From: an uncultured delta proteobacterium
GTDB lineage: Bacteria > Desulfobacterota > Binatia > UBA9968
Length of the DNA: 64,000 nucleotides
Reading direction: 5' to 3'
NCBI GenBank assembly: GCA_963737905.1
Contig: CAVTUQ010000004.1
Span: 1-64,000, forward strand
Shown here: positions 1 to 64,000 of the stretch, in pieces
Numbering within the stretch: the stretch's first letter is position 1
Layout of the letters: every line of letters begins with the position of its first letter
Position numbers and translations under genes: made by a program
Notes under the pieces: model-generated
Seen by the model: the letters and a program-made list of their open reading frames with translations, nothing else
Database searches by the model: none
Told to the model about the DNA's origin: nothing

Positions 1-2011
1 CCTCACGCCCGGCGGTTACTAACGGCTCCAACGGCACGGACGGATCCAGAGGATTTTTTCTCCGTGCCGCCTCGAGGTAGCGCTCGGCGTCTTCCGGTAG
101 CATCAATCCTTCTTTGACGAGATCGTCGACCGCACGTTTCACGGCCTCAATGTAGACCGCGTGGCTCGCATAGCGCTCTTCAATCGAGAGACGTGGATCG
201 CCGCTCTTTTCACGCTCCGCTCTCGTGCGCGCGAAGGTAATGATACAGCCGTTGGTGGAAAGCAGCTCGCCCTCGGCGAAGCCTGCTTTGCGTAGTGCCC
301 AGCCTAAGTAGGTCCCTAGCGGCACCTGCATGTCGGGGTAACGTACTCCGCCCATGTCGTTGCCGTCGGCATCAACTTGCGGAACCTGGACAGGATATTC
401 TTTACCTTCCACTGCTTCAGGCGGGAACATACTGATGATTCCACGATCGAAGTCCGGGCCGTAGTTCCAATATGGCAACCGACTAGGAGTGGCGGGAAGA
501 TTGACACCTGGAATTTTCGGAAAGCGTTTCAGCGCTTCTTCGGGAGATACCAACGTTCCATCCGACCTTTTTGGGATACGACTCGGCGGCGGCGGTTCGC
601 CGGTAGTCGCCCAATGATCCATCAGCGCAAAGCAGGCGCGCAGAAACGGTTGCGGCGAAATATTGTTCGGCGGCAGCTGGCCGATCCAACGGGGGTTATC
701 GGCTGCTATCGCTGCGTGAGGCATGCCGGCAAGGGCGTACATGCGCACGGTCGGCGGAATCTCGACGTCGCTTCCGTCCCGCGGGTCGGTGTGAGTCATT
801 GAACCGTGCCGTTCCCAATATTCGCCCGCTGTATGGCTATGAATGACCAACGGATCGGTATCTGGGCGCTTGAGCACGCTATCCAGCTTTCCGGAACACG
901 GGTCGGGGACAGGCGTAAAAGTGAACGGGTAGCGCTCCGATGGCCAGGAATGCTCTTCATGTTGACGCGGGTAGCGCCCGATCTGAGCGAAGCGCATGTT
1001 GAAAAAAAGGCGTCCGACGCCGGTGTGCGTCAGCACCGCGTCGAAAACTTTGCGGCCCTTCGCATCTCGGTTCCAGCCTTCATAAACATATTCGCGGACG
1101 ACGCGCCCGGCGAGAGACGCGCCGTAGCCGTAGGCTTTGTCGACAAAACCTGCGAGCGGGTTCGGGGCGCCGTTTGCGTCCGATTCACCGTGGCGCAAGA
1201 ACGCGATAAGATCGCGCAACCCGAGGAAACCAAGGCCCATCACCCGGGAGCCTTCGGTGTCGTAAATCAATTCGTAGATCCAGCCTGGCTTGAAACCGCC
1301 CTTGACGTAAAGATCGGTGCTGGAAAGACTAAGTTCCACCTTGCCGTCCGTGTCCTTAGCTTTTGCCAACTCCCATTCACCGTCGGGCACAGGGACTCGC
1401 CGATCGGCCTCCTTCTCACGCACGGTGAGAGTCGCGTTGGCTCGATTGAGCACCGGATAGCATTGAATGTTGGCTGCGCCGCTCACTGGCATCGAGAGGA
1501 TGCTACGCTTATCGGAAATGAATTCCTGCCGGACCCGGCCGCGAAGAGGCCGGCCGTTTTGACGCGCCTCCGGCAAGAAGGCAACGAGATTGTTGCGGGT
1601 GTAAATAAGGTCGCCCTGCCAACCACACCACACGACCGTATAGCCCAGTCGATTGAGGAAACCATTACCGGCGTAGCTTTGCTTGGAGAGATCCGCACCG
1701 CCTCCATCGTTCAACCGGTTGAATGCGCCGCGATTGCCGCGATTGGAAAAATCGAACAGCAGGCGGCGGTTGCCGCGGTTTAAATCCACTGGTTTGACAA
1801 CGTCGAGAACGGCCTTGAACTCCACTAGGCCTTCAGCATTTCGTGGCGCCAAGTCCAAGTCCACGACGAATGGGAGACCATTTTCATCAGGATCGATAGC
1901 AAAGGACACCATTCCCAACAGACGTTCATAGGGGCCCGCACTACCGAAAGAGACACCCTCTGCGAAAGGCGTTTTGCTGTCAAACTCGATGCGAATTTGA
2001 TTGCGTGACAT
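1..2011 (-). CDS. Alpha/beta-hydrolase-domain protein (tannase-like, about 670+ aa); 3' end runs off the window
   Basis: Absent from the ORF track because it has no stop in the window. Hand translation from ATG 2011 (AAGGA RBS upstream) gives MSRNQIRIEFDSKTPFAEGVSFGSAGPYERL...NRGNR...GYTVVWCGWQGDL...GASLAGR...VPQVDADGNDMGGVRYPDMQVPLGTYLGW...DPRLSIEERY, open to position 2. Confidence 0.85.
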   Translation of the reverse strand, partial: MSRNQIRIEFDSKTPFAEGVSFGSAGPYERLLGMVSFAIDPDENGLPFVVDLDLAPRNAEGLVEFKAVLDVVKPVDLNRGNRRLLFDFSNRGNRGAFNRLNDGGGADLSKQSYAGNGFLNRLGYTVVWCGWQGDLIYTRNNLVAFLPEARQNGRPLRGRVRQEFISDKRSILSMPVSGAANIQCYPVLNRANATLTVREKEADRRVPVPDGEWELAKAKDTDGKVELSLSSTDLYVKGGFKPGWIYELIYDTEGSRVMGLGFLGLRDLIAFLRHGESDANGAPNPLAGFVDKAYGYGASLAGRVVREYVYEGWNRDAKGRKVFDAVLTHTGVGRLFFNMRFAQIGRYPRQHEEHSWPSERYPFTFTPVPDPCSGKLDSVLKRPDTDPLVIHSHTAGEYWERHGSMTHTDPRDGSDVEIPPTVRMYALAGMPHAAIAADNPRWIGQLPPNNISPQPFLRACFALMDHWATTGEPPPPSRIPKRSDGTLVSPEEALKRFPKIPGVNLPATPSRLPYWNYGPDFDRGIISMFPPEAVEGKEYPVQVPQVDADGNDMGGVRYPDMQVPLGTYLGWALRKAGFAEGELLSTNGCIITFARTRAEREKSGDPRLSIEERYASHAVYIEAVKRAVDDLVKEGLMLPEDAERYLEAARRKNPLDPSVPLEPLVTAGRE

Positions 2012-2092
2012 TGGTTTTTCCTTTTATTCTAGTGTCTTGTCTCGCAAATTTGTCGCATATTTCCCCCCATCACGCCCCAAAAATCTCCCCTT

Positions 2093-2113
2093 CCCCTCTT
2101 TTCCAAAGAGGGG
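2093..2113. repeat. Palindromic hairpin CCCCTCTTT-tcc-AAAGAGGGG (REP-like or terminator-like)
   Basis: Perfect 9-bp inverted repeat just downstream of the flavoprotein stop. Confidence 0.6.
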
Positions 2114-2121
2114 TTAAAGTC

Positions 2122-3906
2122 CTACGGAGAAACTCCCCTTGAAACGTCCTTTACCGATGAACTCATTCGCGCTTCTATCGCTGCGTTGATACCGGCGATG
2201 TAACCCTGAGTGGCACAGCGGCCCATGCCATGTTGATTGAATCCGCCGGCTGACTCGCCCGCGCAATAAAGACCGGGAATCACTTGCCCATTCATGTCCA
2301 TCACCTGGCATCTCGCATTGATTCTAAGGCCGGCGCGAGTGTCGTGAATCACCGGCGTCGCCCAGGCAGCATAGAACGGCGGGGTCTGAATCTTGTATTG
2401 GGGCGCTGGCTTACCGAAATCACTGTCCTCACCCGAATCAACGAAAGAGTTATAGCGTTCCACCGTCGCCTGCAATACTGCGCCTTTCATCGGCTTGGCC
2501 TGGTATTCATTTACGATGGCGGCGGCCAGTTCCGGTAGGGTGTGCGCCGAAAAGAAATACCCCTCTGGATCCACGTGAGGGGGCATGACCTTCCATCCTT
2601 CTCTTTGGACAGCAGCCGCGTCGAAGATAGACCACATCGGCCCGGCGCAATAATCGGGTGGCTCGGAGTATTCATTCATCGCCATGGCGGCGTTGAAAAA
2701 GTTGTACCTGGTCGGATTGAACTTGATATTCTCGGCATTGCGATAATCGTTTGGCGTATACGGGTCGATTTGGTGTCCCAGGTTACCGTGCGGAGGATCC
2801 CCCTTGGTCTCATCGTAGAATCGTTTACCGACCTGGTTCACCAAGATCACGTCCTGCCAATCCTTGACGTTAAAGCCGGTAGCGCGAACGAGCGGAAAGA
2901 TCGGGCTCTCAACCTTCCACACCACGTAATTATACTTTGTCGCCAGGGCACGCTGGGTTCGAATGGTGGCGCCGTTTTCGAGAGTTTGATTGACCAGACC
3001 CCACAGCGATGCACCAACGGCCATCGCTGCGAGCTCACCGCTGGCGTCCTGATATGTATAAGGTTCACCCCCGACTTGGATCATTGCGGTCATCCTTAGG
3101 TCGAACATGCGCCGAAAGTTTACGTTGCTAGTGCTGCCTCCGGTGGCGATGATAACGGCTTTGGTGGCGCGTAGGTTCATTGTCGGCTTGGTACTTTCGA
3201 TGTTCCCGTCCGAACGAAAGCTTTTCAGCGGTGTTGTTGCGCCGGGCATGATTCTCGGCGTGTACTGCGCGGTGATGCCGATCACCCGGCCGGATTTTTG
3301 CTCCGCGGACGGCTCGCGGATGAGACTCGTCATTTTATAGTTCAGCAAAAATCGCACGCCCTTGGCGCGCGCGCTCGCCTCGAGCGGCCTGATCACGCTC
3401 GTTCCGTTGGCGGCGTTCGGACTTTCCAATCCGGCGCCCTTGCTCCAGACAGCGTGATTTTCTCGCGGCGCGGAGTTGCCCGTCGTAGAGGCCCCGTGAT
3501 TGTCCGGAGCCTTATCCGCAAACTCCACTCCGTTGGCCAGTAAGAATTCATAGGTCAGAGCGCAATGATCGGCGAAGGCCCGCATCACCGCGCGGTCGTT
3601 GTACCGGTAATCGGGCCAACCGTTCGGTTGAACGATGGACCAATCAGTCAGATCGGAGAACACCGTGGCCGGCGAATCGGGTATGCCGTATTTTTTCTGC
3701 GCGCTGGTGCCGCCGCCCAGAGCCATATGGCCGCCGCTTATGATTGCGTGTCCACCGACATCATAATTGGTTTCCACTACGATGACCGATGCTCCGCCTT
3801 CAACGGCCTTGATCGCGGCAGGAAGCCCCGCCGCCCCCGACCCGATGATCACAACATCCGCTTCCAGATCCCAATTCCGATTATTATTCACCGCTGTATG
3901 TTCCAT
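2122..3906 (-). CDS. FAD-dependent oxidoreductase, fumarate reductase/3-ketosteroid dehydrogenase (FAD_binding_2) family
   Basis: DVVIIGSGAAG dinucleotide motif, IIATGG, HDTRAGLRIN, IPGLYCAGE. ATG 3906 follows an AAGGA RBS; the ORF track extends to GTG 3921. Confidence 0.85.
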   Translation of the reverse strand: MEHTAVNNNRNWDLEADVVIIGSGAAGLPAAIKAVEGGASVIVVETNYDVGGHAIISGGHMALGGGTSAQKKYGIPDSPATVFSDLTDWSIVQPNGWPDYRYNDRAVMRAFADHCALTYEFLLANGVEFADKAPDNHGASTTGNSAPRENHAVWSKGAGLESPNAANGTSVIRPLEASARAKGVRFLLNYKMTSLIREPSAEQKSGRVIGITAQYTPRIMPGATTPLKSFRSDGNIESTKPTMNLRATKAVIIATGGSTSNVNFRRMFDLRMTAMIQVGGEPYTYQDASGELAAMAVGASLWGLVNQTLENGATIRTQRALATKYNYVVWKVESPIFPLVRATGFNVKDWQDVILVNQVGKRFYDETKGDPPHGNLGHQIDPYTPNDYRNAENIKFNPTRYNFFNAAMAMNEYSEPPDYCAGPMWSIFDAAAVQREGWKVMPPHVDPEGYFFSAHTLPELAAAIVNEYQAKPMKGAVLQATVERYNSFVDSGEDSDFGKPAPQYKIQTPPFYAAWATPVIHDTRAGLRINARCQVMDMNGQVIPGLYCAGESAGGFNQHGMGRCATQGYIAGINAAIEARMSSSVKDVSRGVSP

Positions 3907-3936
3907 CGTTTCGTCCTTCACCCAAGATTTTTATAT

Positions 3937-4072
3937 CTAGCAGGGTGCTGAAAAAAGGAATTCGTGCTTCGAGACCCTCAGCACGAACGGAAATTCGCCA
4001 ATGATTTCAGCCCCCATCCGTTCGTCCTGAGCTTTGTCGAAGGATGAACGGCATTTTTCAGCACCCTGCTAG
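3937..4072. mobile_element. MITE-like element A with a perfect 15-bp TIR, flanked by CTAG, carrying an inverted REP doublet
   Basis: CTAG-CAGGGTGCTGAAAAA (3941-3955) ... TTTTTCAGCACCCTG (4054-4068)-CTAG. Internal CTTCGAGACCCTCAGCACGAACGG and CCGTTCGTCCTGAGCTTTGTCGAAG. Confidence 0.75.
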
Positions 4073-4249
4073 TAGAATTTCGTGCGCATTCGTCTGAACC
4101 CGATCACCCGTCTTCCGACAGGATGATATCCCAAAATTCAGAATCGCTTACAACCGTAAAAGACAAAATACAACAGCTGTGTCGTCTATCCCAGAGTTTT
4201 TCGCTTCTTGCGCCGTTGGTATACGCTGTGGTATCGGCATTGTCAGCGT

Positions 4250-4383
4250 CAGACTGTGTGAAAACCCGTCCATGCTTCGAGTGGCCTCAGCACGAACGGG
4301 TTGCGACGTGAGCAAGACAAAGTACTTGACCCGTTCGCCCTGAGCTTTGTCGAAGGGCTCCGAATGAGCTTTCACACAATCTG
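4250..4383. mobile_element. MITE-like element B with a 14-bp TIR and the same internal REP doublet
   Basis: CAGACTGTGTGAAA (4250-4263) ... TTTCACACAATCTG (4370-4383), 13/14 match. Internal CTTCGAGTGGCCTCAGCACGAACGGG and CCCGTTCGCCCTGAGCTTTGTCGAAGGG. Confidence 0.7.
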
Positions 4384-4401
4384 CGGTTGGAGGGGATTGC
4401 T

Positions 4402-5598
4402 ATGTCGGTAACGGCTACAAACAAGTATAACGTGGGCGGAGTTGCCTTGGATCGGCCGTTTAAGATTCGGCGGCTTGGCCATTTTGGCTTCAATGCTTCG
4501 GACCTCGAGGCCAGCAGGCGTTTTTATTTCGATCTGCTCGGCTTTTTTGTCACCGAACCGGCGGGCGCAGGTTTTTTCGGCAGGCACGCGGGCGATCATC
4601 ACTCCTTCGCCCTCTTCGACAAGAAGAAGTTTAACGAACGCCAATACGCCGGTCACAACGCCAAGCATTTCCGGCCGGAAAACGACATCAACCAAATCAC
4701 ATGGCAGGTCCAGAGCGTTACCGAGATGGCGGAAGCGAGCAAATATTTTCGCGATCTGGGGGTCGAGATTATGCGGGAGGGACGAGCGGGAGGAGGGGGC
4801 TCTCAATTTCACCTCTATGTGTGGGCGCCGGATGAACAGATATTCGAACTCTACTACGGCATTGAGCAGATCAGCTGGAACGGCTACGCCCGCCCGGCGC
4901 CGATGCGCCATGGTACGCCGAACCCGCCCACGGACCCACAGCTTCCCGACTACGAACTCGTGCGAGCCGATATCGACAAGGGCATCAACGTGCTCGACGG
5001 CTATCGCTCGGTGAGCGCAATGCCGCTCAAATACAACGTTGACGGAGTTCTGCTACCGCAACCTTTCAAGATTACTCGTGTCGGCCCGGTGAAACTTTTT
5101 GTCGACGACTATGAATCGCTGAAACAGTGGCACGAGCAGGTGCTGGGCTTCACCTTGACGGAAGAAGTCGAATGGCAAGGCCAACGGTGCGCCTACCTGC
5201 GTTGCGACAACGAGCATCATTCGTTGGGTCTGTTCCCCAAGCCGTGGCGTGAGAAGCTCGGTCTGAGCAAAGAGACGTCCAACATGTCCCTCGGACTGCA
5301 GCTGGCTAACTACCAGCAGCTGAAGGCGGCGGTGAGCTTCCTGCGCGAGAACGGCGTGCGGGTCGAGACCGACATCATCCCGCCAGAACTACACCCGGGT
5401 GTTGACTACGCCGCCTACGCCTTCGACCCCGACGGGCATTGCCTTGAGTTATATTATTATATGGAGCAGGTGGGTTGGGACGGGCGGCCGCGACCTAAAG
5501 CATTGCGCCGAAAGGTCGACCCGAACAACTGGCCGGAGATGTTGGAGCCGCTGTCGGACACCTACACCGGCGAACCGTTCATCGGGCCGTGGGCCTAA
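4402..5598 (+). CDS. Two-module VOC/glyoxalase (extradiol dioxygenase-like) protein
   Basis: Duplicated module YNVxGVxLxxPFKIxRxG..HHSxxLF..PDxxxxELYY. GGAGG RBS before ATG 4402. Confidence 0.8.
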   Translation: MSVTATNKYNVGGVALDRPFKIRRLGHFGFNASDLEASRRFYFDLLGFFVTEPAGAGFFGRHAGDHHSFALFDKKKFNERQYAGHNAKHFRPENDINQITWQVQSVTEMAEASKYFRDLGVEIMREGRAGGGGSQFHLYVWAPDEQIFELYYGIEQISWNGYARPAPMRHGTPNPPTDPQLPDYELVRADIDKGINVLDGYRSVSAMPLKYNVDGVLLPQPFKITRVGPVKLFVDDYESLKQWHEQVLGFTLTEEVEWQGQRCAYLRCDNEHHSLGLFPKPWREKLGLSKETSNMSLGLQLANYQQLKAAVSFLRENGVRVETDIIPPELHPGVDYAAYAFDPDGHCLELYYYMEQVGWDGRPRPKALRRKVDPNNWPEMLEPLSDTYTGEPFIGPWA

Positions 5599-5748
5599 CC
5601 AGAATATTCATTAGCCCAAGGAAAAGGGACGATATAATGTGGGCTTTATTCTAATTGTCTTGCCGAACAGATTTGATATATAGCAGGCGAGGGTCGTTTC
5701 CAGCCTAGAGCCTGGTGTCTCGCGTTAACCCCAGAGGAGGCGCACGCT

Positions 5749-7455
5749 ATGTTTGCAACGATGATGCGTAATCCCGCTCAACTCATGTTTTTCTTCACAT
5801 CGTTGATCCTGGCTTACCTCGTCCTGCCGCCGTTCTTCTTTATTCTTCATACCAGCCTGGTCGTCGACCGGGGACTACAGGCGGGCAGTTTTACCATTCA
5901 GCACTTCGAAAATATCGCTGAGTCGCTGGGGGACGTTAAAACTCTGCTCGCAAACTCGCTGATCTATTCCATCGGCAGCGCGGGGGTTGCCCTACTCTAC
6001 GGGACGGCTCTTGCCTGGCTCGCGGAACGAAGCGATGCCCCCTTTCGTAAGCTCGCTTACGTTTCGGCGTATGTATCATTTGCCATCCCGGGCATTATCA
6101 AGGTCGTCGGATGGATCATGCTCATGGGACCGAAAGCGGGATTCCTCAACGCCGCTGTGGTGGCCCTCACGGGCGCGCCCCTTTTTAACATCTTCTCTTT
6201 GAGCGGGATGGTTCTGGTTGAGAGCTTTTTGTGGATTCCGATCGTGTTTCTCTTGATGGCAACCCCGTTCCGTTCCATGGATCCCTCCTTGGAGGAAGCT
6301 GCAACCACTGCGGGAAGCACCGGTTGGCAGGTCTTCCGCAAAGTCACCTTTCCCCTGGCATTACCGAGCGTGCTAGCAGTCCTGATCTTAACTTTCATCC
6401 GTTCTCTGGAAGCCTTCGAGATTCCGGCTTTGATCGGGATTCCTGCCGGCGTCGAGGTCCTCACAACGAAGATCTATCTGCAAATCAAGGGCGGGCTGAT
6501 TCCAAAATATGGCGAAGCGAGCGCTTATTCGATCATTCTCATTGGGCTCGTCGCTCTCGGGCTCTATCCCTACTACCGTATTACCAGCAAAACATATAAG
6601 TTCACGACGATCAGCGGCAAAGCCTTTCGTCCCCATCGCATTCAGCTCGGTAAATGGCGCTGGGTCGGCGGTTTGCTTATGCTCGTTTTGCCGTTATTGC
6701 AATTCCTGCCCATCGTTGCCATCACCTGGTCTTCGTTCCTGCCTTTCGCTCAGGTCCCTTCTCGTAAAGCGCTCTCATTGTTGACGTTCAATAACTACGT
6801 GACGGCCTTCAATGATAGCGGTATCATCCGATCCGTCATGAACAGCCTGACCGTTAGTATGACGTCAGCCACAGCCGCCATCCTCATAACGTTCTTTGCC
6901 GCATGGTTGATTGTGCGCGCTTCGATAAAATATCGCTGGATACTCGACCAGATGGCGATGTTGCCGCTCGTTTTCCCTGGCATCGTTATGGGAATCGCGA
7001 TTCTAAAAATGTATCTCATGCTTCCCCTGCCCGTCTACGGCACGCTTTGGATTCTTATATTGGCCTTTATCGCGCGCTATCTTCCTTACGGTATTCGTTT
7101 TAGCCACTCTGCCTTGCTGAGTCTGCACAAAGAATTGGAGGAAGGAGCGATGGTCAGCGGGGCCAGTTGGTTCCAGATGATGCGACAAGTGGTGGTTCCG
7201 CTCATCATGCCAGCGTTGCTAGCCGGCTGGATCTATGTTTTCTTGATTACCTTCAAGGAACTGTCCATTGCCCTGCTTCTTTACTCACCGGGTTCGCAGG
7301 TCGTGGCGGTGACGATTTGGGAGCTGTGGGACAATGGCCACGTCGGGGAGCTCGCTGCTTTCAGCCTGGTCATTACCCTCGGAACCGTAATCGTGGGATC
7401 GATCTTTCTCAACATAGCGCAACGCTACGGACTGCAGGAAACTGACCTCCATTGA
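5749..7455 (+). CDS. ABC transporter permease, fused two-domain FbpB/ThiP type
   Basis: About 12 TM segments and two EAA loops (DPSLEEAATTAGS; KELEEGAMVSGAS). GAGGAGG RBS. Confidence 0.9.
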   Translation: MFATMMRNPAQLMFFFTSLILAYLVLPPFFFILHTSLVVDRGLQAGSFTIQHFENIAESLGDVKTLLANSLIYSIGSAGVALLYGTALAWLAERSDAPFRKLAYVSAYVSFAIPGIIKVVGWIMLMGPKAGFLNAAVVALTGAPLFNIFSLSGMVLVESFLWIPIVFLLMATPFRSMDPSLEEAATTAGSTGWQVFRKVTFPLALPSVLAVLILTFIRSLEAFEIPALIGIPAGVEVLTTKIYLQIKGGLIPKYGEASAYSIILIGLVALGLYPYYRITSKTYKFTTISGKAFRPHRIQLGKWRWVGGLLMLVLPLLQFLPIVAITWSSFLPFAQVPSRKALSLLTFNNYVTAFNDSGIIRSVMNSLTVSMTSATAAILITFFAAWLIVRASIKYRWILDQMAMLPLVFPGIVMGIAILKMYLMLPLPVYGTLWILILAFIARYLPYGIRFSHSALLSLHKELEEGAMVSGASWFQMMRQVVVPLIMPALLAGWIYVFLITFKELSIALLLYSPGSQVVAVTIWELWDNGHVGELAAFSLVITLGTVIVGSIFLNIAQRYGLQETDLH

Positions 7456-7458
7456 GCT

Positions 7459-7494
7459 GTTCCAATCGTTCCAAACGTTCCAGCCGTTCAAGCC
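7459..7494 (+). repeat. 9-bp tandem array GTTC(C/A)Annn x4
   Basis: GTTCCAATC GTTCCAAAC GTTCCAGCC GTTCAAGCC, starting 4 nt after the permease stop. Confidence 0.85.
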
Positions 7495-7511
7495 GTCTCG
7501 GAGGATAAATC

Positions 7512-8525
7512 GTGGATCACAGTTTTAATGTCATCGACGCCGATGCTCATCATCTGGATGCACCGGCCTACAAAAACTATTTGCCGGAACGCTTTCGCGC
7601 GCGCAGCGGGCCCTATTTCCCCTCCTTCGGTTGGGACATTTTTTTGAACGGCACGACCGGTCGGAAACCCGCCAATCCCGCGGAATATTGCAAGGATCTT
7701 GATGTGGAAAACATTGGCGACGCCGTCGCCTATCCGAGTAATGCCCTCGCCATTGGTTTGGTGCGCGAACTCGACCTCGCCTTCGAGCTGGCAAAAGCCT
7801 ACAACAATTGGGCGCATGATTTTTGCACGAGCACCGGTAATCGAGTCAAATACGCGGCGGTGATTGCGCCGCAAGTGGTGCCGGAAGCCGTGAAAGAAAT
7901 CAGCCGCGCGGTCACAGAAAAGGGCGCCGTCGGTGTCATGATGCCCACTTACGTGCAGTCGGGGCTGGATTTGGGCCAACCCGAGTTCGACCCCATTTAC
8001 GCCGAAGCACAGGAATTGGGTGTTCCCGTTGGTTTTCACGCCACCGCCCAAGTATCTCCAGGCAACACGCGCTTTCACAAATATCTCGGTGTCCATATGA
8101 CCTCCCATCCCTTCGAGCAGATGCTCTCGATCGTATCCGTGATCTCCAACGGCGTGCTCGATCGCTTTCCCAAACTCAAAGTGGGGTTTCTCGAAGCCGG
8201 TGTCGGCTTTTTGCCCTACTGGATGGAGCGCTTTGACGAAAAATATCTCAAGAGAAAATGCGAAATGGAGCCGCTCAAGATGCTTCCCAGCGAGTACGTC
8301 AAAACCAATCGCTGCTACTTCACATGCGAAGGAGAAGAATCCGCTTTGCCGCTGGTAATTGAACAGTTCGGCGATGAGTGCATGATGTACGCTTCGGACT
8401 ACCCGCACTGGGATACCGAGTGGCCCCATACGGTTAGCCAGGTCGTAGGGCGCCAAGACATTTCGGACAAGACCAAACAGAACATTCTCGCGGACAACGC
8501 ACAGGCTTTTTATCGTTTTTCCTAA
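7512..8525 (+). CDS. Amidohydrolase_2 family (decarboxylase/hydratase-like) protein
   Basis: IDADAH, GFH, FLEAGVGF, YASDYPHWD and DNA motifs. GTG start with GGAGGA RBS. Confidence 0.88.
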   Translation: MDHSFNVIDADAHHLDAPAYKNYLPERFRARSGPYFPSFGWDIFLNGTTGRKPANPAEYCKDLDVENIGDAVAYPSNALAIGLVRELDLAFELAKAYNNWAHDFCTSTGNRVKYAAVIAPQVVPEAVKEISRAVTEKGAVGVMMPTYVQSGLDLGQPEFDPIYAEAQELGVPVGFHATAQVSPGNTRFHKYLGVHMTSHPFEQMLSIVSVISNGVLDRFPKLKVGFLEAGVGFLPYWMERFDEKYLKRKCEMEPLKMLPSEYVKTNRCYFTCEGEESALPLVIEQFGDECMMYASDYPHWDTEWPHTVSQVVGRQDISDKTKQNILADNAQAFYRFS

Positions 8526-8583
8526 TCATCATGCGATCAACGAGCGGTGAAACATTCACTGCGATCGCGTAGCCTTGGCTTTC

Positions 8584-8643
8584 TGTCATTCCTGAGCGAA
8601 TGCGAAGGATCCAGATTCTTCGGCCCTTGGCCTCAGAATGACA
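8584..8643. repeat. REP-like palindromic doublet TGTCATTCCTGAGC...CTCAGAATGACA
   Basis: Inverted ends; the core CCTGAGC-n-GCGAAGG is shared with 63256-63322. Confidence 0.75.
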
Positions 8644-8660
8644 CTTGTTGTGTAGTGGAC

Positions 8661-8702
8661 TTGACGACTTGAACCCTTTGAACGTCTGGAACAATTGAAC
8701 GC
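8661..8702 (+). repeat. 9-bp tandem array TTGAACnnn x4-5
   Basis: TTGACGAC TTGAACCCT TTGAACGTC TGGAACAA TTGAACGC, just before the next RBS. Confidence 0.8.
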
Positions 8703-8725
8703 ACTCTATTCTATGGAGAAAAACC

Positions 8726-9547
8726 ATGGCCGAAAACAAACTTATCTTGGCTAATATCAACGAAAACGAAGGTATCGCCTGGCTGACGCTCAACCGGCCG
8801 GAAAAGAAAAACGCGCTCAGCATAGCGCTGCTTAGCGAGCTCGTCGGCGTTCTGCGATCGCTTGCGGACAATGACAAAATACGTTGCATCGTTACGACAG
8901 GGGCGGGCGATTCGTACTCATCGGGACGCGATCTCTATGACATGCGCAGTAACCAAACCCACCGGCGACGCAGCCGGGGCGGCGATGGCGGTGTAGTGGA
9001 GATCGTTCGAATCATGCGCAATCTTCCGCAAGTCACCTTGGCAGCGGTCAGGGGTTGGTGTCTCGGCGGAGGACTGGCGATGATCAACGGCCATGATCTC
9101 GTGATCAGCGCCGATACGGCAAAATTCGGCATGCCGGAAATCATTCGCGGAAGCTATGGCGCCACAGCGACGCCAAGCCTGTTTCACGGCGGCATACCGA
9201 TAAAGAAGGCATTCTATATATCTCTTACCGGAAGAAATCTCACAGCTCCCGAAGCGGAGCGCATCGGTCTTGTCTCCCAGGTCGTCCCTGAAAACGAATT
9301 CGACGGCTATGTTGAGACGCTCGCCAGGGAGCTCGCCAGCCGCAACGGCGCGACTCTAGAGAGCGCTAAGATCGCCGCTTATATGCAAAAGGACCTGCCC
9401 TTTCACATGGCGCTCCAGGCCGACGATCTCGTCCAGCATCGCATGCGCTACTACACCAACCCGCTGAGCGATGTGGAGGGCTACCTCCACTCGCAAAAGG
9501 GCGGCGGAAGCGTGGGATACGCAAAGCCGGAGGATAAAAAGAAATAA
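8726..9547 (+). CDS. Enoyl-CoA hydratase/isomerase (crotonase) family protein
   Basis: LTLNRPEKKNALS, YSSGRDL, GWCLGGG, FGMPEI. Confidence 0.9.
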   Translation: MAENKLILANINENEGIAWLTLNRPEKKNALSIALLSELVGVLRSLADNDKIRCIVTTGAGDSYSSGRDLYDMRSNQTHRRRSRGGDGGVVEIVRIMRNLPQVTLAAVRGWCLGGGLAMINGHDLVISADTAKFGMPEIIRGSYGATATPSLFHGGIPIKKAFYISLTGRNLTAPEAERIGLVSQVVPENEFDGYVETLARELASRNGATLESAKIAAYMQKDLPFHMALQADDLVQHRMRYYTNPLSDVEGYLHSQKGGGSVGYAKPEDKKK

Positions 9548-9695
9548 CTTGATTAGCTCCGGCCGGCCCAGGACTTCCACGAAACCACCGCGTTCAATTC
9601 GAGGTAAGCAAAATAGCCTTCTTATCGCAGCATCCAAGACGTCAATCGATGGGCAGCTCTTTGGCTCGCTGACGGGATAGGCCGATTAATAAATT

Positions 9696-9724
9696 TTGAC
9701 CGTCCGCAACCGTGGTCGTATAAT
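9696..9724 (+). promoter_or_regulatory. Near-consensus sigma70 promoter
   Basis: TTGACC-17 nt-TATAAT, with ATG at 9731 only 6 nt after the -10 (leaderless geometry). Confidence 0.6.
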
Positions 9725-9874
9725 GCAGCCATGAGCAGACGACCCAAACTTTTACCCGCTGGTAAGTCTAGCGCTCAACGACGCGCCCTTTTAGACAGAA
9801 TGGGCGATATCCCGTCTTAGTGCTGGTCTAATCTCGCGAAAAGCACTTATCGCAGTTACTGCTTGTTATTTTAA

Positions 9875-10900
9875 ATGACTGCTCCGGTTCCTCAACTCGC
9901 GCGCTGGTGTCAAGGTTTGAAATCTGTTGGCATTCGCGATCTTCGTCCCGATGAGATCGCACGGCTTCGCAGCGAAGCAAAGTCAGCGCTCCCCAGACTA
10001 TGGCAACAAGCAGCCATAGCCGCTGGCAGTTTCGTTGCTCTCTACGCGTCTTACCTGGTTCACGGAGATGGACCCGAACCAAATGGGCTTCGTCTAGCCA
10101 TTTTCCTGGTGCTTGTTTTCATAGGCCTTCTGCTTCTCCCAGCGGTCTTGTTCCTCAGAATTTTGGACTACGTTAAGCTCAGCGCGCTGCGAGCCGACCT
10201 CAAGAACCCCCGCGTCGAGTGCTTCTCGGCCGAAAAGTCTCCGATTCGGCAGGCGGAATCGCCAGAGTCTTCTGAACCCGAATGTCCGCCGGCAAAGATT
10301 TTAGAGATCCTTCCCCACTCAGGTTTAGTCTTCCTCATTGATGGTGCTCAACCGCCTCATCGAATGAACGCCACGGTCTCCGAAACGGCCGCACCGCCCG
10401 AAGATTCACCCCAGTATGCTCTGCCTAAAGAACTGGCTGCGGGCATATCGGATGAGGCTCGGGAGCGCGCGGTGTTCGAGAGACGAAGACTCGCGCCCGC
10501 AGAACTCGACGAGCTTCGGCAGCATGTGCGCCGACTGCGTCGCCCATCGGGAGGACTCATCGTATTCGGAATATGGAGCGCGATGGGTTTTCTGGCTGCA
10601 ATCTTGTCTTATATGGGCGGGGATTTCAGCAGTTGGCAAGACAGCTATTTGCTTGGTGCCCTCGGGGTTGCCGCGATCACAACTTGGCAATCCGTGGGCT
10701 ATGCACGCACGCTTCTTGCTGGTCGGAAGATGTTGCGGGACGCAACCTCGGGGTGGGTGGTAGTGATCGAAGGAAAAGGCGATTCCCGAGTTCGGCAAGA
10801 GGTCTTGCCTATTTCTACTGCGGTCTGGTCCGTTGAGGGAAAGCCAAGCGTATGGAGACTTGTGCAGGGTCACAGAAACCGACGAAGACGCAAGGTTTAA
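9875..10900 (+). CDS. Hypothetical membrane protein with an internal tandem duplication (2 x 2 TM)
   Basis: 341-aa ORF. Both halves read RxLxPxExxxLR - TM - TM - LxxD - E(I/V)LPxSxxVxx(I/V)xG. Confidence 0.65.
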   Translation: MTAPVPQLARWCQGLKSVGIRDLRPDEIARLRSEAKSALPRLWQQAAIAAGSFVALYASYLVHGDGPEPNGLRLAIFLVLVFIGLLLLPAVLFLRILDYVKLSALRADLKNPRVECFSAEKSPIRQAESPESSEPECPPAKILEILPHSGLVFLIDGAQPPHRMNATVSETAAPPEDSPQYALPKELAAGISDEARERAVFERRRLAPAELDELRQHVRRLRRPSGGLIVFGIWSAMGFLAAILSYMGGDFSSWQDSYLLGALGVAAITTWQSVGYARTLLAGRKMLRDATSGWVVVIEGKGDSRVRQEVLPISTAVWSVEGKPSVWRLVQGHRNRRRRKV

Positions 10901-10948
10901 ATTCAGGAGAAATGTGGCACCCCTCTTTGTACTCGGACACCGAAGCAT

Positions 10949-12088
10949 TTACGGCTCGCCGAAAAACTTTACCGCGTTGTCATACAAAATCTTGCGTTTC
11001 TGGGTATCGCTGAGATCTTTGCGTTCCAGAATTTCTCGCGCCGCATTGTGACGTCCTTCGCCGTGGGGCAGATCCGAGGAATAGAGAATCTGATCTTCGC
11101 CCAGAAGACCGATTTCTTGAACGAGCATCTTGTCATCGGCTTCGCCGGCGAGAAAAATCCTGCCTGAGCGGACGTACTCTTCGATCGTCCTCTGTGGGAT
11201 TTCATCTTTGATGGGCATTTGGCTTCGATCGATGGGAAGATAGTGATCGAGGCGGCCGACCATGTAGAAAATCCATTCGGCGCCGAACTCCAGGAATCCG
11301 ACTTTAAGGTCAGGATAACGGTCGAGCATGCCGTGGCCGACAATCGCGACGAAGGCCATCATAGCGGGAAGGCTCATGCCGATCCCGTGGGCGTCCAGAA
11401 GGCCGTTACAAACCTCCGCGAAGGGCGGATAGCTCATACCCATGTGCACACACAAGGGCAAACCAGCGCGATTCAATTCATCCCAAACCGGAGTAAAGCT
11501 TCGATGGCAGAGCAAACGGTCCCCGGCTGTGCCGTAAACCACGGCGGCAGTGGCGCCGAGCTTCTTCATCTCCTCTACGGCGTCGCACCCCTGGCCCGGG
11601 TCGCGCAGCGGCAATAGCCCCGCCCATTTAAGTCGCTTGGAAACCGCCTCGCACTGCCGACCCATGTAACGGTTGTAGGAACGAAACAGCGCCGCTTCGA
11701 AACCGGGATCGGAAGTCATGCGCGCATACAAGGTCGTCGGATAGAGCATCTGGTGATCGATGCCCATGGAATCGAGGCCACGTAGCCGCGCCTCGGGATC
11801 GGAAAGATCGAAACTGCTGAGGGGGAAATCGTCATTCGTGGAAGACGCGCCGAACTCTTTGAGGACTCGGGCCGGCTCGTTGCCGGGCTGGCTACCAGGA
11901 CCCAGAGCATGGGGAATGATCTGGCCTTCAACTAACCAACCGTTGGTCCAGCGACCCATATCAGAGCCGTCCGAAACACGCGTAGGCCGTGGACGCCTGG
12001 CAACATATTCCGTGGGCAGCGTTTCCCACATGCGCGGGCTCATCATCGCATGCGCATCCGCATCATAAAGCCGGTAACCTTGCAGCAT
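10949..12088 (-). CDS. Amidohydrolase_2 family protein
   Basis: YDADAH, YPT, CVH, FLEFGAEW, YSSDLPH, DNA. Confidence 0.88.
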   Translation of the reverse strand: MLQGYRLYDADAHAMMSPRMWETLPTEYVARRPRPTRVSDGSDMGRWTNGWLVEGQIIPHALGPGSQPGNEPARVLKEFGASSTNDDFPLSSFDLSDPEARLRGLDSMGIDHQMLYPTTLYARMTSDPGFEAALFRSYNRYMGRQCEAVSKRLKWAGLLPLRDPGQGCDAVEEMKKLGATAAVVYGTAGDRLLCHRSFTPVWDELNRAGLPLCVHMGMSYPPFAEVCNGLLDAHGIGMSLPAMMAFVAIVGHGMLDRYPDLKVGFLEFGAEWIFYMVGRLDHYLPIDRSQMPIKDEIPQRTIEEYVRSGRIFLAGEADDKMLVQEIGLLGEDQILYSSDLPHGEGRHNAAREILERKDLSDTQKRKILYDNAVKFFGEP

Positions 12089-12106
12089 CGATTCTTCCCT
12101 CGTGAA

Positions 12107-14515
12107 CTAGCGTAGCACTTCCCGGTCCGCGAGATCCTTGATCTGAGCGCTGGACAACCCCAATAGCTCACCGAACACAGCTTCATTGTCTTCCCCCGCG
12201 GTGTGTGCAAATTCCTCGGTGACTTTTTTAGCTTCAGCGAGTCGGACGGACGGACCGGCGCGGGTTACCCAGCCGAGCTGCTGATGGTGGATTTCCCGCG
12301 CGAAGCCGCGCTCGCGCAGGTGCGGATCGCGGTAGAGATCCTCGGCGGTTTGCACGACTCCGGCGGCGATTCCGTCACGCTGCAATGTGAGCATCACTTG
12401 GTGCGGAGTGTGCTGCAGGGTCCACGACTCCACCAGAGCGTCGAGTTCCTGTTTGTGGGTTACCCGAGCGGCTAAGTCAATGAAACGAGCATCGTTGGCC
12501 CATTCGCGGTGTCCTACGAGCTCGCACAAGCGCGCCCACTCTTCCTCGGTTTCGACAGAGATCACACACCATCGATCATCGCCCTGGCATTGATAACAGC
12601 CGTGCGGCGCGGCGAAGGGAGAGAAATTTCCCTGCGGCTCAGGCTCGCGGCCATTGATGAGCCATTCCAGGTATGCAGGGCCCAGCATCGAGGCGGCGGT
12701 TTCCGCCTGCGAGATGTCGATGTACTGGCCCTTGCCGGTACGGCCGCGAAAGTGCAGCGCAGCCAAGATGGCTAGCGCGCCATAGGACGGGGCGACATAA
12801 TCCGGAAATGCCGTCTGACATCCCGCACCGGGTCGCTCGATTGCGGGATCGCGCCAGAGATAAGTCATTCCCGAGAAGGCCATGAGGATGGGACCAAAAC
12901 TGACGAAATCGCGGCGCGGACCTGTCTGGCCGAAAGCCTGCAGGCTCGCCATGATGATATCCTCGCGAACTTCTTTCATGCGCGGATAATCCAGACCCCA
13001 GCTTGCCATGACGCGCGAGCTGAAGTTCTCGGCGACGACGTCGGATAAAGCAATAAGTCGTTTGGCGAGCGCCAGCCCTTCCGGATGTTTCATATTGATA
13101 GCGATTCGCTTTTTGTTGCGATGGCTTTCCAGGTCCGAGGCGATCTGGAACCGCTGGCCGCGCTGCGGGCTCCGCACGACTCGGCCGGCTTCAACGGTGA
13201 TGACTTGGGCGCCATGTTCGGCCAGCAAACTTCCAAGCGCGGGGCCGACGATGCCGGTGGGAAAACTGAGAACTCGAATGCCGGCGAAGGGCAATGAATG
13301 GGTGCTCCCTTCCGATGATCCGCGAAGCCCGTCCAGCCACGGTGAGGATTTTACAAATTCGTTGGTAACTGCCCGCTGATGTTCTCCCAGTAGCGGAGCT
13401 CCCTGCTCAATGCGCCACGGGCTTTCAGAAAACCTGTAAGGATCGCCGGGAAAGCGATGCCGTCCGAGATGAGGATGCTCGACTTCCACGACGTATTCTC
13501 GATGTTTCGTCTGCGGGTCGTCCAAGAAAGCGCTGGGCGCATTGATAGGCGAGGCCGCCAACCGATGAGATTGAAACTCCTCGAAGAAAGTTTGCGTATC
13601 GGAGGTCACGGTGCGCGCCTCGATAATCCGATCGAGGACAGGCCGCAACGGATGGCGGTTCTGCACGTTTTCGAGTTTGGGGTCCCTAAGCTCCGGAGGA
13701 TTTCCCAGCCACTCGACCAAACGTTTCCAGTGGTCCGGCTGATTGCAAAAAATTCGCGCATAACCGTCTTTACATTTGTAGGTTTCGGCGACGGTGGTCG
13801 ATTGACTGTGACCCGTGCGCTCCGGAATCTCGCCCGTTACACTGTACCGCGTGATGATCCTCAGAAACGGATCGGCGACGAGAACATCCTGAAGAGAAAC
13901 CTCCACGTGGTCGCCACGGCCCGTGCCGCGCCGGTTGTAGAGCGCCACCAGAGTTCCGAAGGCGGCGTGAACCGATCCTAGATGGCACGCAACGTCACAC
14001 GGACCCACTAGCGGCGCGCGTCCCGGATAGCCGCAGAGATTCATCAAACCGCCCATGGCGAAAGCAACAATATTGGGCGCTTTGAAGTCGCGATATGGAC
14101 CCGTGAGACCAAAGCCGGTGATCGAGGTCACGACCAGCGATGGGTTGATAACTTGCAGCGCCCGGTAACCGATGCCGATCCGATCCAGGTATCCGAGCGG
14201 CCGATCTTCAATCAACACATCCGCATTCGCTACCAGCGCGCGGAATGTAGTTTGTCCTTGCTCAGTTTCGAGATCGAGGACGATGCCCTTCTTGTTCGTG
14301 TGATAACCGGCAAATGACAGGCTTCCGTCAGGATGCGCAATATCATTTTTGAACGGTCCTGCGCGCCGCATTGGATCGCCTCCCGGCGGCTCGATGAGAA
14401 TCACCTCCGCGTCGAGATTGGCGAGCAGCATACCGCAATAACCTCCCCTGCGACTGGTAAGATCGAGCACACGTAATCCCGAGAGTGCGCCGGAGGAATC
14501 CAATGCGGCAGACAT
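12107..14515 (-). CDS. Family III (CaiB/BaiF) CoA-transferase, fused double domain
   Basis: Two repeats of GxRVL..LAxxGAxVIx(I/V)E..NKKxIx(L/I)..(S/A)DVxxE. C-terminal APLLGEH and TAGEDN. Confidence 0.9.
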   Translation of the reverse strand: MSAALDSSGALSGLRVLDLTSRRGGYCGMLLANLDAEVILIEPPGGDPMRRAGPFKNDIAHPDGSLSFAGYHTNKKGIVLDLETEQGQTTFRALVANADVLIEDRPLGYLDRIGIGYRALQVINPSLVVTSITGFGLTGPYRDFKAPNIVAFAMGGLMNLCGYPGRAPLVGPCDVACHLGSVHAAFGTLVALYNRRGTGRGDHVEVSLQDVLVADPFLRIITRYSVTGEIPERTGHSQSTTVAETYKCKDGYARIFCNQPDHWKRLVEWLGNPPELRDPKLENVQNRHPLRPVLDRIIEARTVTSDTQTFFEEFQSHRLAASPINAPSAFLDDPQTKHREYVVEVEHPHLGRHRFPGDPYRFSESPWRIEQGAPLLGEHQRAVTNEFVKSSPWLDGLRGSSEGSTHSLPFAGIRVLSFPTGIVGPALGSLLAEHGAQVITVEAGRVVRSPQRGQRFQIASDLESHRNKKRIAINMKHPEGLALAKRLIALSDVVAENFSSRVMASWGLDYPRMKEVREDIIMASLQAFGQTGPRRDFVSFGPILMAFSGMTYLWRDPAIERPGAGCQTAFPDYVAPSYGALAILAALHFRGRTGKGQYIDISQAETAASMLGPAYLEWLINGREPEPQGNFSPFAAPHGCYQCQGDDRWCVISVETEEEWARLCELVGHREWANDARFIDLAARVTHKQELDALVESWTLQHTPHQVMLTLQRDGIAAGVVQTAEDLYRDPHLRERGFAREIHHQQLGWVTRAGPSVRLAEAKKVTEEFAHTAGEDNEAVFGELLGLSSAQIKDLADREVLR

Positions 14516-14540
14516 TTTGAAGTTCCGTCAACGGATCATT

Positions 14541-16043
14541 TTAGGGCTTGAGGATGGAAGTGGGCTTTCCGCTGCTATCGTATACTTCAACGGGACCATA
14601 GGGTTCCAAGACCGATTGAATCTTTAGAGCATCCCCCACCGCGACAAGTTGCATCACATCGGGGTCGAGGTACTTGCGTGCCACGCGCTGCACATCCTCT
14701 GCCGTGACGGCCATGATTTTGGCTGGGTACGTATCCCAATAGTCTTCCGGCAAGCGGAACCGGATGCGCGAAACGGCCAACCCTAGAATCGCAGTCGGCT
14801 GTTCCAGCGACAATGCAAAGCGCGCTGCGATGGCGCGTTTGCCGTCTTCCAATTCGGCGGACGGAACGGTTTGGTCTCGCATGCGGCGAATTTCTTTAAA
14901 AAACTCCACGAGGGCTCCCGCGGTCACTTCCGTGCGCATATTCCCGCCTGCGCGCCAGGGTCCAGGGTAGCGCGGAGCACTAAAATTGCTATAGACGCCG
15001 TAGGTGTAGCCCTTCTCTTCGCGGAGATTCAAGAATAGCCGCCCCGAGACGCCACCGCCAAGGATATGGTTCATGACCACCATAGGAATATAGTCCGGGC
15101 TCCGGCGCTCGATGGCGATATTGCCTAGCGCGACGGTTGTTTGGACTGAGTTAGGGCGGTGGACGAGATAGGCCTTGCGCGCGGTGGCCGCAATGGGATT
15201 AGGGGGCCAGTTCCGCTTAACATCGCTCTGTTGCCAACCGGCAAACCATTTTTCCAGCCGAGGGATGAGTTCTGAGGCGCGAACATCGCCGGCGATTGCA
15301 AGCAGGCTGTTTTGCGGAGCATAGCGCTCTCGATGCCATTTCATCAGCGCTTCTCGTGTCAGCGAGTCTAATGATTCGCTCGTCGGTGAAACCGTGGCGG
15401 CGGGATGATCGCCGTAAACGGCGTGGTTAAAACGCTCATTGACGAGGAAGTTCGCTGCCGAACGTTGTTGGCGGAGCTGAGCGCGTAGCCTTTGTGTCAA
15501 TTTCTCCAGTTCGTCCCGTGGAAAACTTGGGTTGAGAAGCACGTCGACAGCCAGGGCAAACCAGGAATCGAAATTATCGCTCAGACCGGAGGCGCTAAGC
15601 ACGACCTGGGGGGAGCCGAAGGAACCGGCGGCTCCGAGGGTGGCGCCCAGGCGATCGATTTCCTCCGCGATCTGTACGCTTGTGCGCGATTGCGTGCCTT
15701 CACGCAGCATGTGCGCCGTAGCGTTAGCCAAGCCGCTCATGCTCGGCGGCTCGAAGAGGGCGCCGGCACCGCTGATATGCAGCTGCACGAAGACAGAAGG
15801 CGTGCGGTGATCTTCCAGGATCAACACGGTCAGCCCGTTCTCCAGTTTGGCCTCAACGGGTTTGGGTAGTTTTACCCGCAGCACGTCCCGCGACAACGGA
15901 GCTTGGTTTTTGCGCTCGACCTTGCTGGCGGGCGTTTGAATCGATTCCTGAGCGTAGAGCAACGGCTCGTCCAGGAGGGCGACGCCGGCAAAAAGCAGCG
16001 CGATAATGCACGCTGAAGCTCTCAAAAGGGCTTTCCTAGGCAT
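14541..16043 (-). CDS. M16B peptidase, non-catalytic subunit (secreted)
   Basis: Signal peptide, LENGLTV, no HxxEH, and SGRLFLNLREEKGYTY (R/Y pair). Confidence 0.88.
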   Translation of the reverse strand: MPRKALLRASACIIALLFAGVALLDEPLLYAQESIQTPASKVERKNQAPLSRDVLRVKLPKPVEAKLENGLTVLILEDHRTPSVFVQLHISGAGALFEPPSMSGLANATAHMLREGTQSRTSVQIAEEIDRLGATLGAAGSFGSPQVVLSASGLSDNFDSWFALAVDVLLNPSFPRDELEKLTQRLRAQLRQQRSAANFLVNERFNHAVYGDHPAATVSPTSESLDSLTREALMKWHRERYAPQNSLLAIAGDVRASELIPRLEKWFAGWQQSDVKRNWPPNPIAATARKAYLVHRPNSVQTTVALGNIAIERRSPDYIPMVVMNHILGGGVSGRLFLNLREEKGYTYGVYSNFSAPRYPGPWRAGGNMRTEVTAGALVEFFKEIRRMRDQTVPSAELEDGKRAIAARFALSLEQPTAILGLAVSRIRFRLPEDYWDTYPAKIMAVTAEDVQRVARKYLDPDVMQLVAVGDALKIQSVLEPYGPVEVYDSSGKPTSILKP

Positions 16044-16055
16044 ACTTTCCTGAAT

Positions 16056-17471
16056 CTAATGATGATCCGCTGTAGGTTGTACTCCCGTCAGCTTGGGCAC
16101 GGTCGTAACGACGGTTCGTTGGGTCTCCTTTAGGTAGGTCCGCGCGACCCGCTGAAGATCTGCTTTAGTGACTTGGTTGTATTTGTGATGCACCGAATTG
16201 ATCAGCTCTGGATCGTTGTAATAGACGGCGTAGTGACCGAAAGCGCTAGCCCGCACGCGGGTGCTGTAGCGCTGCTGCGCGCGCTGGCGGCGCAACTGCA
16301 TTTGCACCTTACTTAACTCCCAGTCGGTGATCTCCTCGTTTTGCGCTCGTTCTATTTCTTCATAGACCAGTTTCTCAAGAACCGCCAAGTCGGTTCCAGG
16401 CCGCGCTGTAATGGAGAACCAAAAAAGCGAAGGGCCGCGCCGCTCGTCCGGCCCGGCGGCAGCGCTGAGCGCCACCTCCTTGTCCTTTATCAACTTCTGA
16501 TAGAGACGCGACGACACGCCGCCCGACAGCACCTGCCCCAACACGGAAAGCGCGTACCAATCCGGCGTATCACCCGCCGGAATTTTGTAGACGATATCCA
16601 GGCGCGGAGCATGCGCGAAAGTGTCCTCGATGAGCTTGCGTCGTTCGGTTTCCTGTTCCGGTTCGGCGACGTCGGGTATGGGGGGAGCTGGTTGCGCGGG
16701 GATACGGTCGAAATATTTCCTGACCAGACTCAAGGCCACATCGGTCTGGAAGTCTCCCACCAACGACAACACGGCATTATTGGGCGCATAGTAAATGCGG
16801 AAAAAATCGGCAGCGTCTTGAACCGTAGCGGCGTTTAGATCGTGCATCGAACCGATAACGGAATGTTTATAAGCGAAATTGTCATAAGCGGTCTCGATCA
16901 CCGCCTCGTAGGTTTTACCATAGGGGCGGTTATCGTAGTTTTGCCGGCGTTCCTCTTGCACCGTTTGCCGCTGGTTGTCCAAGTTGGCCTGCGTAATAAT
17001 CAGCGCGCCCATACGGTCCGCCTCGAGAAAAATCCCCAGCTCTAACTGGTTGGCCGGCAAGGTCTCAAAGTAGTTGGTCCGGTCGGCGTTCGTGGTGCCG
17101 TTGGCGGTGCCGCCGTTGTTTTGCACCAGGATGAAATGCTCCCCCTTGCCGACATTCTCCGAGCCCTGAAACAGCATATGTTCGAATAGATGGGCGAAGC
17201 CGGTCCGCCCCGCCCGCTCGTCGCGCGAGCCGACATTGTAGGTGGCACAGATGGAATAGGTTGGAGCGCTATGATCTTCCGCGAGGATGACCCGGAGACC
17301 GTTATTCAGTCTGAATTCTTTGAAGGCGACGTCGAAAGATTGGGTGGCCTTGACGGCGGTCTGATCGGACTCGGATTCGGCGCTCTCAAGCAAGGTCCCG
17401 GAGACCATCGAAACCAGGACGATCAATGCCGCCACAAACGCTCTGGCTGTTTTCACTTGCTGTCCGTGCAT
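16056..17471 (-). CDS. M16B zinc peptidase, catalytic subunit (secreted)
   Basis: GFAHLFEHMLFQGS (HxxEH), NGTT, EERRQ, signal peptide. Confidence 0.9.
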   Translation of the reverse strand: MHGQQVKTARAFVAALIVLVSMVSGTLLESAESESDQTAVKATQSFDVAFKEFRLNNGLRVILAEDHSAPTYSICATYNVGSRDERAGRTGFAHLFEHMLFQGSENVGKGEHFILVQNNGGTANGTTNADRTNYFETLPANQLELGIFLEADRMGALIITQANLDNQRQTVQEERRQNYDNRPYGKTYEAVIETAYDNFAYKHSVIGSMHDLNAATVQDAADFFRIYYAPNNAVLSLVGDFQTDVALSLVRKYFDRIPAQPAPPIPDVAEPEQETERRKLIEDTFAHAPRLDIVYKIPAGDTPDWYALSVLGQVLSGGVSSRLYQKLIKDKEVALSAAAGPDERRGPSLFWFSITARPGTDLAVLEKLVYEEIERAQNEEITDWELSKVQMQLRRQRAQQRYSTRVRASAFGHYAVYYNDPELINSVHHKYNQVTKADLQRVARTYLKETQRTVVTTVPKLTGVQPTADHH

Positions 17472-17630
17472 TGCGCCAACTTCGATTTACCCGACCCTTC
17501 AAGATAAGAGTATATTGCCATCAGGGCAGCTTCGGCAAGATCATAAGCGAGATTTTGCCGTTGACTCCTGCAGCACAACGGAATAAGGGAGAGGCCAGCA
17601 AAAATAACTCATGTCCGTAGGAGGAGCTAC

Positions 17631-18368
17631 ATGAAAACCTCGTGGGAATCAATGACCGTCGATAACAGTCCGATGCGCCTTTACCTATGTCAACCGGAAA
17701 GTACGGCCGCGGTTCCGGCAATCGTTGTTATTCAGAACCAAGATGGTGTTGCCGAGTTTACACAGGAAATGACCCGCCGGGTGGCCGAGGCGGGTTACGT
17801 GGGCATAGCTCCGGACCTCTATCACAGGAATACGCCGGAGATTAACGCCGATCACCAAAAGCGCGCGGGCAGTCGTCGAGATGCTGGCGTCATCAATGAT
17901 GTCAATGCCGCAGTGGATTTTCTGCGCGGTTGCGCTACCGCCGATCCAAGTAGATTGGGCATCGTGGGATTTTGCATGGGCGGCCGCGTTACGTGCTTGA
18001 TGGCCGCGGCCAATCCCATGTTCCGCGCAGCAGTGGATTTTTACGGAGGGGGCGTTTACAAGGCTTGGGGTGACGGTCCGGCGCCCTCGGATCGCGTCGC
18101 TGAGATTCATTGTCCGATCCAGGGTCATTTCGGTGAATTAGACAAGAACCCTCCAGCCGATGAAATGCGCACGCTCGATGCCGAGTTAACACGATTAGGA
18201 AAGCCCCATGAGTTCTATTTTTATCCCAATGCCGGCCACGCCTTTAACCGCAAAGGTTGGGATGGCTATCGTCTCGAAGCCGATACAGCATCTTGGCCAC
18301 GAACGTTAGACTTCTTTAGAAAACATCTGCTGGACGTGGCGCCGAAGAGAGTAGCGGCCTCACGCTAA
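17631..18368 (+). CDS. Dienelactone hydrolase family protein
   Basis: GFCMGG nucleophile elbow, GELD, AGHAF. AGGAGG RBS. Confidence 0.9.
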   Translation: MKTSWESMTVDNSPMRLYLCQPESTAAVPAIVVIQNQDGVAEFTQEMTRRVAEAGYVGIAPDLYHRNTPEINADHQKRAGSRRDAGVINDVNAAVDFLRGCATADPSRLGIVGFCMGGRVTCLMAAANPMFRAAVDFYGGGVYKAWGDGPAPSDRVAEIHCPIQGHFGELDKNPPADEMRTLDAELTRLGKPHEFYFYPNAGHAFNRKGWDGYRLEADTASWPRTLDFFRKHLLDVAPKRVAASR

Positions 18369-18383
18369 CCTGAGAACAAAACG

Positions 18384-19358
18384 ATGAAACCAAAATCATG
18401 CTTCCTCTTACCTCTGATATTCATCCTTCTCATCCTATCCGTGCCCGTCATGAACGCGGCTGAGCCCAGGGCCGTGAACATTGGCTGGACCGGCGGTTCG
18501 AGTTGGACGTCGCTGCCGGACAGAATCGCCACTGAAAGAGGCTTCTATGAAAAGGAAGGACTGCGGGTTCGTTACATTCAGTTCCAGGGCACGAACTTAA
18601 TGCTCAGCGCATTACTGGCCAACGAGCTCGATTATGTCACCATTTTGCCGTTTATCGCCGGTGCCGCCACGCGTGGTCTGCCGGTGAAAATCGTTGCCGC
18701 GACCACCAAGGCGAGCGGCTATGCCATCGTGGCCCGATCGGACATCGACAGCATCAAGGCGCTTAAAGGAAAACGGATTGCCATCAACAGCTTCGGCAGC
18801 TCGGCGGACTTTGCGATTTACCAACTGCTTAGCCGAAATGGATTGGATCCCAACAAAGACGTCACCCTGCAAGCGATCGCCGGCAGCCCGGACGCACGTT
18901 TCGCCGCGCTGCTCGGCGGCTCCGTCGAAGCCACCGTCGTCAGCAGTCCATTCGAGTATCGGGCTGAACAAAAAGGATTCAAGACCCTTTTGTCGGTAAA
19001 AGAGACCGCGGAATTCGTGCGCATCCCCATTGCTGGCCTGAGCACCACGCAGCGAAAGATCGAAAAGGAACCGGATGAGATCGTGCGGGCGTTGCGCGGC
19101 CTGCGCGCGGCAATCCTATTTCTCCAAAGCCAACGGGAAATCGGCGTCGGACTGCTTGAAAAGTTGCTCAAACTCGACCGTCCCGCCGCTGAAAGATTTT
19201 ACTCGGTTTATCGCGACCAATATAATCCAGACCTAACGGTGCCGGACTCCGTAGCCGAGGAATGGATGGCCGTGGGTACCTTTAGAGCGAAGGAAAAGAT
19301 CACCGTCAAACCTCAGGTGGTTTATGACTGGACCTTTGCCGAGAGAGCGAAACGCTAA
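18384..19358 (+). CDS. NMT1/SsuA/THI5-like ABC substrate-binding protein
   Basis: Signal peptide, GFYEKEGL, LKGKRIAINSFGS, GLDPNKDV. Confidence 0.85.
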   Translation: MKPKSCFLLPLIFILLILSVPVMNAAEPRAVNIGWTGGSSWTSLPDRIATERGFYEKEGLRVRYIQFQGTNLMLSALLANELDYVTILPFIAGAATRGLPVKIVAATTKASGYAIVARSDIDSIKALKGKRIAINSFGSSADFAIYQLLSRNGLDPNKDVTLQAIAGSPDARFAALLGGSVEATVVSSPFEYRAEQKGFKTLLSVKETAEFVRIPIAGLSTTQRKIEKEPDEIVRALRGLRAAILFLQSQREIGVGLLEKLLKLDRPAAERFYSVYRDQYNPDLTVPDSVAEEWMAVGTFRAKEKITVKPQVVYDWTFAERAKR

Positions 19359-19399
19359 AGACACCCAAGCGCCAACTTGAGCGGCTAAAGGGAGGGATC

Positions 19400-20374
19400 A
19401 TGAAAAGCGGTAAAATCTTTTCTTTCTTGTTCCTGATCCTGGTTATCAAGAATTTCACACCCGACGTTGGATACGGCCAAGACAAGATCCGCATCGGGGT
19501 GCCGTTATTTCCCACGGTTTCATTTCCGGTATTTATCGCGCAGGAGAGAGGCTTTTTTGAAAAGAATGGTTTGAAAGCCGAAATCATCAGGATCAATAGC
19601 GAGCCGACGACTTATCAAGCATTGATTTCAGGAGACATCGATGCCACGTCGGGCGCGCCCACCGGCTTAGTTCAATCGAACTTGCAAGGCGTGCCGGTGG
19701 TTTCGCTGGGGAGCTGGGACAATCTGGTTTCGTACACAGTTGCAACTAAAGAAAAAATCGACGATCTATCCCAATTGAAAGGAAAAAAAATCGGCATCAA
19801 CCGACTCGGCGGCAAATCGTCGCTGATTCTTCGGGTCATGCTGGAGGACGCCGGCCTCAATACCACAAAGGACGTCACCTTGCTGCAACTCGGCGGCTCA
19901 CAAGAACGGCTGGCCGCACTGATGCGCGGGGGGATTGACGCGGCGCCCGTGGATTTTGCGTTTGAGCCCAAAATGAAACAGCTGGGCTTTTTTCTCGTCA
20001 CCGGCAAAAAAACGCCCTTCATGAATGGCCCGATCACGGTGAAGGTCTCTTCTTTACAGTCGAATCGACCTAAATGGGTGCGCTTCGTCAAGTCTTATTT
20101 GGAAGCGACCCGCTACATAACTACAAATAAAGAAGGCTCCATAGAAGTGTTACGTCGCGCCGTCGGCATCGACGACAAAGAAACTTTGGATTACGCCTAT
20201 GACCAAATGCGCGCACGCGCAGATGTTGACTTGATTCCACCGGACGCTGCGGTCGAGAACCTGATAAAAATGGTCGCCTATGTCGACAAACGCGCGTCGT
20301 CAATAGAAAAAAGCAAGCTAGCGGACTATTCGATCTTAAAGGAGCTGGGACAAGGGAAGCCTGCAAAAAAATAA
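19400..20374 (+). CDS. NMT1/SsuA/THI5-like ABC substrate-binding protein
   Basis: Signal peptide, GFFEKNGL, LKGKKIGINRLGG, RLAALMRGGIDA. Confidence 0.85.
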   Translation: MKSGKIFSFLFLILVIKNFTPDVGYGQDKIRIGVPLFPTVSFPVFIAQERGFFEKNGLKAEIIRINSEPTTYQALISGDIDATSGAPTGLVQSNLQGVPVVSLGSWDNLVSYTVATKEKIDDLSQLKGKKIGINRLGGKSSLILRVMLEDAGLNTTKDVTLLQLGGSQERLAALMRGGIDAAPVDFAFEPKMKQLGFFLVTGKKTPFMNGPITVKVSSLQSNRPKWVRFVKSYLEATRYITTNKEGSIEVLRRAVGIDDKETLDYAYDQMRARADVDLIPPDAAVENLIKMVAYVDKRASSIEKSKLADYSILKELGQGKPAKK

Positions 20375-20439
20375 CCCGCATGATGAAGTGGCGGATTTCG
20401 AACCCATCACTCCATTACTCCAACACCCTTTGATTTAGT

Positions 20440-21904
20440 ATGAGCGAGATTCGTTTCGTCGATACCACCCTGCGTGATGGACAGCAAAGTCTCTGGGCCC
20501 TCGGCATGAAAACAGGAGCCATGCTGCCGATCGCGTCGCAAATGGATCGGATCGGCTTCGAATCGATGGAATTTTTCGTCTCGGTCATGATCAAGAAGTA
20601 CGTCCGCGAGCATAAAGAAAATCCATGGACCTGGCTGCGCGAGGGAACCAAACAATTTAGCCGCACCCGGCTAAGAAACCACGGTGGCATGCACGGTTCC
20701 GGCGCTTTTGAAAAACTGCCCCACTCGGTGATGCGCCTGCTGATCGAGCGCATCGTCTCCTACGGCATAACCTTGACGCGGACTTCCAATTGCTGGAACG
20801 ATTTCCACAGTCTTAAAGAGGAGCTGCATCAGTTGCGCGAGGTTGGGATGGAAACGATTGTGAATCTGATCTATTCCGTTTCGCCCCGTCACTCCGATGG
20901 CTATTATGCCGAAAAAGCCCGGGAGGCAGCTTCCATCCGGCCGTATCGGATTTGCTTCAAAGACGTGGGCGGCCTGCTCACGCCGGAACGCGCCCGAACC
21001 CTGATTCCGGTTGTTCTTCAAAACGCCGGCGACGTTCCTGTGGAGTATCACGCCCACTGCAACAACGGTTTGGCACCGCTCTGCTATCTCGAAGCCGCGA
21101 AACTCGGTATCACAACGTTCCATACCGCGATTCCGCCGCTTGCCAACGGTTCCTCACAACCTTCCATTCTCAACGTGTCCAAAAATCTCCGGGCCCTGGG
21201 TTATACGCCGCTGATCCATGAGGAGGAAGTCAGACCGGTCGAGGCGCACTTTACGGCCGTCGCCAGGCGGGATGGACTGTCCATCGGGAAGCCATTTGCC
21301 TACGAAGAGTCACAGTATTTGCACCAGGTCCCGGGCGGAGTCATTTCCAACTTGCGCCATCAACTGCGGCTCGTGGGGAAAGAAACCAAGTTACCAGAGA
21401 CTCTGGACGAAGCCGCACGCGTGCGCGCGGACTTCGGTTACCCCATCATGGTGACTCCACTCTCGCAGTTCGTCGTCAGCCAGGCAGCGATCAATGTCAT
21501 CGTCGGCGAGCGCTACAAGGAAGTCACCGACCAAGTGATCCAATACGCGCTGGGATTCTGGGGTAAAGAAGCACCCGGGCTCATGGATCCTGACGTGAAA
21601 GATAAAATATTGAGCCGCAGGCCGGGCCAAAGATTGGCAAGACTGGGAACCGCCCGAACCTTCACTGGAAGAGGTCCGGAGAAAATTTGGTGGGCCTTCA
21701 CTCTCCGACGAAGAGCTGTTGCTCCGGGTTTATGCTGGTGAGGACGCGGTGAAAGCCATGAATGCCGCCGGAACACCCCGAGAGCACTTGAACGGAACGC
21801 AGCCTCTGATTCGTTTGATCGAAGAGCTCAGCAAAAAAAGGGACTGCAACCAGGTTTTCATAAGTAAACCCGGCCTTTCGCTCACCCTCGGCAAGCGCAA
21901 CTGA
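20440..21904 (+). CDS. Pyruvate carboxylase subunit B / oxaloacetate decarboxylase alpha-like carboxyltransferase (no biotinyl domain); +1 frameshift near 21620
   Basis: DTTLRDGQQSL, FKDVGGLL, HAH, HQVPGG, YPIMVTPLSQ. The natural continuation RAKDWQDWEPPEPSLEEVRRKFGG..SDEELLLR lies in the frame of ORF 21719-21904. Confidence 0.8.
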
Positions 21905-22000
21905 CGGGTTCAAACCGTCGAAGTGGTTCCAGAACTGACCAAAGCTATTTTAAAATTTTTCTTGGATTATGGATGACCGAATCTGAAAACAGATGACTCA

Positions 22001-22072
22001 CGCAAAGACGCAAAGCACGCCAAGTTCAGAGAAACAAAAAGATATTTTCTTTTCGCTCTTGGCGTCTTGGCG
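22001..22072. repeat. Inverted tandem-repeat hairpin (CGC(A/C)AAG x3 / CTT(G/T)(G/T)CG x3)
   Basis: CGCAAAGA CGCAAAGCA CGCCAAG ... CTTTTCGCT CTTGGCGT CTTGGCG. Confidence 0.75.
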
Positions 22073-22143
22073 CGATAATTTTTCGAAGTCGTTCTGTTTA
22101 GTGTACTGAGCCGACCCAAATCGGCTTAGCAAGGAGGAAAAAA

Positions 22144-22872
22144 ATGGCATCAGCAAACTGGCGAGGAACCGTCGGCGTCGTGAAGCCCACCTACGAGTCA
22201 GGCTCTCTTGTTGAGTTTATTCGCTTGCTTCCAGAGGGAGTCGGAGTCATCCCTGTTTACGCGGGGATCAAGCAGCACACCGAGAGCGGCTATCTCGACG
22301 CGCTGGAAACCTATCACGAGCGTGTCGCCGAGCTTGCTAGAATCGGGGTCGACCTCATGCATCCTGAAGGCGGCCCGCCGTTCATGGTGCGGGGTTACAA
22401 GAGCGAGCAAGAGATCGTGGGACAATGGGAAGAGAAATACAAAGTGCCCATCTTTACCTCCGGCATGACCCAGGCCGCGGCGCTCCGAGCTTTAGGAATC
22501 AAGAGATTCGTCGGCTGCACCTACTTTCGCGACAACAAGCTCAACGATCTTTTCACACGCTATTTTACCGACGCGGGCTTCGAAGTGCTCGCGATGGAAG
22601 GCATGGACACTTCACCTGGTGAAGCGGGCAATCTGTCGACAGCGGAGATCTACCATCATCTCAAGCGATCGTTTCTAAAACATCCCGGTGCTCAGGGTAT
22701 TTATCTTCTCGGTTCCGGCGCCTGGCGCGTCGTCGATATCGTGGCGGCAGAGGAAGATCTTGGAGTACCGGTGGTCCATCCCGTCGCCGCGCGAGTCTGG
22801 TACGTACAGAAGCAGCTCCGCGTGCGCCAACCGGTTCAGGGCGCAGGGCAGCTACTGAGAGAGCTGCCGTAA
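22144..22872 (+). CDS. Arylmalonate decarboxylase / maleate isomerase (Asp/Glu racemase superfamily)-like protein
   Basis: WRGTVGVVKP, ALRALGIKR, YFTDAGFEV, EEDLGVPVV, GAGQLL. AAGGAGG RBS. Confidence 0.8.
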   Translation: MASANWRGTVGVVKPTYESGSLVEFIRLLPEGVGVIPVYAGIKQHTESGYLDALETYHERVAELARIGVDLMHPEGGPPFMVRGYKSEQEIVGQWEEKYKVPIFTSGMTQAAALRALGIKRFVGCTYFRDNKLNDLFTRYFTDAGFEVLAMEGMDTSPGEAGNLSTAEIYHHLKRSFLKHPGAQGIYLLGSGAWRVVDIVAAEEDLGVPVVHPVAARVWYVQKQLRVRQPVQGAGQLLRELP

Positions 22873-22877
22873 TTGTC

Positions 22878-23159
22878 AAAGAGATTCGATTTTCCCGGGG
22901 CGTCCGGCCTCCGACGATTTGGTGTCCCGTGTGCAACCAGCGCACACAGCAGGCAGCGCCCAGCGTTTCGGTTCGAGCTCTTATATTGGCGCTGGGTCGT
23001 TTTGGTCTAGTCGCTGCGGCGCAAGTGAAATCGTTGGAGAAGCGCTGGGCAAAGCACCGGAAGGAAAACGGCCTTGATCGAAATGGTAAGCCCAACCTGC
23101 CTGTATCCACGGGTTCTAACCTTCAGGAACCGCACCGTCATTCGCACGATCCTACTTAA
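22878..23159 (+). pseudogene. 3' fragment of a CxxC-containing hypothetical protein (possible cassette gene remnant)
   Basis: Frame ...RPPTIWCPVCNQR...SVSVRALILALGRFG...LEKRWAKHRKENGLDRNG has no proper start or RBS. The stop TAA lies in ACTTAAC (RYYYAAC). Confidence 0.45.
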
Positions 23160-23369
23160 CGATATCACTTCAACTTTAGCGAGACCTCGAGCTCGAAGCG
23201 CGAGAAGGCGTGTCGGTGGATGGAGGATTTACCCTCGGCGCTAGCGAGTGTTGTCCGAAGATAGGCTGCGACTTGTTAGGGAGAAGGGCCGCCGCCCCTG
23301 GCAGTGTTTGGCAGCGAGAAGATTGTTGACAACTTGGGGTAGCTGGTGGATATTGCAACCGATTCAAAT

Positions 23370-23453
23370 CTATTATAATTCGTGGAGCCGCCCTAGGAGA
23401 TGGGCCGACCGGCATTTGTCATCTCCTTAACGCGGCTCACTTAATAGTTAGCC
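23370..23453 (+). other. Degenerate attC-like site
   Basis: AATTC-GTGGAGCCG ... CGGCTCAC-TTAATA-GTTAGCC with an extra G in the left box and an inner stem AGGAGATG/CATCTCCT. The R'' box is corrupted (TATTAT instead of TAAC). Confidence 0.45.
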
Positions 23454-23538
23454 GCACGGATAGCGGCCGAAATTCCGGCGGTTCTGTTAACCGTCGTTAT
23501 GAAGATATTTCGGCCGTTTTTCGTGCTAATGATGGGCA

Positions 23539-23838
23539 ATGCGTTTCGACATCATAGTTCGCCGCCGATGTGAGACAGCATTTGGAGGCATTACGGCGCG
23601 AGAACGATCACGGCATTCGAAGGACTCGAGCGACAGCTCTTGCACGAACCGTTGGTCGGGACACGGAACCGAAAACCTTTGCGTCCGAATCCTGTTGCTC
23701 CTTGGGAGCTACGAATCGGAAACCTCCGGGTCATTTTATGAAGTTATTCCTGGCGACCCTGGCGTCGTCCGTATCGTGGCCGTAGGGAAGAAGGAAGGAA
23801 ATGTTGTTCGAATCGCTGGTAAGGAGATCAAGCTATGA
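23539..23838 (+). pseudogene. RelE/ParE-family toxin, multiply frameshifted
   Basis: Pieces in three frames: FAADVRQHLEAL / ERQLLHEPLVGTRNRKPLRPNPVAPWELRIGNLRV / FYEVIPGDPGVVRIVAVGKKEGN. Confidence 0.75.
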
Positions 23839-24099
23839 AAACCATTAAGCTTGCAGCGCTTCACGGTCGCTGGCAGAGTACGCGAAGGAATTGGATGACC
23901 AAATAGTAGTTATCACCGACCGCACTAAACCTGTTGCCCCGTTGTTCCATTAAGGAATGTGGATCGAGAATCCCTAGCCCTGAGCTCGCATCCAGAGTTT
24001 TTGGAAATCAGTCGCGAAGTCACGCCGGCAATTTGCTCCTGCAAGACTTTGTCTCTAGAGGAGATGAAAAAAGCAGTTCTACCGCGCCGAGAGGCATAA
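23835..24099 (+). pseudogene. Phd/YefM-like antitoxin, multiply frameshifted
   Basis: ATGA overlap with the toxin and AAGGAG RBS. Pieces MKTIKL / SLAEYAKELDDQIVVITDRTKPVA / VVPLRNVDRESLALSSHPEFLEI / KTLSLEEMKKAVL. The stop lies inside the attC R'' box. Confidence 0.65.
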
Positions 24100-24151
24100 C
24101 AAAAGGATGGAGCGAACCCGAAAAACACGTCGCTCATCCTGAGCGTTAGAC
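24094..24151 (+). other. Integron attC recombination site (58 bp)
   Basis: GCATAAC-AAAAG-GATG(G)AGCG(A)AC ... GTCGCTCATC-CTGAGC-GTTAGAC: R''/R' boxes, 5/6-nt spacers and two extrahelical bases, as in classic attC sites. Confidence 0.85.
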
Positions 24152-24238
24152 GGAATTCTTCACCTCAGGAGACCATCAAGCCAGCGAGCTTGGAGGAACG
24201 AAGCCATACGGTGGCGTTCAAGGGTCTCCTTTCGGATT

Positions 24239-24267
24239 TTGAACATTGAACTTTGAACCCTTGAACT
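24239..24267 (-). repeat. 7-bp tandem array TTGAAC(N) x4
   Basis: TTGAACA TTGAACT TTGAACCC TTGAACT, immediately after the inferred true stop of the deacylase. Confidence 0.8.
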
Positions 24268-25957
24268 CTAGTCCTTCCATCGCGTCGGTCGCAACACCCG
24301 TCCTGGGAAAGCCCCTGTCGCTGCGCCGTTCTCGATGACGACTTCCCCGTTTACCACCGTATGATGCACGCCGGTGGCCCGTTGGATCATACGGGTCTCG
24401 TTGGCCGGAAGATCTCGAACGTACTCGGGTTCCAAGGTGTTGATCGTCGCCGGATCGAAGACTCACAAGATCCGCGGCAAAGCCGGGCCGGACCAAACCG
24501 CGATCGCTGAGTCCGAAAAGTGAAGCGACGCGGAACGTTAGCCTGGAAACCGCCTCTTCCAGCGGCATGATCCCGCAATCCCGCACCCAGCGGCCCAGGA
24601 ACGCGGTACAATAACCGAACCTGGCATCGTAGCCCATGTGAGCGCCGGCATCGGATTGGCCAACCATAACGGAAGGGTGTTTGAGGATTTCGCAGACCGC
24701 CTGCGGATCTCCCTGGGTATTGGTATGCACGAAGCGGGTCTCGAGATCTTCTTCGAGGGATAAGTCCAAGAAACAATCCAGACCGTCTTTTCCCTGGGCC
24801 TTGGAAATCTCTTCCACAGACTTTCCCTCGAGTGGCTTATTTTTCGATAGCTTGACGTGGTCGACAAAAATCACATCCCACCGTCTCGGAAAAACCGACG
24901 GGGATCGGTCCTCGATCGCTTCCGCTCGCAGTTTTTTTCGCACATCAGGATCGGCGAACATCTTTTTGCGTGCCTCCACCGTCGTAAACATGGCCGCCTT
25001 CCAGGTCGCAAACTCATCGAAGCACTGCGCATCGAGCAGAGTGTACCGATTCTGAAAGGGTTTGGCCTGGGTCATCGCGTAGATCGGCAACCCTTCTTCC
25101 CTGAAGACGCGCTCCGTGTTTGCCAGCATCTCCTGCCAGTGGTTAGGACGACTCCAGCTATGGCTGATGCTCTGCCACAGGACAGGCCGTCCCGTGCGCC
25201 GTGCGAGATCCGCAGCGTAATCGATACGTCCGCGCGAGTCCGCGCCGCCTCCGCTCAACTGCACGACCCCGGCGTTCATCTCAGCCAGCACGTCCAATAA
25301 TGACCCTAGCTCTTCCTTGGAAGCGAGACGGCTCGCCACCGGCTTTTTGTCTTCTCTCATATGGCGAGGATTCTGGTTGGTGGAAAAACCGACCGCGCCG
25401 GCCTCCATACCTTGTCGAACCAGAAATTGCATCTCTGCGATCTCCTCCGGCGTCGCCTCCCGCTCTACCGCATCTTCGCCCATGACGTAATGACGCACCG
25501 CGATATGGCCGACGAGGGCCGCAACATTGATGCCGAGTCGCGTTCCGAGGACGTCGAGATATTCTTTGGTGGAAGTCCACCTCCATTGGATGCCTTCTTC
25601 GAGCACACGGCGGCTAATCGCCTCGACACGAACGAAGCTCTTGATCACGGCCTCGCGGTCCTCGGGCTTCGCCGGCGCCAAGCTCAAGCCGCAGTTGCCG
25701 ATTACGACAGAAGTGACACCGTGAAAGCAGGACGAAGTGCCCAGAGGATCCCAAAACAATTGAGCATCAAGATGAGTGTGCGGATCAATAAAACCGGGCG
25801 CCAACGCCAAGCCATCGAGATTAAGCGTCCTCCGAGCAGCGCCGCTAATTCGTCCGATCTCAACGATCTCTCCGCCTGCAACGGCGACGTCGCCATTGAA
25901 GCTCGGCATACCCGAGCCGTCGTAAATCCGTCCATTTTTAAGCACCAGGTCGTACAT
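24268..25957 (-). CDS. N-acyl-D-amino-acid deacylase family amidohydrolase; +1 frameshift at about 24463
   Basis: MYDLVLKNGRIYDGSG, APGFIDPHTH, GNCG, SDAGAH. After ADLV the conserved VFDPATI..DLP..VVNG..PGRVLR..KD* continues in another frame. Confidence 0.85.
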
Positions 25958-26167
25958 TGAGTTCTCCTTTCTTTCACGCAATGAAGACGCTCAAACCAAG
26001 GGTGCAGGAATCTGCATCAACCAGAACTTAGACGAAGTGGCCGCACGCGGTCAAGCGCCCGGTCCCAGGTACAACCTGAACGCCGGACTGTCGAATTGTT
26101 GCGCGTGTATTCTACTATGACATATATAACTCACCGGGACTGGTAGACTTCCCATGGAGGTAGATTT

Positions 26168-26366
26168 GTGAAACAAAACAGTGTTGCGATTCTTCTTTTT
26201 CTTTTAACCTCGTTCTCGGATGCCGGCGCGCAGGAAAAAAAATTGCAGCCTGCATTTGAGAAATGAGATAAGGGAAATCGATATCAATCCTCTGATAGTC
26301 TTGGAGAAAGGCAAAGGGGCCGTAGCGGTGGATTGTTTGATGACGCGAAAGCTAGCCGACGTATGA
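26168..26366 (+). pseudogene. Chimeric deletion scar: 5' signal-peptide start of a probable binding protein joined to the 3' tail of an ADP-forming acyl-CoA ligase
   Basis: GGAGG RBS + GTG MKQNSVAILL..AGAQEKKL, then another frame LRNEIREIDINPLIVLEKGKGAVAVDCLM..V* overlapping the next ATG. Confidence 0.6.
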
Positions 26367-27433
26367 AGATCGAAAACCTTACATTTATTCCCCATCGCCT
26401 GAAACGGCGCGGGCGCTGGCAGACGGCCAGCTACACCGCGGATTTCGTCGATGTCTTTTACGTAAAGATTCAAACCGACGAGGGAGTCACCGGGATCGGC
26501 GCGAGCTCCGTGGTTCCGAACGGGCGCGGTGATCCGTTCCTTGAAGGAGTTGAAACGGTCAAAACCGGAGCCTGCGATCTTTTCGCAGGAAAGAACCCAC
26601 TGCAAATCAATCCCTTGATGGATGCTTTGAACGCGGCGGTGCTCGGGTACAAGCGCCACAAGGCTGGAGTCGAACTAGCGCTTTACGATCTGATGGGCAA
26701 GGCGCTCAACGTTTCGCTCTCGACCCTGTTGGGCGGCGCAACGCGCGATGTCATTCCTGTAATCCGAATGCTAAGCATGGGAAGCTCTGTCGAAATGGCC
26801 GAAACAGCTTCAAAGTTTGTTCAGCAAGGCTATCGCCATCTGAAAGTTAAGCTCGGAACCGACCCGGCCGGAGACTTGGAGCGCTTTAAGACGGTGCGCA
26901 GCACCGTGGGACCTCGGGTGGCTCTGACCGTGGACTTCAACGGCGCCTATGACGCGGCCACCGCAATCGCGGTGATAGCGAGCTTGGTTCCACTAGACTT
27001 AGCGATGGTCGAGCAACCTGTGCCGGGGAATGATCTCAAGGGAATGGCGGCAGTAACCCAAGCCGTTAAATCCATCATCCTGGCCGATCAAGGAGTTGAG
27101 TCTTCCGGAGAGGTTTTTCAAGTTGCCGCCGCAAACGGCGCGAAAGCCGTCAGCATCAAGCTCCTCAAATTTGGCGGACTACGGGAAAGCGTCGCCGCGG
27201 CACGGGTATGCGAGGCCGCCGGACTCATCTGCCACGTCGGTGGAATGGCTTCGTCGAGCCTGATCGATGCGGCACAGGCCCATTTTGTGAGCGCCATGCC
27301 GAGCGTCGTCACGCCCTGCGAAGTCGGCGAGTTCGCAGCGCTGGACGGTGATTTGGTCGAGGGCTTGAAGATAGTCAATGGACACGTTCAAGTGCCCACC
27401 GGTCCCGGCCTGGGCGTAAACTTAACGGTATAG
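26363..27433 (+). CDS. Enolase superfamily (muconate cycloisomerase / dipeptide epimerase-like) protein
   Basis: TDEGVTGIG, LYDLMGK, KVK, VDFNG, EQP, IKLLKFGG, PTGPGLGV. Confidence 0.88.
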   Translation: MKIENLTFIPHRLKRRGRWQTASYTADFVDVFYVKIQTDEGVTGIGASSVVPNGRGDPFLEGVETVKTGACDLFAGKNPLQINPLMDALNAAVLGYKRHKAGVELALYDLMGKALNVSLSTLLGGATRDVIPVIRMLSMGSSVEMAETASKFVQQGYRHLKVKLGTDPAGDLERFKTVRSTVGPRVALTVDFNGAYDAATAIAVIASLVPLDLAMVEQPVPGNDLKGMAAVTQAVKSIILADQGVESSGEVFQVAAANGAKAVSIKLLKFGGLRESVAAARVCEAAGLICHVGGMASSSLIDAAQAHFVSAMPSVVTPCEVGEFAALDGDLVEGLKIVNGHVQVPTGPGLGVNLTV

Positions 27434-27502
27434 CCCCACTCGCAACGAAACATTCTTCTTCACCCGTAACCCCCTTAGGTTTGGAAATCCGACCGAACTC
27501 GG

Positions 27503-27913
27503 TTAGCTGATTCTTTGAATGCTCAGCTGAGGTTCGTACAACATCTGAATCACGATTCCATCGGGGTCGGCACAGTAAAAGGACGCGCTGCCATCTCGAT
27601 GGATTTTGAAAGGGTGAACGATCTTCACGCCTTTCGCCTTGAACTCCTGCTCTAGCTCTTTGACCCGTTCGACAGTCTCGACCACGAAGCCCAAATGATC
27701 GAGTTGGCGTTCCACCGCCTCCGCCACAAAATTCTGCGCCACTTCATGCAACGCAATATTGTCGCAGCCGGAAGAAAGATACACGTTTTCCGGGTCCGGC
27801 TCCCAGACAACATCCATTCCTAACATGTCTTGATAGAATTTCTTGGAACGCGCGATATTCCTAACCTTCAGGGCGATGTGGCGCATCCCTTTCAGTCCAG
27901 TTATGCGACCCAT
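27503..27913 (-). CDS. VOC/glyoxalase family protein
   Basis: MRHIALKV, LDHLGF, HRDGSASFYCADPDG. Extended -10 TGaTATATT lies 7 nt before ATG 27913. Confidence 0.85.
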   Translation of the reverse strand: MGRITGLKGMRHIALKVRNIARSKKFYQDMLGMDVVWEPDPENVYLSSGCDNIALHEVAQNFVAEAVERQLDHLGFVVETVERVKELEQEFKAKGVKIVHPFKIHRDGSASFYCADPDGIVIQMLYEPQLSIQRIS

Positions 27914-28003
27914 GTTTCGTAATATATCACACCGCGCCATAAATGTGGCGCCATGGGGGAGGTGGCACTTGTCTGGCATCTCGAAAAGCGGGATAGTTTG
28001 TCT

Positions 28004-29068
28004 ATGAAAGAGGCTCTTTGGTGGCGGACAGAAGCCGACGGAAAAATTCTCTGCACCTTGTGTCCGCGTTTCTGTCGCCTAGGGGACGGCCAGGCCGGTT
28101 TCTGTTACATCCGTAAGAACGTTGGCGGTAAACTCTATTCGCTCGGCTACGGCACATCCACCGGTTTCGCCATCGATCCCATCGAAAAAAAGCCGCTGAA
28201 TCATTTCCTGCCCGGCACGGGCGTGCTTAGCTTTGGCACCGCCGGCTGTAATCTCGGCTGCCGCTTTTGCCAGAACTGGAGCATCAGCAAAGCAAAGCTT
28301 GACGAAGCGCACAGTCTAGGCGCCAGCCCAAAAAAAGTCGTCCAGTTGGCAATTCGAAACCAGGTTCCGAGTATTGCGTTTACTTACAACGACCCGGTGA
28401 TCTGGGGGGAATTTGTCATTGATATATCCCGTCTCGCCCGCGAACAAGGTCTAAAGAGCGTGATGGTCACGGCGGGTTACATCACTCCCGAGGCAAGACC
28501 GGAGGTTTATCGCTACATCGACGCAGCCAACGTCGATCTAAAAGCGTTCACCGATCGCTTCTATCACAAGGTCACATTTTCACATCTCGATCCTGTACTC
28601 GATACCCTCAAGTGGCTGAAAAATGAAACGGACATCTGGTTCGAGATCACCAACCTGATGATACCCAGCGAAAATGATTCCCCGGAGGAAACCCGGAAAC
28701 TTTGCGACTGGGTACTGACGCATCTGGGGGACAGTGTGCCGCTTCACTTCACCGCGTTTCATCCAGACTTTAAAATGACCGACAAACCGAAAACCCCCGC
28801 CGCAAGCCTGAAACGCGCCCGGCAGATCGCGTGTTCCGCGGGTATCAAGTACTGCTACGTGGGCAATGTCTTTGACGATGAGGGGCAAACCACCTATTGC
28901 CCCGCTTGTAGCAAAGCGCTGATTCGTCGCTCCTGGCATGACATTCTGGAATACAACCTAGATGGCGACTGTTGTTCCTGCGGACAATCGATCCCCGGTC
29001 GGTTCTTAGTCAAAAGCTCGGTGCCCAGGCCACGGAGCGGCAGAAGAGCTTATCCTCTTGGGCTTTAG
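28004..29068 (+). CDS. amrS: AmmeMemoRadiSam system radical SAM enzyme
   Basis: CTLCPRFC..GFC, DPIEKKPLNHFLPG, GCNLGCRFCQNW, FTYNDP, DLKAF, PLHFTAFHP, TYCPAC. Confidence 0.88.
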   Translation: MKEALWWRTEADGKILCTLCPRFCRLGDGQAGFCYIRKNVGGKLYSLGYGTSTGFAIDPIEKKPLNHFLPGTGVLSFGTAGCNLGCRFCQNWSISKAKLDEAHSLGASPKKVVQLAIRNQVPSIAFTYNDPVIWGEFVIDISRLAREQGLKSVMVTAGYITPEARPEVYRYIDAANVDLKAFTDRFYHKVTFSHLDPVLDTLKWLKNETDIWFEITNLMIPSENDSPEETRKLCDWVLTHLGDSVPLHFTAFHPDFKMTDKPKTPAASLKRARQIACSAGIKYCYVGNVFDDEGQTTYCPACSKALIRRSWHDILEYNLDGDCCSCGQSIPGRFLVKSSVPRPRSGRRAYPLGL

Positions 29069-29152
29069 AGCTTCTTTCCTCTCTCCCTAGCGAAAAAGTC
29101 AATTATGTGTTTTATAAAGGAAATCCTCGATTAATAAATAGCGTCTGCGCTT

Positions 29153-31552
29153 ATGGCTAAAATCGCAAAACCGCCCACTCAGCCTTATCCCGACCTCACC
29201 ATTCTCGAAGATATCAGCACCTTGATCAGCCATTCGCGTGATCTCCAACAGACCCTCAATAGCATCGTGGCTACGGTGGCGGAACGGATGGAAACCGAGG
29301 TTTGCTCCATCTATATTCTCGACCGCCAGAACAAACGGCTCACCCTGCGCGCGACCATGGGACTGGACGAGGAGTCCGTAGGCAAGGTGTCCATGGGCAC
29401 GGGGGAGGGCCTAACGGGACTAGTCATTGAGAGAATGAAGCCGGTGATGGTCGTCGATGCCCTAAAGCATCCTCGTTACAAATACTTTCCGGAAACCCAC
29501 GAAGAACGCTTTCACTCCTTTCTTGGCGTTCCGCTCATCGACCAAAAATTACCGCTGGGAGTCCTGGTCGTTCAAACTTCACGGCGACGCGAGTTCTCGC
29601 GGGATGAAATACGTTTGCTGACTACTATTTCGGCCCAGGTTTCAAGCATTCTTATTCAAGCTCGCCTGGCGGATTCGCTGCGGAGCAAAGAGGAGGAACG
29701 TAAGGAATATCACAAGCGGATGGTGGAAGCGCTGCGCAAGCTGCGCTCTTATGAGGGTAGGCGTCGGGAGAAGACCCCAGGGGCACACCATCGCTGGCGC
29801 GGCCGACTGAGGGGTCTCTCCGCCTCTCCGGGTTTTGGCCGCGGCCGCGCCTTCGTTCTCAAACCACGTATGCAAATCAGCGCCATTCAGAAGAAAAAAG
29901 CGAAAAATCCCGAGCGCGAGATGGAGCGGTTCCGCGGGGCTGTCGAAAGAGGCATCGAACAGATAAACGTCGTGAAGCATCGAATGAGCGGCCTCATTTC
30001 AAAAGAGGAAGGGGCGATCTTCGACGTGTACCGGCTCATTCTCGAAGATCCCGCAATTATCCAACAAATCGAAGCTCAAATCCGAAAGGAACAAGTGATC
30101 GCCGAATACGCCATCCGGGTCGTGTTCGAGCAATACCTCCAGTCGATTGCGCAAATCGATGATGCCTATTTGCGCGAACGAACCACGGACGTCAAAGATG
30201 CGGCGCAGAGACTTTTGGAGAACCTCTCGGGCGCAACTACTCAGCACATCGAAATTCCCGAAGATGCTGTCTTGGTGGCAGAGGATCTTTCACCGGCCGA
30301 TCTCAGTATGCTTGAAGGGGACCGGTTTCGCGGCATTGTTCTGGCTACGGGCGGCGTCACCACTCACGCGTCGATTCTGGCGAAATCCTTTGAAATTCCT
30401 ACTGTAGTGGCCGTAGAGAATTTGCTGGAATCGGTTCATCAGGGAGATGCCCTCGTTGTCGATGGTAACGCCGGTGTGGTCTACGTCAACCCCAGCCAGG
30501 AAATCACCCGTGAATATGATCGGCTGGTGCGTGATTATGCCGACCTTAATCGCGAGCTGGAGGAACTGAAGGATGAACCCGCGGAAACTATAGACGGCCA
30601 CCGGGTCTCGCTCTATGCCAATATCGGTCTCTTAAGCGATATTGCTTTTGCGCATATGCACGGAGCCCAAGGGGTGGGCTTGTATCGCACGGAGATTGCG
30701 TTTCTGGCGCACCGAGATTTTCCCAGCGAAGAGGAGCAATACTCCCTGTATAAGCGAGTGGTCGAGGGAATGGCAGGAAAACCGGTGACCATCCGGACCC
30801 TGGATATCGGCGCTGATAAATATCCCTCTTACATACGAAGCCCGAGCGTCGAGCCCAATCCGTTTCTAGGATGGCGCTCTATTCGTATATCGCTTGAGGT
30901 TGAAGAGGTCTTCAAAACCCAGCTAAGAGCGATCCTCAGGGTGGGTGACCTCGGCCGGGTTAGAATGCTCATACCCATGGTATCGAGCTTGGAGGAGATA
31001 TTCAAAATCAAAGAACTGGTGGCGGAAGCCAAGGAAGAACTTCGTCACGAAGGTACGCCCTTCGACCGGCAGATGGAGCTCGGGATTATGGTGGAAGTCC
31101 CTTCTGCGGTGCAGCTCGCTGATCGCTTTCTCCGGGAGGTGGACTTCCTGAGTATTGGTACGAATGACCTGATTCAATACATACTGGCCGTCGATCGGAG
31201 CAACCGGCGAGTTGCTGACCTGTACGAGCCACTGCATCCCGCCGTGCTGTCCGCTTTGCAGACGACAATCGAAGCGGGCAAAAAGGAAGGGAAGCGAGTT
31301 GGAATGTGCGGCGAAATGTCGGGTGACCCGCTTTCTGCCCTACTGCTATTGGGAATGGGACTCGAGGAGTTCAGTATGGGCTCCCTATACGTCCCCGTGA
31401 TCAAGAAAACCATTCGGTCTGTCACCTATCAAGCGGCGAAATCGGCTGCACAAATAGTTCTTGAGATGGATACGGTGGGGGAGATCAAGAAGTATCTTTT
31501 CGAACAAATGCGCGAGTTGGGCATGGTGGAGCTGTTAGAGATGTACCATTGA
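29153..31552 (+). CDS. ptsP: GAF-domain phosphoenolpyruvate-protein phosphotransferase (EI-Ntr)
   Basis: N-terminal GAF (EVCSIY, GEGLTG, HPRYKYFPET), TTHASILA phospho-His, GLYRTE, SIGTNDL, GMCGE. Confidence 0.92.
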   Translation: MAKIAKPPTQPYPDLTILEDISTLISHSRDLQQTLNSIVATVAERMETEVCSIYILDRQNKRLTLRATMGLDEESVGKVSMGTGEGLTGLVIERMKPVMVVDALKHPRYKYFPETHEERFHSFLGVPLIDQKLPLGVLVVQTSRRREFSRDEIRLLTTISAQVSSILIQARLADSLRSKEEERKEYHKRMVEALRKLRSYEGRRREKTPGAHHRWRGRLRGLSASPGFGRGRAFVLKPRMQISAIQKKKAKNPEREMERFRGAVERGIEQINVVKHRMSGLISKEEGAIFDVYRLILEDPAIIQQIEAQIRKEQVIAEYAIRVVFEQYLQSIAQIDDAYLRERTTDVKDAAQRLLENLSGATTQHIEIPEDAVLVAEDLSPADLSMLEGDRFRGIVLATGGVTTHASILAKSFEIPTVVAVENLLESVHQGDALVVDGNAGVVYVNPSQEITREYDRLVRDYADLNRELEELKDEPAETIDGHRVSLYANIGLLSDIAFAHMHGAQGVGLYRTEIAFLAHRDFPSEEEQYSLYKRVVEGMAGKPVTIRTLDIGADKYPSYIRSPSVEPNPFLGWRSIRISLEVEEVFKTQLRAILRVGDLGRVRMLIPMVSSLEEIFKIKELVAEAKEELRHEGTPFDRQMELGIMVEVPSAVQLADRFLREVDFLSIGTNDLIQYILAVDRSNRRVADLYEPLHPAVLSALQTTIEAGKKEGKRVGMCGEMSGDPLSALLLLGMGLEEFSMGSLYVPVIKKTIRSVTYQAAKSAAQIVLEMDTVGEIKKYLFEQMRELGMVELLEMYH

Positions 31553-31592
31553 CGTCACGATCGGGATACCGACGCTTGTCTTCGGTCGAGGT

Positions 31593-31643
31593 TTGATTTC
31601 GTAATCAGAATAGGGTATAAAATAATTCGAACGATCGTTCGAA
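31593..31643 (+). promoter_or_regulatory. Sigma70 promoter with an overlapping perfect 18-bp palindromic operator (TetR/PaaR-like)
   Basis: TTGATT(31593)-17-TATAAA(31616). TTCGAACGATCGTTCGAA at 31626-31643 covers the predicted +1. Confidence 0.75.
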
Positions 31644-31667
31644 CACCACCTCCTGAAGGGATTCGTT

Positions 31668-32774
31668 ATGGGTAAAATCTCTACTTTTGATGATTGGATT
31701 GATAACTTTCGGCAATGGCAAAAAGATATCGGCTACGATCCGGAACTGCTGGGTGACTACACGTTCGAAACCAAGCTGGGCGAGTTGCACAGCCCGGAAA
31801 TTGAGTTCGGAGATTTCAAGGGACAGCGCAAATGGGAGCGTATTGGCCAAATCCCGAATCAGTCGATCCGCGATGCTCTGATGAATCTAATCGTCTATCA
31901 GGGGGACACCGAGTTCGCATCGGTGGAACAACAAAAAAACTTGCTAGATACCGCGCCCACGGAATACGATCGCCAGGCGCTTACCCGGGTGAACAGTGAG
32001 GAGATGCGCCACGGGTGGCAAATGTGCTACTTGTTGGTTAATTATTTTGGTGACTCGGGAAAACTTGAGGCGAGAAAGCTCCTGGAACGGAGAGCATTCA
32101 GAGGGGACCGGCTTCTAGGTTCTTTCAACGCACCGGTCAATAACTGGCTGGACTTTTTTACGTATACGGAATTTGTTGACCGCGATGGCAAATATCAGTT
32201 AACCATGCTGAGCCATTCCGCCTTTGCCCCCTTGGCCGAAAGCGTCACCGCGATGCTGAAGGAAGAATTCTTCCACATGTTTACCGGCCACACCGGCTTA
32301 ACGCGAATTTTGAGAGCCGGAAAAATTCCTCTTCCCATCGTGCAAAAATATTTCAATAAATGGCTGTCAACGGCTTACGATCTATTCGGTACGGATCATT
32401 CGTCGTCAGCGAACTGGTCCTATGTTTGGGGATTGAAAGGAAGATTTGATGAGCATGAGGCCAAAGTTGCTGCGGACAAGAACAAATTGAATGATCTGGC
32501 CCGCGATCACTATCTTACCGAATGCGCTAAGCTTATCGATCAGCTCAACCAACTGGTTCCGGAAGGACAACCCAGGCTCTACGCTCCGCACCTGTATTTT
32601 AACCGTTCCATCGGCGAGCATGTCGGTAAGACTTACAGTGTCACGGGTGAACTATTATCATCCGAAGCCTACAAGAAGCATCTAGCGGAAGTTCTTCCGA
32701 CCCCTGAGGATGAGAGAATATTGAGCGAAATTATCAATGGGAAAGACTGGGTTACGCAGATACAAATGAATTAG
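31668..32774 (+). CDS. BoxB/PaaA-like di-iron aryl-CoA epoxidase subunit (short BoxB-like form)
   Basis: QGDTEFASVEQQ, EEMRH, WLDFFTYTEFVDRDGKYQL, EEFFH, QKYFNKW..DLFG, FNRSIG. Two ExxH motifs. Confidence 0.82.
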   Translation: MGKISTFDDWIDNFRQWQKDIGYDPELLGDYTFETKLGELHSPEIEFGDFKGQRKWERIGQIPNQSIRDALMNLIVYQGDTEFASVEQQKNLLDTAPTEYDRQALTRVNSEEMRHGWQMCYLLVNYFGDSGKLEARKLLERRAFRGDRLLGSFNAPVNNWLDFFTYTEFVDRDGKYQLTMLSHSAFAPLAESVTAMLKEEFFHMFTGHTGLTRILRAGKIPLPIVQKYFNKWLSTAYDLFGTDHSSSANWSYVWGLKGRFDEHEAKVAADKNKLNDLARDHYLTECAKLIDQLNQLVPEGQPRLYAPHLYFNRSIGEHVGKTYSVTGELLSSEAYKKHLAEVLPTPEDERILSEIINGKDWVTQIQMN

Positions 32775-32811
32775 GCACCCAGATAATTCCGTCAGCTACG
32801 AGGAGAGGTTT

Positions 32812-33135
32812 GTGAAAACGCTTTGTCTCGTCTGTCAAAACGTGGATTGCAAAAATAGAGGCTCGGAGCAACTCATGGCCGAACTTCAGAAGCGAGTTGA
32901 AGCTAAAGGGCTCGCCGATGTCGAAGTAAAACCCTACATGTGTTTCGGGGCCTGCCAGGAGGGACCCAACATCGTCCTCTATCCTGAAAAAAACTGGTAT
33001 GCCGGGGTGAAAGTCGATGACCTTGACGAGATCACGGATCGTCTTGCCGGCGGCCCTCACGTCCAACGCTTGGACACCATCGATTCCTCGTTGAAAGAAC
33101 TCATCTATCAACTTCTTGACACAGGGGTGTTTTAA
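32812..33135 (+). CDS. Thioredoxin-like [2Fe-2S] ferredoxin (NuoE C-terminal-like)
   Basis: CxxxxC ... CFGACQEGPNIVLYP..WY. AGGAG RBS and GTG start. Confidence 0.88.
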   Translation: MKTLCLVCQNVDCKNRGSEQLMAELQKRVEAKGLADVEVKPYMCFGACQEGPNIVLYPEKNWYAGVKVDDLDEITDRLAGGPHVQRLDTIDSSLKELIYQLLDTGVF

Positions 33136-33138
33136 GTC

Positions 33139-34401
33139 ATGGAGGGTATTCTTTTCCCTCACGCTGTGGTCGAGGGACGAGAAGGATTAAAGGAGTATCA
33201 GGCACGCGGCGGATACGCCGGCGTTGCTAAAGCGATCCAGTCCACCCCCGAGGATATCATCAAAGAAGTCGCCGACGCCGGTCTTCGAGGTCGCGGCGGC
33301 GCAGGGTTTCCCACCGGGAAAAAATGGTCCTTCACGCGCGAATGCCCTGAACAACCACGGTACCTAGTTTTAAATGGCGGGGAGGATGAGCCCGGTAGCA
33401 AAAAGGATCGGATGCTCATGGAGCATCTCCCTCACCTCGTGATTGAAGGTGTGATTCTTAGCGCCTATGCGATCGGGGCATCCAAAGCTTACCTTTACAT
33501 TAACGCGAATTACGAAGCGGCGATAAATAGCATCAATGATGCGTTGACCGAGGCCAAAGCCGCCGGCTACTGGGGTGACAACGTGCTGGGAAGTAATTTT
33601 ACTCTGGACATCGAGCTCAAACCGGCACCCCACAACTACGTTGCCGGTGAAGATACCGCAGCCCTCGAGGTAATCGAAGGCAAAAAAGCTTGGCCGCGCC
33701 AGAAGCCTCCGTTTCCGGTTACGGTCGGGCTCTTCGGCAAACCCACGGCGGTCAACAACGTGGAGACTCTTGCCAATGTGCCGCCGATCATTTTGCATGG
33801 GGCCGAGTGGTACCGCAAATTTGGCACTCCCGAAAGCCCAGGCACGATGATCTTTTCGCTGAATGATGACGTCAATCGTCCGGGGGTTTACGAGCTCCCC
33901 TTCGGCACGCCGCTCAGGTATTTGATCGAAGAATGTGGCGGTGGAATGAAGGGCGGCAAAAAGATCAAAGCCATCATGCCTGCGGCGCCGTCTTCGGCTT
34001 TCCTCCCGGCAGACAAGATGGACACACCGTTGGATCACAACTCGATGCGGGAAGCGGGTTCGGGACTCGGTTGCGGTGTCGTGCGCTTGATTGACGAAGA
34101 AACCTGTATCGTAGAAGAAGTGTTAAAGATCTCCGAATTCTTCACCGTCGAATCCTGCGGCCAATGCCCCGCCTGCCGGATGGAAACCAACACCCTTACG
34201 TCATTGCTCAAGAAAGTTCAGCAGGGACAAGGCGGCCAACCGATACTCGAGCAATTCGGAAAAATCCTCGCTTTTAACAAAGGTAAAGGCTTCTGCAATC
34301 TCATCGCCATGCCCGGTCCACCCATTGAAAGCGCCCTCAAACTTTTTCCCGAAGATTTCGAGGCCCACCTCGCTACCGGCAAATGCCCCGCGGCTAATTA
34401 A
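33139..34401 (+). CDS. NuoF/HoxF-like NAD(P)H-binding FMN-[4Fe-4S] protein (not in a nuo operon)
   Basis: LRGRGGAGFPTGKKW, EDEPGSKKDR, YVAGEDTA, NNVETL, ESCGQCPACR..C. Confidence 0.9.
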   Translation: MEGILFPHAVVEGREGLKEYQARGGYAGVAKAIQSTPEDIIKEVADAGLRGRGGAGFPTGKKWSFTRECPEQPRYLVLNGGEDEPGSKKDRMLMEHLPHLVIEGVILSAYAIGASKAYLYINANYEAAINSINDALTEAKAAGYWGDNVLGSNFTLDIELKPAPHNYVAGEDTAALEVIEGKKAWPRQKPPFPVTVGLFGKPTAVNNVETLANVPPIILHGAEWYRKFGTPESPGTMIFSLNDDVNRPGVYELPFGTPLRYLIEECGGGMKGGKKIKAIMPAAPSSAFLPADKMDTPLDHNSMREAGSGLGCGVVRLIDEETCIVEEVLKISEFFTVESCGQCPACRMETNTLTSLLKKVQQGQGGQPILEQFGKILAFNKGKGFCNLIAMPGPPIESALKLFPEDFEAHLATGKCPAAN

Positions 34402-34599
34402 AGCAGACGCAGGGTCATGCTTTCGTTTCATTTTTCAGTCCGCTCAGGCTGCAATGGCATCTCCATCAACGATTCGTTCGTTTGACGGTTTTGATGGGCG
34501 CTTGATAGTATCCGCCTTGTTCAAATCGAGGCGCATAACAGGAACTTCGAGTTCTTTCGCTCGCTCTTCGGCGCGGCGAAGAATTGAAAGGAGCCAATC

Positions 34600-35430
34600 A
34601 TGAGACTCGCACCGATCCACTGGCCCCACGATGCAAAAATTGCTGTCAGCTTCTTCGTAGCCTTTGAAGCTTTTGAAAAATATTCGCAGTACCGCCAAGG
34701 CGGCGACAAACCGGATTATGCGTCTCTCGCCTACGGCGAATACGGAGGCAAGGCGGGTATCTGGCGCATCATGGACGTGCTAAACCGCAACGGCGTTAAA
34801 GGCACTATCGATACCAACGGCCGTATCGCCGAAGACTTTCCTGATGCGTTGAAAGAACTCCATGCCGCGAGTCATGAAATCGTTGGCCACGGTTGGGTCA
34901 ATGACACAGCTCTGTCCTCGCTCGATGCCGTTAAAGAAAGAACTTTGATCAAACGAACATTGGACGCCATCGCATCGGTCACCGGCAAACGTCCCGTGGG
35001 TTGGGTCAGCCCCGGGCATAGAGTCAACGAATATACATTCGGCAACTTCGTCGACGAAGGAATATTCTGGACTGGAGATCTGCCAGGACCTGACATTCCA
35101 CAGCACCGCATTGTCAATGGCAAACCCTTGATCATCATGCCGCGGCTCGATTACGCCAATGATCTATCGCTCATCTTTAACGCGAAAAATCCCGCCCGGG
35201 TTTATTTTGACAGCTTCAAAGCAGCCTTTGATTGTCTCTACGCGGAGGGCCAGGCGGGCGCGCCGAAGCTCATCGATTGTCTCGTGCACGCGCATATCGG
35301 CGGCAGACCCAACATTATAGGGGTGTTCGAAGAATGCGTCCGCTATGCCAAGGGTTTTCCCGAGGTATGGTTCGCGACCAAAGGGGAAATCGCCAAATAT
35401 TACCTCGACACTTACGTCACTAAATCGTAA
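34600..35430 (+). CDS. Polysaccharide deacetylase (PuuE allantoinase-like) family protein
   Basis: WPHDAKIAV, EYGGKAGIWRI, HEIVGHGW, GWVSPG, HAHIGGRP, VWFAT. Confidence 0.85.
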   Translation: MRLAPIHWPHDAKIAVSFFVAFEAFEKYSQYRQGGDKPDYASLAYGEYGGKAGIWRIMDVLNRNGVKGTIDTNGRIAEDFPDALKELHAASHEIVGHGWVNDTALSSLDAVKERTLIKRTLDAIASVTGKRPVGWVSPGHRVNEYTFGNFVDEGIFWTGDLPGPDIPQHRIVNGKPLIIMPRLDYANDLSLIFNAKNPARVYFDSFKAAFDCLYAEGQAGAPKLIDCLVHAHIGGRPNIIGVFEECVRYAKGFPEVWFATKGEIAKYYLDTYVTKS

Positions 35431-35444
35431 CCGGAGGAACTGAG

Positions 35445-36626
35445 ATGGCATCGGGTGGAAAAGACGAAAAATATCTCGAGGGACTGAAATCTGGCGAGCT
35501 TCTCTTGAAACTCACCTGGGACGAATGGCTCACGTTGAGCGCACCGTTTGAGAACGTAGACTTTTCAGTCGAAGACGTCACGGCGCGCTACAACAGAAAC
35601 GGTTACGATTGGGATATGCATGGCACGCTCTATACCCCCGCGAAAGAAGTTAACTCCCAGCGTGCCTTCGTATGTTTCCACGGCGGAGCGGGCAGCGAAA
35701 AGATCATGGACCTCACGCCGGACGGCAGACCCGGTTTGGCCCGGGTTCTAGCTTCCCAAGGCTTCAAAGCTCTAGCTCTCACTTACCCGGGTCACTATCC
35801 TCCCGGAGGCGTTTGGAAAAACCCTATCCCGGAACGCATGCCGGTTTATCTCATGGACCACGAACTCCCTATCGAAGAGATCAAAGATCGAAATTTGAAG
35901 TGCACGTTCAACACCATTCTCCAGGGGGCGGGACTATTGACGGATCAACATCTGAGCGGCCGGGAAATCCTGGGATTTGGCCATTCCACGGGCGGACCTA
36001 TGGCAGCCCATCTGACGCGCTTTTCGAAAAAGACAAAAGTCATCGGACTGGTTGGATTTGGCAGCGGCGGTCCAGATGGCTGGCGACTCGAGTGGAGAAA
36101 CAAGACTGGCGCGGAAAAATATGTGGAAAAGCCGGTCGATCATGTGTCGCGACGGTCGCCTGATTCTTTTCGTGAGTCGGGCTACGTCGATCCACCGGAC
36201 CTTACGCCCTGGGGAGGTGCCGACGATTACTTTCGACTCATCAGCCCGCTGCGCTCCCAGATGAAAACCAGCCTGTGCGACAACCAGCACAACGCAGCCG
36301 TGGGAATTCTCGAAGAATATCCCAAGCGCACGGGCCTCCCGCGGGAAGAATACTTCGATCACCTGGAAGAGCCGGATCCGAATTGGCTCAAAACCATCAG
36401 AGTTCTTCTCACCGCCGGCGAGAATGACAAAGGCCACTGGGTCAGAGGCGATCGTCTGCAAGATAAGCGGGAAATGTTCATGGGCGCAAAGTACGCGGCT
36501 GCCACTCGCGGAGCGCACGTCGTGCTAATACCCCGTTACGGGCATGTGGGTTATGCCGAGCTTCACAACGAGAAGATCGCTTACCTGTGGCTCTGGGCGG
36601 TTAAATCAGGTTATTTCGATAGCTAA
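35445..36626 (+). CDS. Uncharacterised alpha/beta-hydrolase-fold protein
   Basis: FHGGAGSE, GHSTGG, GENDKGH, YGH. GGAGG RBS. Confidence 0.7.
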   Translation: MASGGKDEKYLEGLKSGELLLKLTWDEWLTLSAPFENVDFSVEDVTARYNRNGYDWDMHGTLYTPAKEVNSQRAFVCFHGGAGSEKIMDLTPDGRPGLARVLASQGFKALALTYPGHYPPGGVWKNPIPERMPVYLMDHELPIEEIKDRNLKCTFNTILQGAGLLTDQHLSGREILGFGHSTGGPMAAHLTRFSKKTKVIGLVGFGSGGPDGWRLEWRNKTGAEKYVEKPVDHVSRRSPDSFRESGYVDPPDLTPWGGADDYFRLISPLRSQMKTSLCDNQHNAAVGILEEYPKRTGLPREEYFDHLEEPDPNWLKTIRVLLTAGENDKGHWVRGDRLQDKREMFMGAKYAAATRGAHVVLIPRYGHVGYAELHNEKIAYLWLWAVKSGYFDS

Positions 36627-36700
36627 CCTAACAATCACGCACAGGAGGACATCACGGTCTCTGACTTTAATAAATGGCTTTTCACAAAGGAGAGATAAGA

Positions 36701-37789
36701 ATGCATACAAAAATAATTGCCAGTTCTGCGTCTCCATTTGCACTCATAGCCGCAATCCTCTTATCGACCGTCGCGGCATCCTATGGCGCTCAGAGCAAAC
36801 CCTTATCCGTGGCCGATCTCGCCTTTTACCAAGGCGCCGATCGCGAGAAAATCCTCCTGGAAGGCGCTAAAAAAGAAGGGCAAGTGACTTTCTACACGTC
36901 AAACACTTGGGTCGCCGGTCCAGTGTCCCAGGAGTTCGAGAAAAAGTACCCTTTCGTTAAAGCCAATGTATGGCGCAGCGATTCCAAATCATTGCTGAAA
37001 CGGCTAACGGAAGAGGTGGCGGCCGGGCGGTTTATTGGCGATGTCGTTGAAAGCAGTCCTGAGTATATGGAGATCCTTATGAGGAGCAACATCCTCCAAG
37101 AGTATTTGTCCCCGGAACTGAGTGCCTACGACGACGATGCAAAAATCAAAGGGAAGAGGGGCGTCTATGCGTGGACCAACCGAGAGATCTATATCAGCCT
37201 GGGGTTTAACACCAAGATCATAGCTCCCGCGGAAGCGCCAAAAACCATCAAGGATTATCTCGACCCTAAATGGAAAGGAAAAATGTCCATCGCCGGGACC
37301 ACCACGGGGACCCAGTGGGTCGGAGCTCTCATGGAGTCCATGGGTCGCGAGTTTCTGGAAAAACTAAGCGCGCAAGAAATCAATGTTCAGAATATGTCCG
37401 GCGCGGCTTTGTCCGGGCTGGTTGCCTCCGGCGAAGTCCCTTTGTCGCCCACCATCTTCAATTCCAACATCTTCACCCATAAAGAAAAAGGTGCCCCGGT
37501 CGAATGGAGACCGCTGGATCCTGTTATAGCGGGAGTGGGCACTTCAGGCATGGTCCTCAATGCACCCCATCCTCACGCTGCCCTGCTTTTTCTTGATTAC
37601 CTCCATTCCAAACTCGGGCAGCAGGTCGCCATGAAGGGCGGCCTCAGTTCGGCGCGCAATGACATCGGTTCTCTGGAACAGAAGTTCAAGAAGGTCTACA
37701 TCGAAAGCCAATACACGCCAGAGGAATTCGAGAAGAAAATCGAGGAATGGGAAAGCTTGATGCGCAAGCTTTTCATTCGGAAACGCTAG
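36701..37789 (+). CDS. ABC extracellular solute-binding protein (AfuA/FbpA-like)
   Basis: Signal peptide, GAKKEGQV, FEKKYP, DPKWKGK, GAPVEW, APHPHAALLF. AAGGAG RBS. Confidence 0.85.
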   Translation: MHTKIIASSASPFALIAAILLSTVAASYGAQSKPLSVADLAFYQGADREKILLEGAKKEGQVTFYTSNTWVAGPVSQEFEKKYPFVKANVWRSDSKSLLKRLTEEVAAGRFIGDVVESSPEYMEILMRSNILQEYLSPELSAYDDDAKIKGKRGVYAWTNREIYISLGFNTKIIAPAEAPKTIKDYLDPKWKGKMSIAGTTTGTQWVGALMESMGREFLEKLSAQEINVQNMSGAALSGLVASGEVPLSPTIFNSNIFTHKEKGAPVEWRPLDPVIAGVGTSGMVLNAPHPHAALLFLDYLHSKLGQQVAMKGGLSSARNDIGSLEQKFKKVYIESQYTPEEFEKKIEEWESLMRKLFIRKR

Positions 37790-37842
37790 TTCAGCCGGAA
37801 TATATTTCAGCTTACCGACTCATGACAATGAGAGAGCATTGA

Positions 37843-38787
37843 ATGACTTCAATTGTTCTAATCACCGGCGCCAATGGCTTCATCGGCTCCCACACAACTC
37901 TGCTCATGGAATCACTCGGTCACAAGGTCATTCCCGTGGACGCCGTGCCTCGCTCGACAGATCTTTCCTTGCTCGGGATTCAAACACCCAGTCACCTCAT
38001 GGATGTCACGGATGTATTGGCTTTCCGAAAGCTCTGCGACAAGGAAAAGCCGACCCATATCTTTCACGCTGCGCACCCGCCTCGGAACGAAGATCCCTCG
38101 GTGCTCAACTTTTGTTATCATGCAATGACCAATATTCTCGAGGCGGCAAAGACACTTAAAATGCGGCGGGTCGTCTATTCAAGCTCCGCTTCTATTTACG
38201 GCCAGTTGAAAAAGCCGGACGGCGGTCTCATTAAGGAAGAGGACGCGGTTACGATTTATCCCACCTATTTCTATCGCGCCGCGAAAACCGTTTCGGAGTG
38301 GATGGGCGACTTTTACAAAGAAAAACACGGCGTAGACTTTGTCGCGTTGAGATACTCTTCTGTTTACGGCCCCGGTCTGTACAGAAGCATTCCCTTAGAA
38401 CTCAAAAGAGGCATCCTCGGCCAACCCTGCCGGCCCTTTCTCACACGCCCGCTTGACGATTTGATCTATGTGGACGACGTTGTCGATGCGATTCGCCGCG
38501 CGCTCTTTTCAGACAAACCCCTCAGCCGCGCCTATAACATCGGCCTCGACAAGACCTACACGAACGAGGATCTCACCCAGGCCATTCGGAAAGCGCTGCC
38601 GGATCTGAAATTCGAAATCGGCGAACATCCCAACGCCGCCGAAGTGGGCCCCCATCGCTTACGTAACCCGCTCGATATTTCCCTTGCGCAACGAGAACTG
38701 GGCTGGACCCCGAAGATTTATCTCGAAGAAGGCATCGCACGGTTAGCAAAATGGTTGCAAGAGAACAAAGCCAAGCGGCAAATGTGA
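37843..38787 (+). CDS. NAD-dependent epimerase/dehydratase (extended SDR)
   Basis: ITGANGFIG, SSASIYG, YRAAK, VYGPG. Confidence 0.88.
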   Translation: MTSIVLITGANGFIGSHTTLLMESLGHKVIPVDAVPRSTDLSLLGIQTPSHLMDVTDVLAFRKLCDKEKPTHIFHAAHPPRNEDPSVLNFCYHAMTNILEAAKTLKMRRVVYSSSASIYGQLKKPDGGLIKEEDAVTIYPTYFYRAAKTVSEWMGDFYKEKHGVDFVALRYSSVYGPGLYRSIPLELKRGILGQPCRPFLTRPLDDLIYVDDVVDAIRRALFSDKPLSRAYNIGLDKTYTNEDLTQAIRKALPDLKFEIGEHPNAAEVGPHRLRNPLDISLAQRELGWTPKIYLEEGIARLAKWLQENKAKRQM

Positions 38788-38849
38788 CCGCATCGACAGA
38801 CACTGTTGCGCTCACAAATAGCCCTGTCACAGCTCACGTTTGTTGCCTG

Positions 38850-39992
38850 CTAATTCCAAAGTCGATTTGAAGCGATGGCCGCGCCTTCCGCCAGCGACTT
38901 AAGCTTGGCCCACGCGATGCGCGGGTCGATGGTCGCCTCTGTGCGCACGAACGTGCCGAAGCCGCAGTCCGTGCCCGCGATGACATTCTCACGGCCTACG
39001 ATCTCTGCGTAGCGAACAATCCGCTGTGCTACAAGCTCCGGGTGCTCGACGAAATTGGTCGTGGAGTCAATGACACCTGGAATGATGACCATGCCATCAG
39101 GGAGATGAAACTCCTTGAAGACGATCCACTCATGCTCATGTCTGGGGTTGGCACCCTCAAAAGAGATAGCGCCGACTTTGGCCATTAGCGCTACATCGAT
39201 GATCTCCGTGAGCGGAATGTCCAAATGGTGCGGGCCTTCGTAGTTGCCCCAGCACATATGGAGGCGCACCCGATCCGCCGGAATGTCCCGCAAGGCGTGA
39301 TTCAGGGCCGCCACGTGAAGCTCGGCGACCTTCTTGAACTCCTTTGTGCTCAGGTCGGAAAACCGGTTGTGGCGGCTCATGCACAAGTCGGGGCAGTCCA
39401 CCTGAAGCACGAAACCGGCTCGGTGGATGGCGTCGTATTCTTCTTTCAAGGCATCCACCAGGGCGTATAAATATTTCTCCTCGCTCCCATAGTATTGGTC
39501 TTTCATGAAATGAGGCACCACGCCGGGCGAAGCTGCGGTCATGAACACCGCCTCAGGTTGGACTTCTTTGACGGCGACCTGCAGGTTTTCAATGTCCCTG
39601 CGCACCGCATCTCGATCTTTCCAAGCGATCGGGCCCGTGCACGCGGGGCGCTCGGGAGCGGCTCTCCCCGTGCGACGAGCAGTGTACTCCGGGAAGTCCT
39701 TGGCTTCGCCCGAGACAGCGGCAGGCGTAGATTCACCCTCAAAGCCAGTTAGGCGGTCTTTCATGTAAGTCGAGTAACCGGGTTTGCCCTGTTCGCCGTC
39801 ATTGATCACTGTGACGCCAACCTCGGCCTGCCTGCACACCACCTCCATGACCGCAGAGCGGACGCGCATGGCGAGGGCGTCTTCGTCCACCGGTTGCTTC
39901 TTCTCCTTGCGCAGCATCATGTGAACGAGCTCCGTAGGACGGGGCAGGCTCCCGGTGTGCGTAGTGAGGATGTGATGAGTGCTGCGCTTCAT
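38850..39992 (-). CDS. Cobalamin-independent methionine synthase II family (single-barrel MetE-like)
   Basis: TTHTGSLPRP, DGE, LHMCWGNY, HEHE, GVID, TDCGF. Confidence 0.88.
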   Translation of the reverse strand: MKRSTHHILTTHTGSLPRPTELVHMMLRKEKKQPVDEDALAMRVRSAVMEVVCRQAEVGVTVINDGEQGKPGYSTYMKDRLTGFEGESTPAAVSGEAKDFPEYTARRTGRAAPERPACTGPIAWKDRDAVRRDIENLQVAVKEVQPEAVFMTAASPGVVPHFMKDQYYGSEEKYLYALVDALKEEYDAIHRAGFVLQVDCPDLCMSRHNRFSDLSTKEFKKVAELHVAALNHALRDIPADRVRLHMCWGNYEGPHHLDIPLTEIIDVALMAKVGAISFEGANPRHEHEWIVFKEFHLPDGMVIIPGVIDSTTNFVEHPELVAQRIVRYAEIVGRENVIAGTDCGFGTFVRTEATIDPRIAWAKLKSLAEGAAIASNRLWN

Positions 39993-40023
39993 AACTTGCC
40001 TCCATTCGATGGTCAGGCGTGAC

Positions 40024-41208
40024 TCAGCCCATCAGCCTGCCGGCCAGAGCGAGCAGGAGCGTATCGTTGCCGCGTGCGGCGATGAGCGACAGCCCAAGCG
40101 GGCAACCGTCGAGCTGTGCCAACGGCAGCGATACTTGGGGCAGGCGTGCCAAGCCAGCAATGCACAGGATTGGCAGCGCTCGGGCACGCAGGTCGTCGAG
40201 TACTTTTGACGGTGAGTTCCGGAGCAGCGCGATGCCGGGCGCGGACGGCAACGCGAGTACAGTTTTTTCCCCAAGCATTTCCGACATGCGGCGCGCGATC
40301 TCCTCACGCTGCATGCTAGCGCGCGTGATATCCCCGGGACCGACTGTCGCCGCCCAGGCAAAGCGTTCCTTGACTCCCGGCCCGATCGCAGGTTTTTCCC
40401 GCATAATCCACTCGCCGTGACAAGCCCATGCTTCGGCGCCCTGCAGGAAGCGGAAATAATCCATCCATCGCGTGAGCGGTTCGTCACCCACCGTCACAAA
40501 CTCGGGCATTCCGACCACCGCCGCTACTTTATCGATTGCGGACCGAAGCGCATGGGCAACGGCTTCTCCAGCGACTTCGAAGGCGTCTTGTGCGATGAGC
40601 AAGCGCTCAGGCCGCGGCGTGGACGCCTCGTCGCGAAGCAGGGTTCTCCCGACGCGTTCGAAGACCCCGACGTCGCGCGCAAACCAGCCGCAGGTATCGA
40701 AGCTCGGGGCTAGCGGACACACGCCATCGAGCGGAATGCGCCCGTGTGTGGGTCGCATACCGAGGATCCCGCAGAAGCTTGCCGGAACGCGCACGGAGCC
40801 GCCGGTGTCGCTGCCGATGGCGAAATCCACCACATTGGCAGCGACGACAGAGGCCGAACCACTGGACGAACCGCCGGTAACGCGCCCCGGCGCGTTCACG
40901 TTCACCGGTGCGCCGTAGTGCGCATTCTCTCCCGTGAGACCCCAGGTCAGTTCGTCGGTGTGGGTCTTGCCGACGAGATCTGCGCCCGCGTCGAGCAGCC
41001 GCTGAACGGCGGGCGCCGTGCGAGCCGCGGGCCTATGGGTGCGCAGCCAGTCGGGGCTGCCGAAGCCGGTCCTGTGGCCGGCGACATCGTAGATGTCTTT
41101 GACGGCGAACTTAAGCCCCCGCAGCGGCCCGTGCGACGCGCCCGCCATCTCGACGTGGGTGTCGCGGCAAAAAGCTCCGAGCCGATCGTTGGCGACGATC
41201 TCGTTCAC
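40024..41208 (-). CDS. Amidase signature family protein
   Basis: AVKD, GGSSSGSA, GSDTGGSVRVPASFCG. Confidence 0.9.
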   Translation of the reverse strand: MNEIVANDRLGAFCRDTHVEMAGASHGPLRGLKFAVKDIYDVAGHRTGFGSPDWLRTHRPAARTAPAVQRLLDAGADLVGKTHTDELTWGLTGENAHYGAPVNVNAPGRVTGGSSSGSASVVAANVVDFAIGSDTGGSVRVPASFCGILGMRPTHGRIPLDGVCPLAPSFDTCGWFARDVGVFERVGRTLLRDEASTPRPERLLIAQDAFEVAGEAVAHALRSAIDKVAAVVGMPEFVTVGDEPLTRWMDYFRFLQGAEAWACHGEWIMREKPAIGPGVKERFAWAATVGPGDITRASMQREEIARRMSEMLGEKTVLALPSAPGIALLRNSPSKVLDDLRARALPILCIAGLARLPQVSLPLAQLDGCPLGLSLIAARGNDTLLLALAGRLMG

Positions 41209-41220
41209 TGAATTGGTGGA

Positions 41221-41302
41221 ACGCAGATAAACACAGACAATTCAGACCCGGAAGCGTGCTTAACCGGGACTTTAATCCGCACATATCTGCGGGTGTCTGT
41301 GG
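41221..41302. repeat. Inverted tandem-repeat hairpin with a 10-nt unit
   Basis: ACGCAGATAA ACACAGACAA TTCAGAC ... ATCCGCACAT ATCTGCGGGT GTCTGTGG. Confidence 0.65.
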
Positions 41303-41307
41303 CTAAA

Positions 41308-41409
41308 TCACACATCAACTTTTGTTGGTTCGTAGCCGAGTTTTTCGCGGATAGCGTTGAGGCCATCGTTGCTCAGGATCATGAAGTGATAATGGTGGAC
41401 CATATCCAA
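41308..41409 (-). pseudogene. Possible orphan 3' gene tail upstream of the amidase
   Basis: ...LDMVHHYHFMILSNDGLNAIREKLGYEPTKVDV* has coding-like composition and begins abruptly at TAGTGGGCTGCCCGG. Confidence 0.3.
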
Positions 41410-41691
41410 TAGTGGGCTGCCCGGTCAACACTTTGGGTTTTAACGGCCTAAACCCGGCGACCCCTGAGCTTCGGGCGGTATGCGCGAAACAAGACTTGCA
41501 GTTTTCGTCGGCCGAGGCACTATCAGTACCTGTCCGGGAAGGTCGGCTTTTCTAGCGCCAGCAATCACATTAGAACCGTTATCTAAGGGTGGCAAGAAGC
41601 CAGCTTCTGTTGTCGGCGCAGATTTGGATTGACAGGAATAGCAGTAATTCATAGCATCCGGCTGTCCGTATATCCGACCGAGGAGATCAGC

Positions 41692-42767
41692 ATGTCTCGA
41701 GTTATTCGAAGAGCCGGTTTTCTACTCAATATCGCAATCTTGATATTCTCCGCCACAAATGCGCTTGCGCGGGAGCGCGGCTATGACGGTCCGCACAAGT
41801 AGCCCTCTATCAAGGCGCCGATCGCGAAAAAATTCTCATCGAAGGCGCCAAAAAAGAAGGCCAGTTCACGCTCTACGACTCCCATACCTGGTTTCGAACC
41901 ATCGCCAAGGAGTTCGAGAAGAAATACCCGTTCGTCAAAGTTTCTGAATTTCGCACCGATGGCAGGAGCCTGATTAAGCGGGCGCTCGAGGAAATCGCGG
42001 CAGGCCAGTATATCGCGGACGTCATCGCGACGACTTCCGAACAGATGGCGATCATGAAACGGGAGGGCGTGTTTCAAGAATACACCTTGGCAGACGCGCG
42101 TTATTACCCGGATGACGTCAAAATGAAAGGGAAAAACGGTTTCTACTATATCGGGCACTACGAGACCTACAACAGCCTCGGGTTCAACACTTCGCTGATT
42201 TCTCCCGCGGAAGCGCCGAAAACCATGAGTGATCTGTTGAACCCGAAATGGAAAGGAAAAATGTCCATCGTCAGTACCACCACAGGAACTCGATGGATCG
42301 GCAGCACGCTGAATGTCATGGGGCGCGAGTTCCTTGACAAGATGGCGGATCAAGAAGTGAAGATGCAAACCATGTCCGGCGCGGCTTTGGCGGGCTTGGT
42401 CGTCTCGGGTGAGGTCCCGTTATCACCCACCATCTTTGACGCTAACATTCATACGGCAAAACAGAAAGGGGCGCCGGTGGAATGGCGCCCGCTAGACCCG
42501 GTCGTGACCACAGTCAGCTATTCCGGATTGACTCTGAGGGCACCCCATCCCCACGCCGGTCTCCTATTTCTCGATTATCTTCACTCCAAAGAAGGACAAC
42601 AGCTCATCATGAAGGGTGGTCTGTGGTCGCCGCGTGAGGATATCGCAACATTGGATCAAAAGTTCAAGAAATCTTACATCGACGAAAAATACTCACTCGA
42701 TGAAGCGGAGAAGAAGTTCGCCGAGTGGGACAAGCTGATGCAGCAGCTTTTTATCCGCAGAAAGTAG
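41692..42767 (+). CDS. ABC solute-binding protein, paralog of 36701-37789; frameshifted at about 41770-41795
   Basis: AGGAG RBS and a signal peptide from ATG 41692. AQVALYQGADREKILIEGAKKEG.. lies in the frame of ORF 42045-42767. TTGACA-17-TAGCAT promoter upstream. Confidence 0.8.
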
Positions 42768-42849
42768 TGACTGCAATTTAAAATCGACAGAGCGAGCTCA
42801 AGAGACATGGGCGACAGATCACTCCAGCTCGAACTTTTGAAAAATCGTC

Positions 42850-42885
42850 TTGAACGATTTGAACTTTTTGAACGGCTTGAACCGA
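42850..42885 (-). repeat. 9-bp tandem array TTGAACnnn x4
   Basis: TTGAACGAT TTGAACTTT TTGAACGGC TTGAACCGA, 5 nt past the stop of the minus-strand gene. Confidence 0.85.
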
Positions 42886-42889
42886 TTAG

Positions 42890-43738
42890 TTATTCCCCCG
42901 CGTAGTACTTTCTTGCCCACGCCGCGATATCCCCACGCCGGGCAAACCAGACATCTTTGTGGCCCTTGGCGTATTTGATGATCTGCTCGAACGTATCGAT
43001 AGCTGGGACGCGTGAGCTCAAGTAGCCGTGCGTGATCACGTTCATCATGGTGGGATTTTCCGGTCCAATCTTGTAGCGGTAATCAAACTCATCTTTGAAC
43101 TTCTCAAAAAAGTCGTGACGCGTGCCTTCCTCCTGCATCCGGTGATCGTTGATCGTGTACTGATGCGGGATCATGATAAGCATTTTGTCGCCGATCTTGA
43201 TCGGATAGGGCATTTCATCGTCGTGGTAGTCGCAGTTATAGAGCAGACCCGCCTCAAGATTCAGCTCCAGAGTGTTATCTGTGGAGCGGACACCCGGTGA
43301 AGACCAGCCGGTGGGACGTTCGCCAGTGAGTTTCGTGATCGCTTCGACAGTCTTGAAGACATTTTCCCGCTCCTGGTCTCGCGTAAGCATGAAGAGATAT
43401 TCCCCCTGATCCCAGCCATGGGCGACCATCTCGTGGCCGCGGCCATGCGCATACTTCACGAGATCGGGCCAGTATTCGCAAGTGAGACCATTAATCGGCA
43501 TGCTCACTTTCAGATCGTACTTGTCGCAAATGTCGAGGAGCCGCCTTACGCCGATTTTCCCGCCAAAATCTCTGAACGTCTCCGTGGAATAGTCGTGCTT
43601 GCATAGTGCATTGGCCGGTAATGGTGACTGCAGGGCTCCGCCACGTGACGGTTTGTTTCTGTCCCAGCATTCGAAAGCAATGCCGAGCACGAACGCGATC
43701 CTTGCATTGTTGGGCCACTTGAAAGGTTGCTGAACCAT
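42890..43738 (-). CDS. Polysaccharide deacetylase (PuuE-like) family protein
   Basis: WPNNARIA, FGGKIGVRRL, HEMVAHGW, GWSSPG, VWFAR. Confidence 0.85.
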   Translation of the reverse strand: MVQQPFKWPNNARIAFVLGIAFECWDRNKPSRGGALQSPLPANALCKHDYSTETFRDFGGKIGVRRLLDICDKYDLKVSMPINGLTCEYWPDLVKYAHGRGHEMVAHGWDQGEYLFMLTRDQERENVFKTVEAITKLTGERPTGWSSPGVRSTDNTLELNLEAGLLYNCDYHDDEMPYPIKIGDKMLIMIPHQYTINDHRMQEEGTRHDFFEKFKDEFDYRYKIGPENPTMMNVITHGYLSSRVPAIDTFEQIIKYAKGHKDVWFARRGDIAAWARKYYAGE

Positions 43739-43830
43739 ATCGAGTTCCTCCAGGGACTAAGGCTGTTGACTTCCAGTAACGAAGCGACTTATAGCCAAAG
43801 AGTCTGAAATGAGCAAGGAGGAAACGCTTC

Positions 43831-45474
43831 ATGAAACCGAGAGCGCTCGCATATCCAGATTTAATATTGTTCAATGGCAAAATCCGCAGCTTCGCCGCAG
43901 ATAACTCGATTCAAGAGGCAGTGGCCTGCGCCGGCGGGCGCATCGTTGCAACCGGCAAATCCGACGACGTCCGCCGCCTGGGTGGCGCTGACACTCAATC
44001 CATCGATCTTCAGGGGAGAACGACTATCCCGGGGCTGACGGACACCCACGTTCATCTGTCCGAAAAAGGCACGGCGGAGATGGAATTGATCGACTGCCGG
44101 GATTTCTACACCGATGTTCATTCCATCGCCGACATTCTAGAGCGCCTCGCCAAACGGGCGGCCGACGCCCCCAAGGGTTCATGGATCGTCGCCCATGGCA
44201 GCCCAATGCAGGACTTTCGCCTAAAAGACAAGCGGTTTCCCGACAAGCATGACCTCGATGGTGCAGTGCCCGATAACCCGGTATCGATCTCATTCGGAGC
44301 CCATATCACCGTCGGCAATAGTCCCGCGTTGGCGGCAGCGAAAATAACTCGCGACACTCCCGATCCGGCCGGAGGGCATATTAAACATGATTCGCAAACG
44401 GGCGAGCCTACGGGAGAACTGCACGAACGGGCACAACTGATATTGCGCAAAGTCGCGCCGGAATTTAATTACCTTCAACTGAAGGACGGTATCGTCTTTG
44501 CGCTGAATCAATGTCTCGAACGCGGTGTCACTACCGTCCACGACATCGTCCGCTACGCAGAACCGGTGCGTGCCTATCAGGAACTTTACAAAGAAGGCCG
44601 CATGCACGCCCGCGTGAGCCTCTTGCCGCGGGTGATCGAGTCGATGATCGAATCCAAGAGCTTGATCGAGCTCGGTCTAACGACCGGTTTTGGCAACGAC
44701 TGGCTACGCATCGGCGGCGTAAAAATGAGTATCGACGGCGGCATCACCGGCCGCAACGCGTGCTTCTACGATCCTTATGAAGACGATGAACACAATTACG
44801 GTATCATCAGAATCCAGCAGGACGAATTGAATGATACTGTCCAGAAGTGCCACGACGCGGGCCTGCGCTGCTGCGTGCACGCCATCGGTGACCGCGCTTT
44901 CGATATGGCGCTGAATGCGTATGAAAATGCCATTCAAAAATCGCCGCGCAAAGACCATCGCCACCGCATCGAGCACATGGGCAACTGGCTAAGCACTCAA
45001 GAGCGCATGCAGCGGATGGTGCGCTCCGGCATCATCGCCATCCCAAATATCGCCATCGGCTATTATGTAGGCGATGCCATTCTTGATTGCGTCGGGGAAA
45101 AGCGGTTGACGAAGGCGTTTCCTTTCAGGACGCTGTTAAGGAACGGAGTCATAATCGCCGGCGGCTCCGACTCGCCGGGTTACTGGCCCGTCGACCCTTT
45201 GCGGGATATCGCCGCATGCGTTTCGCGCAAGATGCGCTGGGGTGAAGTCTGGATACCGGAGGAGAGAATCACCACGGCCGAGGCCTTTGCTATGCACACC
45301 ACAACGGCGGCCTATGTGGGCTTCGAAGAAAACGATAAAGGAACATTGGAGCGCGGCAAATTAGCCGATATGGCCGTGCTGGCTGAAGACCCGTTTGAGA
45401 TTCCGGGCGAACGGATCAAGGACTTGTCGGTAGAAATGACAATCGTCGGCGGCGAGATTAAATACCAGGCTTAA
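43831..45474 (+). CDS. Amidohydrolase_3 (YtcJ-like) protein
   Basis: PGLTDTHVH, GEPTG, GVKMSIDG, HAIGDRA, RHRIEH, GSDSP, GKLAD. Confidence 0.9.
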   Translation: MKPRALAYPDLILFNGKIRSFAADNSIQEAVACAGGRIVATGKSDDVRRLGGADTQSIDLQGRTTIPGLTDTHVHLSEKGTAEMELIDCRDFYTDVHSIADILERLAKRAADAPKGSWIVAHGSPMQDFRLKDKRFPDKHDLDGAVPDNPVSISFGAHITVGNSPALAAAKITRDTPDPAGGHIKHDSQTGEPTGELHERAQLILRKVAPEFNYLQLKDGIVFALNQCLERGVTTVHDIVRYAEPVRAYQELYKEGRMHARVSLLPRVIESMIESKSLIELGLTTGFGNDWLRIGGVKMSIDGGITGRNACFYDPYEDDEHNYGIIRIQQDELNDTVQKCHDAGLRCCVHAIGDRAFDMALNAYENAIQKSPRKDHRHRIEHMGNWLSTQERMQRMVRSGIIAIPNIAIGYYVGDAILDCVGEKRLTKAFPFRTLLRNGVIIAGGSDSPGYWPVDPLRDIAACVSRKMRWGEVWIPEERITTAEAFAMHTTTAAYVGFEENDKGTLERGKLADMAVLAEDPFEIPGERIKDLSVEMTIVGGEIKYQA

Positions 45475-45488
45475 GCGAACAACCGGAC

Positions 45489-46035
45489 TCAGTTTGTATG
45501 GTTCACGCTCACAAACGGCCGGTGCGAATTTTTGTCTTGCGCGGCAGCAATTTTTTTCCTCTGCTTGTAAATGTGAACACAGACTTCTTCAATCACCGTC
45601 GTTTGCGCCTCACCCTGTTCCTTGCGGTCCACCGGGCAGGGTTCGTATTGAATAGTGACCGATTGGATTTTGTCGGACTGGTCTTGCCACGAAACTCTAA
45701 TGAGTCGACCGCGCAGGCGGTCGACGTAGTTCCCAGCCAGACGAAGGACTTGGGACAGACTCAAGAGATTCGGCGGGCCGGGAAGCGATTTTTCGTCGCT
45801 CTTTTCCCTCGTTCTCTAATCTCTTCAAATCCTCCGGGCCGCAGTGTTTCTCCAGGTCCATCGCAGTCGAAGTGCCTTTATTCCAGGCCTGGATAATGTA
45901 GTTCTCGCCGTGGGTCTTCACTTCCACAGCCTTAAGCTCCAACGATTCCAGACTTTGCCCTATGCACCGCAAAGCATTCGCGTAAAAAGTTCGGGTTTGC
46001 GAAACCTGTTTTAAGCTTGCGCCGTTGTTCGTCAT
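45489..46035 (-). CDS. Hypothetical protein with two internal repeats; +1 frameshift in an A-run near 45790
   Basis: YANALRCIGQSLE.. and LSQVLRLAGNYVD.. halves are joined if one A is removed from CGAAAAATCG. Confidence 0.6.
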
Positions 46036-46049
46036 AGGGAACGGTGGAG

Positions 46050-46066
46050 AGCAACGACTGTGCCAA
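46050..46066 (-). promoter_or_regulatory. Sigma54 (-24/-12) promoter
   Basis: Minus-strand TTGGCACAGTCGTTGCT matches TGGCAC-N5-TTGC(A/T) and lies about 15 nt upstream of ATG 46035. Confidence 0.75.
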
Positions 46067-46275
46067 GACAGGTCACGAAAGATAAACGTATTTGTGGCGA
46101 ACCTGAGCGGTTCCCGTGCAAAAATGTGCGTCTGAGTGACAAAGTCGTCGGGGCGTAAAGCTTGTCCTTTTTGGCTTTTAAGCTAACTCACAGGAGATCA
46201 GCGGCTCGCCCGGTATTCGCTCAACCGAGGCGAGCCACTGTGGTGTGATCTTAGAAGAAGCCTGAGTATTTCGAG

Positions 46276-47814
46276 TCAGGAGCGAATCTTCATTTCGTAA
46301 CTAAAAACTCTTTCGCCAGGTGTCGCCTTCCAGACAACATTCCGGGCGACGCCATAGATTTCAGCCAGCGTATAGAGAGGAACGAAAGGCGCGTCTTCCA
46401 TGAGGATACGACCCGCCTGCTGCATGAGTGCAGTGCGTTTTTTCATATCTCCGGTGGTTTGCTCCTCGTCGATTAATTTGTCGAACTCCGGATTTTTATA
46501 GTCGAGACGTTTCGTGACTCCCGAGCGAAAATACTGCTCATAGACCGTGTCCGCATCGACCGCCGGACGCCCGACATAATAAAAGGGAATCTTGCCGCCA
46601 TTCACCCCTTCGTTGCCCCAAAAAACCGCAAACTCTTGCGCTACGAGCTCCGTTCTCACGTCCGCTCTTCGCAACTGATCCACGATAACTTGGCACACTT
46701 CCCGCGCTTTGGGATAGCGATCGGGTGAAAGATAAAGCTTAACGTCGACGCCGTTTGGATAACCCGCTTTCGCCAGAAGTTCTTTCGCCTTTTTGGGGTC
46801 CAGTGGATATCTCTTAGTTTTTGGATCGGCGCCAATCACATTCGACGCCACCGGCCCATCCATGACGTAGCCATTGCCTTCATAGATATGCTTGATAATG
46901 ACCGAAGGGTCGATCGCGTAATTAAACGCTTGTCGCACGAGCTTGTTGTCGAAAGGCTTATAGGCCGGGTTTAGCACGAGAAAATACATGCGCTGCCCTT
47001 GTGCTCTCTCGATACGCGTGCGCGGATTTTTTTCGATGCGCGGTACATCTTCCACGGGAACATTGTTGATGACGTCGCCCTGACCGGCCAAAAGGCCCGC
47101 GACCCGCGCCGCGTCCTCTCCCACCTTGCGCGTCACGATTTCTTTGATGTCCGCCTTGGGCCCCCAATAATCATCGTTGCGCGTTAGAACCAGCTGACCA
47201 TCCCGCTGCCAGCTAACGAATTTGTAGGGGCCCGTTCCCGTGGGATGTTGATCGACGTCGCTGCCGTACTTATCGGCCGCCGTCTTGCTGAAAATGAAGC
47301 GGTTGGTCAGACGGTCGGGCATGACGGCGGTTGGTGTCTTGGTCGTCATGACGAGAGTGTGATCGTCCGCCGGCTTCATTTCCACGATGTCAGTTAGGGC
47401 ATACCGTTGCGGGCTTTTTTTATCGTTCAAGATTCTCTGGAACGAATAGATCACGTCCTTGGCGGTAAATAACGAGCCATCGTGAAAACGCGCGTCTTTT
47501 TTGAGATTAAAGACCCATTGCTTACCTTGAAACTCCCACGATTCCGCGAGCACGCCGACGTAGTCCATCTTGACGTAATCAACCTCAACCAGAGGCTCGG
47601 CGATGTGATTCCAGATGCCATATTCGGGGCTGGACGAGGAAGAATAGGGTTGGAGAGAGCTCAAACTGACGCTACTCAAGATCGTAAGCCGCTCCTTGGA
47701 TGCCGCCTCGCTCGACCGATACCACGAAGCGCCGCCTAAGAATGCTCCTAGACCTGCGAGCGTGCTGTTTCTCAAAAACTCTCTACGATTGACACCTTTT
47801 TTTTGTGACCTCAT
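46276..47814 (-). CDS. Family 5 (DppA/OppA-like) ABC substrate-binding protein with Tat signal
   Basis: NRREFL, LAESWE, FHDG, GTGPYK, VRQAFNYAID, KAKELLAKAGY. Confidence 0.9.
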   Translation of the reverse strand: MRSQKKGVNRREFLRNSTLAGLGAFLGGASWYRSSEAASKERLTILSSVSLSSLQPYSSSSSPEYGIWNHIAEPLVEVDYVKMDYVGVLAESWEFQGKQWVFNLKKDARFHDGSLFTAKDVIYSFQRILNDKKSPQRYALTDIVEMKPADDHTLVMTTKTPTAVMPDRLTNRFIFSKTAADKYGSDVDQHPTGTGPYKFVSWQRDGQLVLTRNDDYWGPKADIKEIVTRKVGEDAARVAGLLAGQGDVINNVPVEDVPRIEKNPRTRIERAQGQRMYFLVLNPAYKPFDNKLVRQAFNYAIDPSVIIKHIYEGNGYVMDGPVASNVIGADPKTKRYPLDPKKAKELLAKAGYPNGVDVKLYLSPDRYPKAREVCQVIVDQLRRADVRTELVAQEFAVFWGNEGVNGGKIPFYYVGRPAVDADTVYEQYFRSGVTKRLDYKNPEFDKLIDEEQTTGDMKKRTALMQQAGRILMEDAPFVPLYTLAEIYGVARNVVWKATPGERVFSYEMKIRS

Positions 47815-47878
47815 ACAAACCTCCCGTGTTCAAGGATCGAATTTGTTGGCTGTGACCAAATCAAATCACCAAAAACTC

Positions 47879-49417
47879 TTAGCGGATCTTCATATCCCAC
47901 GCAAGAACCTTCTCGTCGGGTCTCAGTTTCCAATTCACATTCTTCGCGACTCCATAGATGTCCGCCAGATTGTAAAGCGGCACGAACGGGGCCTCTTCCA
48001 TGATAATTTTCCCCGCCTGTTGCAATATAGCTGTCCGTTTCTTCATGTCCGGAGTTTTCTGCTGCTCTTCGACCAGTTTATCGAGTTCCGGGTTGCTATA
48101 GTTCGAGCGTTTGGTTGTTCCCGTTCTGAAGTACTGGTCATACAACGTATCGGCGTCGGTCAGCGAACCGCGTCCGATATAGTAGAAGGGCAGCTTGCCG
48201 CCATTCACCCCTGTGGTTTCCCAAAAGATCGCCCATTCTTGAGAAATCAGTTCTACCCGAAAACCGCCCTTTACCATCTGGGCCGCAACCACCTGACAAA
48301 CTTCCATGTCTTTCGGATAGCGGCCCGCGGAATAGTAGAGCTGCACGTCGCAACCGTTGGGATAACCTGCCTGTGCGAGAAGCTCCTTCGCTCTCTTGGG
48401 ATCGTAAGGATACCGTTTGAGTTTAGGATCAGCGCCGAGGACATTGGATCCTACCGGGCCGTTGATCGAGTAACCGATGCCGTCAAATATGTTCTTGATA
48501 ATAGCCGGCCCGTCGACGGCATAGTTGACCGCCTGCCGGACCAGCTTGTTGTCGAATGGCTTGTGGGCGACATTGAAAGCCAAAAAAAACATCCGCAGCC
48601 CTTCAATCCTTTCAATATTGACGCGCGGATGATTCTGCAGCCGGGCCACTTCATGAACAGGAACATTATTGACGAGATCCGCCTGGCCGGACTCCAGGGC
48701 CGCAAGGCGCGCGGCGTCTTCGGTTACTTTACGAAAAACAACCTCTTTGATATCCGCTTTGCCGCTCCAATAATCGTCGTTGCGAGTGAAAACAAAATTT
48801 CCACCCCTTTGATAGCTCACATATTTATAGGCGCCGGTACCAATGGGATGCTGATCCATCTGGTCACCATATTTCTCCGCCGCCGCCTTACTCAGAATGA
48901 AGCGGTTTTCCAGACGGTCCAGGAACACCGCCAGGGGTTGCTTGGTTACAAAAATCACCGTTTGATCATCGGGTGTCTGCACTTCCGTGACATCCTTGAA
49001 ATTGGACGCTTGAAGGCTGCCCCCTTTCTCATCCCTCATTCGATCAATGGAAAAGGCCACATCTTTGGAAGTAAGTGTCGCTCCGTTGTGAAACTTGATG
49101 CCCTTTTTCAGACGAAACACCCAGCGCTTCCCTTGGTATTCCCAGGACTCGGCGAGGATACCGACGTAGTCTTTGCGTTTATAATCGTATTCAACCAAGG
49201 GCTCCATGATATGCTGCCAGTCGCCGTAAATCGGGCTGGAACTGTGTCGATAGGGATGCAAGGAATCGGCAACGCTCGAATGATATATCGTAATTCGATC
49301 CCTGGAGGCAGCGAACCCGTCGCGCGCAATGTAAGGAGCCAACATCGCGCCGGCTCCCCAGGTCGCGCTTGTTTTCAGAAAATCTCTCCGGCTAATCCCG
49401 GCTTTCTTCTTCGTCAT
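47879..49417 (-). CDS. Family 5 ABC substrate-binding protein with Tat signal (tandem paralog)
   Basis: SRRDFLK, LAESWE, FHNG, GTGAYK, VRQAVNYAVD. GGAGG RBS before ATG 49417. Confidence 0.9.
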   Translation of the reverse strand: MTKKKAGISRRDFLKTSATWGAGAMLAPYIARDGFAASRDRITIYHSSVADSLHPYRHSSSPIYGDWQHIMEPLVEYDYKRKDYVGILAESWEYQGKRWVFRLKKGIKFHNGATLTSKDVAFSIDRMRDEKGGSLQASNFKDVTEVQTPDDQTVIFVTKQPLAVFLDRLENRFILSKAAAEKYGDQMDQHPIGTGAYKYVSYQRGGNFVFTRNDDYWSGKADIKEVVFRKVTEDAARLAALESGQADLVNNVPVHEVARLQNHPRVNIERIEGLRMFFLAFNVAHKPFDNKLVRQAVNYAVDGPAIIKNIFDGIGYSINGPVGSNVLGADPKLKRYPYDPKRAKELLAQAGYPNGCDVQLYYSAGRYPKDMEVCQVVAAQMVKGGFRVELISQEWAIFWETTGVNGGKLPFYYIGRGSLTDADTLYDQYFRTGTTKRSNYSNPELDKLVEEQQKTPDMKKRTAILQQAGKIIMEEAPFVPLYNLADIYGVAKNVNWKLRPDEKVLAWDMKIR

Positions 49418-49456
49418 GCGATCCTCCCAAAATAACAAATATAGTACCGCTTCTCT

Positions 49457-49498
49457 CTAGCAGGTGGCTGATAACTCGGTTTGCAGGCTGCTCAAGAT
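49457..49498. mobile_element. Isolated end of the MITE family seen at 61927-62098
   Basis: CTAGCAGGTGGCTGA then TCGGTTTGCAGGCTGCTCAAG (49476-49496), the exact reverse complement of 62070-62090. Confidence 0.65.
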
Positions 49499-49509
49499 CT
49501 GAAGGGGTT

Positions 49510-49545
49510 TTAAACGGTTTGAACTGTTTGAACGCATTGAGCTGT
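49510..49545 (-). repeat. 9-bp tandem array TTGAACnnn x4
   Basis: TTAAACGGT TTGAACTGT TTGAACGCA TTGAGCTGT. Confidence 0.8.
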
Positions 49546-49555
49546 TTGTGTGTAA

Positions 49556-50395
49556 CTAGGCCTGCCTCCTCAATTTAGGATCCAATATGTCGCGCAGGCC
49601 GTCGCCCAGCAGATTGATACCAAAAACCGTAATGAAGATCGCCAGCCCAGGAAAGATAGTGAGCCATGGAGCGCGGTTCATATAGCTCCTTCCCTCGCTC
49701 AACATAGAGCCCCATGTCGGAATGCTGGCCGGCACGCCGAGACCAAGAAAACTCAGGCTGGCCTCGGAGATAATGACAATGGCCATAGCAAAAGTAGCGA
49801 TGACTGTGACGCTGGCAAAGGTGTTGGGCACCACGTGCTTCAGGAGAACGTAGAAGTCCTTGCCGCCCAGTGCCTTTGCTGCGGTGACAAAATCACGCTC
49901 TTTCAAGGATAGCACCTCGCCACGCACGACCCGGCAGTACTGCACCCATCGACTCATCATCAAAGCCAGAATGATATTCACCACTCCTTGCCCGAGAAAG
50001 GCCATCAAGGCGATGGCAAGCAAAAGAAACGGAAACGCTAGAAATATTTCCGTGATCTTGGTGACTATTTCATCGGTTCCGTGACCGAAGTATCCCGCGA
50101 TGGCCCCCAAGAAGCAGCCGATGAGACCGGCAAGAATGACCGTCGTCGCCCCCACCAAGAGCGAGATGCGCGAGCCATAAATGATCCGACTTAAAATATC
50201 CCGCCCCAGGTTGTCAGTGCCAAGCCAACTGGAGCGCGACTGACCCCCCATCCAACTTGGTGGTTGCAAGCGCGATTCGAGCCGCTGCTCCTGTGGATCG
50301 AAGGGCGCGAGGAACGGCGCCGCCAAGCCGCAAATGACAAGGAGAATGAGGATCCAGCCACCCAGCAAAATTTTCAAATAACGCAATCGCACCAT
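49556..50395 (-). CDS. Peptide ABC permease, DppC/OppC-like
   Basis: LGTDNLGRDILSRIIYGSRISL, EASLSFLGLG, GDGLRD. Confidence 0.92.
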   Translation of the reverse strand: MVRLRYLKILLGGWILILLVICGLAAPFLAPFDPQEQRLESRLQPPSWMGGQSRSSWLGTDNLGRDILSRIIYGSRISLLVGATTVILAGLIGCFLGAIAGYFGHGTDEIVTKITEIFLAFPFLLLAIALMAFLGQGVVNIILALMMSRWVQYCRVVRGEVLSLKERDFVTAAKALGGKDFYVLLKHVVPNTFASVTVIATFAMAIVIISEASLSFLGLGVPASIPTWGSMLSEGRSYMNRAPWLTIFPGLAIFITVFGINLLGDGLRDILDPKLRRQA

Positions 50396-51393
50396 TACAG
50401 CTTTATCCTGGGGTCGACGAAGGTGTAGAGCATATCGACCAAAAGGTTCACGACAAAATAAATAATCCCAAAGAACAAGATAAGCACCTGAGTGAGCCGG
50501 TAGTCTCGCACGGAGATCGATTGAATCAACAGATCACCGATGCCCGGGTAAGAGAAAACCGTTTCCGTGATCACCGAACCATTGAGAAGCGCACCCAGTT
50601 GCAGTCCAAGCACGGTAATGACCGTTATGAGCGCATTACGCAGGATGTGGCGCCAGACAACCACGCGCTCGCTCAGCCCTTTCGCCCGTGCCGTCATGAC
50701 GTAGTCCTGGCGCATGACTTCGAGCACGCTGGAGCGGGTGATGCGCGTGACGATACCCGCGAGAGCGGTGCCGAGGGTCACAGCGGGCATCAATAGATGC
50801 TTAAACGCACTCCAAAACGCGGTAAAATTTCCGGTAATCAAACTGTCCAGTAAGTAAAGCCGTGTAATCGACTTGACCTCAATGCCGTACTCAATCCGGC
50901 CCGCAACCGGCAGCAGATTCCATTGGCCGCCGAGAAAATAGATCAGCATGATACCAAGCCAAAAATTGGGAAGAGAGACACCGATGAGTGCGATCCCGGT
51001 TCCGGCATGGTCGAACAAAGTGTCGCGCTTGATCGCCGAATAGATGCCGATGGGGATGGAAATCGAAATCGCCACCAGCAAGCTCACGGTTGCAAGCTCG
51101 ATGGTCGCCGGCAGCCGTTCGGAAACGAGCTTGAGCACAGGCTCACCGAACTTTAGCGACTTACCGAAATCACCCACCAGCGCCCGGGAAATGAATTGCC
51201 AATACTGGACGAGGAGCGGTTGGTCCAGTCCCCACTCATGCCGCACGCGCGCCACGTCACCCGGTGTGGCATCGTCCCCCAAAAGAAGCACAACCGGGTC
51301 GCCGGGGGCGAGGTGCATCAGCATAAAAACAAGAAAGGAAATCCCGAGGAGAACCGGCACCGCGCCAACAATCCTGCGTCCAAGTGTGTTCAT
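50395..51393 (-). CDS. Peptide ABC permease, DppB/OppB-like
   Basis: APGDP, GDFGKS, DYVMTARAKGL, ETVFSYPGIG, DPRI. Confidence 0.92.
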   Translation of the reverse strand: MNTLGRRIVGAVPVLLGISFLVFMLMHLAPGDPVVLLLGDDATPGDVARVRHEWGLDQPLLVQYWQFISRALVGDFGKSLKFGEPVLKLVSERLPATIELATVSLLVAISISIPIGIYSAIKRDTLFDHAGTGIALIGVSLPNFWLGIMLIYFLGGQWNLLPVAGRIEYGIEVKSITRLYLLDSLITGNFTAFWSAFKHLLMPAVTLGTALAGIVTRITRSSVLEVMRQDYVMTARAKGLSERVVVWRHILRNALITVITVLGLQLGALLNGSVITETVFSYPGIGDLLIQSISVRDYRLTQVLILFFGIIYFVVNLLVDMLYTFVDPRIKL

Positions 51394-51468
51394 CTGTAAC
51401 TAGGGCAAGAACCACTAAGCCTTAACATCTCGACGGAAGAAAGGAAGTTAAGCCATCATTTCACAGGC

Positions 51469-52755
51469 TTATTGTCCCAACTGTGAAAACGAGCGATCCA
51501 GTTGCTTCAATGCCTGATCGATCTGGTCTTGGTTGACATTCAACGGCGGCGCAACACGAAGGACGTTTCCGTAAGTGCCGCCTTTGCCGACCAAGAGCCC
51601 GTTGGTTTTCGTCAACTCCATCAGCCTCTTCGCGGCTTCAGCGTCGGGTCTCTTCTTCTCACCGACGAGTTCCATACCTTGCATCAAACCCATACCGCGC
51701 ACGTCGCCGATGACAGGGTATTTTTCTTTCAAAACATCCAGCCCTTCCCGCAACCTGTTTCCCATGACACGAGCATTTTCTACCAGGTTTTCTTCCTCGA
51801 TCACTTCAATCGTGGCATGCGCCGCCGTACAGGTTACGGGATTGCCGCCGAAGGTCGAGATCGTGTTGCCTTGCATACTGTCGGCGACTTCCGGGGTTGC
51901 GATGGTCGCACCGATAGGAACCCCGTTGGCCATTCCTTTGGCGAAAGTCATGATATCGGGCTCGACACCCCAATGCTCGATGCCAAACATTTTGCCGCCC
52001 GTGCGGCCCCAAGCGGTCTGCACCTCGTCGCAGATGAAAAGGCCGCCGTATTTCCTGACGATGCCGACGATCTCTTTGAAATACTCTTTCGGGGGCGTGA
52101 TGAAACCGCCCACGCCTTGTATGGGCTCCGCCAAGAAAGCGGCGATGCGCCCCTGTGACGTCGTCGTTTGAATCGCCTCTTCGACGTCCTTAGCGCATTT
52201 CAAGTCACAACTGGGATAAGTAAGCCCGAAAGGACAACGGTAGCAATAGGCGTTGGGAATATGGTGGACGCCGGGAACGACATTGGGCGTCAGCCGCCAG
52301 CTGGATTGCGCCGAAAGGCTGAGTGCCAAATAGGAGCGACCGCTGTAGCTATGACGCAAGGTGATGACATCTTGGCACTTCGTATAGATCTGCGCCAGCA
52401 GCACCGCGGTTTCGTTGGCTTCGGTGCCGCTGTTCGTAAAAAAAGATTTTTCTAACCGTCCCGGTGTGATCTGAGCGAGTTTCTCCGCCAACCGAACCTG
52501 CGGCTCGTTGGCATATAACGTCGAGATATGTTGCAACCTGTCGGTTTGGTCGTGGATCGCTTTGGTAACCTTTTCATTGCAATGGCCCACACTGACGGTC
52601 AAGATGCCGCCAAAAAAATCCAGGAACTCATTTCCCTCGGCGTCGTAAACATAGTTGTCCTTCGCATGGTCGACCACGAGGGGCTCATCGTAGTAAGTGG
52701 AAACGCATGAGAAGAGGTATCTTCTCTGTTTTTCGATGATTTCGTTTTTATTCAT
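51469..52755 (-). CDS. Class III PLP aminotransferase (AGXT2/GABA-T-like)
   Basis: FTNSGTEANE, EPIQGVGG, DEVQTAWGRTG, FAKGMANG, TFGGNP. Confidence 0.9.
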   Translation of the reverse strand: MNKNEIIEKQRRYLFSCVSTYYDEPLVVDHAKDNYVYDAEGNEFLDFFGGILTVSVGHCNEKVTKAIHDQTDRLQHISTLYANEPQVRLAEKLAQITPGRLEKSFFTNSGTEANETAVLLAQIYTKCQDVITLRHSYSGRSYLALSLSAQSSWRLTPNVVPGVHHIPNAYCYRCPFGLTYPSCDLKCAKDVEEAIQTTTSQGRIAAFLAEPIQGVGGFITPPKEYFKEIVGIVRKYGGLFICDEVQTAWGRTGGKMFGIEHWGVEPDIMTFAKGMANGVPIGATIATPEVADSMQGNTISTFGGNPVTCTAAHATIEVIEEENLVENARVMGNRLREGLDVLKEKYPVIGDVRGMGLMQGMELVGEKKRPDAEAAKRLMELTKTNGLLVGKGGTYGNVLRVAPPLNVNQDQIDQALKQLDRSFSQLGQ

Positions 52756-52779
52756 TTGATTGACAGTGCTGCGGACGAT

Positions 52780-52815
52780 TTGAACGACTTGAACGTTTGG
52801 AACGATTTGAACTCT
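52780..52815 (-). repeat. 9-bp tandem array TTGAACnnn x4
   Basis: TTGAACGAC TTGAACGTT TGGAACGAT TTGAACTCT. Confidence 0.85.
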
Positions 52816-52822
52816 TCCGTTT

Positions 52823-53677
52823 CTAGTGGCGACCTAGGAAATCCAAAATCGGCGGATGGCCCTTCTCCGGCATTTCACGCAGATAGCCATGCGCGCCGCC
52901 TTCAACAATCACCAGCTCGGCGTTAGGGATTTTTTCAGCGAGGACTTTGGCGGATTCAACGTGACTACCCGTTCCGCCTTCGTGGGTGTCTCCGCTGCCG
53001 ACGATGACCAATGTCGGCGCTTTGATCTTATGTATGAGGTCTGAAGTCTCATGGCACTGCCGGGCAACAACGTGGCGCAGATAGCACTTCAGCGGCGGCA
53101 CTTCGTCGACAATGAGATCCTGAAATTCTTTTACGACCTCCGGATGTTCTTTTACAAACTGATCCGTAAACATGAAGCCGGGTCCCCAGTGGTCGTGCTG
53201 GTATTTCTCATAGCCCTTCTCAATCATTTCAAGGGCAGCGTCCAGAGGCACACCGCGCGGGTAGTCTTCAAGCTTATCACTGTATTTTCCCGAGCCAGGG
53301 CCGGACAGAACCAAACTACGAACTTTCTCGGGATAATCCAGAGCGACCCATTGGAGCACCCTCGCCCCCATGGAGTGGCCCATCATATGGGCCTTCTTGA
53401 TGCCGAGAGCATCCATCAAACCTACACAGTCTTTGGCGAAAAGCCGGGTTGTATAGTGCATGTCGGGCTTGTCACTCCGGCCTAATCCGCGATGGTCGTA
53501 AATAAGAACCTGATAGTGCTTGGAGAACTCCGGCACCTGAAAGACCCGCCAAGGGGCAAGGCTGATCCCTGTGCCGGCGACTAAAACCAGAGGGTCTCCG
53601 TGCCCGTAGAGTTCATAGTACAGGTTCACGTCATCGACTTTGACTTTGCCAGTTTTAACCGGTCTAGGTGTCTCCAT
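52823..53677 (-). CDS. Alpha/beta hydrolase (enol-lactone hydrolase-like)
   Basis: YDHRGLGRS, GHSMGA, GSGD, GAHG. Confidence 0.88.
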   Translation of the reverse strand: METPRPVKTGKVKVDDVNLYYELYGHGDPLVLVAGTGISLAPWRVFQVPEFSKHYQVLIYDHRGLGRSDKPDMHYTTRLFAKDCVGLMDALGIKKAHMMGHSMGARVLQWVALDYPEKVRSLVLSGPGSGKYSDKLEDYPRGVPLDAALEMIEKGYEKYQHDHWGPGFMFTDQFVKEHPEVVKEFQDLIVDEVPPLKCYLRHVVARQCHETSDLIHKIKAPTLVIVGSGDTHEGGTGSHVESAKVLAEKIPNAELVIVEGGAHGYLREMPEKGHPPILDFLGRH

Positions 53678-53793
53678 GAATACTCCCAAATTGCAGCTGG
53701 CAGAGCTGATCAGTCACTGCCATGACAACGAATATGAAGCACGACGCTATCGAATCCAAAAATTACTGTCAACGCTGTGATCGGTTGACACCC

Positions 53794-55383
53794 TCAGTCA
53801 ACCTTTCCCGGCCCGTAGATGACTTTACCGGGCCGCGCTCCGGTGTGATAGCCGTTATCAATGACCACAGTGCCGTTGACGAGCACGTAATCGATTCCTT
53901 TAGGATATTGTTTCGGATCGTCATAGGTCGCCGTGTCCGCCACGGTATCGGGATCGAACATCACAATGTCAGCCCAATGGCCTTCCTTGAGTAGACCTCG
54001 ATCTTTGAGGCCGAGAACCTGAGCTGGCAACGACGTCATCTTGCGGATCGCGTCTTCCAACTGAAGGACCTTTTCTTCTCGCGTGTATTTACCGAGCACC
54101 CGTGGATTGGTCCCGAAACTTCGCGGATGGGGCTTGCCTGGATATTTTTGGTTCAAGGCGCTGCCGTCTGAGCCGATTGAGATCCACGGCACTCGCATGA
54201 CGCTTTTGACATCATCCTCGGACATCGTGTGGTGCACTCCATGAATGAACATCCCCTCTTCATAAATCAGATCGAAGCAAGCGCTAACTGGATCTTGTCC
54301 GCGGATCTTGGCGATCTCGGCGATAGTCTTACCCTCCAAGGGTTTCAGGCTTTCCGTGTCCACCCGTGCCGCCACGATCCCTTCCCAACCGCCATGCTCG
54401 TTCACGTATTGGTCGAACTCCGGATCCTTCATAACTCTTTCGCGGAACGTGGGGCTCTTGAATTGAGAAATCGTCTCATTCAACGGCGCATCTTGAACCC
54501 AACGCGGAAACAATCGCCGCCACGGATGCTGCATCGCCGTATAGGGGTACTGATTTGCGGTGATTTCCAGACCTTCGCGCCGAGCCTCTTCGATTTGCTC
54601 GATGACCTGGCGGACGCGCCCCCAGTTACTTTTGGCGCGCATCTTCAGGTGATAAACGTGAATGGGAATGCCGGACTTGCGGGCGATATGCAGTGTTTTC
54701 GCCAGCTCCTCCATGATATCGAAGCCCTCGCTCCCCAGGTGGACGCCATAATAGCCCCCGTAGCGGCGGACAACCTTGGCCATCTCCACAACCTCGTCTG
54801 GATACTCCGGTCCCTTGGCGTGCCACGCCGCGGTGAGGCCCAGTGCACCCTCTTCCATCGCCTCGGCGACGAGGCGGTTCATCTTTTCCTGTTCCGCAGC
54901 GTTCGCCGGCCGCTCGTCGAATCCCATCACAACGCGCTTCACCTGTTGCGGCGAGACGCCTGAGGCGACGTTGATGGATATCCCGCCTCTCAACACTGTA
55001 CGGAAGTACCCTGTAAACGAGTTCCAATCCGTCTCTATTCCGTTGCGACGGCGGTGCTCAAGCTTATACTCCTCCAGCACCGCGCCTTCTAAAGGTGCCA
55101 CCGTCTGGCTCTCGCCGATGACGTCCAGGGTTACACCCTGGCGGACCTTACTCTCAGCGTTGCCGTCGGCAATCAGCGGCTGATCGCTGTGCGTGTGCAT
55201 GTCGATGTAGCCGGGCGTGACCACCCGCCCTTTGGCGGAAATTGCCCGCTGGCCGGAGTCAGGATCAATCTTACCGATGCCGGCAATCTTGCCGTCCTTT
55301 ATTGCCACGTCGCCATAGAACCACGGATTCCCCGTGCCATCGATCAGCCTGCCGCCATGAATTACGATATCGAATTCAGCCAT
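53794..55383 (-). CDS. N-acyl-D-amino-acid deacylase (D-aminoacylase)
   Basis: PGYIDMHTHSD, QGVT, YHLK, YPYTA, GSDG, HPRSFGTNPRVLG. Confidence 0.9.
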   Translation of the reverse strand: MAEFDIVIHGGRLIDGTGNPWFYGDVAIKDGKIAGIGKIDPDSGQRAISAKGRVVTPGYIDMHTHSDQPLIADGNAESKVRQGVTLDVIGESQTVAPLEGAVLEEYKLEHRRRNGIETDWNSFTGYFRTVLRGGISINVASGVSPQQVKRVVMGFDERPANAAEQEKMNRLVAEAMEEGALGLTAAWHAKGPEYPDEVVEMAKVVRRYGGYYGVHLGSEGFDIMEELAKTLHIARKSGIPIHVYHLKMRAKSNWGRVRQVIEQIEEARREGLEITANQYPYTAMQHPWRRLFPRWVQDAPLNETISQFKSPTFRERVMKDPEFDQYVNEHGGWEGIVAARVDTESLKPLEGKTIAEIAKIRGQDPVSACFDLIYEEGMFIHGVHHTMSEDDVKSVMRVPWISIGSDGSALNQKYPGKPHPRSFGTNPRVLGKYTREEKVLQLEDAIRKMTSLPAQVLGLKDRGLLKEGHWADIVMFDPDTVADTATYDDPKQYPKGIDYVLVNGTVVIDNGYHTGARPGKVIYGPGKVD

Positions 55384-55523
55384 TACGCCTCCCGTCGGTT
55401 GGCTTTCTCAAGCCCCTATATCACTGGCGATAAGACGACTACAACCGTTCCGATTCAATAATTGGACCGGCAATAACACGACAGAAGCTTTAAGAATGTG
55501 ATAAACAAGTCTGAGGTGAAGCC

Positions 55524-56075
55524 ATGATTCGACCCGAGTTCAGAAAGCTCCTCATGGACCAGCGCGGAGCGGCGGTCATTCTCTGGAGCTTTTTCATGAT
55601 GTCCATCGTCATTTACATCGTGATCACCCACAACGTGCTGGCCAATCCGAAGTACGCCCAGGGTCTGTCCTTCGCGGAAACGGCGAGGATAGTGCTGTGG
55701 ATTCTCGTAGTGATCGATCTCGGCTACTACATTTTCTGGAAAAGGCGCTATCTCACGCCACAGGCGATCCTCCACAATGCTCAAAAGACGAAACTTTTTC
55801 GAGCGTTGCAAGAACACAAGGGTTCCGTCGAAGAGCGCGCCGCATCAGTGGTATCCACCTTTGTGACGCGGAAGGTTGTTCTCTTCGCCATCATTGAAGC
55901 CATCGCGGTTTACGGCTTAGTTTTGGCTATCGTCGGCCGCTATCTCTCGGATCAGTATATGCTTTCAGCGTTGAGTCTGGCCCTACTGGCTCTTGAGTTT
56001 CCAAGGGAACGTTTCCTCGCAAGCCTCGTGCAGGAAATTGAAGCGCCTCCCAAAACTCTTGGAGCGGAAGCATAG
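55524..56075 (+). CDS. Hypothetical membrane protein (4 TM)
   Basis: Hydrophobic segments, a FAIIEAIAVYGLV motif, and a GAGG RBS. Confidence 0.65.
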   Translation: MIRPEFRKLLMDQRGAAVILWSFFMMSIVIYIVITHNVLANPKYAQGLSFAETARIVLWILVVIDLGYYIFWKRRYLTPQAILHNAQKTKLFRALQEHKGSVEERAASVVSTFVTRKVVLFAIIEAIAVYGLVLAIVGRYLSDQYMLSALSLALLALEFPRERFLASLVQEIEAPPKTLGAEA

Positions 56076-56092
56076 ACAGCGATAAAGCCGGA

Positions 56093-56779
56093 TTAATTTT
56101 CGACCTGCCACCGTCCGCGTTTCGTAGGATGACGTAAGGCCGAGTGCAGTCGCTTGAGAAACATTCGACGCGATAGCTCTTTGGCGCCGAGGTTCAACAT
56201 GTGTTCCGTGGTCATTTGTGAATCGATAAAGTGAAACCCCCAATTCTTCAGCTTCTCCACCAGAGTCGCGAGAGCCACTTTCGAAGCATCGCTTTTCAAA
56301 TGAAACATCGATTCGCCAAAAAAAGCCTTGCCTAATGAAACGCCGTAGAGCCCGCCGGCCAGTTTTTCCCCCAACCAACTCTCGACCGAGTGGGCGTAAC
56401 CCAGACCGTGAAGGTTGATGTAAGCCTCCTGCATCTCTTTCGTGATCCAGGTACCGTTCTGCGTTTCGCGGGGCACCACTGCGCAGGCCTGGATGACCTC
56501 TTCGAAAGCATGATCGAACGTGACCTGAAAAACCCCTTTTTTAAGGGTCTTACCTAAACTTCGAGAAATCTTGAAGTCTTCAAGATCGAGAATTAAACGA
56601 GGATCCGGCGACCACCAAAGGATGGGTTGGTCGTCCGAATACCAGGGAAATATTCCCACGCGATAGGCCTCCAGCAACCTCTCATGGGACAGGTCCCCGC
56701 CGACGGCGAGCAATCCGCTCGGATCGGCATAGTCCGGCGGAGGAAAAATCGGCTCGTCTACCAATCGAAATATCGGCAT
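56093..56779 (-). CDS. aat: Leucyl/phenylalanyl-tRNA-protein transferase
   Basis: GLLAVGGDL, AYRVGIFPW, WWSPDPR, GTWI, AHSVE, GGLYG, FFGESMF, ASKVAL. Confidence 0.95.
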   Translation of the reverse strand: MPIFRLVDEPIFPPPDYADPSGLLAVGGDLSHERLLEAYRVGIFPWYSDDQPILWWSPDPRLILDLEDFKISRSLGKTLKKGVFQVTFDHAFEEVIQACAVVPRETQNGTWITKEMQEAYINLHGLGYAHSVESWLGEKLAGGLYGVSLGKAFFGESMFHLKSDASKVALATLVEKLKNWGFHFIDSQMTTEHMLNLGAKELSRRMFLKRLHSALRHPTKRGRWQVEN

Positions 56780-56884
56780 CGAATCATTTTAACCTTCTCC
56801 CTTTCGTTTTTCATTCTCGGTCTAGCGGTTGCAAAACCACCTCTTCCGAGACTATGCTTTTTATGGTTGCAGAAAGGAAATGCT

Positions 56885-57271
56885 ATGTTCAAACGCATCG
56901 ACCATGTGGCCATTCACGTCTCCGACCTAAACCGCTCCGTCGCTTTCTACGAAGAACACTTCGGTTTCAAACAATACTTCCAACACGCGGCGACGGGTGG
57001 ATTGCAGATCGCGTATTTGAAACTCGGCGATACGGTCTTGGAACTGACGCACAAAACCGATGGCGCGATGTTGGGTTTTCACTTTTGCCTGGAAACGGAC
57101 AATTTTGACGCAACGGTATCTAAGCTACAGCAGGATGGGGTACAATTAATCCGTGCACCTCACGACACCGCCGCACGCGAACCGAGAGAGAACGGCTGGC
57201 GTCGGGTCGTTTTCGGAGGCCCGGATGGGGAGCAGATTGAGCTGACGAGGATGAACCACCGTGACTCGTGA
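56885..57271 (+). CDS. VOC/glyoxalase family protein (3' end probably extended by a 1-nt insertion)
   Basis: MFKRIDHVAI, LEL, FHFCL, GPDGEQIEL. Removing one A gives the ending ELRG*. Confidence 0.85.
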   Translation: MFKRIDHVAIHVSDLNRSVAFYEEHFGFKQYFQHAATGGLQIAYLKLGDTVLELTHKTDGAMLGFHFCLETDNFDATVSKLQQDGVQLIRAPHDTAAREPRENGWRRVVFGGPDGEQIELTRMNHRDS

Positions 57272-57314
57272 TCGTTTCTCGTGACCATTCACGAACACGA
57301 ATCACGAACACGAA
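57260..57314. repeat. Inverted tandem-repeat hairpin (CGTGA x3-4 / CACGAA x4)
   Basis: CGTGACT CGTGAT CGTTTCT CGTGA ccat TCACGAA CACGAAT CACGAA CACGAA. Confidence 0.75.
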
Positions 57315-57330
57315 AAGAGGGAAAAACAAT

Positions 57331-57639
57331 ATGTCTGAGAAACCAAATTCCACAATCCAGGTCACGTGTCCTTGCTGCAGCGCCATGTTAACAATCGACC
57401 CGACCCTGCCTGCGGTACTGAGTCACAAGCTGCCGCCAAAGCCACAACTCATCGCCGAGTTAAAAAGCGCCGCCCAGTTTGTCAAGGAAGAAGTCACCCG
57501 CCGCGATGAAAAGTATCAGCAGATCGTTGAAGCAGAAAAGAACAAATCGAAGGTGCTGGAGGCCAAATTTCAAGAGCTGCTCAAGAAGGCCAAAGAAGAG
57601 CCGATCACAAAGCCACTGAAAGACATCGATATAGACTAG
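57331..57639 (+). CDS. Small hypothetical protein with a CPCC motif and a coiled coil
   Basis: VTCPCCSAMLTID, a charged helical C-terminal half, and PLKDIDID end. GAGG RBS. Confidence 0.75.
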   Translation: MSEKPNSTIQVTCPCCSAMLTIDPTLPAVLSHKLPPKPQLIAELKSAAQFVKEEVTRRDEKYQQIVEAEKNKSKVLEAKFQELLKKAKEEPITKPLKDIDID

Positions 57640-57764
57640 CTGCAACTCGTTCAAGATCCCGCAAGCGGAACCCGATATTCTGAATCGCATCCCAAGGTCG
57701 AGAAACTAGTCGCGCTGCGATGACTTGGCTTCAAAAATAGGGCCGATCAGAATAGATTGCGACC

Positions 57765-58769
57765 ATGCGTGCGTTGCTTTTTGAAAAAGTCAGCCAGCCT
57801 TTGCGGAAGGCAGAGTTGCCCATGCCCCAGCCGGCGCTCGGTCAAGTTTTGATCCGGGTTCGCGCCTGCGCCGTGTGCCGGACTGACCTTCATGTGGTCG
57901 ATGGGGAGTTAACCCAGCCAAAACTTCCGCTGATCCCCGGTCACGAGATTGTCGGCACTGTAGAAGCGAAAGGCGAGGGCGCCGAGCGCTTTGAGATCGG
58001 CGATCGTGTCGGCATTCCATGGCTGGGTTGGACGTGCGGCGAGTGTTCCTATTGTCTGTGGGGACGGGAAAATCTTTGTGATAAGGCGCGATTTACCGGT
58101 TACACTATTGATGGTGGTTATGCGGACTACACGGTTGCGGATCAGCGTTTCTGTTTTCCAATTCCGGATTTTTATGGCGATACGGTGGCTGCGCCTCTCC
58201 TCTGCGCCGGTTTGATCGGATACCGGAGCTTAGTCAAGGCGGGCGATGGGAAACGTCTTGGAATCTACGGCTTCGGCGCGGCGGCGCATATCGTCACCCA
58301 GGTTGCCCGCTATCAGAACCGAGAGGTCTATGCGTTTACCCGGCCGGGCGACAAAGACGCAGCGACATTTGCTCTGGAACTTGGCGCTGTTTGGGCCGGT
58401 GGCTCGAACGAATTGCCTCCTACGAAACTGGATGCGGCGATCATCTTTGCGCCCGTCGGCGCACTTGTCCCGCAGGCTTTGCAGTCGGTCGGCAAAGGGG
58501 GAATCGTCGTTTGCGGTGGCATTCACATGAGCGACATCCCCTCATTTCCTTACGAAATCTTATGGGAAGAACGCTCCCTCTGCTCGGTCGCGAACCTCAC
58601 CCGATCAGATGGTGAAGAATTTCTAGCGCTCGCACCGCGAGTTCCCGTGCACACAAACATTCAAACTTTTCCCTTGGAAGAGGCCAACGAAGCTTTGGCT
58701 CGTCTGCGCTCTGGCAAGATTCAAGGAGCAGCGGTATTAGTAACGGAAGCTACAAGAGCCAGCGGCTGA
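57765..58769 (+). CDS. Zinc-dependent alcohol dehydrogenase family protein
   Basis: VCRTDLH, GHEIVG, CGECSYC..ENLC, GIYGFGAAAH, SVANLTR. Confidence 0.92.
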   Translation: MRALLFEKVSQPLRKAELPMPQPALGQVLIRVRACAVCRTDLHVVDGELTQPKLPLIPGHEIVGTVEAKGEGAERFEIGDRVGIPWLGWTCGECSYCLWGRENLCDKARFTGYTIDGGYADYTVADQRFCFPIPDFYGDTVAAPLLCAGLIGYRSLVKAGDGKRLGIYGFGAAAHIVTQVARYQNREVYAFTRPGDKDAATFALELGAVWAGGSNELPPTKLDAAIIFAPVGALVPQALQSVGKGGIVVCGGIHMSDIPSFPYEILWEERSLCSVANLTRSDGEEFLALAPRVPVHTNIQTFPLEEANEALARLRSGKIQGAAVLVTEATRASG

Positions 58770-58802
58770 ATTGTCTCATTCCCAGGGTCTAGAAAGCACT
58801 CT

Positions 58803-59804
58803 TCACTTCTCATAAAGCTTCTTGATAAATCCGGTCTTATCGAGTTCTTCGACGAAGCTCGCGTCGATAAATTCTTCCGGCTTGTGCTTGTAAACATCGG
58901 GCCGGGTTAGAGCGACGTACTCGTAACTCGTCTTCATTCCCTTTATGTTCGGATACGGAGCCGCGAGGCGGTGTTTGGCGAACAGCTCCCAGGACTCTTG
59001 GGCTAAGGAGTCGTCATCTAAGCGAAGCGTTTTCTTTATGACTTTTTTGGCGAGCTCTGGATCTTTTTTGAACAGGGCGATGCCCTCGAGGTGAGCTCGC
59101 ATGTATCTCGTCACCAGATCGCGATCCCGCTGAATCTGGGAGCGCGTTGTTGCAATCTCGCTCCAAGGGTAATCGACGTCTTTAAAGAAGTCCCAAAGTT
59201 GAACAAAGCCGGCACGTTGCGCCAGAATAAATTGCGGATGTCCAAGGGTTGCCGCTGGAATCTTACCCTGTCTCAGAGCAATCAGGCGATCCGAGTCGCT
59301 ACCGATTTGCAGCAGAGCGAAATCTTTATCCGGATTCAGGCCTTTTCTCTTGGCGAGATAGCGAACCAAAAAATCGGTGAGGGAGCCGAAGGTCGTCACC
59401 CCGATGGTTTTACCTTTGAGATCTTCGTCTCGCTTTATGTCCGATCGCACGACCAGCGATTGCACGACGCCGGGCATCGTGTGCGCCAGAATGACCATGT
59501 CGGAGCCTGCAAGTACGGCGTTCATAACCGTCGGAGTGGCGACGGGTGCAATGGCAACGCTGCCCGCGACCAGAGCTCTGGAAACAATCCCAGAGCCTTG
59601 CATAACTACGGCATCGGCATCGAGTCCATACTTTTCAAAGAGCTTTGCCTCTTTGGCAACGTAGATAATGATATTCCCCATGCTAACTGCCGGCACGCCA
59701 ACGTGCACTTTTTTAAGGTTGCCGCTCTGACAAAATACTATCGAGGGTAGGACTAGGAGATTAACAATAACCAGCGAAGTTAGAGAAAAACGCAGACCCA
59801 TCAT
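58803..59804 (-). CDS. NMT1/SsuA/THI5-like ABC substrate-binding protein
   Basis: Signal peptide, LFEKYGL, LKGKTIGVTTFGSLTD, DKTGFIKKLY. Confidence 0.85.
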   Translation of the reverse strand: MMGLRFSLTSLVIVNLLVLPSIVFCQSGNLKKVHVGVPAVSMGNIIIYVAKEAKLFEKYGLDADAVVMQGSGIVSRALVAGSVAIAPVATPTVMNAVLAGSDMVILAHTMPGVVQSLVVRSDIKRDEDLKGKTIGVTTFGSLTDFLVRYLAKRKGLNPDKDFALLQIGSDSDRLIALRQGKIPAATLGHPQFILAQRAGFVQLWDFFKDVDYPWSEIATTRSQIQRDRDLVTRYMRAHLEGIALFKKDPELAKKVIKKTLRLDDDSLAQESWELFAKHRLAAPYPNIKGMKTSYEYVALTRPDVYKHKPEEFIDASFVEELDKTGFIKKLYEK

Positions 59805-59928
59805 AATTGAATCCTCCTATAGCGCACCGTCCCTTTTCTGGCATATAGTCCGTACATCCAAACAATGTCAATCTATCACATTGACCACATTGACAATCTC
59901 TAGCGATTTGAATAAGTCAAAAACTATT

Positions 59929-60948
59929 ATGCTGCCCAAAGTACCACGTGAAATACTGCTGGATCTGTGCCGGAGGATGTTCGTCATCCGCCACTTTGAA
60001 GAAAATTTAGTTCCGCTTCATGACAAGGGTGTGTTCGGCGGGCACTACCATCTTTATGTCGGACAGGAAGGAACCGGCGTACCCGCAATTTCATGCCTCC
60101 GCTCGGACGACTATCTCTTCACCACGCACAGAAACCATGGCCACTTACTCGCCCGCGGCGTCGAGCCAAAAAAACTTTTTGCCGAGATCCTCGGCCGCGT
60201 CGACGGTCTCAATAAAGGAAAAGGCGGTTCGTTCCATTCGGTTGCGCCGTCGTTGGGTTTCCTCCATAGCTCGGGCGTGGTCGCCGGGATCATTCCGCTG
60301 TCGACCGGCACGGCCTACGCAGCGAAAGCACAGAAAAACGGCCGGATCACGGTTTGCCTGTTCGGCGACGGTTCGCTGGAAGAAGGCGCGGCGCCGGAAG
60401 CGTTCAACCTCGCGTCGCTTTACAAACTGCCGGTGATGTTTCTTTGCGAGAATAACGGCAAGTATGGTGCCGGCCAGGCCGTTGCAGCGGCGCAATCCTC
60501 CTCCATGGCGGCCTATCCGCTAACGGATTTACCGAAAGCATACAAAGTTCCCGCCCAGCAGATCGATGGGATAGACGCGGGCCAGGTTCATGCGGCGGTT
60601 TCCGAAGCCGTAAAGAAAATCCGCGGTGGCGAAGGTCCGCAATTCATCGAAGCGCAAACCGTCCGCTATCCCGGCAGTGAAACCAACTGGCCCACCGTGC
60701 CGCAACCGACGGACACTTCACTCGCTTGGGACGTTAGCAGCGTTCCGGAAAAGGCACGCGAGTGGTATCGCAGCTGCGACCCGTTGCTGATCTTCATTCG
60801 CGAGCTCGTCGATGCCAAACAAGCATCACGAGAAGAAATCACCAACATCGAAAGGAAAGTGAAAGCCGAGATCGCCGCCGCAGTCGAGTTCGCGATGAGC
60901 AGTCCTTATCCGAAACCGGAAGAGGCCGAAATAGATTTTTTTGCTTAA
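59929..60948 (+). CDS. TPP-dependent dehydrogenase E1 alpha-like (divergent)
   Basis: HLYVGQE, THRNHGH, GKGGSFH, GDG..ENN TPP motif. TVRYPGSE replaces the usual RxxGH. Confidence 0.85.
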   Translation: MLPKVPREILLDLCRRMFVIRHFEENLVPLHDKGVFGGHYHLYVGQEGTGVPAISCLRSDDYLFTTHRNHGHLLARGVEPKKLFAEILGRVDGLNKGKGGSFHSVAPSLGFLHSSGVVAGIIPLSTGTAYAAKAQKNGRITVCLFGDGSLEEGAAPEAFNLASLYKLPVMFLCENNGKYGAGQAVAAAQSSSMAAYPLTDLPKAYKVPAQQIDGIDAGQVHAAVSEAVKKIRGGEGPQFIEAQTVRYPGSETNWPTVPQPTDTSLAWDVSSVPEKAREWYRSCDPLLIFIRELVDAKQASREEITNIERKVKAEIAAAVEFAMSSPYPKPEEAEIDFFA

Positions 60949-60957
60949 GAGCTGACT

Positions 60958-61929
60958 ATGCGAGAACTTGCCTACTACGAAGCCAAATTCGAAGCGCTGG
61001 AAGAAATCATGGCCGCCGATGAGAGAGTCCATCTGATCAACGGCACCTTCTTAAGTTTGAGCCCGCACCGCCACGTCTACCAGAACCTGCGCAATAAATA
61101 TGCCGAGCGGATGATCTCGCCACCGATCTCTGAGCTGGGCTTTTGCGGTCTCGCCACCGGCGCGGCGATGGCGGGACTCCGGCCGATCGTCGATCTGAGC
61201 ACCGGTAGCTTTATTTATGAAGCCTGGCCGCAAGTCGCCAACGAAGCGGCGAACGCTTTTTCCATGTCCGGCGGACAAACCCGTGTGCCGGTGGTGTTTC
61301 ATCTCTTTCACGGCCTGCGCGGCGGCGGCGCGGCGCAACACTCCGGCAGCCCGCAAGCCATGCTTTGGAACTGCCCGGGGCTGGAGATCGCGATTCCTTC
61401 CTCGCCGCTCGATGTGAAAGGGCTCCTGAAAACCGCCGTTGCCAGCGACAATCCGACCATTTTCGTCGACCACACCAGGCTCTTGGACATTCGTGGTGAA
61501 TTGCCGGACCACGATAAACCAATTCCCTTCGGCGTTGCCGACGTGAAACGCAAAGGCAGCGACGTGACGGTGATCGCTACCTCATATATGGTCCAGCGCT
61601 GCTTGCAGCTCGCCGAGAAGCTCGCAAGCGACAAAATCAGCGTGGAAGTTGTCGACCCGCGAACGCTGGTGCCCTTCGACATGGCAACCCTGATGACGTC
61701 GGTAGAGAAGACCGGCCGCGTCGTCATTGTCGATGAAACTCATCAGAGTTGTGGCGTTGCCGCAGAGATCGCCGCGCGTATTGTCGAGACCGGCTTTGAC
61801 AAGCTCAAGGCTCCGCTCCGGCGCGTCGCCACTCTCGACGTGCCGGTTCCCTACAGCCCGCCGCTGGAAGATTACATCGGCCCGCGCGAAGATCGCATCA
61901 TACAGGCGATCCGCGCGGTGCTCCGTTAG
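60958..61929 (+). CDS. TPP-dependent dehydrogenase E1 beta-like (divergent)
   Basis: PISELGF, AAQHS, PGL, VVDPRTLVP, IVDE, LKAP. Lacks GEDV. Confidence 0.85.
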   Translation: MRELAYYEAKFEALEEIMAADERVHLINGTFLSLSPHRHVYQNLRNKYAERMISPPISELGFCGLATGAAMAGLRPIVDLSTGSFIYEAWPQVANEAANAFSMSGGQTRVPVVFHLFHGLRGGGAAQHSGSPQAMLWNCPGLEIAIPSSPLDVKGLLKTAVASDNPTIFVDHTRLLDIRGELPDHDKPIPFGVADVKRKGSDVTVIATSYMVQRCLQLAEKLASDKISVEVVDPRTLVPFDMATLMTSVEKTGRVVIVDETHQSCGVAAEIAARIVETGFDKLKAPLRRVATLDVPVPYSPPLEDYIGPREDRIIQAIRAVLR

Positions 61930-62098
61930 CAGGCTGCTGAAAAGACTCATATGCTTCGTTGCGCTCAATCGCCTCGCTACAGATGGCTTATGGCATATGG
62001 CTTATAGCGCATGGCTCGTATGGTCAAACTATATGCCATATGCTATCAGCCATACGCGAAGCACAGGGCCTTGAGCAGCCTGCAAACCGAAGTTTTTA
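61927..62098. mobile_element. MITE-like element with GCAGGCTGCT ends, interrupted by an inverted heptamer array
   Basis: TAGCAGGCTGCTGAAAAG ... CCTTGAGCAGCCTGC. Internal ATGGC(T/A)T-type x5 (61983-62017) and reverse-complement copies (62029-62053). Confidence 0.7.
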
Positions 62099-62116
62099 GT
62101 AATGTGTTTCCTGGTG

Positions 62117-62147
62117 CGTTCACCCTGAGACTGTGGAAGGGTGAACG
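62117..62147. repeat. Single REP-like hairpin of the CCTGAG..GAAGG family
   Basis: CGTTCACCCT-GAGACTGTGGA-AGGGTGAACG. Confidence 0.7.
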
Positions 62148-62216
62148 GAGTGACAGACGCGAATCGACTCTTACAATCCGTTAGTCGCGCAACATTCCTT
62201 TTCCCTTCGATAGGCC

Positions 62217-63186
62217 ATGGCAACTAAGAGAGAGAATCCAACTGAGCTCGTCCCTCTCCTCCGCGCGATGTGGCTCATTCGCGCATTCGAAGAAAAAGTC
62301 TCTGCTCTCTACGCCATGCATGAGATCTTGGGTTTGCTCCACTTGGGTATCGGCCAAGAGGCCGTCGCCGTAGGAACCTGCAGCCTACTTCGAGCCGACG
62401 ACTATGTCTTCGGCGGCCATCGCTCCCACGGCCACGCTATCGCCAAGGGGGCCGATATTAAGCCGGCTCATGGCGGAAATCGCGGGGCGGGCGAGCGGCT
62501 ACTGTGGCGGCAAGGGTGGCTCGATGCATATCGTCGCGCTCGACGCGGGCTTTGTCACGGCGACGGGCGTGGTGGGGGGCACTATCCCCCTTGCCCTAGG
62601 CGCGGCTTTCGTTGCCAAGGAAAATGGCAAAGGGCAAGTCGCCGTTGTCTTTTTCGGCGACGGGGCGGGCCAGGCCGGCGCGTTTCACGAATCGCTCAAC
62701 ATCGCGAGCCTTTGGCGGCTACCCGTTATCTTCGTTTGCGAGAACAACGGTTACGCCGAGTTCACCCCGCTCTCCTCCCACACCCTTGTCGAGCGTCTGG
62801 CACGGCACGCCCAAACGTACAAAATTCCCAGCAGCACAGTAGACGGCAACGATCTCCTGGAGGTGCGCGGCGCCATGGCCAAAGCTGTGCAACACGCGCG
62901 CACAGGTAAGGGCCCGGCATTCGTCGAATGCCTGACTCATCGTTTAAGAGGCCATTACGAAGGCGATCCGGCGAAGTACCGCGAGCTGTCGGAGCTGGCT
63001 GAATGGAAGGAAAAGGATCCCATCGCCCGCTTCACCCGTGCGCTCAAACGTAGAAAAGTCGTATCCGACAAAGACATCGCGGCCATCGAGATCGATGCAC
63101 GCGGTATAGTTGACCGGGCCGCCCAGTTTGCGCTGGCCTCCCCGTGGCCGGCGCCGGAAGAAGTCGCGAGCCAAGTGACGGCGTAA
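62217..63186 (+). CDS. TPP-dependent dehydrogenase E1 alpha (AcoA/PdhA-like); +1 frameshift at about 62460
   Basis: HLGIGQEA and GHRSHGH in frame 1; GKGGSMH, GDGA, ENN and HRLRGHYEGD in frame 2. Confidence 0.85.
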
Positions 63187-63255
63187 ACGGCATCATTCCC
63201 ATAGTGAGCAACAAAACATGCTGGATGACCTTGAAAATAGTCTGACTGTTTACGC

Positions 63256-63322
63256 TGTCACCCTGAGCGGTAGCGAAGGGGCTCATTCGAAAAGATTCTT
63301 CGCTTTCGGCTCATCTATGACA
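63256..63322. repeat. REP-like doublet TGTCACCCTGAGC..GCGAAG ... CTTCGC..ATGACA
   Basis: Same family as 8584-8643; lies between E1 alpha and E1 beta. Confidence 0.65.
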
Positions 63323-63341
63323 CTTGCTGGTACTGATAGTT

Positions 63342-64000
63342 ATGCCTGAGCAAACATACTTAGAAGCCATCCGCACCGGCTTGCACGAAGAGATGAGCCG
63401 CGACCCATCGGTTTATCTTTTCGGTGAAGACGTCGCGCTGGGCGGGCCCTTCGGTGTTACCACCGGACTCGCCGAAACTTTCGGCAAGAACCGCGTGGTC
63501 AATACCCCCATCAGCGAAGGGACAGTGATGGGACTCGCCATCGGTGCGGCAGCTGCCGGACTCCGGCCGGTGGTGGAGATCATGTTCATCGACTTCATTA
63601 CTTTGGCAATGGACCAGCTCGTCAACCACGCCGCCAAGCTGCACTACATGTCCGGCGGGCAACTGAAGATTCCCCTAACAGTCCGCGTCCAGTGCGGCAT
63701 CAGTGGCAACATGGGCGCGCACCATTCGCAAAGTCTCGAATCCTGGCTCGCTCATGTGCCGGGCTTGAAAGTGGTGATGCCTTCGAATCCCGCAGATGCC
63801 AAAGGGCTTCTCAAGGCCGCCATCCGAGACGATAACCCTGTCGTGTTTATCGAGCATCGGGGTATCTATTGGACGCGAGGCCAAGTCCCTGAGAGCGACG
63901 ATCTCGTGCCCATCGGCAAGGCCGCAGTCGCGAGAGAAGGCGAGGATCTGACCATTGTCGCTACCGCCAAGTTGCTAGCCGCGACTCTGGAAGCCGCCGA
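63342..64000 (+). CDS. TPP-dependent dehydrogenase E1 beta (AcoB/PdhB-like), runs off the window
   Basis: Not in the ORF track. Hand translation gives MPEQTYLEAI..FGEDVALGG..NTPISE..EIMFIDF..DQLVNHAAK..AHHSQ. Confidence 0.9.
   Translation, partial: MPEQTYLEAIRTGLHEEMSRDPSVYLFGEDVALGGPFGVTTGLAETFGKNRVVNTPISEGTVMGLAIGAAAAGLRPVVEIMFIDFITLAMDQLVNHAAKLHYMSGGQLKIPLTVRVQCGISGNMGAHHSQSLESWLAHVPGLKVVMPSNPADAKGLLKAAIRDDNPVVFIEHRGIYWTRGQVPESDDLVPIGKAAVAREGEDLTIVATAKLLAATLEAA

Follow-up and report, generated by a model that had tools for sequence, protein, structure and literature searches.

A BoxB-like di-iron oxygenase encoded in an operon with a ferredoxin and a NuoF-like protein, a putative electron chain to an acyl-CoA oxygenase

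Introduction

BoxA, whose cofactors are FAD and [4Fe-4S], and PaaE are both of the ferredoxin-NADP reductase type, and in NuoE/NuoF modules the N-terminal domain of NuoE makes up much of the NuoE-NuoF interface. We here describe an operon in which a BoxB-like oxygenase gene is followed by genes for a [2Fe-2S] ferredoxin and an FMN/[4Fe-4S] NuoF-like protein which, in contrast to BoxAB, would together form the reductase. Two architectures of CoA-dependent aromatic ring epoxidases, BoxB and PaaAC, are named in PMC5489048. The same paper gives the di-iron ligands of BoxB as E120, E150, H153, D211, E240 and H243 (A. evansii numbering) and lists Q116, T119, S123, F193, F203/F206 and T210 as second-shell residues that orient the benzoyl ring. 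For the TetR-type repressor PaaR, which controls PaaABC(D)E in some bacteria, PMC6651687 quotes an operator consensus 5'-CNAACGNNCGTTNG-3' from Thermus. No oxygenase served by a NuoE/NuoF-type module was found in the literature searched, and the operon looks like a hitherto undescribed way to power a BoxB-type oxygenase.

Results

Layout and expression of the operon

The window, that is, the whole stretch of 64,000 nt analysed, contains the three genes listed in Table 1. They are separated by 37 and then 3 nt in the ORF list, and the tight packing claimed in the sequence-only reading thus agrees with the ORF coordinates. These short gaps and the single putative promoter and operator suggest that the three genes are co-expressed. 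All three are covered by contigs of four soil RNA libraries, of which X13 record 3 and X17 record 20 bridge the oxygenase-ferredoxin junction and X17 record 21 the ferredoxin-NuoF junction; DNA carry-over is possible in these contigs, two of which extend upstream past the ptsP stop codon. The claim that the window holds no other nuo genes was upheld in the 46 of 51 non-overlapping ORFs scanned for nuo-type Pfam families, the scan having passed over ORFs 2-2011(-), 32755-33162(-), 56627-57268(+), 57268-57636(+) and 63324-63998(+). Neither the ring-cleaving enzyme BoxC nor a CoA ligase is linked to the operon.

Table 1. Positions of the operon genes and of the upstream elements in the window
Feature	Position	Strand	Remark
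Promoter-like boxes TTGATT (31593-31598) and TATAAA (31616-31621), 17-nt spacer	31593..31621	+	Read directly from sequence
Perfect 18-bp palindrome TTCGAACGATCGTTCGAA, putative repressor operator	31626..31643	.	Follows the -10-like box and precedes the ribosome-binding site
BoxB-like oxygenase gene	31668-32774	+	368 aa
Thioredoxin-like [2Fe-2S] ferredoxin gene	32812-33135	+	107 aa
Stand-alone NuoF-like FMN/[4Fe-4S] protein gene	33139-34401	+	420 aa

Promoter and operator

The two hexamers may act as the promoter of the operon, and boxes of the TTGA(T/C)(T/C)T type lie at the corresponding upstream place in most of the related loci compared. A generic consensus promoter scan, in which the second hexamer must end in T, made no call in the 115-nt gap 5' of the first gene. 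The proposal that the operon has a promoter of its own is backed by the boxes, which a conserved operator follows, and not by the generic scan.

The 18-bp palindrome occurs at one site in the 6.7-Mb assembly, as does its 14-mer core (0.55 sites expected), and in a position-weight scan it scored 37.2, with a runner-up of 17.8. In 27 of 28 related loci AACGNNCGTT is located at most 130 nt upstream of the oxygenase, and sites of this type total only 31 across the 329,314 nt of these loci. The operator core CGAACGATCGTTCG (31628-31641) matches the Thermus PaaR consensus quoted in PMC6651687. A related site, GAACGAACGTTC, is present in 14 of 51 more distant oxygenase loci, and 13 of the 14 carry a TetR gene that heads a TetR-crotonase-oxygenase cluster (Acidobacteriota); in one of the distant loci, L079, such a site is positioned 20 nt ahead of the TetR gene. 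A cognate repressor gene was not found in the window's genome, in which the sole TetR resembling that of the Acidobacteriota (38.7% identity, contig C12) lacks an operator site of this kind in its own upstream region.

The oxygenase

The motifs quoted in the sequence-only reading are all present, namely QGDTEFASVEQQ, EEMRHGW, DRDGKYQL and EEFFH in the oxygenase and NGGEDEPG and YVAGED in the NuoF-like protein. The oxygenase passes the Pfam family PaaA_PaaC (PF05138; 43.3 bits, cut-off 28.5), which also contains the CoA-ester di-iron epoxidase of the PaaABC(D)E system. It stays under the cut-off of the NCBIfam BoxB model TIGR03225 (241.7 bits, E 1.5e-71, cut-off 499.1), on which other short forms score 100-234 bits and full-length BoxB reaches 908.5 bits (P0157) and 672.2 bits (P0151). 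Likeness to PaaA is weak (39.1 bits, cut-off 280; TM about 0.53).

Comparison with BoxB itself agrees with the claim of a BoxB-type di-iron protein about 100 aa shorter than BoxB (~470 aa). The match to the solved BoxB 3per has an E of 3.6e-55, and the predicted model (pLDDT 94, pTM 0.91) superimposes on the BoxB structures 3q1g, 3pm5 (the benzoyl-CoA complex) and 3per with TM 0.88-0.90, query-normalised. When the residue numbers in PMC5489048 are mapped via the match to 3per, all six iron ligands of BoxB from Azoarcus evansii are kept; the ligands E82, E112, H115, D171, E200 and H203 show no variation across the 27 rows aligned. On the same mapping, eight further active-site positions were compared, of which five are retained (Q116, T119, S123, F193 and F203, equivalent to Q78, T81, S85, F153 and F163) and three are changed (P121 to F83, F206 to Y166, T210 to V170), the changes being fixed across the short forms as P121 to F, F206 to Y and T210 to V or I. 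P0151 and P0157 are ~40% identical to the short oxygenase. Four BoxB-only segments (an insert-bearing N-terminal extension, inserts of 19 and ~25 aa, and a C-terminal extension) are missing from every short form aligned, including the 368-aa protein. With the failed BoxB cut-off, the four missing segments and the three changed active-site positions, the substrate assignment remains putative.

The second-best solved match (E 1.6e-18) is 4mud, a small PaaA-like protein of the SSO1313 type from the same superfamily, which differs from the oxygenase in having only 235 aa and a TM of 0.51. Three SSO1313-type or other PF05138 proteins of ~240-250 aa are encoded in the window's genome; as SSO1313-type proteins are functionally uncharacterised, they give no guide to the mechanism. 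At least 589 species genomes, for the most part those of Acidobacteriota and Binatia-type soil bacteria, encode short BoxB-like proteins. The family is common and strongly conserved in soil metagenomes; identity to the oxygenase is 85-100% over the best 120 database clusters and ~60% between phyla.

The ferredoxin and the NuoF-like protein

The ferredoxin passes PF01257 (30.7 bits, cut-off 24.8) and shares the C-x4-C...C-x3-C pattern of NuoE. Its cysteines C8, C13, C44 and C48 (C-x4-C-x30-C-x3-C) are unchanged in all 21 rows and its C-terminal tail IYQLLDTGVF is almost invariant. The NuoE model TIGR01958 fails on it (30.2 bits, cut-off 142.4) and covers model positions 72-147 of 148 only, whereas a clostridial-type 2Fe-2S ferredoxin model gives 46.7 bits. 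The match is confined to the C-terminal domain of NuoE, and with the N-terminal domain missing, the ferredoxin may not bind the NuoF-like protein stably.

For the NuoF-like protein, Complex1_51K (152.6 bits) and NADH_4Fe-4S (58.6 bits) are above their cut-offs and SLBB gives 35.6 bits; the NuoF model TIGR01959 gives 444.7 bits, under its cut-off of 558.65. The protein aligns over its full length with NuoF, HydB and NfnB (E 1e-109 to 1e-100). The FMN-binding glycine-rich loop GRGGAGFPTG and the four CGQCPAC and FCNL cysteines of the [4Fe-4S] cluster are retained in alignment with the canonical copy. Including the operon copy, the genome has three NuoF paralogues; the canonical one (616.4 bits) is on contig C2 and has NADESEPG/GEE where the operon copy reads NGGEDEPG/GED. 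The alteration of the NuoF motifs noticed earlier proved to be a fixed feature of the clade, as all 28 orthologues carry NGGEDEPG and GED. Unlike in the modules of complex I, HoxEF, FdsBG, HydBC and NfnBC, the gene lies outside nuo, hydrogenase and formate dehydrogenase clusters.

Modelling of the complex, which had been suggested as a check, gave a docking score of 0.46 for the oxygenase with the ferredoxin, the best of three controls scoring 0.00. At least 85% of contacts are common to the runs, and partner pLDDT is at least 86. Among 80 solved complexes 58 attain the docking mark, as do two of 110 mismatched pairs; with scores no higher than 0.60 it is attained by only seven of these 80 complexes and by both passing mismatches. 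The docking thus lends weak support to the pairing of the two proteins.

Gene order, co-occurrence and genome context

Of 29 close loci (oxygenase identity 73-93%), 28 preserve the order oxygenase-ferredoxin-NuoF, and in the 29th the contig stops after the ferredoxin. The flanks vary: ptsP is upstream in the closer loci only, with TctABC in that place in one locus (L036), and the Binatia-type operons are flanked by housekeeping or unrelated genes, aat, ileS and lspA in several of them. In a sample of 301 same-phylum genomes (thresholds of E<=1e-130 for the NuoF-like protein and E<=1e-80 for the oxygenase), both genes occur in the same three genomes and neither in the other 298. The oxygenase adjoins the ferredoxin/NuoF pair in all three, and in both other same-phylum genomes the ferredoxin gene lies between the oxygenase and NuoF-like genes.

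Among oxygenase homologues at 59-66% identity, mostly from Acidobacteriota, none of the 51 loci carries the NuoF-like gene and 50 lack the ferredoxin, as judged within the fetched flanks, which reach less than 2 kb downstream in eight of the 51. No ferredoxin match was found in four genomes with such oxygenases, in which NuoF matches reach only 39-45% identity. The linkage claimed for the oxygenase and the ferredoxin/NuoF pair therefore holds for the close loci and not for the distant ones, and the reductase wiring belongs to one clade rather than to the whole short-BoxB family, which, to judge from this gene content, would clearly work with other electron donors too. A split arrangement is seen in one acidobacterial genome, G005, where a BzdR/BoxR-type regulator (NF006015, 315.5 bits, above the cut-off of 204), the oxygenase and a first ferredoxin share one site, and a second ferredoxin and a NuoF-like gene that also bears the NGGEDEPG/GED signature lie 817 kb away, alone between pfk (phosphofructokinase) and polA (DNA polymerase I). 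Among 301 genomes of Acidobacteriota, only G005 yielded the NGGEDEPG-type NuoF, and it also has the oxygenase with a ferredoxin of the same type.

The window had been described as free of BoxA, BoxC and PaaE, and this extends to the whole assembly (~87.5% complete): the best profile matches are 23.5 bits for BoxA (cut-off 459.2), so that no canonical boxA was found elsewhere in the genome, and 75.6 bits for BoxC (cut-off 712.3), and PaaE was not found. Also unlike PaaABC(D)E, the operon has no adjacent PaaB/PaaC-type subunits. The genome does encode a member of the benzoate-CoA ligase family (544.9 bits, cut-off 375.25) and a cluster of TetR and PaaF-, PaaG-, PaaH- and 3-oxoadipyl-CoA-thiolase-like genes, all under their cut-offs; PaaF/G/H/J-like genes are also found beside oxygenase homologues. 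Crotonase genes adjoin the oxygenase in 19 of the 51 distant loci, that of L079 having PaaG as its top model (215 bits, under the cut-off of 345), and the acidobacterial neighbours (crotonase, 3-hydroxyacyl-CoA dehydrogenase, TetR) are of generic beta-oxidation types under the specific cut-offs. At L061, a BzdR/BoxR-type regulator adjoins the oxygenase.

Discussion

On balance, it is somewhat probable that the three genes specify the components of a BoxB-type acyl-CoA oxygenase that depends on NAD(P)H and O2, most likely an aryl-CoA epoxidase. The NuoF-like protein would transfer hydride from NAD(P)H onto FMN and split it into single electrons via its [4Fe-4S] cluster; the ferredoxin would ferry these to the di-iron protein, which would activate O2 and most likely form an epoxide on the ring of benzoyl-CoA or of a closely related aromatic CoA ester. 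A TetR/PaaR-type repressor that responds to acyl-CoA and sits on the palindrome over the promoter probably keeps expression off. A more far-reaching idea, which we regard as doubtful, is that the short BoxB-like proteins constitute a third class of aromatic-CoA ring epoxidases, independent of BoxA and PaaE, and that the Binatia-type clade recruited an FMN/[4Fe-4S] flavoprotein from complex I and a [2Fe-2S] ferredoxin derived from NuoE to serve as a private electron chain.

The same electron chain could also feed a di-iron protein that hydroxylates or desaturates some other acyl-CoA, or that mainly runs the reverse deoxygenation, epoxide deoxygenation by reduced BoxB being discussed in PMC5489048. 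The low BoxB score with the four missing segments, the fixed pocket changes at positions numbered after that paper, the missing BoxC and the generic character of the acidobacterial neighbour genes all fit such an enzyme. We nevertheless hold it to be unlikely, because the active-site positions that are kept include residues reported to orient the benzoyl ring, the fold agrees with the benzoyl-CoA complex, a BzdR/BoxR-type regulator stands beside the L061 oxygenase, the operator is of the PaaR type, and the genome encodes a benzoate-CoA ligase family member.

That the ferredoxin/NuoF-like pair is a general cellular NAD(P)H:ferredoxin oxidoreductase, sharing the oxygenase operon by chance in one lineage, seems improbable. 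Although the pair stands alone in G005, is mostly missing beside the distant oxygenases and belongs to operons set amid aat, ileS and lspA, it accompanies the oxygenase in the same three of 301 same-phylum genomes, always adjacent, and in the 301 Acidobacteriota genomes its NuoF type was found only in an oxygenase carrier; the shared promoter/operator and short gaps suggest co-expression, and two further NuoF paralogues are available for other duties. Housekeeping neighbours, together with the very strong conservation of the oxygenase and the lack of linked catabolic genes in Binatia-type loci, could likewise suggest an oxidase or peroxidase that uses NAD(P)H in a rubrerythrin-like defence against oxidative stress, its ferritin-like di-iron protein reducing O2 or H2O2 with no organic substrate. 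Such a function is very improbable given the whole BoxB fold and the substrate-orienting residues (as listed in PMC5489048), the crotonase, TetR and BoxR-type regulator genes beside homologues, and an operator of the acyl-CoA-responsive PaaR type (PMC6651687).

A NuoF-type flavoprotein feeding a di-iron oxygenase would be a new coupling of pyridine nucleotides to O2 activation and a new job for the NADH-dehydrogenase module of complex I. Should the short proteins indeed form a third class, much aerobic dearomatisation of the benzoyl-CoA type in soils would proceed via an undescribed enzyme system and a BoxC-free downstream route. In public annotation the short oxygenase family is filed as "benzoyl-CoA 2,3-epoxidase subunit B", so that claims drawn from genomes about aerobic benzoate degradation by Binatia and Acidobacteriota depend on a protein below the cut-off of the BoxB family that is not accompanied by BoxA and BoxC. 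The three operon proteins are small and probably soluble, and the host of the operon is a soil bacterium.

Gene content of the operon and of the genome

The operon consists of three closely packed genes (see table), with gaps of 37 nt between the oxygenase and ferredoxin genes and 3 nt between the ferredoxin and NuoF-like genes. The oxygenase is a ferritin-like di-iron protein that matches Pfam PaaA_PaaC (43.3 bits versus a cut-off of 28.5) and reaches 241.7 bits (E 1.5e-71) on the NCBIfam BoxB model TIGR03225, below the equivalog cut-off of 499.1; among solved structures it is closest to 3per, the BoxB of Azoarcus evansii (E 3.6e-55). The ferredoxin, of the thioredoxin-like [2Fe-2S] type (PF01257, 30.7 bits versus a cut-off of 24.8), covers the C-terminal half alone of the NuoE models, which are outscored on it by a clostridial-type 2Fe-2S ferredoxin model. 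Its cysteines C8, C13, C44 and C48 are retained in the alignment, and its C-terminal tail, IYQLLDTGVF, is near-invariant. The NuoF-like protein carries Complex1_51K, SLBB and NADH_4Fe-4S domains and can be aligned over its whole length with NuoF, HydB and NfnB (E 1e-109 to 1e-100); on the NuoF equivalog model its 444.7 bits fall short of the cut-off of 558.65. The signatures NGGEDEPG (for NADESEPG) and GED (for GEE) were found in 28 of 28 orthologues of this clade, in which neither the FMN loop nor any of the four cluster cysteines is altered. The sequence-only reading, in which a BoxB-like di-iron epoxidase is wired to a NuoE/NuoF-like reductase and not to BoxA or PaaE, had described the three genes accurately, and no nuo-type family was found among the 46 of 51 window ORFs scanned.

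Coordinates of the operon, its putative operator, neighbouring genes and further genes (positions in the window, or on the contig named, of the same genome)
Feature	Position	Strand	Remarks
GAF-domain phosphoenolpyruvate-protein phosphotransferase, PtsP/EI-Ntr type	29153-31552		626.6 bits on NF008283
Perfect 18-bp palindrome TTCGAACGATCGTTCGAA, putative operator	31626-31643		
Oxygenase, 368 aa	31668-32774	+	ORF call
Ferredoxin, 107 aa	32812-33135	+	ORF call
NuoF-like protein, 420 aa	33139-34401	+	ORF call
PuuE-like polysaccharide-deacetylase-family protein, 393-aa alpha/beta hydrolase, solute-binding protein	34600-37789		after the operon
Stand-alone PaaA_PaaC-family protein, ~240-250 aa	C12:49922-50638		PF05138
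Stand-alone PaaA_PaaC-family protein, ~240-250 aa	C11:27947-28705		PF05138
Stand-alone PaaA_PaaC-family protein, ~240-250 aa	C26:18588-19310		PF05138
TetR + PaaF/PaaG/PaaH/thiolase-like cluster	C12:147943-151941		locus L106
Crotonase, then aldehyde dehydrogenase	C35:33366-35800		locus L105, 7373-9798

The lack of boxA, boxC and paaE, noted before for the window, extends to the whole assembly (6.7 Mb, 46 contigs, 87.5% complete), where the best matches reached 23.5 bits for BoxA, 75.6 bits (versus 712.3) for BoxC and 20.1 bits for PaaE, and where no second BoxB-like gene was found. Besides the copy in the operon, the genome does encode two NuoF paralogues, one of them canonical (616.4 bits), as well as a benzoate-CoA ligase family gene scoring above its cut-off (544.9 versus 375.25 bits). 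Its three small stand-alone PaaA_PaaC proteins (70-82 bits on PF05138) resemble the uncharacterised SSO1313 type.

Relationship of the oxygenase to BoxB

Across 27 aligned sequences (from the window, 20 loci and six database proteins, including two full-length BoxB of 908.5 and 672.2 bits), the di-iron ligands E82, E112, H115, D171, E200 and H203 are invariant. Pairwise alignment to solved BoxB matches them with E120, E150, H153, D211, E240 and H243, which are the BoxB iron ligands according to PMC5489048. That paper also names residues positioning benzoyl-CoA; compared with BoxB, Q116, T119, S123, F193 and F203 are retained in the oxygenase, whereas F206 is replaced by Tyr, T210 by Val or Ile, and P121 by F83, replacements that are fixed in the short forms, i.e., the homologues that are about 100 aa shorter than BoxB. 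The last of these is the TEP to TEF change that had been remarked on from the sequence. Unlike BoxB, the short forms are without the N-terminal extension with its ~24-aa insert, a 19-aa insert, a ~25-aa insert and the C-terminal extension. The AlphaFold model of the oxygenase (pLDDT 94, pTM 0.91) superposes on every BoxB entry, including the benzoyl-CoA complex 3pm5, with a query-normalised TM of 0.88-0.90, the next matches being PaaA (TM 0.53) and SSO1313 (TM 0.51). A quick tree of 38 rows (the window, 24 of the 80 loci examined, ten database proteins and the three small paralogues of the genome) recovered the Binatia-type clade as monophyletic (SH-aLRT 97) and placed the true BoxB proteins on a long branch inside or beside the short forms, both placements being compatible with it. 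The oxygenase is BoxB-like and, by score, length and partners, not a member of the BoxB equivalog; its mode of action is very probably that of BoxB. A long-form relative, P0154 (495 aa), is 40% identical to it and scores just 157 bits on the BoxB model, and may represent a third length class of the family.

Conservation and limits of the gene order

In a scan of one genome per species, relatives of the oxygenase were encoded in at least 589 stretches, and the best 80 loci were examined. Among these, 29 loci, labelled mostly Binatia or "delta proteobacterium", have an oxygenase 73-93% identical to that of the window, and the order oxygenase-ferredoxin-NuoF-like is conserved in 28, the contig of the remaining one stopping right after the ferredoxin. 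The flanks vary: an upstream ptsP is restricted to L009-L027, the four more divergent loci scanned there (L028, L029, L030 and L036) have a Leu/Phe-tRNA protein transferase gene downstream, followed in L029 by ileS/lspA, and L036 has TctABC upstream. The proposed linkage, which holds across genomes for the closer loci, is not seen in the other 51 (59-66% identity; Acidobacteriota and others), where the fetched flanks, extending less than 2 kb downstream in eight of them, contained a NuoF-like gene in none and a ferredoxin in one (L061). A search of four of these genomes gave no ferredoxin match, and NuoF matches of 39-45% identity at most. The link between oxygenase and reductase is thus clade-specific.

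The exception, L061, belongs to genome G005, in which the ferredoxin gene follows the oxygenase gene and a divergent regulator precedes it, whose score on the BzdR/BoxR-type model NF006015 is 315.5 bits against a cut-off of 204. At a distance of 817 kb, between pfk and polA, lies a separate unit of two genes, one for another ferredoxin (58% identical, tail MIFQLLDAGLY) and one for a NuoF-like protein (56% identical) that bears both NGGEDEPG and GED; among 301 Acidobacteriota genomes, a NuoF of the NGGEDEPG type was found in G005 alone. The ferredoxin type is thus tied to the oxygenase at one of the two sites and to the NuoF type at the other.

Of 301 genomes sampled from the window's own phylum, three gave a match to the NuoF-like protein (E<=1e-130), and exactly these three also gave one to the oxygenase (E<=1e-80). 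They come from two families and have both genes on one contig, with the ferredoxin gene in between; since the three are related, this co-occurrence does not constitute a statistical test. The other two cassette-bearing genomes of this sample, G595 (C39:423-1514) and G340 (C143:6771-7859), have in addition a second oxygenase paralogue, ~60% identical to that of the window, on a contig different from that of the cassette's NuoF-like gene. Five loci sharing the window's ptsP-oxygenase-ferredoxin-NuoF synteny at 82-89% identity (L010, L011, L016, L017 and L022) have been placed in bins of Verrucomicrobiia, Udaeobacter, Limnocylindrales and Eisenbacteria, which looks like mis-binning of contigs and not like transfer.

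A putative operator upstream of the oxygenase gene

The 115-nt gap past ptsP contains TTGATT, a 17-nt spacer and TATAAA, followed by the palindrome TTCGAACGATCGTTCGAA, which had gone unnoticed in the sequence-only reading, and a GAAGGGA ribosome-binding site. In exact and position-weight scans the palindrome was unique in the genome, with no second convincing operator; the next-best position-weight site (on C13) falls within an ORF. In 27 of 28 related loci the motif AACGNNCGTT precedes the start codon by at most 130 nt, and mostly by 33-45 nt; only 31 such sites occur in the 329 kb of these loci. The core fits 5'-CNAACGNNCGTTNG-3', the consensus that Sakamoto et al. derived for the operator of the TetR-family regulator PaaR, which controls the paa operons of Thermus thermophilus, as quoted in PMC6651687. 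A related site, (C)GAACGAACGTTC(G), is present in 14 of the 51 distant loci, 13 of which carry a TetR gene heading a TetR-crotonase-oxygenase cluster; it lies 20 nt before the TetR start in the distant locus L079 and elsewhere close to the start as called mechanically. Among solved structures, those nearest to the TetR protein of the Acidobacteriota clusters are unnamed TetR-family entries and 3vpr, the PfmR of T. thermophilus. PaaR itself is reported to respond to phenylacetyl-CoA.

A repressor gene for the palindrome was not found in the genome, and the region upstream of the TetR gene of L106 is devoid of operators like that of the window. At C5:68339 (locus L123), in a divergent gap just upstream of nuoA-nuoB-nuoC-nuoD, the core recurs in half-conserved form, TCGAACGCTCGTTC; this copy may be without meaning, since the 12-mer core is at chance level (six copies in the genome versus 7.4 expected). 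A longer palindromic element, TT(G/A)CGTGAACGCTCGTTCTA(C/G)CTCACGCAA, occurs twice on C32, 4.5 kb apart (57690 and 62220), with flanks unrelated to those of the operator. In Thermoanaerobaculia-type loci the oxygenase gene is preceded by a small ORF, which was treated as a shadow ORF, since its translation is arginine-rich, it is interrupted in a second locus and it has no Pfam match.

Possible function of the operon

The likeliest reading, in which we have moderate confidence, is that the operon encodes a three-component aryl-CoA epoxidase of the BoxB type that depends on NAD(P)H. Electrons would pass from FMN through a [4Fe-4S] and then the [2Fe-2S] cluster to the di-iron site, and a PaaR-like repressor would control the operon. 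That the ferredoxin/NuoF-like pair is a general-purpose reductase, merely co-located with the oxygenase, seems improbable to us. Oxygenase and ferredoxin, with custom alignments as input, gave a docking score of 0.46, against 0.00 for the best of three controls, and the mark was passed by 58 of 80 solved complexes and two of 110 mismatched pairs, of which seven complexes and both mismatches lay at or below 0.60; the runs agreed in at least 85% of contacts with a partner pLDDT of at least 86, and the prediction lends weak support to binding of the two proteins.

A CoA-ester substrate is suggested by the distant loci, where crotonase-family genes adjoin the oxygenase gene in 19 of 51, a TetR gene is present in 14 and a 3-hydroxyacyl-CoA dehydrogenase gene in ten. 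L079 has the order TetR, crotonase, UDG-like, crotonase, oxygenase, ArsC/Spx-like, dehydrogenase, and its oxygenase-adjoining crotonase has as top models PaaG (215 bits) and an alternative oxepin-CoA hydrolase (197 bits), both below cut-off. We consider it very improbable that the oxidase or peroxidase activity is free of a substrate; a different CoA-ester chemistry served by the same electron chain is unlikely to a lesser degree. The L106 cluster, in which a TetR gene (TetR_C_24 type) is divergent from PaaF-like and PaaG-like crotonase genes accompanied by a 3-oxoadipyl-CoA-thiolase-like gene and a PaaH-like dehydrogenase gene that is split, all four enzyme types scoring below their specific cut-offs, could be a lower pathway for ring-opened CoA esters. 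The C35 crotonase is 59-62% identical to the oxygenase-adjoining crotonases of the relatives' loci L079 and L038, and its pairing with the aldehyde dehydrogenase gene directly after it recalls BoxC/BoxD, or a split oxepin-CoA hydrolase plus dehydrogenase; this crotonase and those next to the oxygenase in Acidobacteriota are candidates for the ring-cleaving step. Literature searches on BoxB/BoxA, Binatota benzoyl-CoA metabolism and NuoF-like reductases turned up neither a short BoxB nor an oxygenase reduced by a NuoF-type protein, and the accessible parts of preprint 10.1101/2025.11.25.690425 and PMC13186573 make no mention of such a system.

Neighbouring genes and RNA-library contigs

The genes following the operon are syntenic in the closest loci only, and a promoter-like site at 34482-34511 suggests that they may form a separate transcription unit; the alpha/beta hydrolase among them has no NCBIfam match. 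Four soil RNA libraries contain contigs that match parts of each of the three operon genes, although DNA carry-over is possible and contigs are no proof of transcription. The oxygenase-ferredoxin junction is spanned in libraries X13 (record 3) and X17 (record 20) and the ferredoxin-NuoF junction in X17 (record 21), and some bins are without cover, e.g., 34397-34507 in all four runs. The ptsP gene directly upstream of the oxygenase gene is syntenic in the closest loci, and two RNA-library contigs connect its 3' end with the oxygenase gene.
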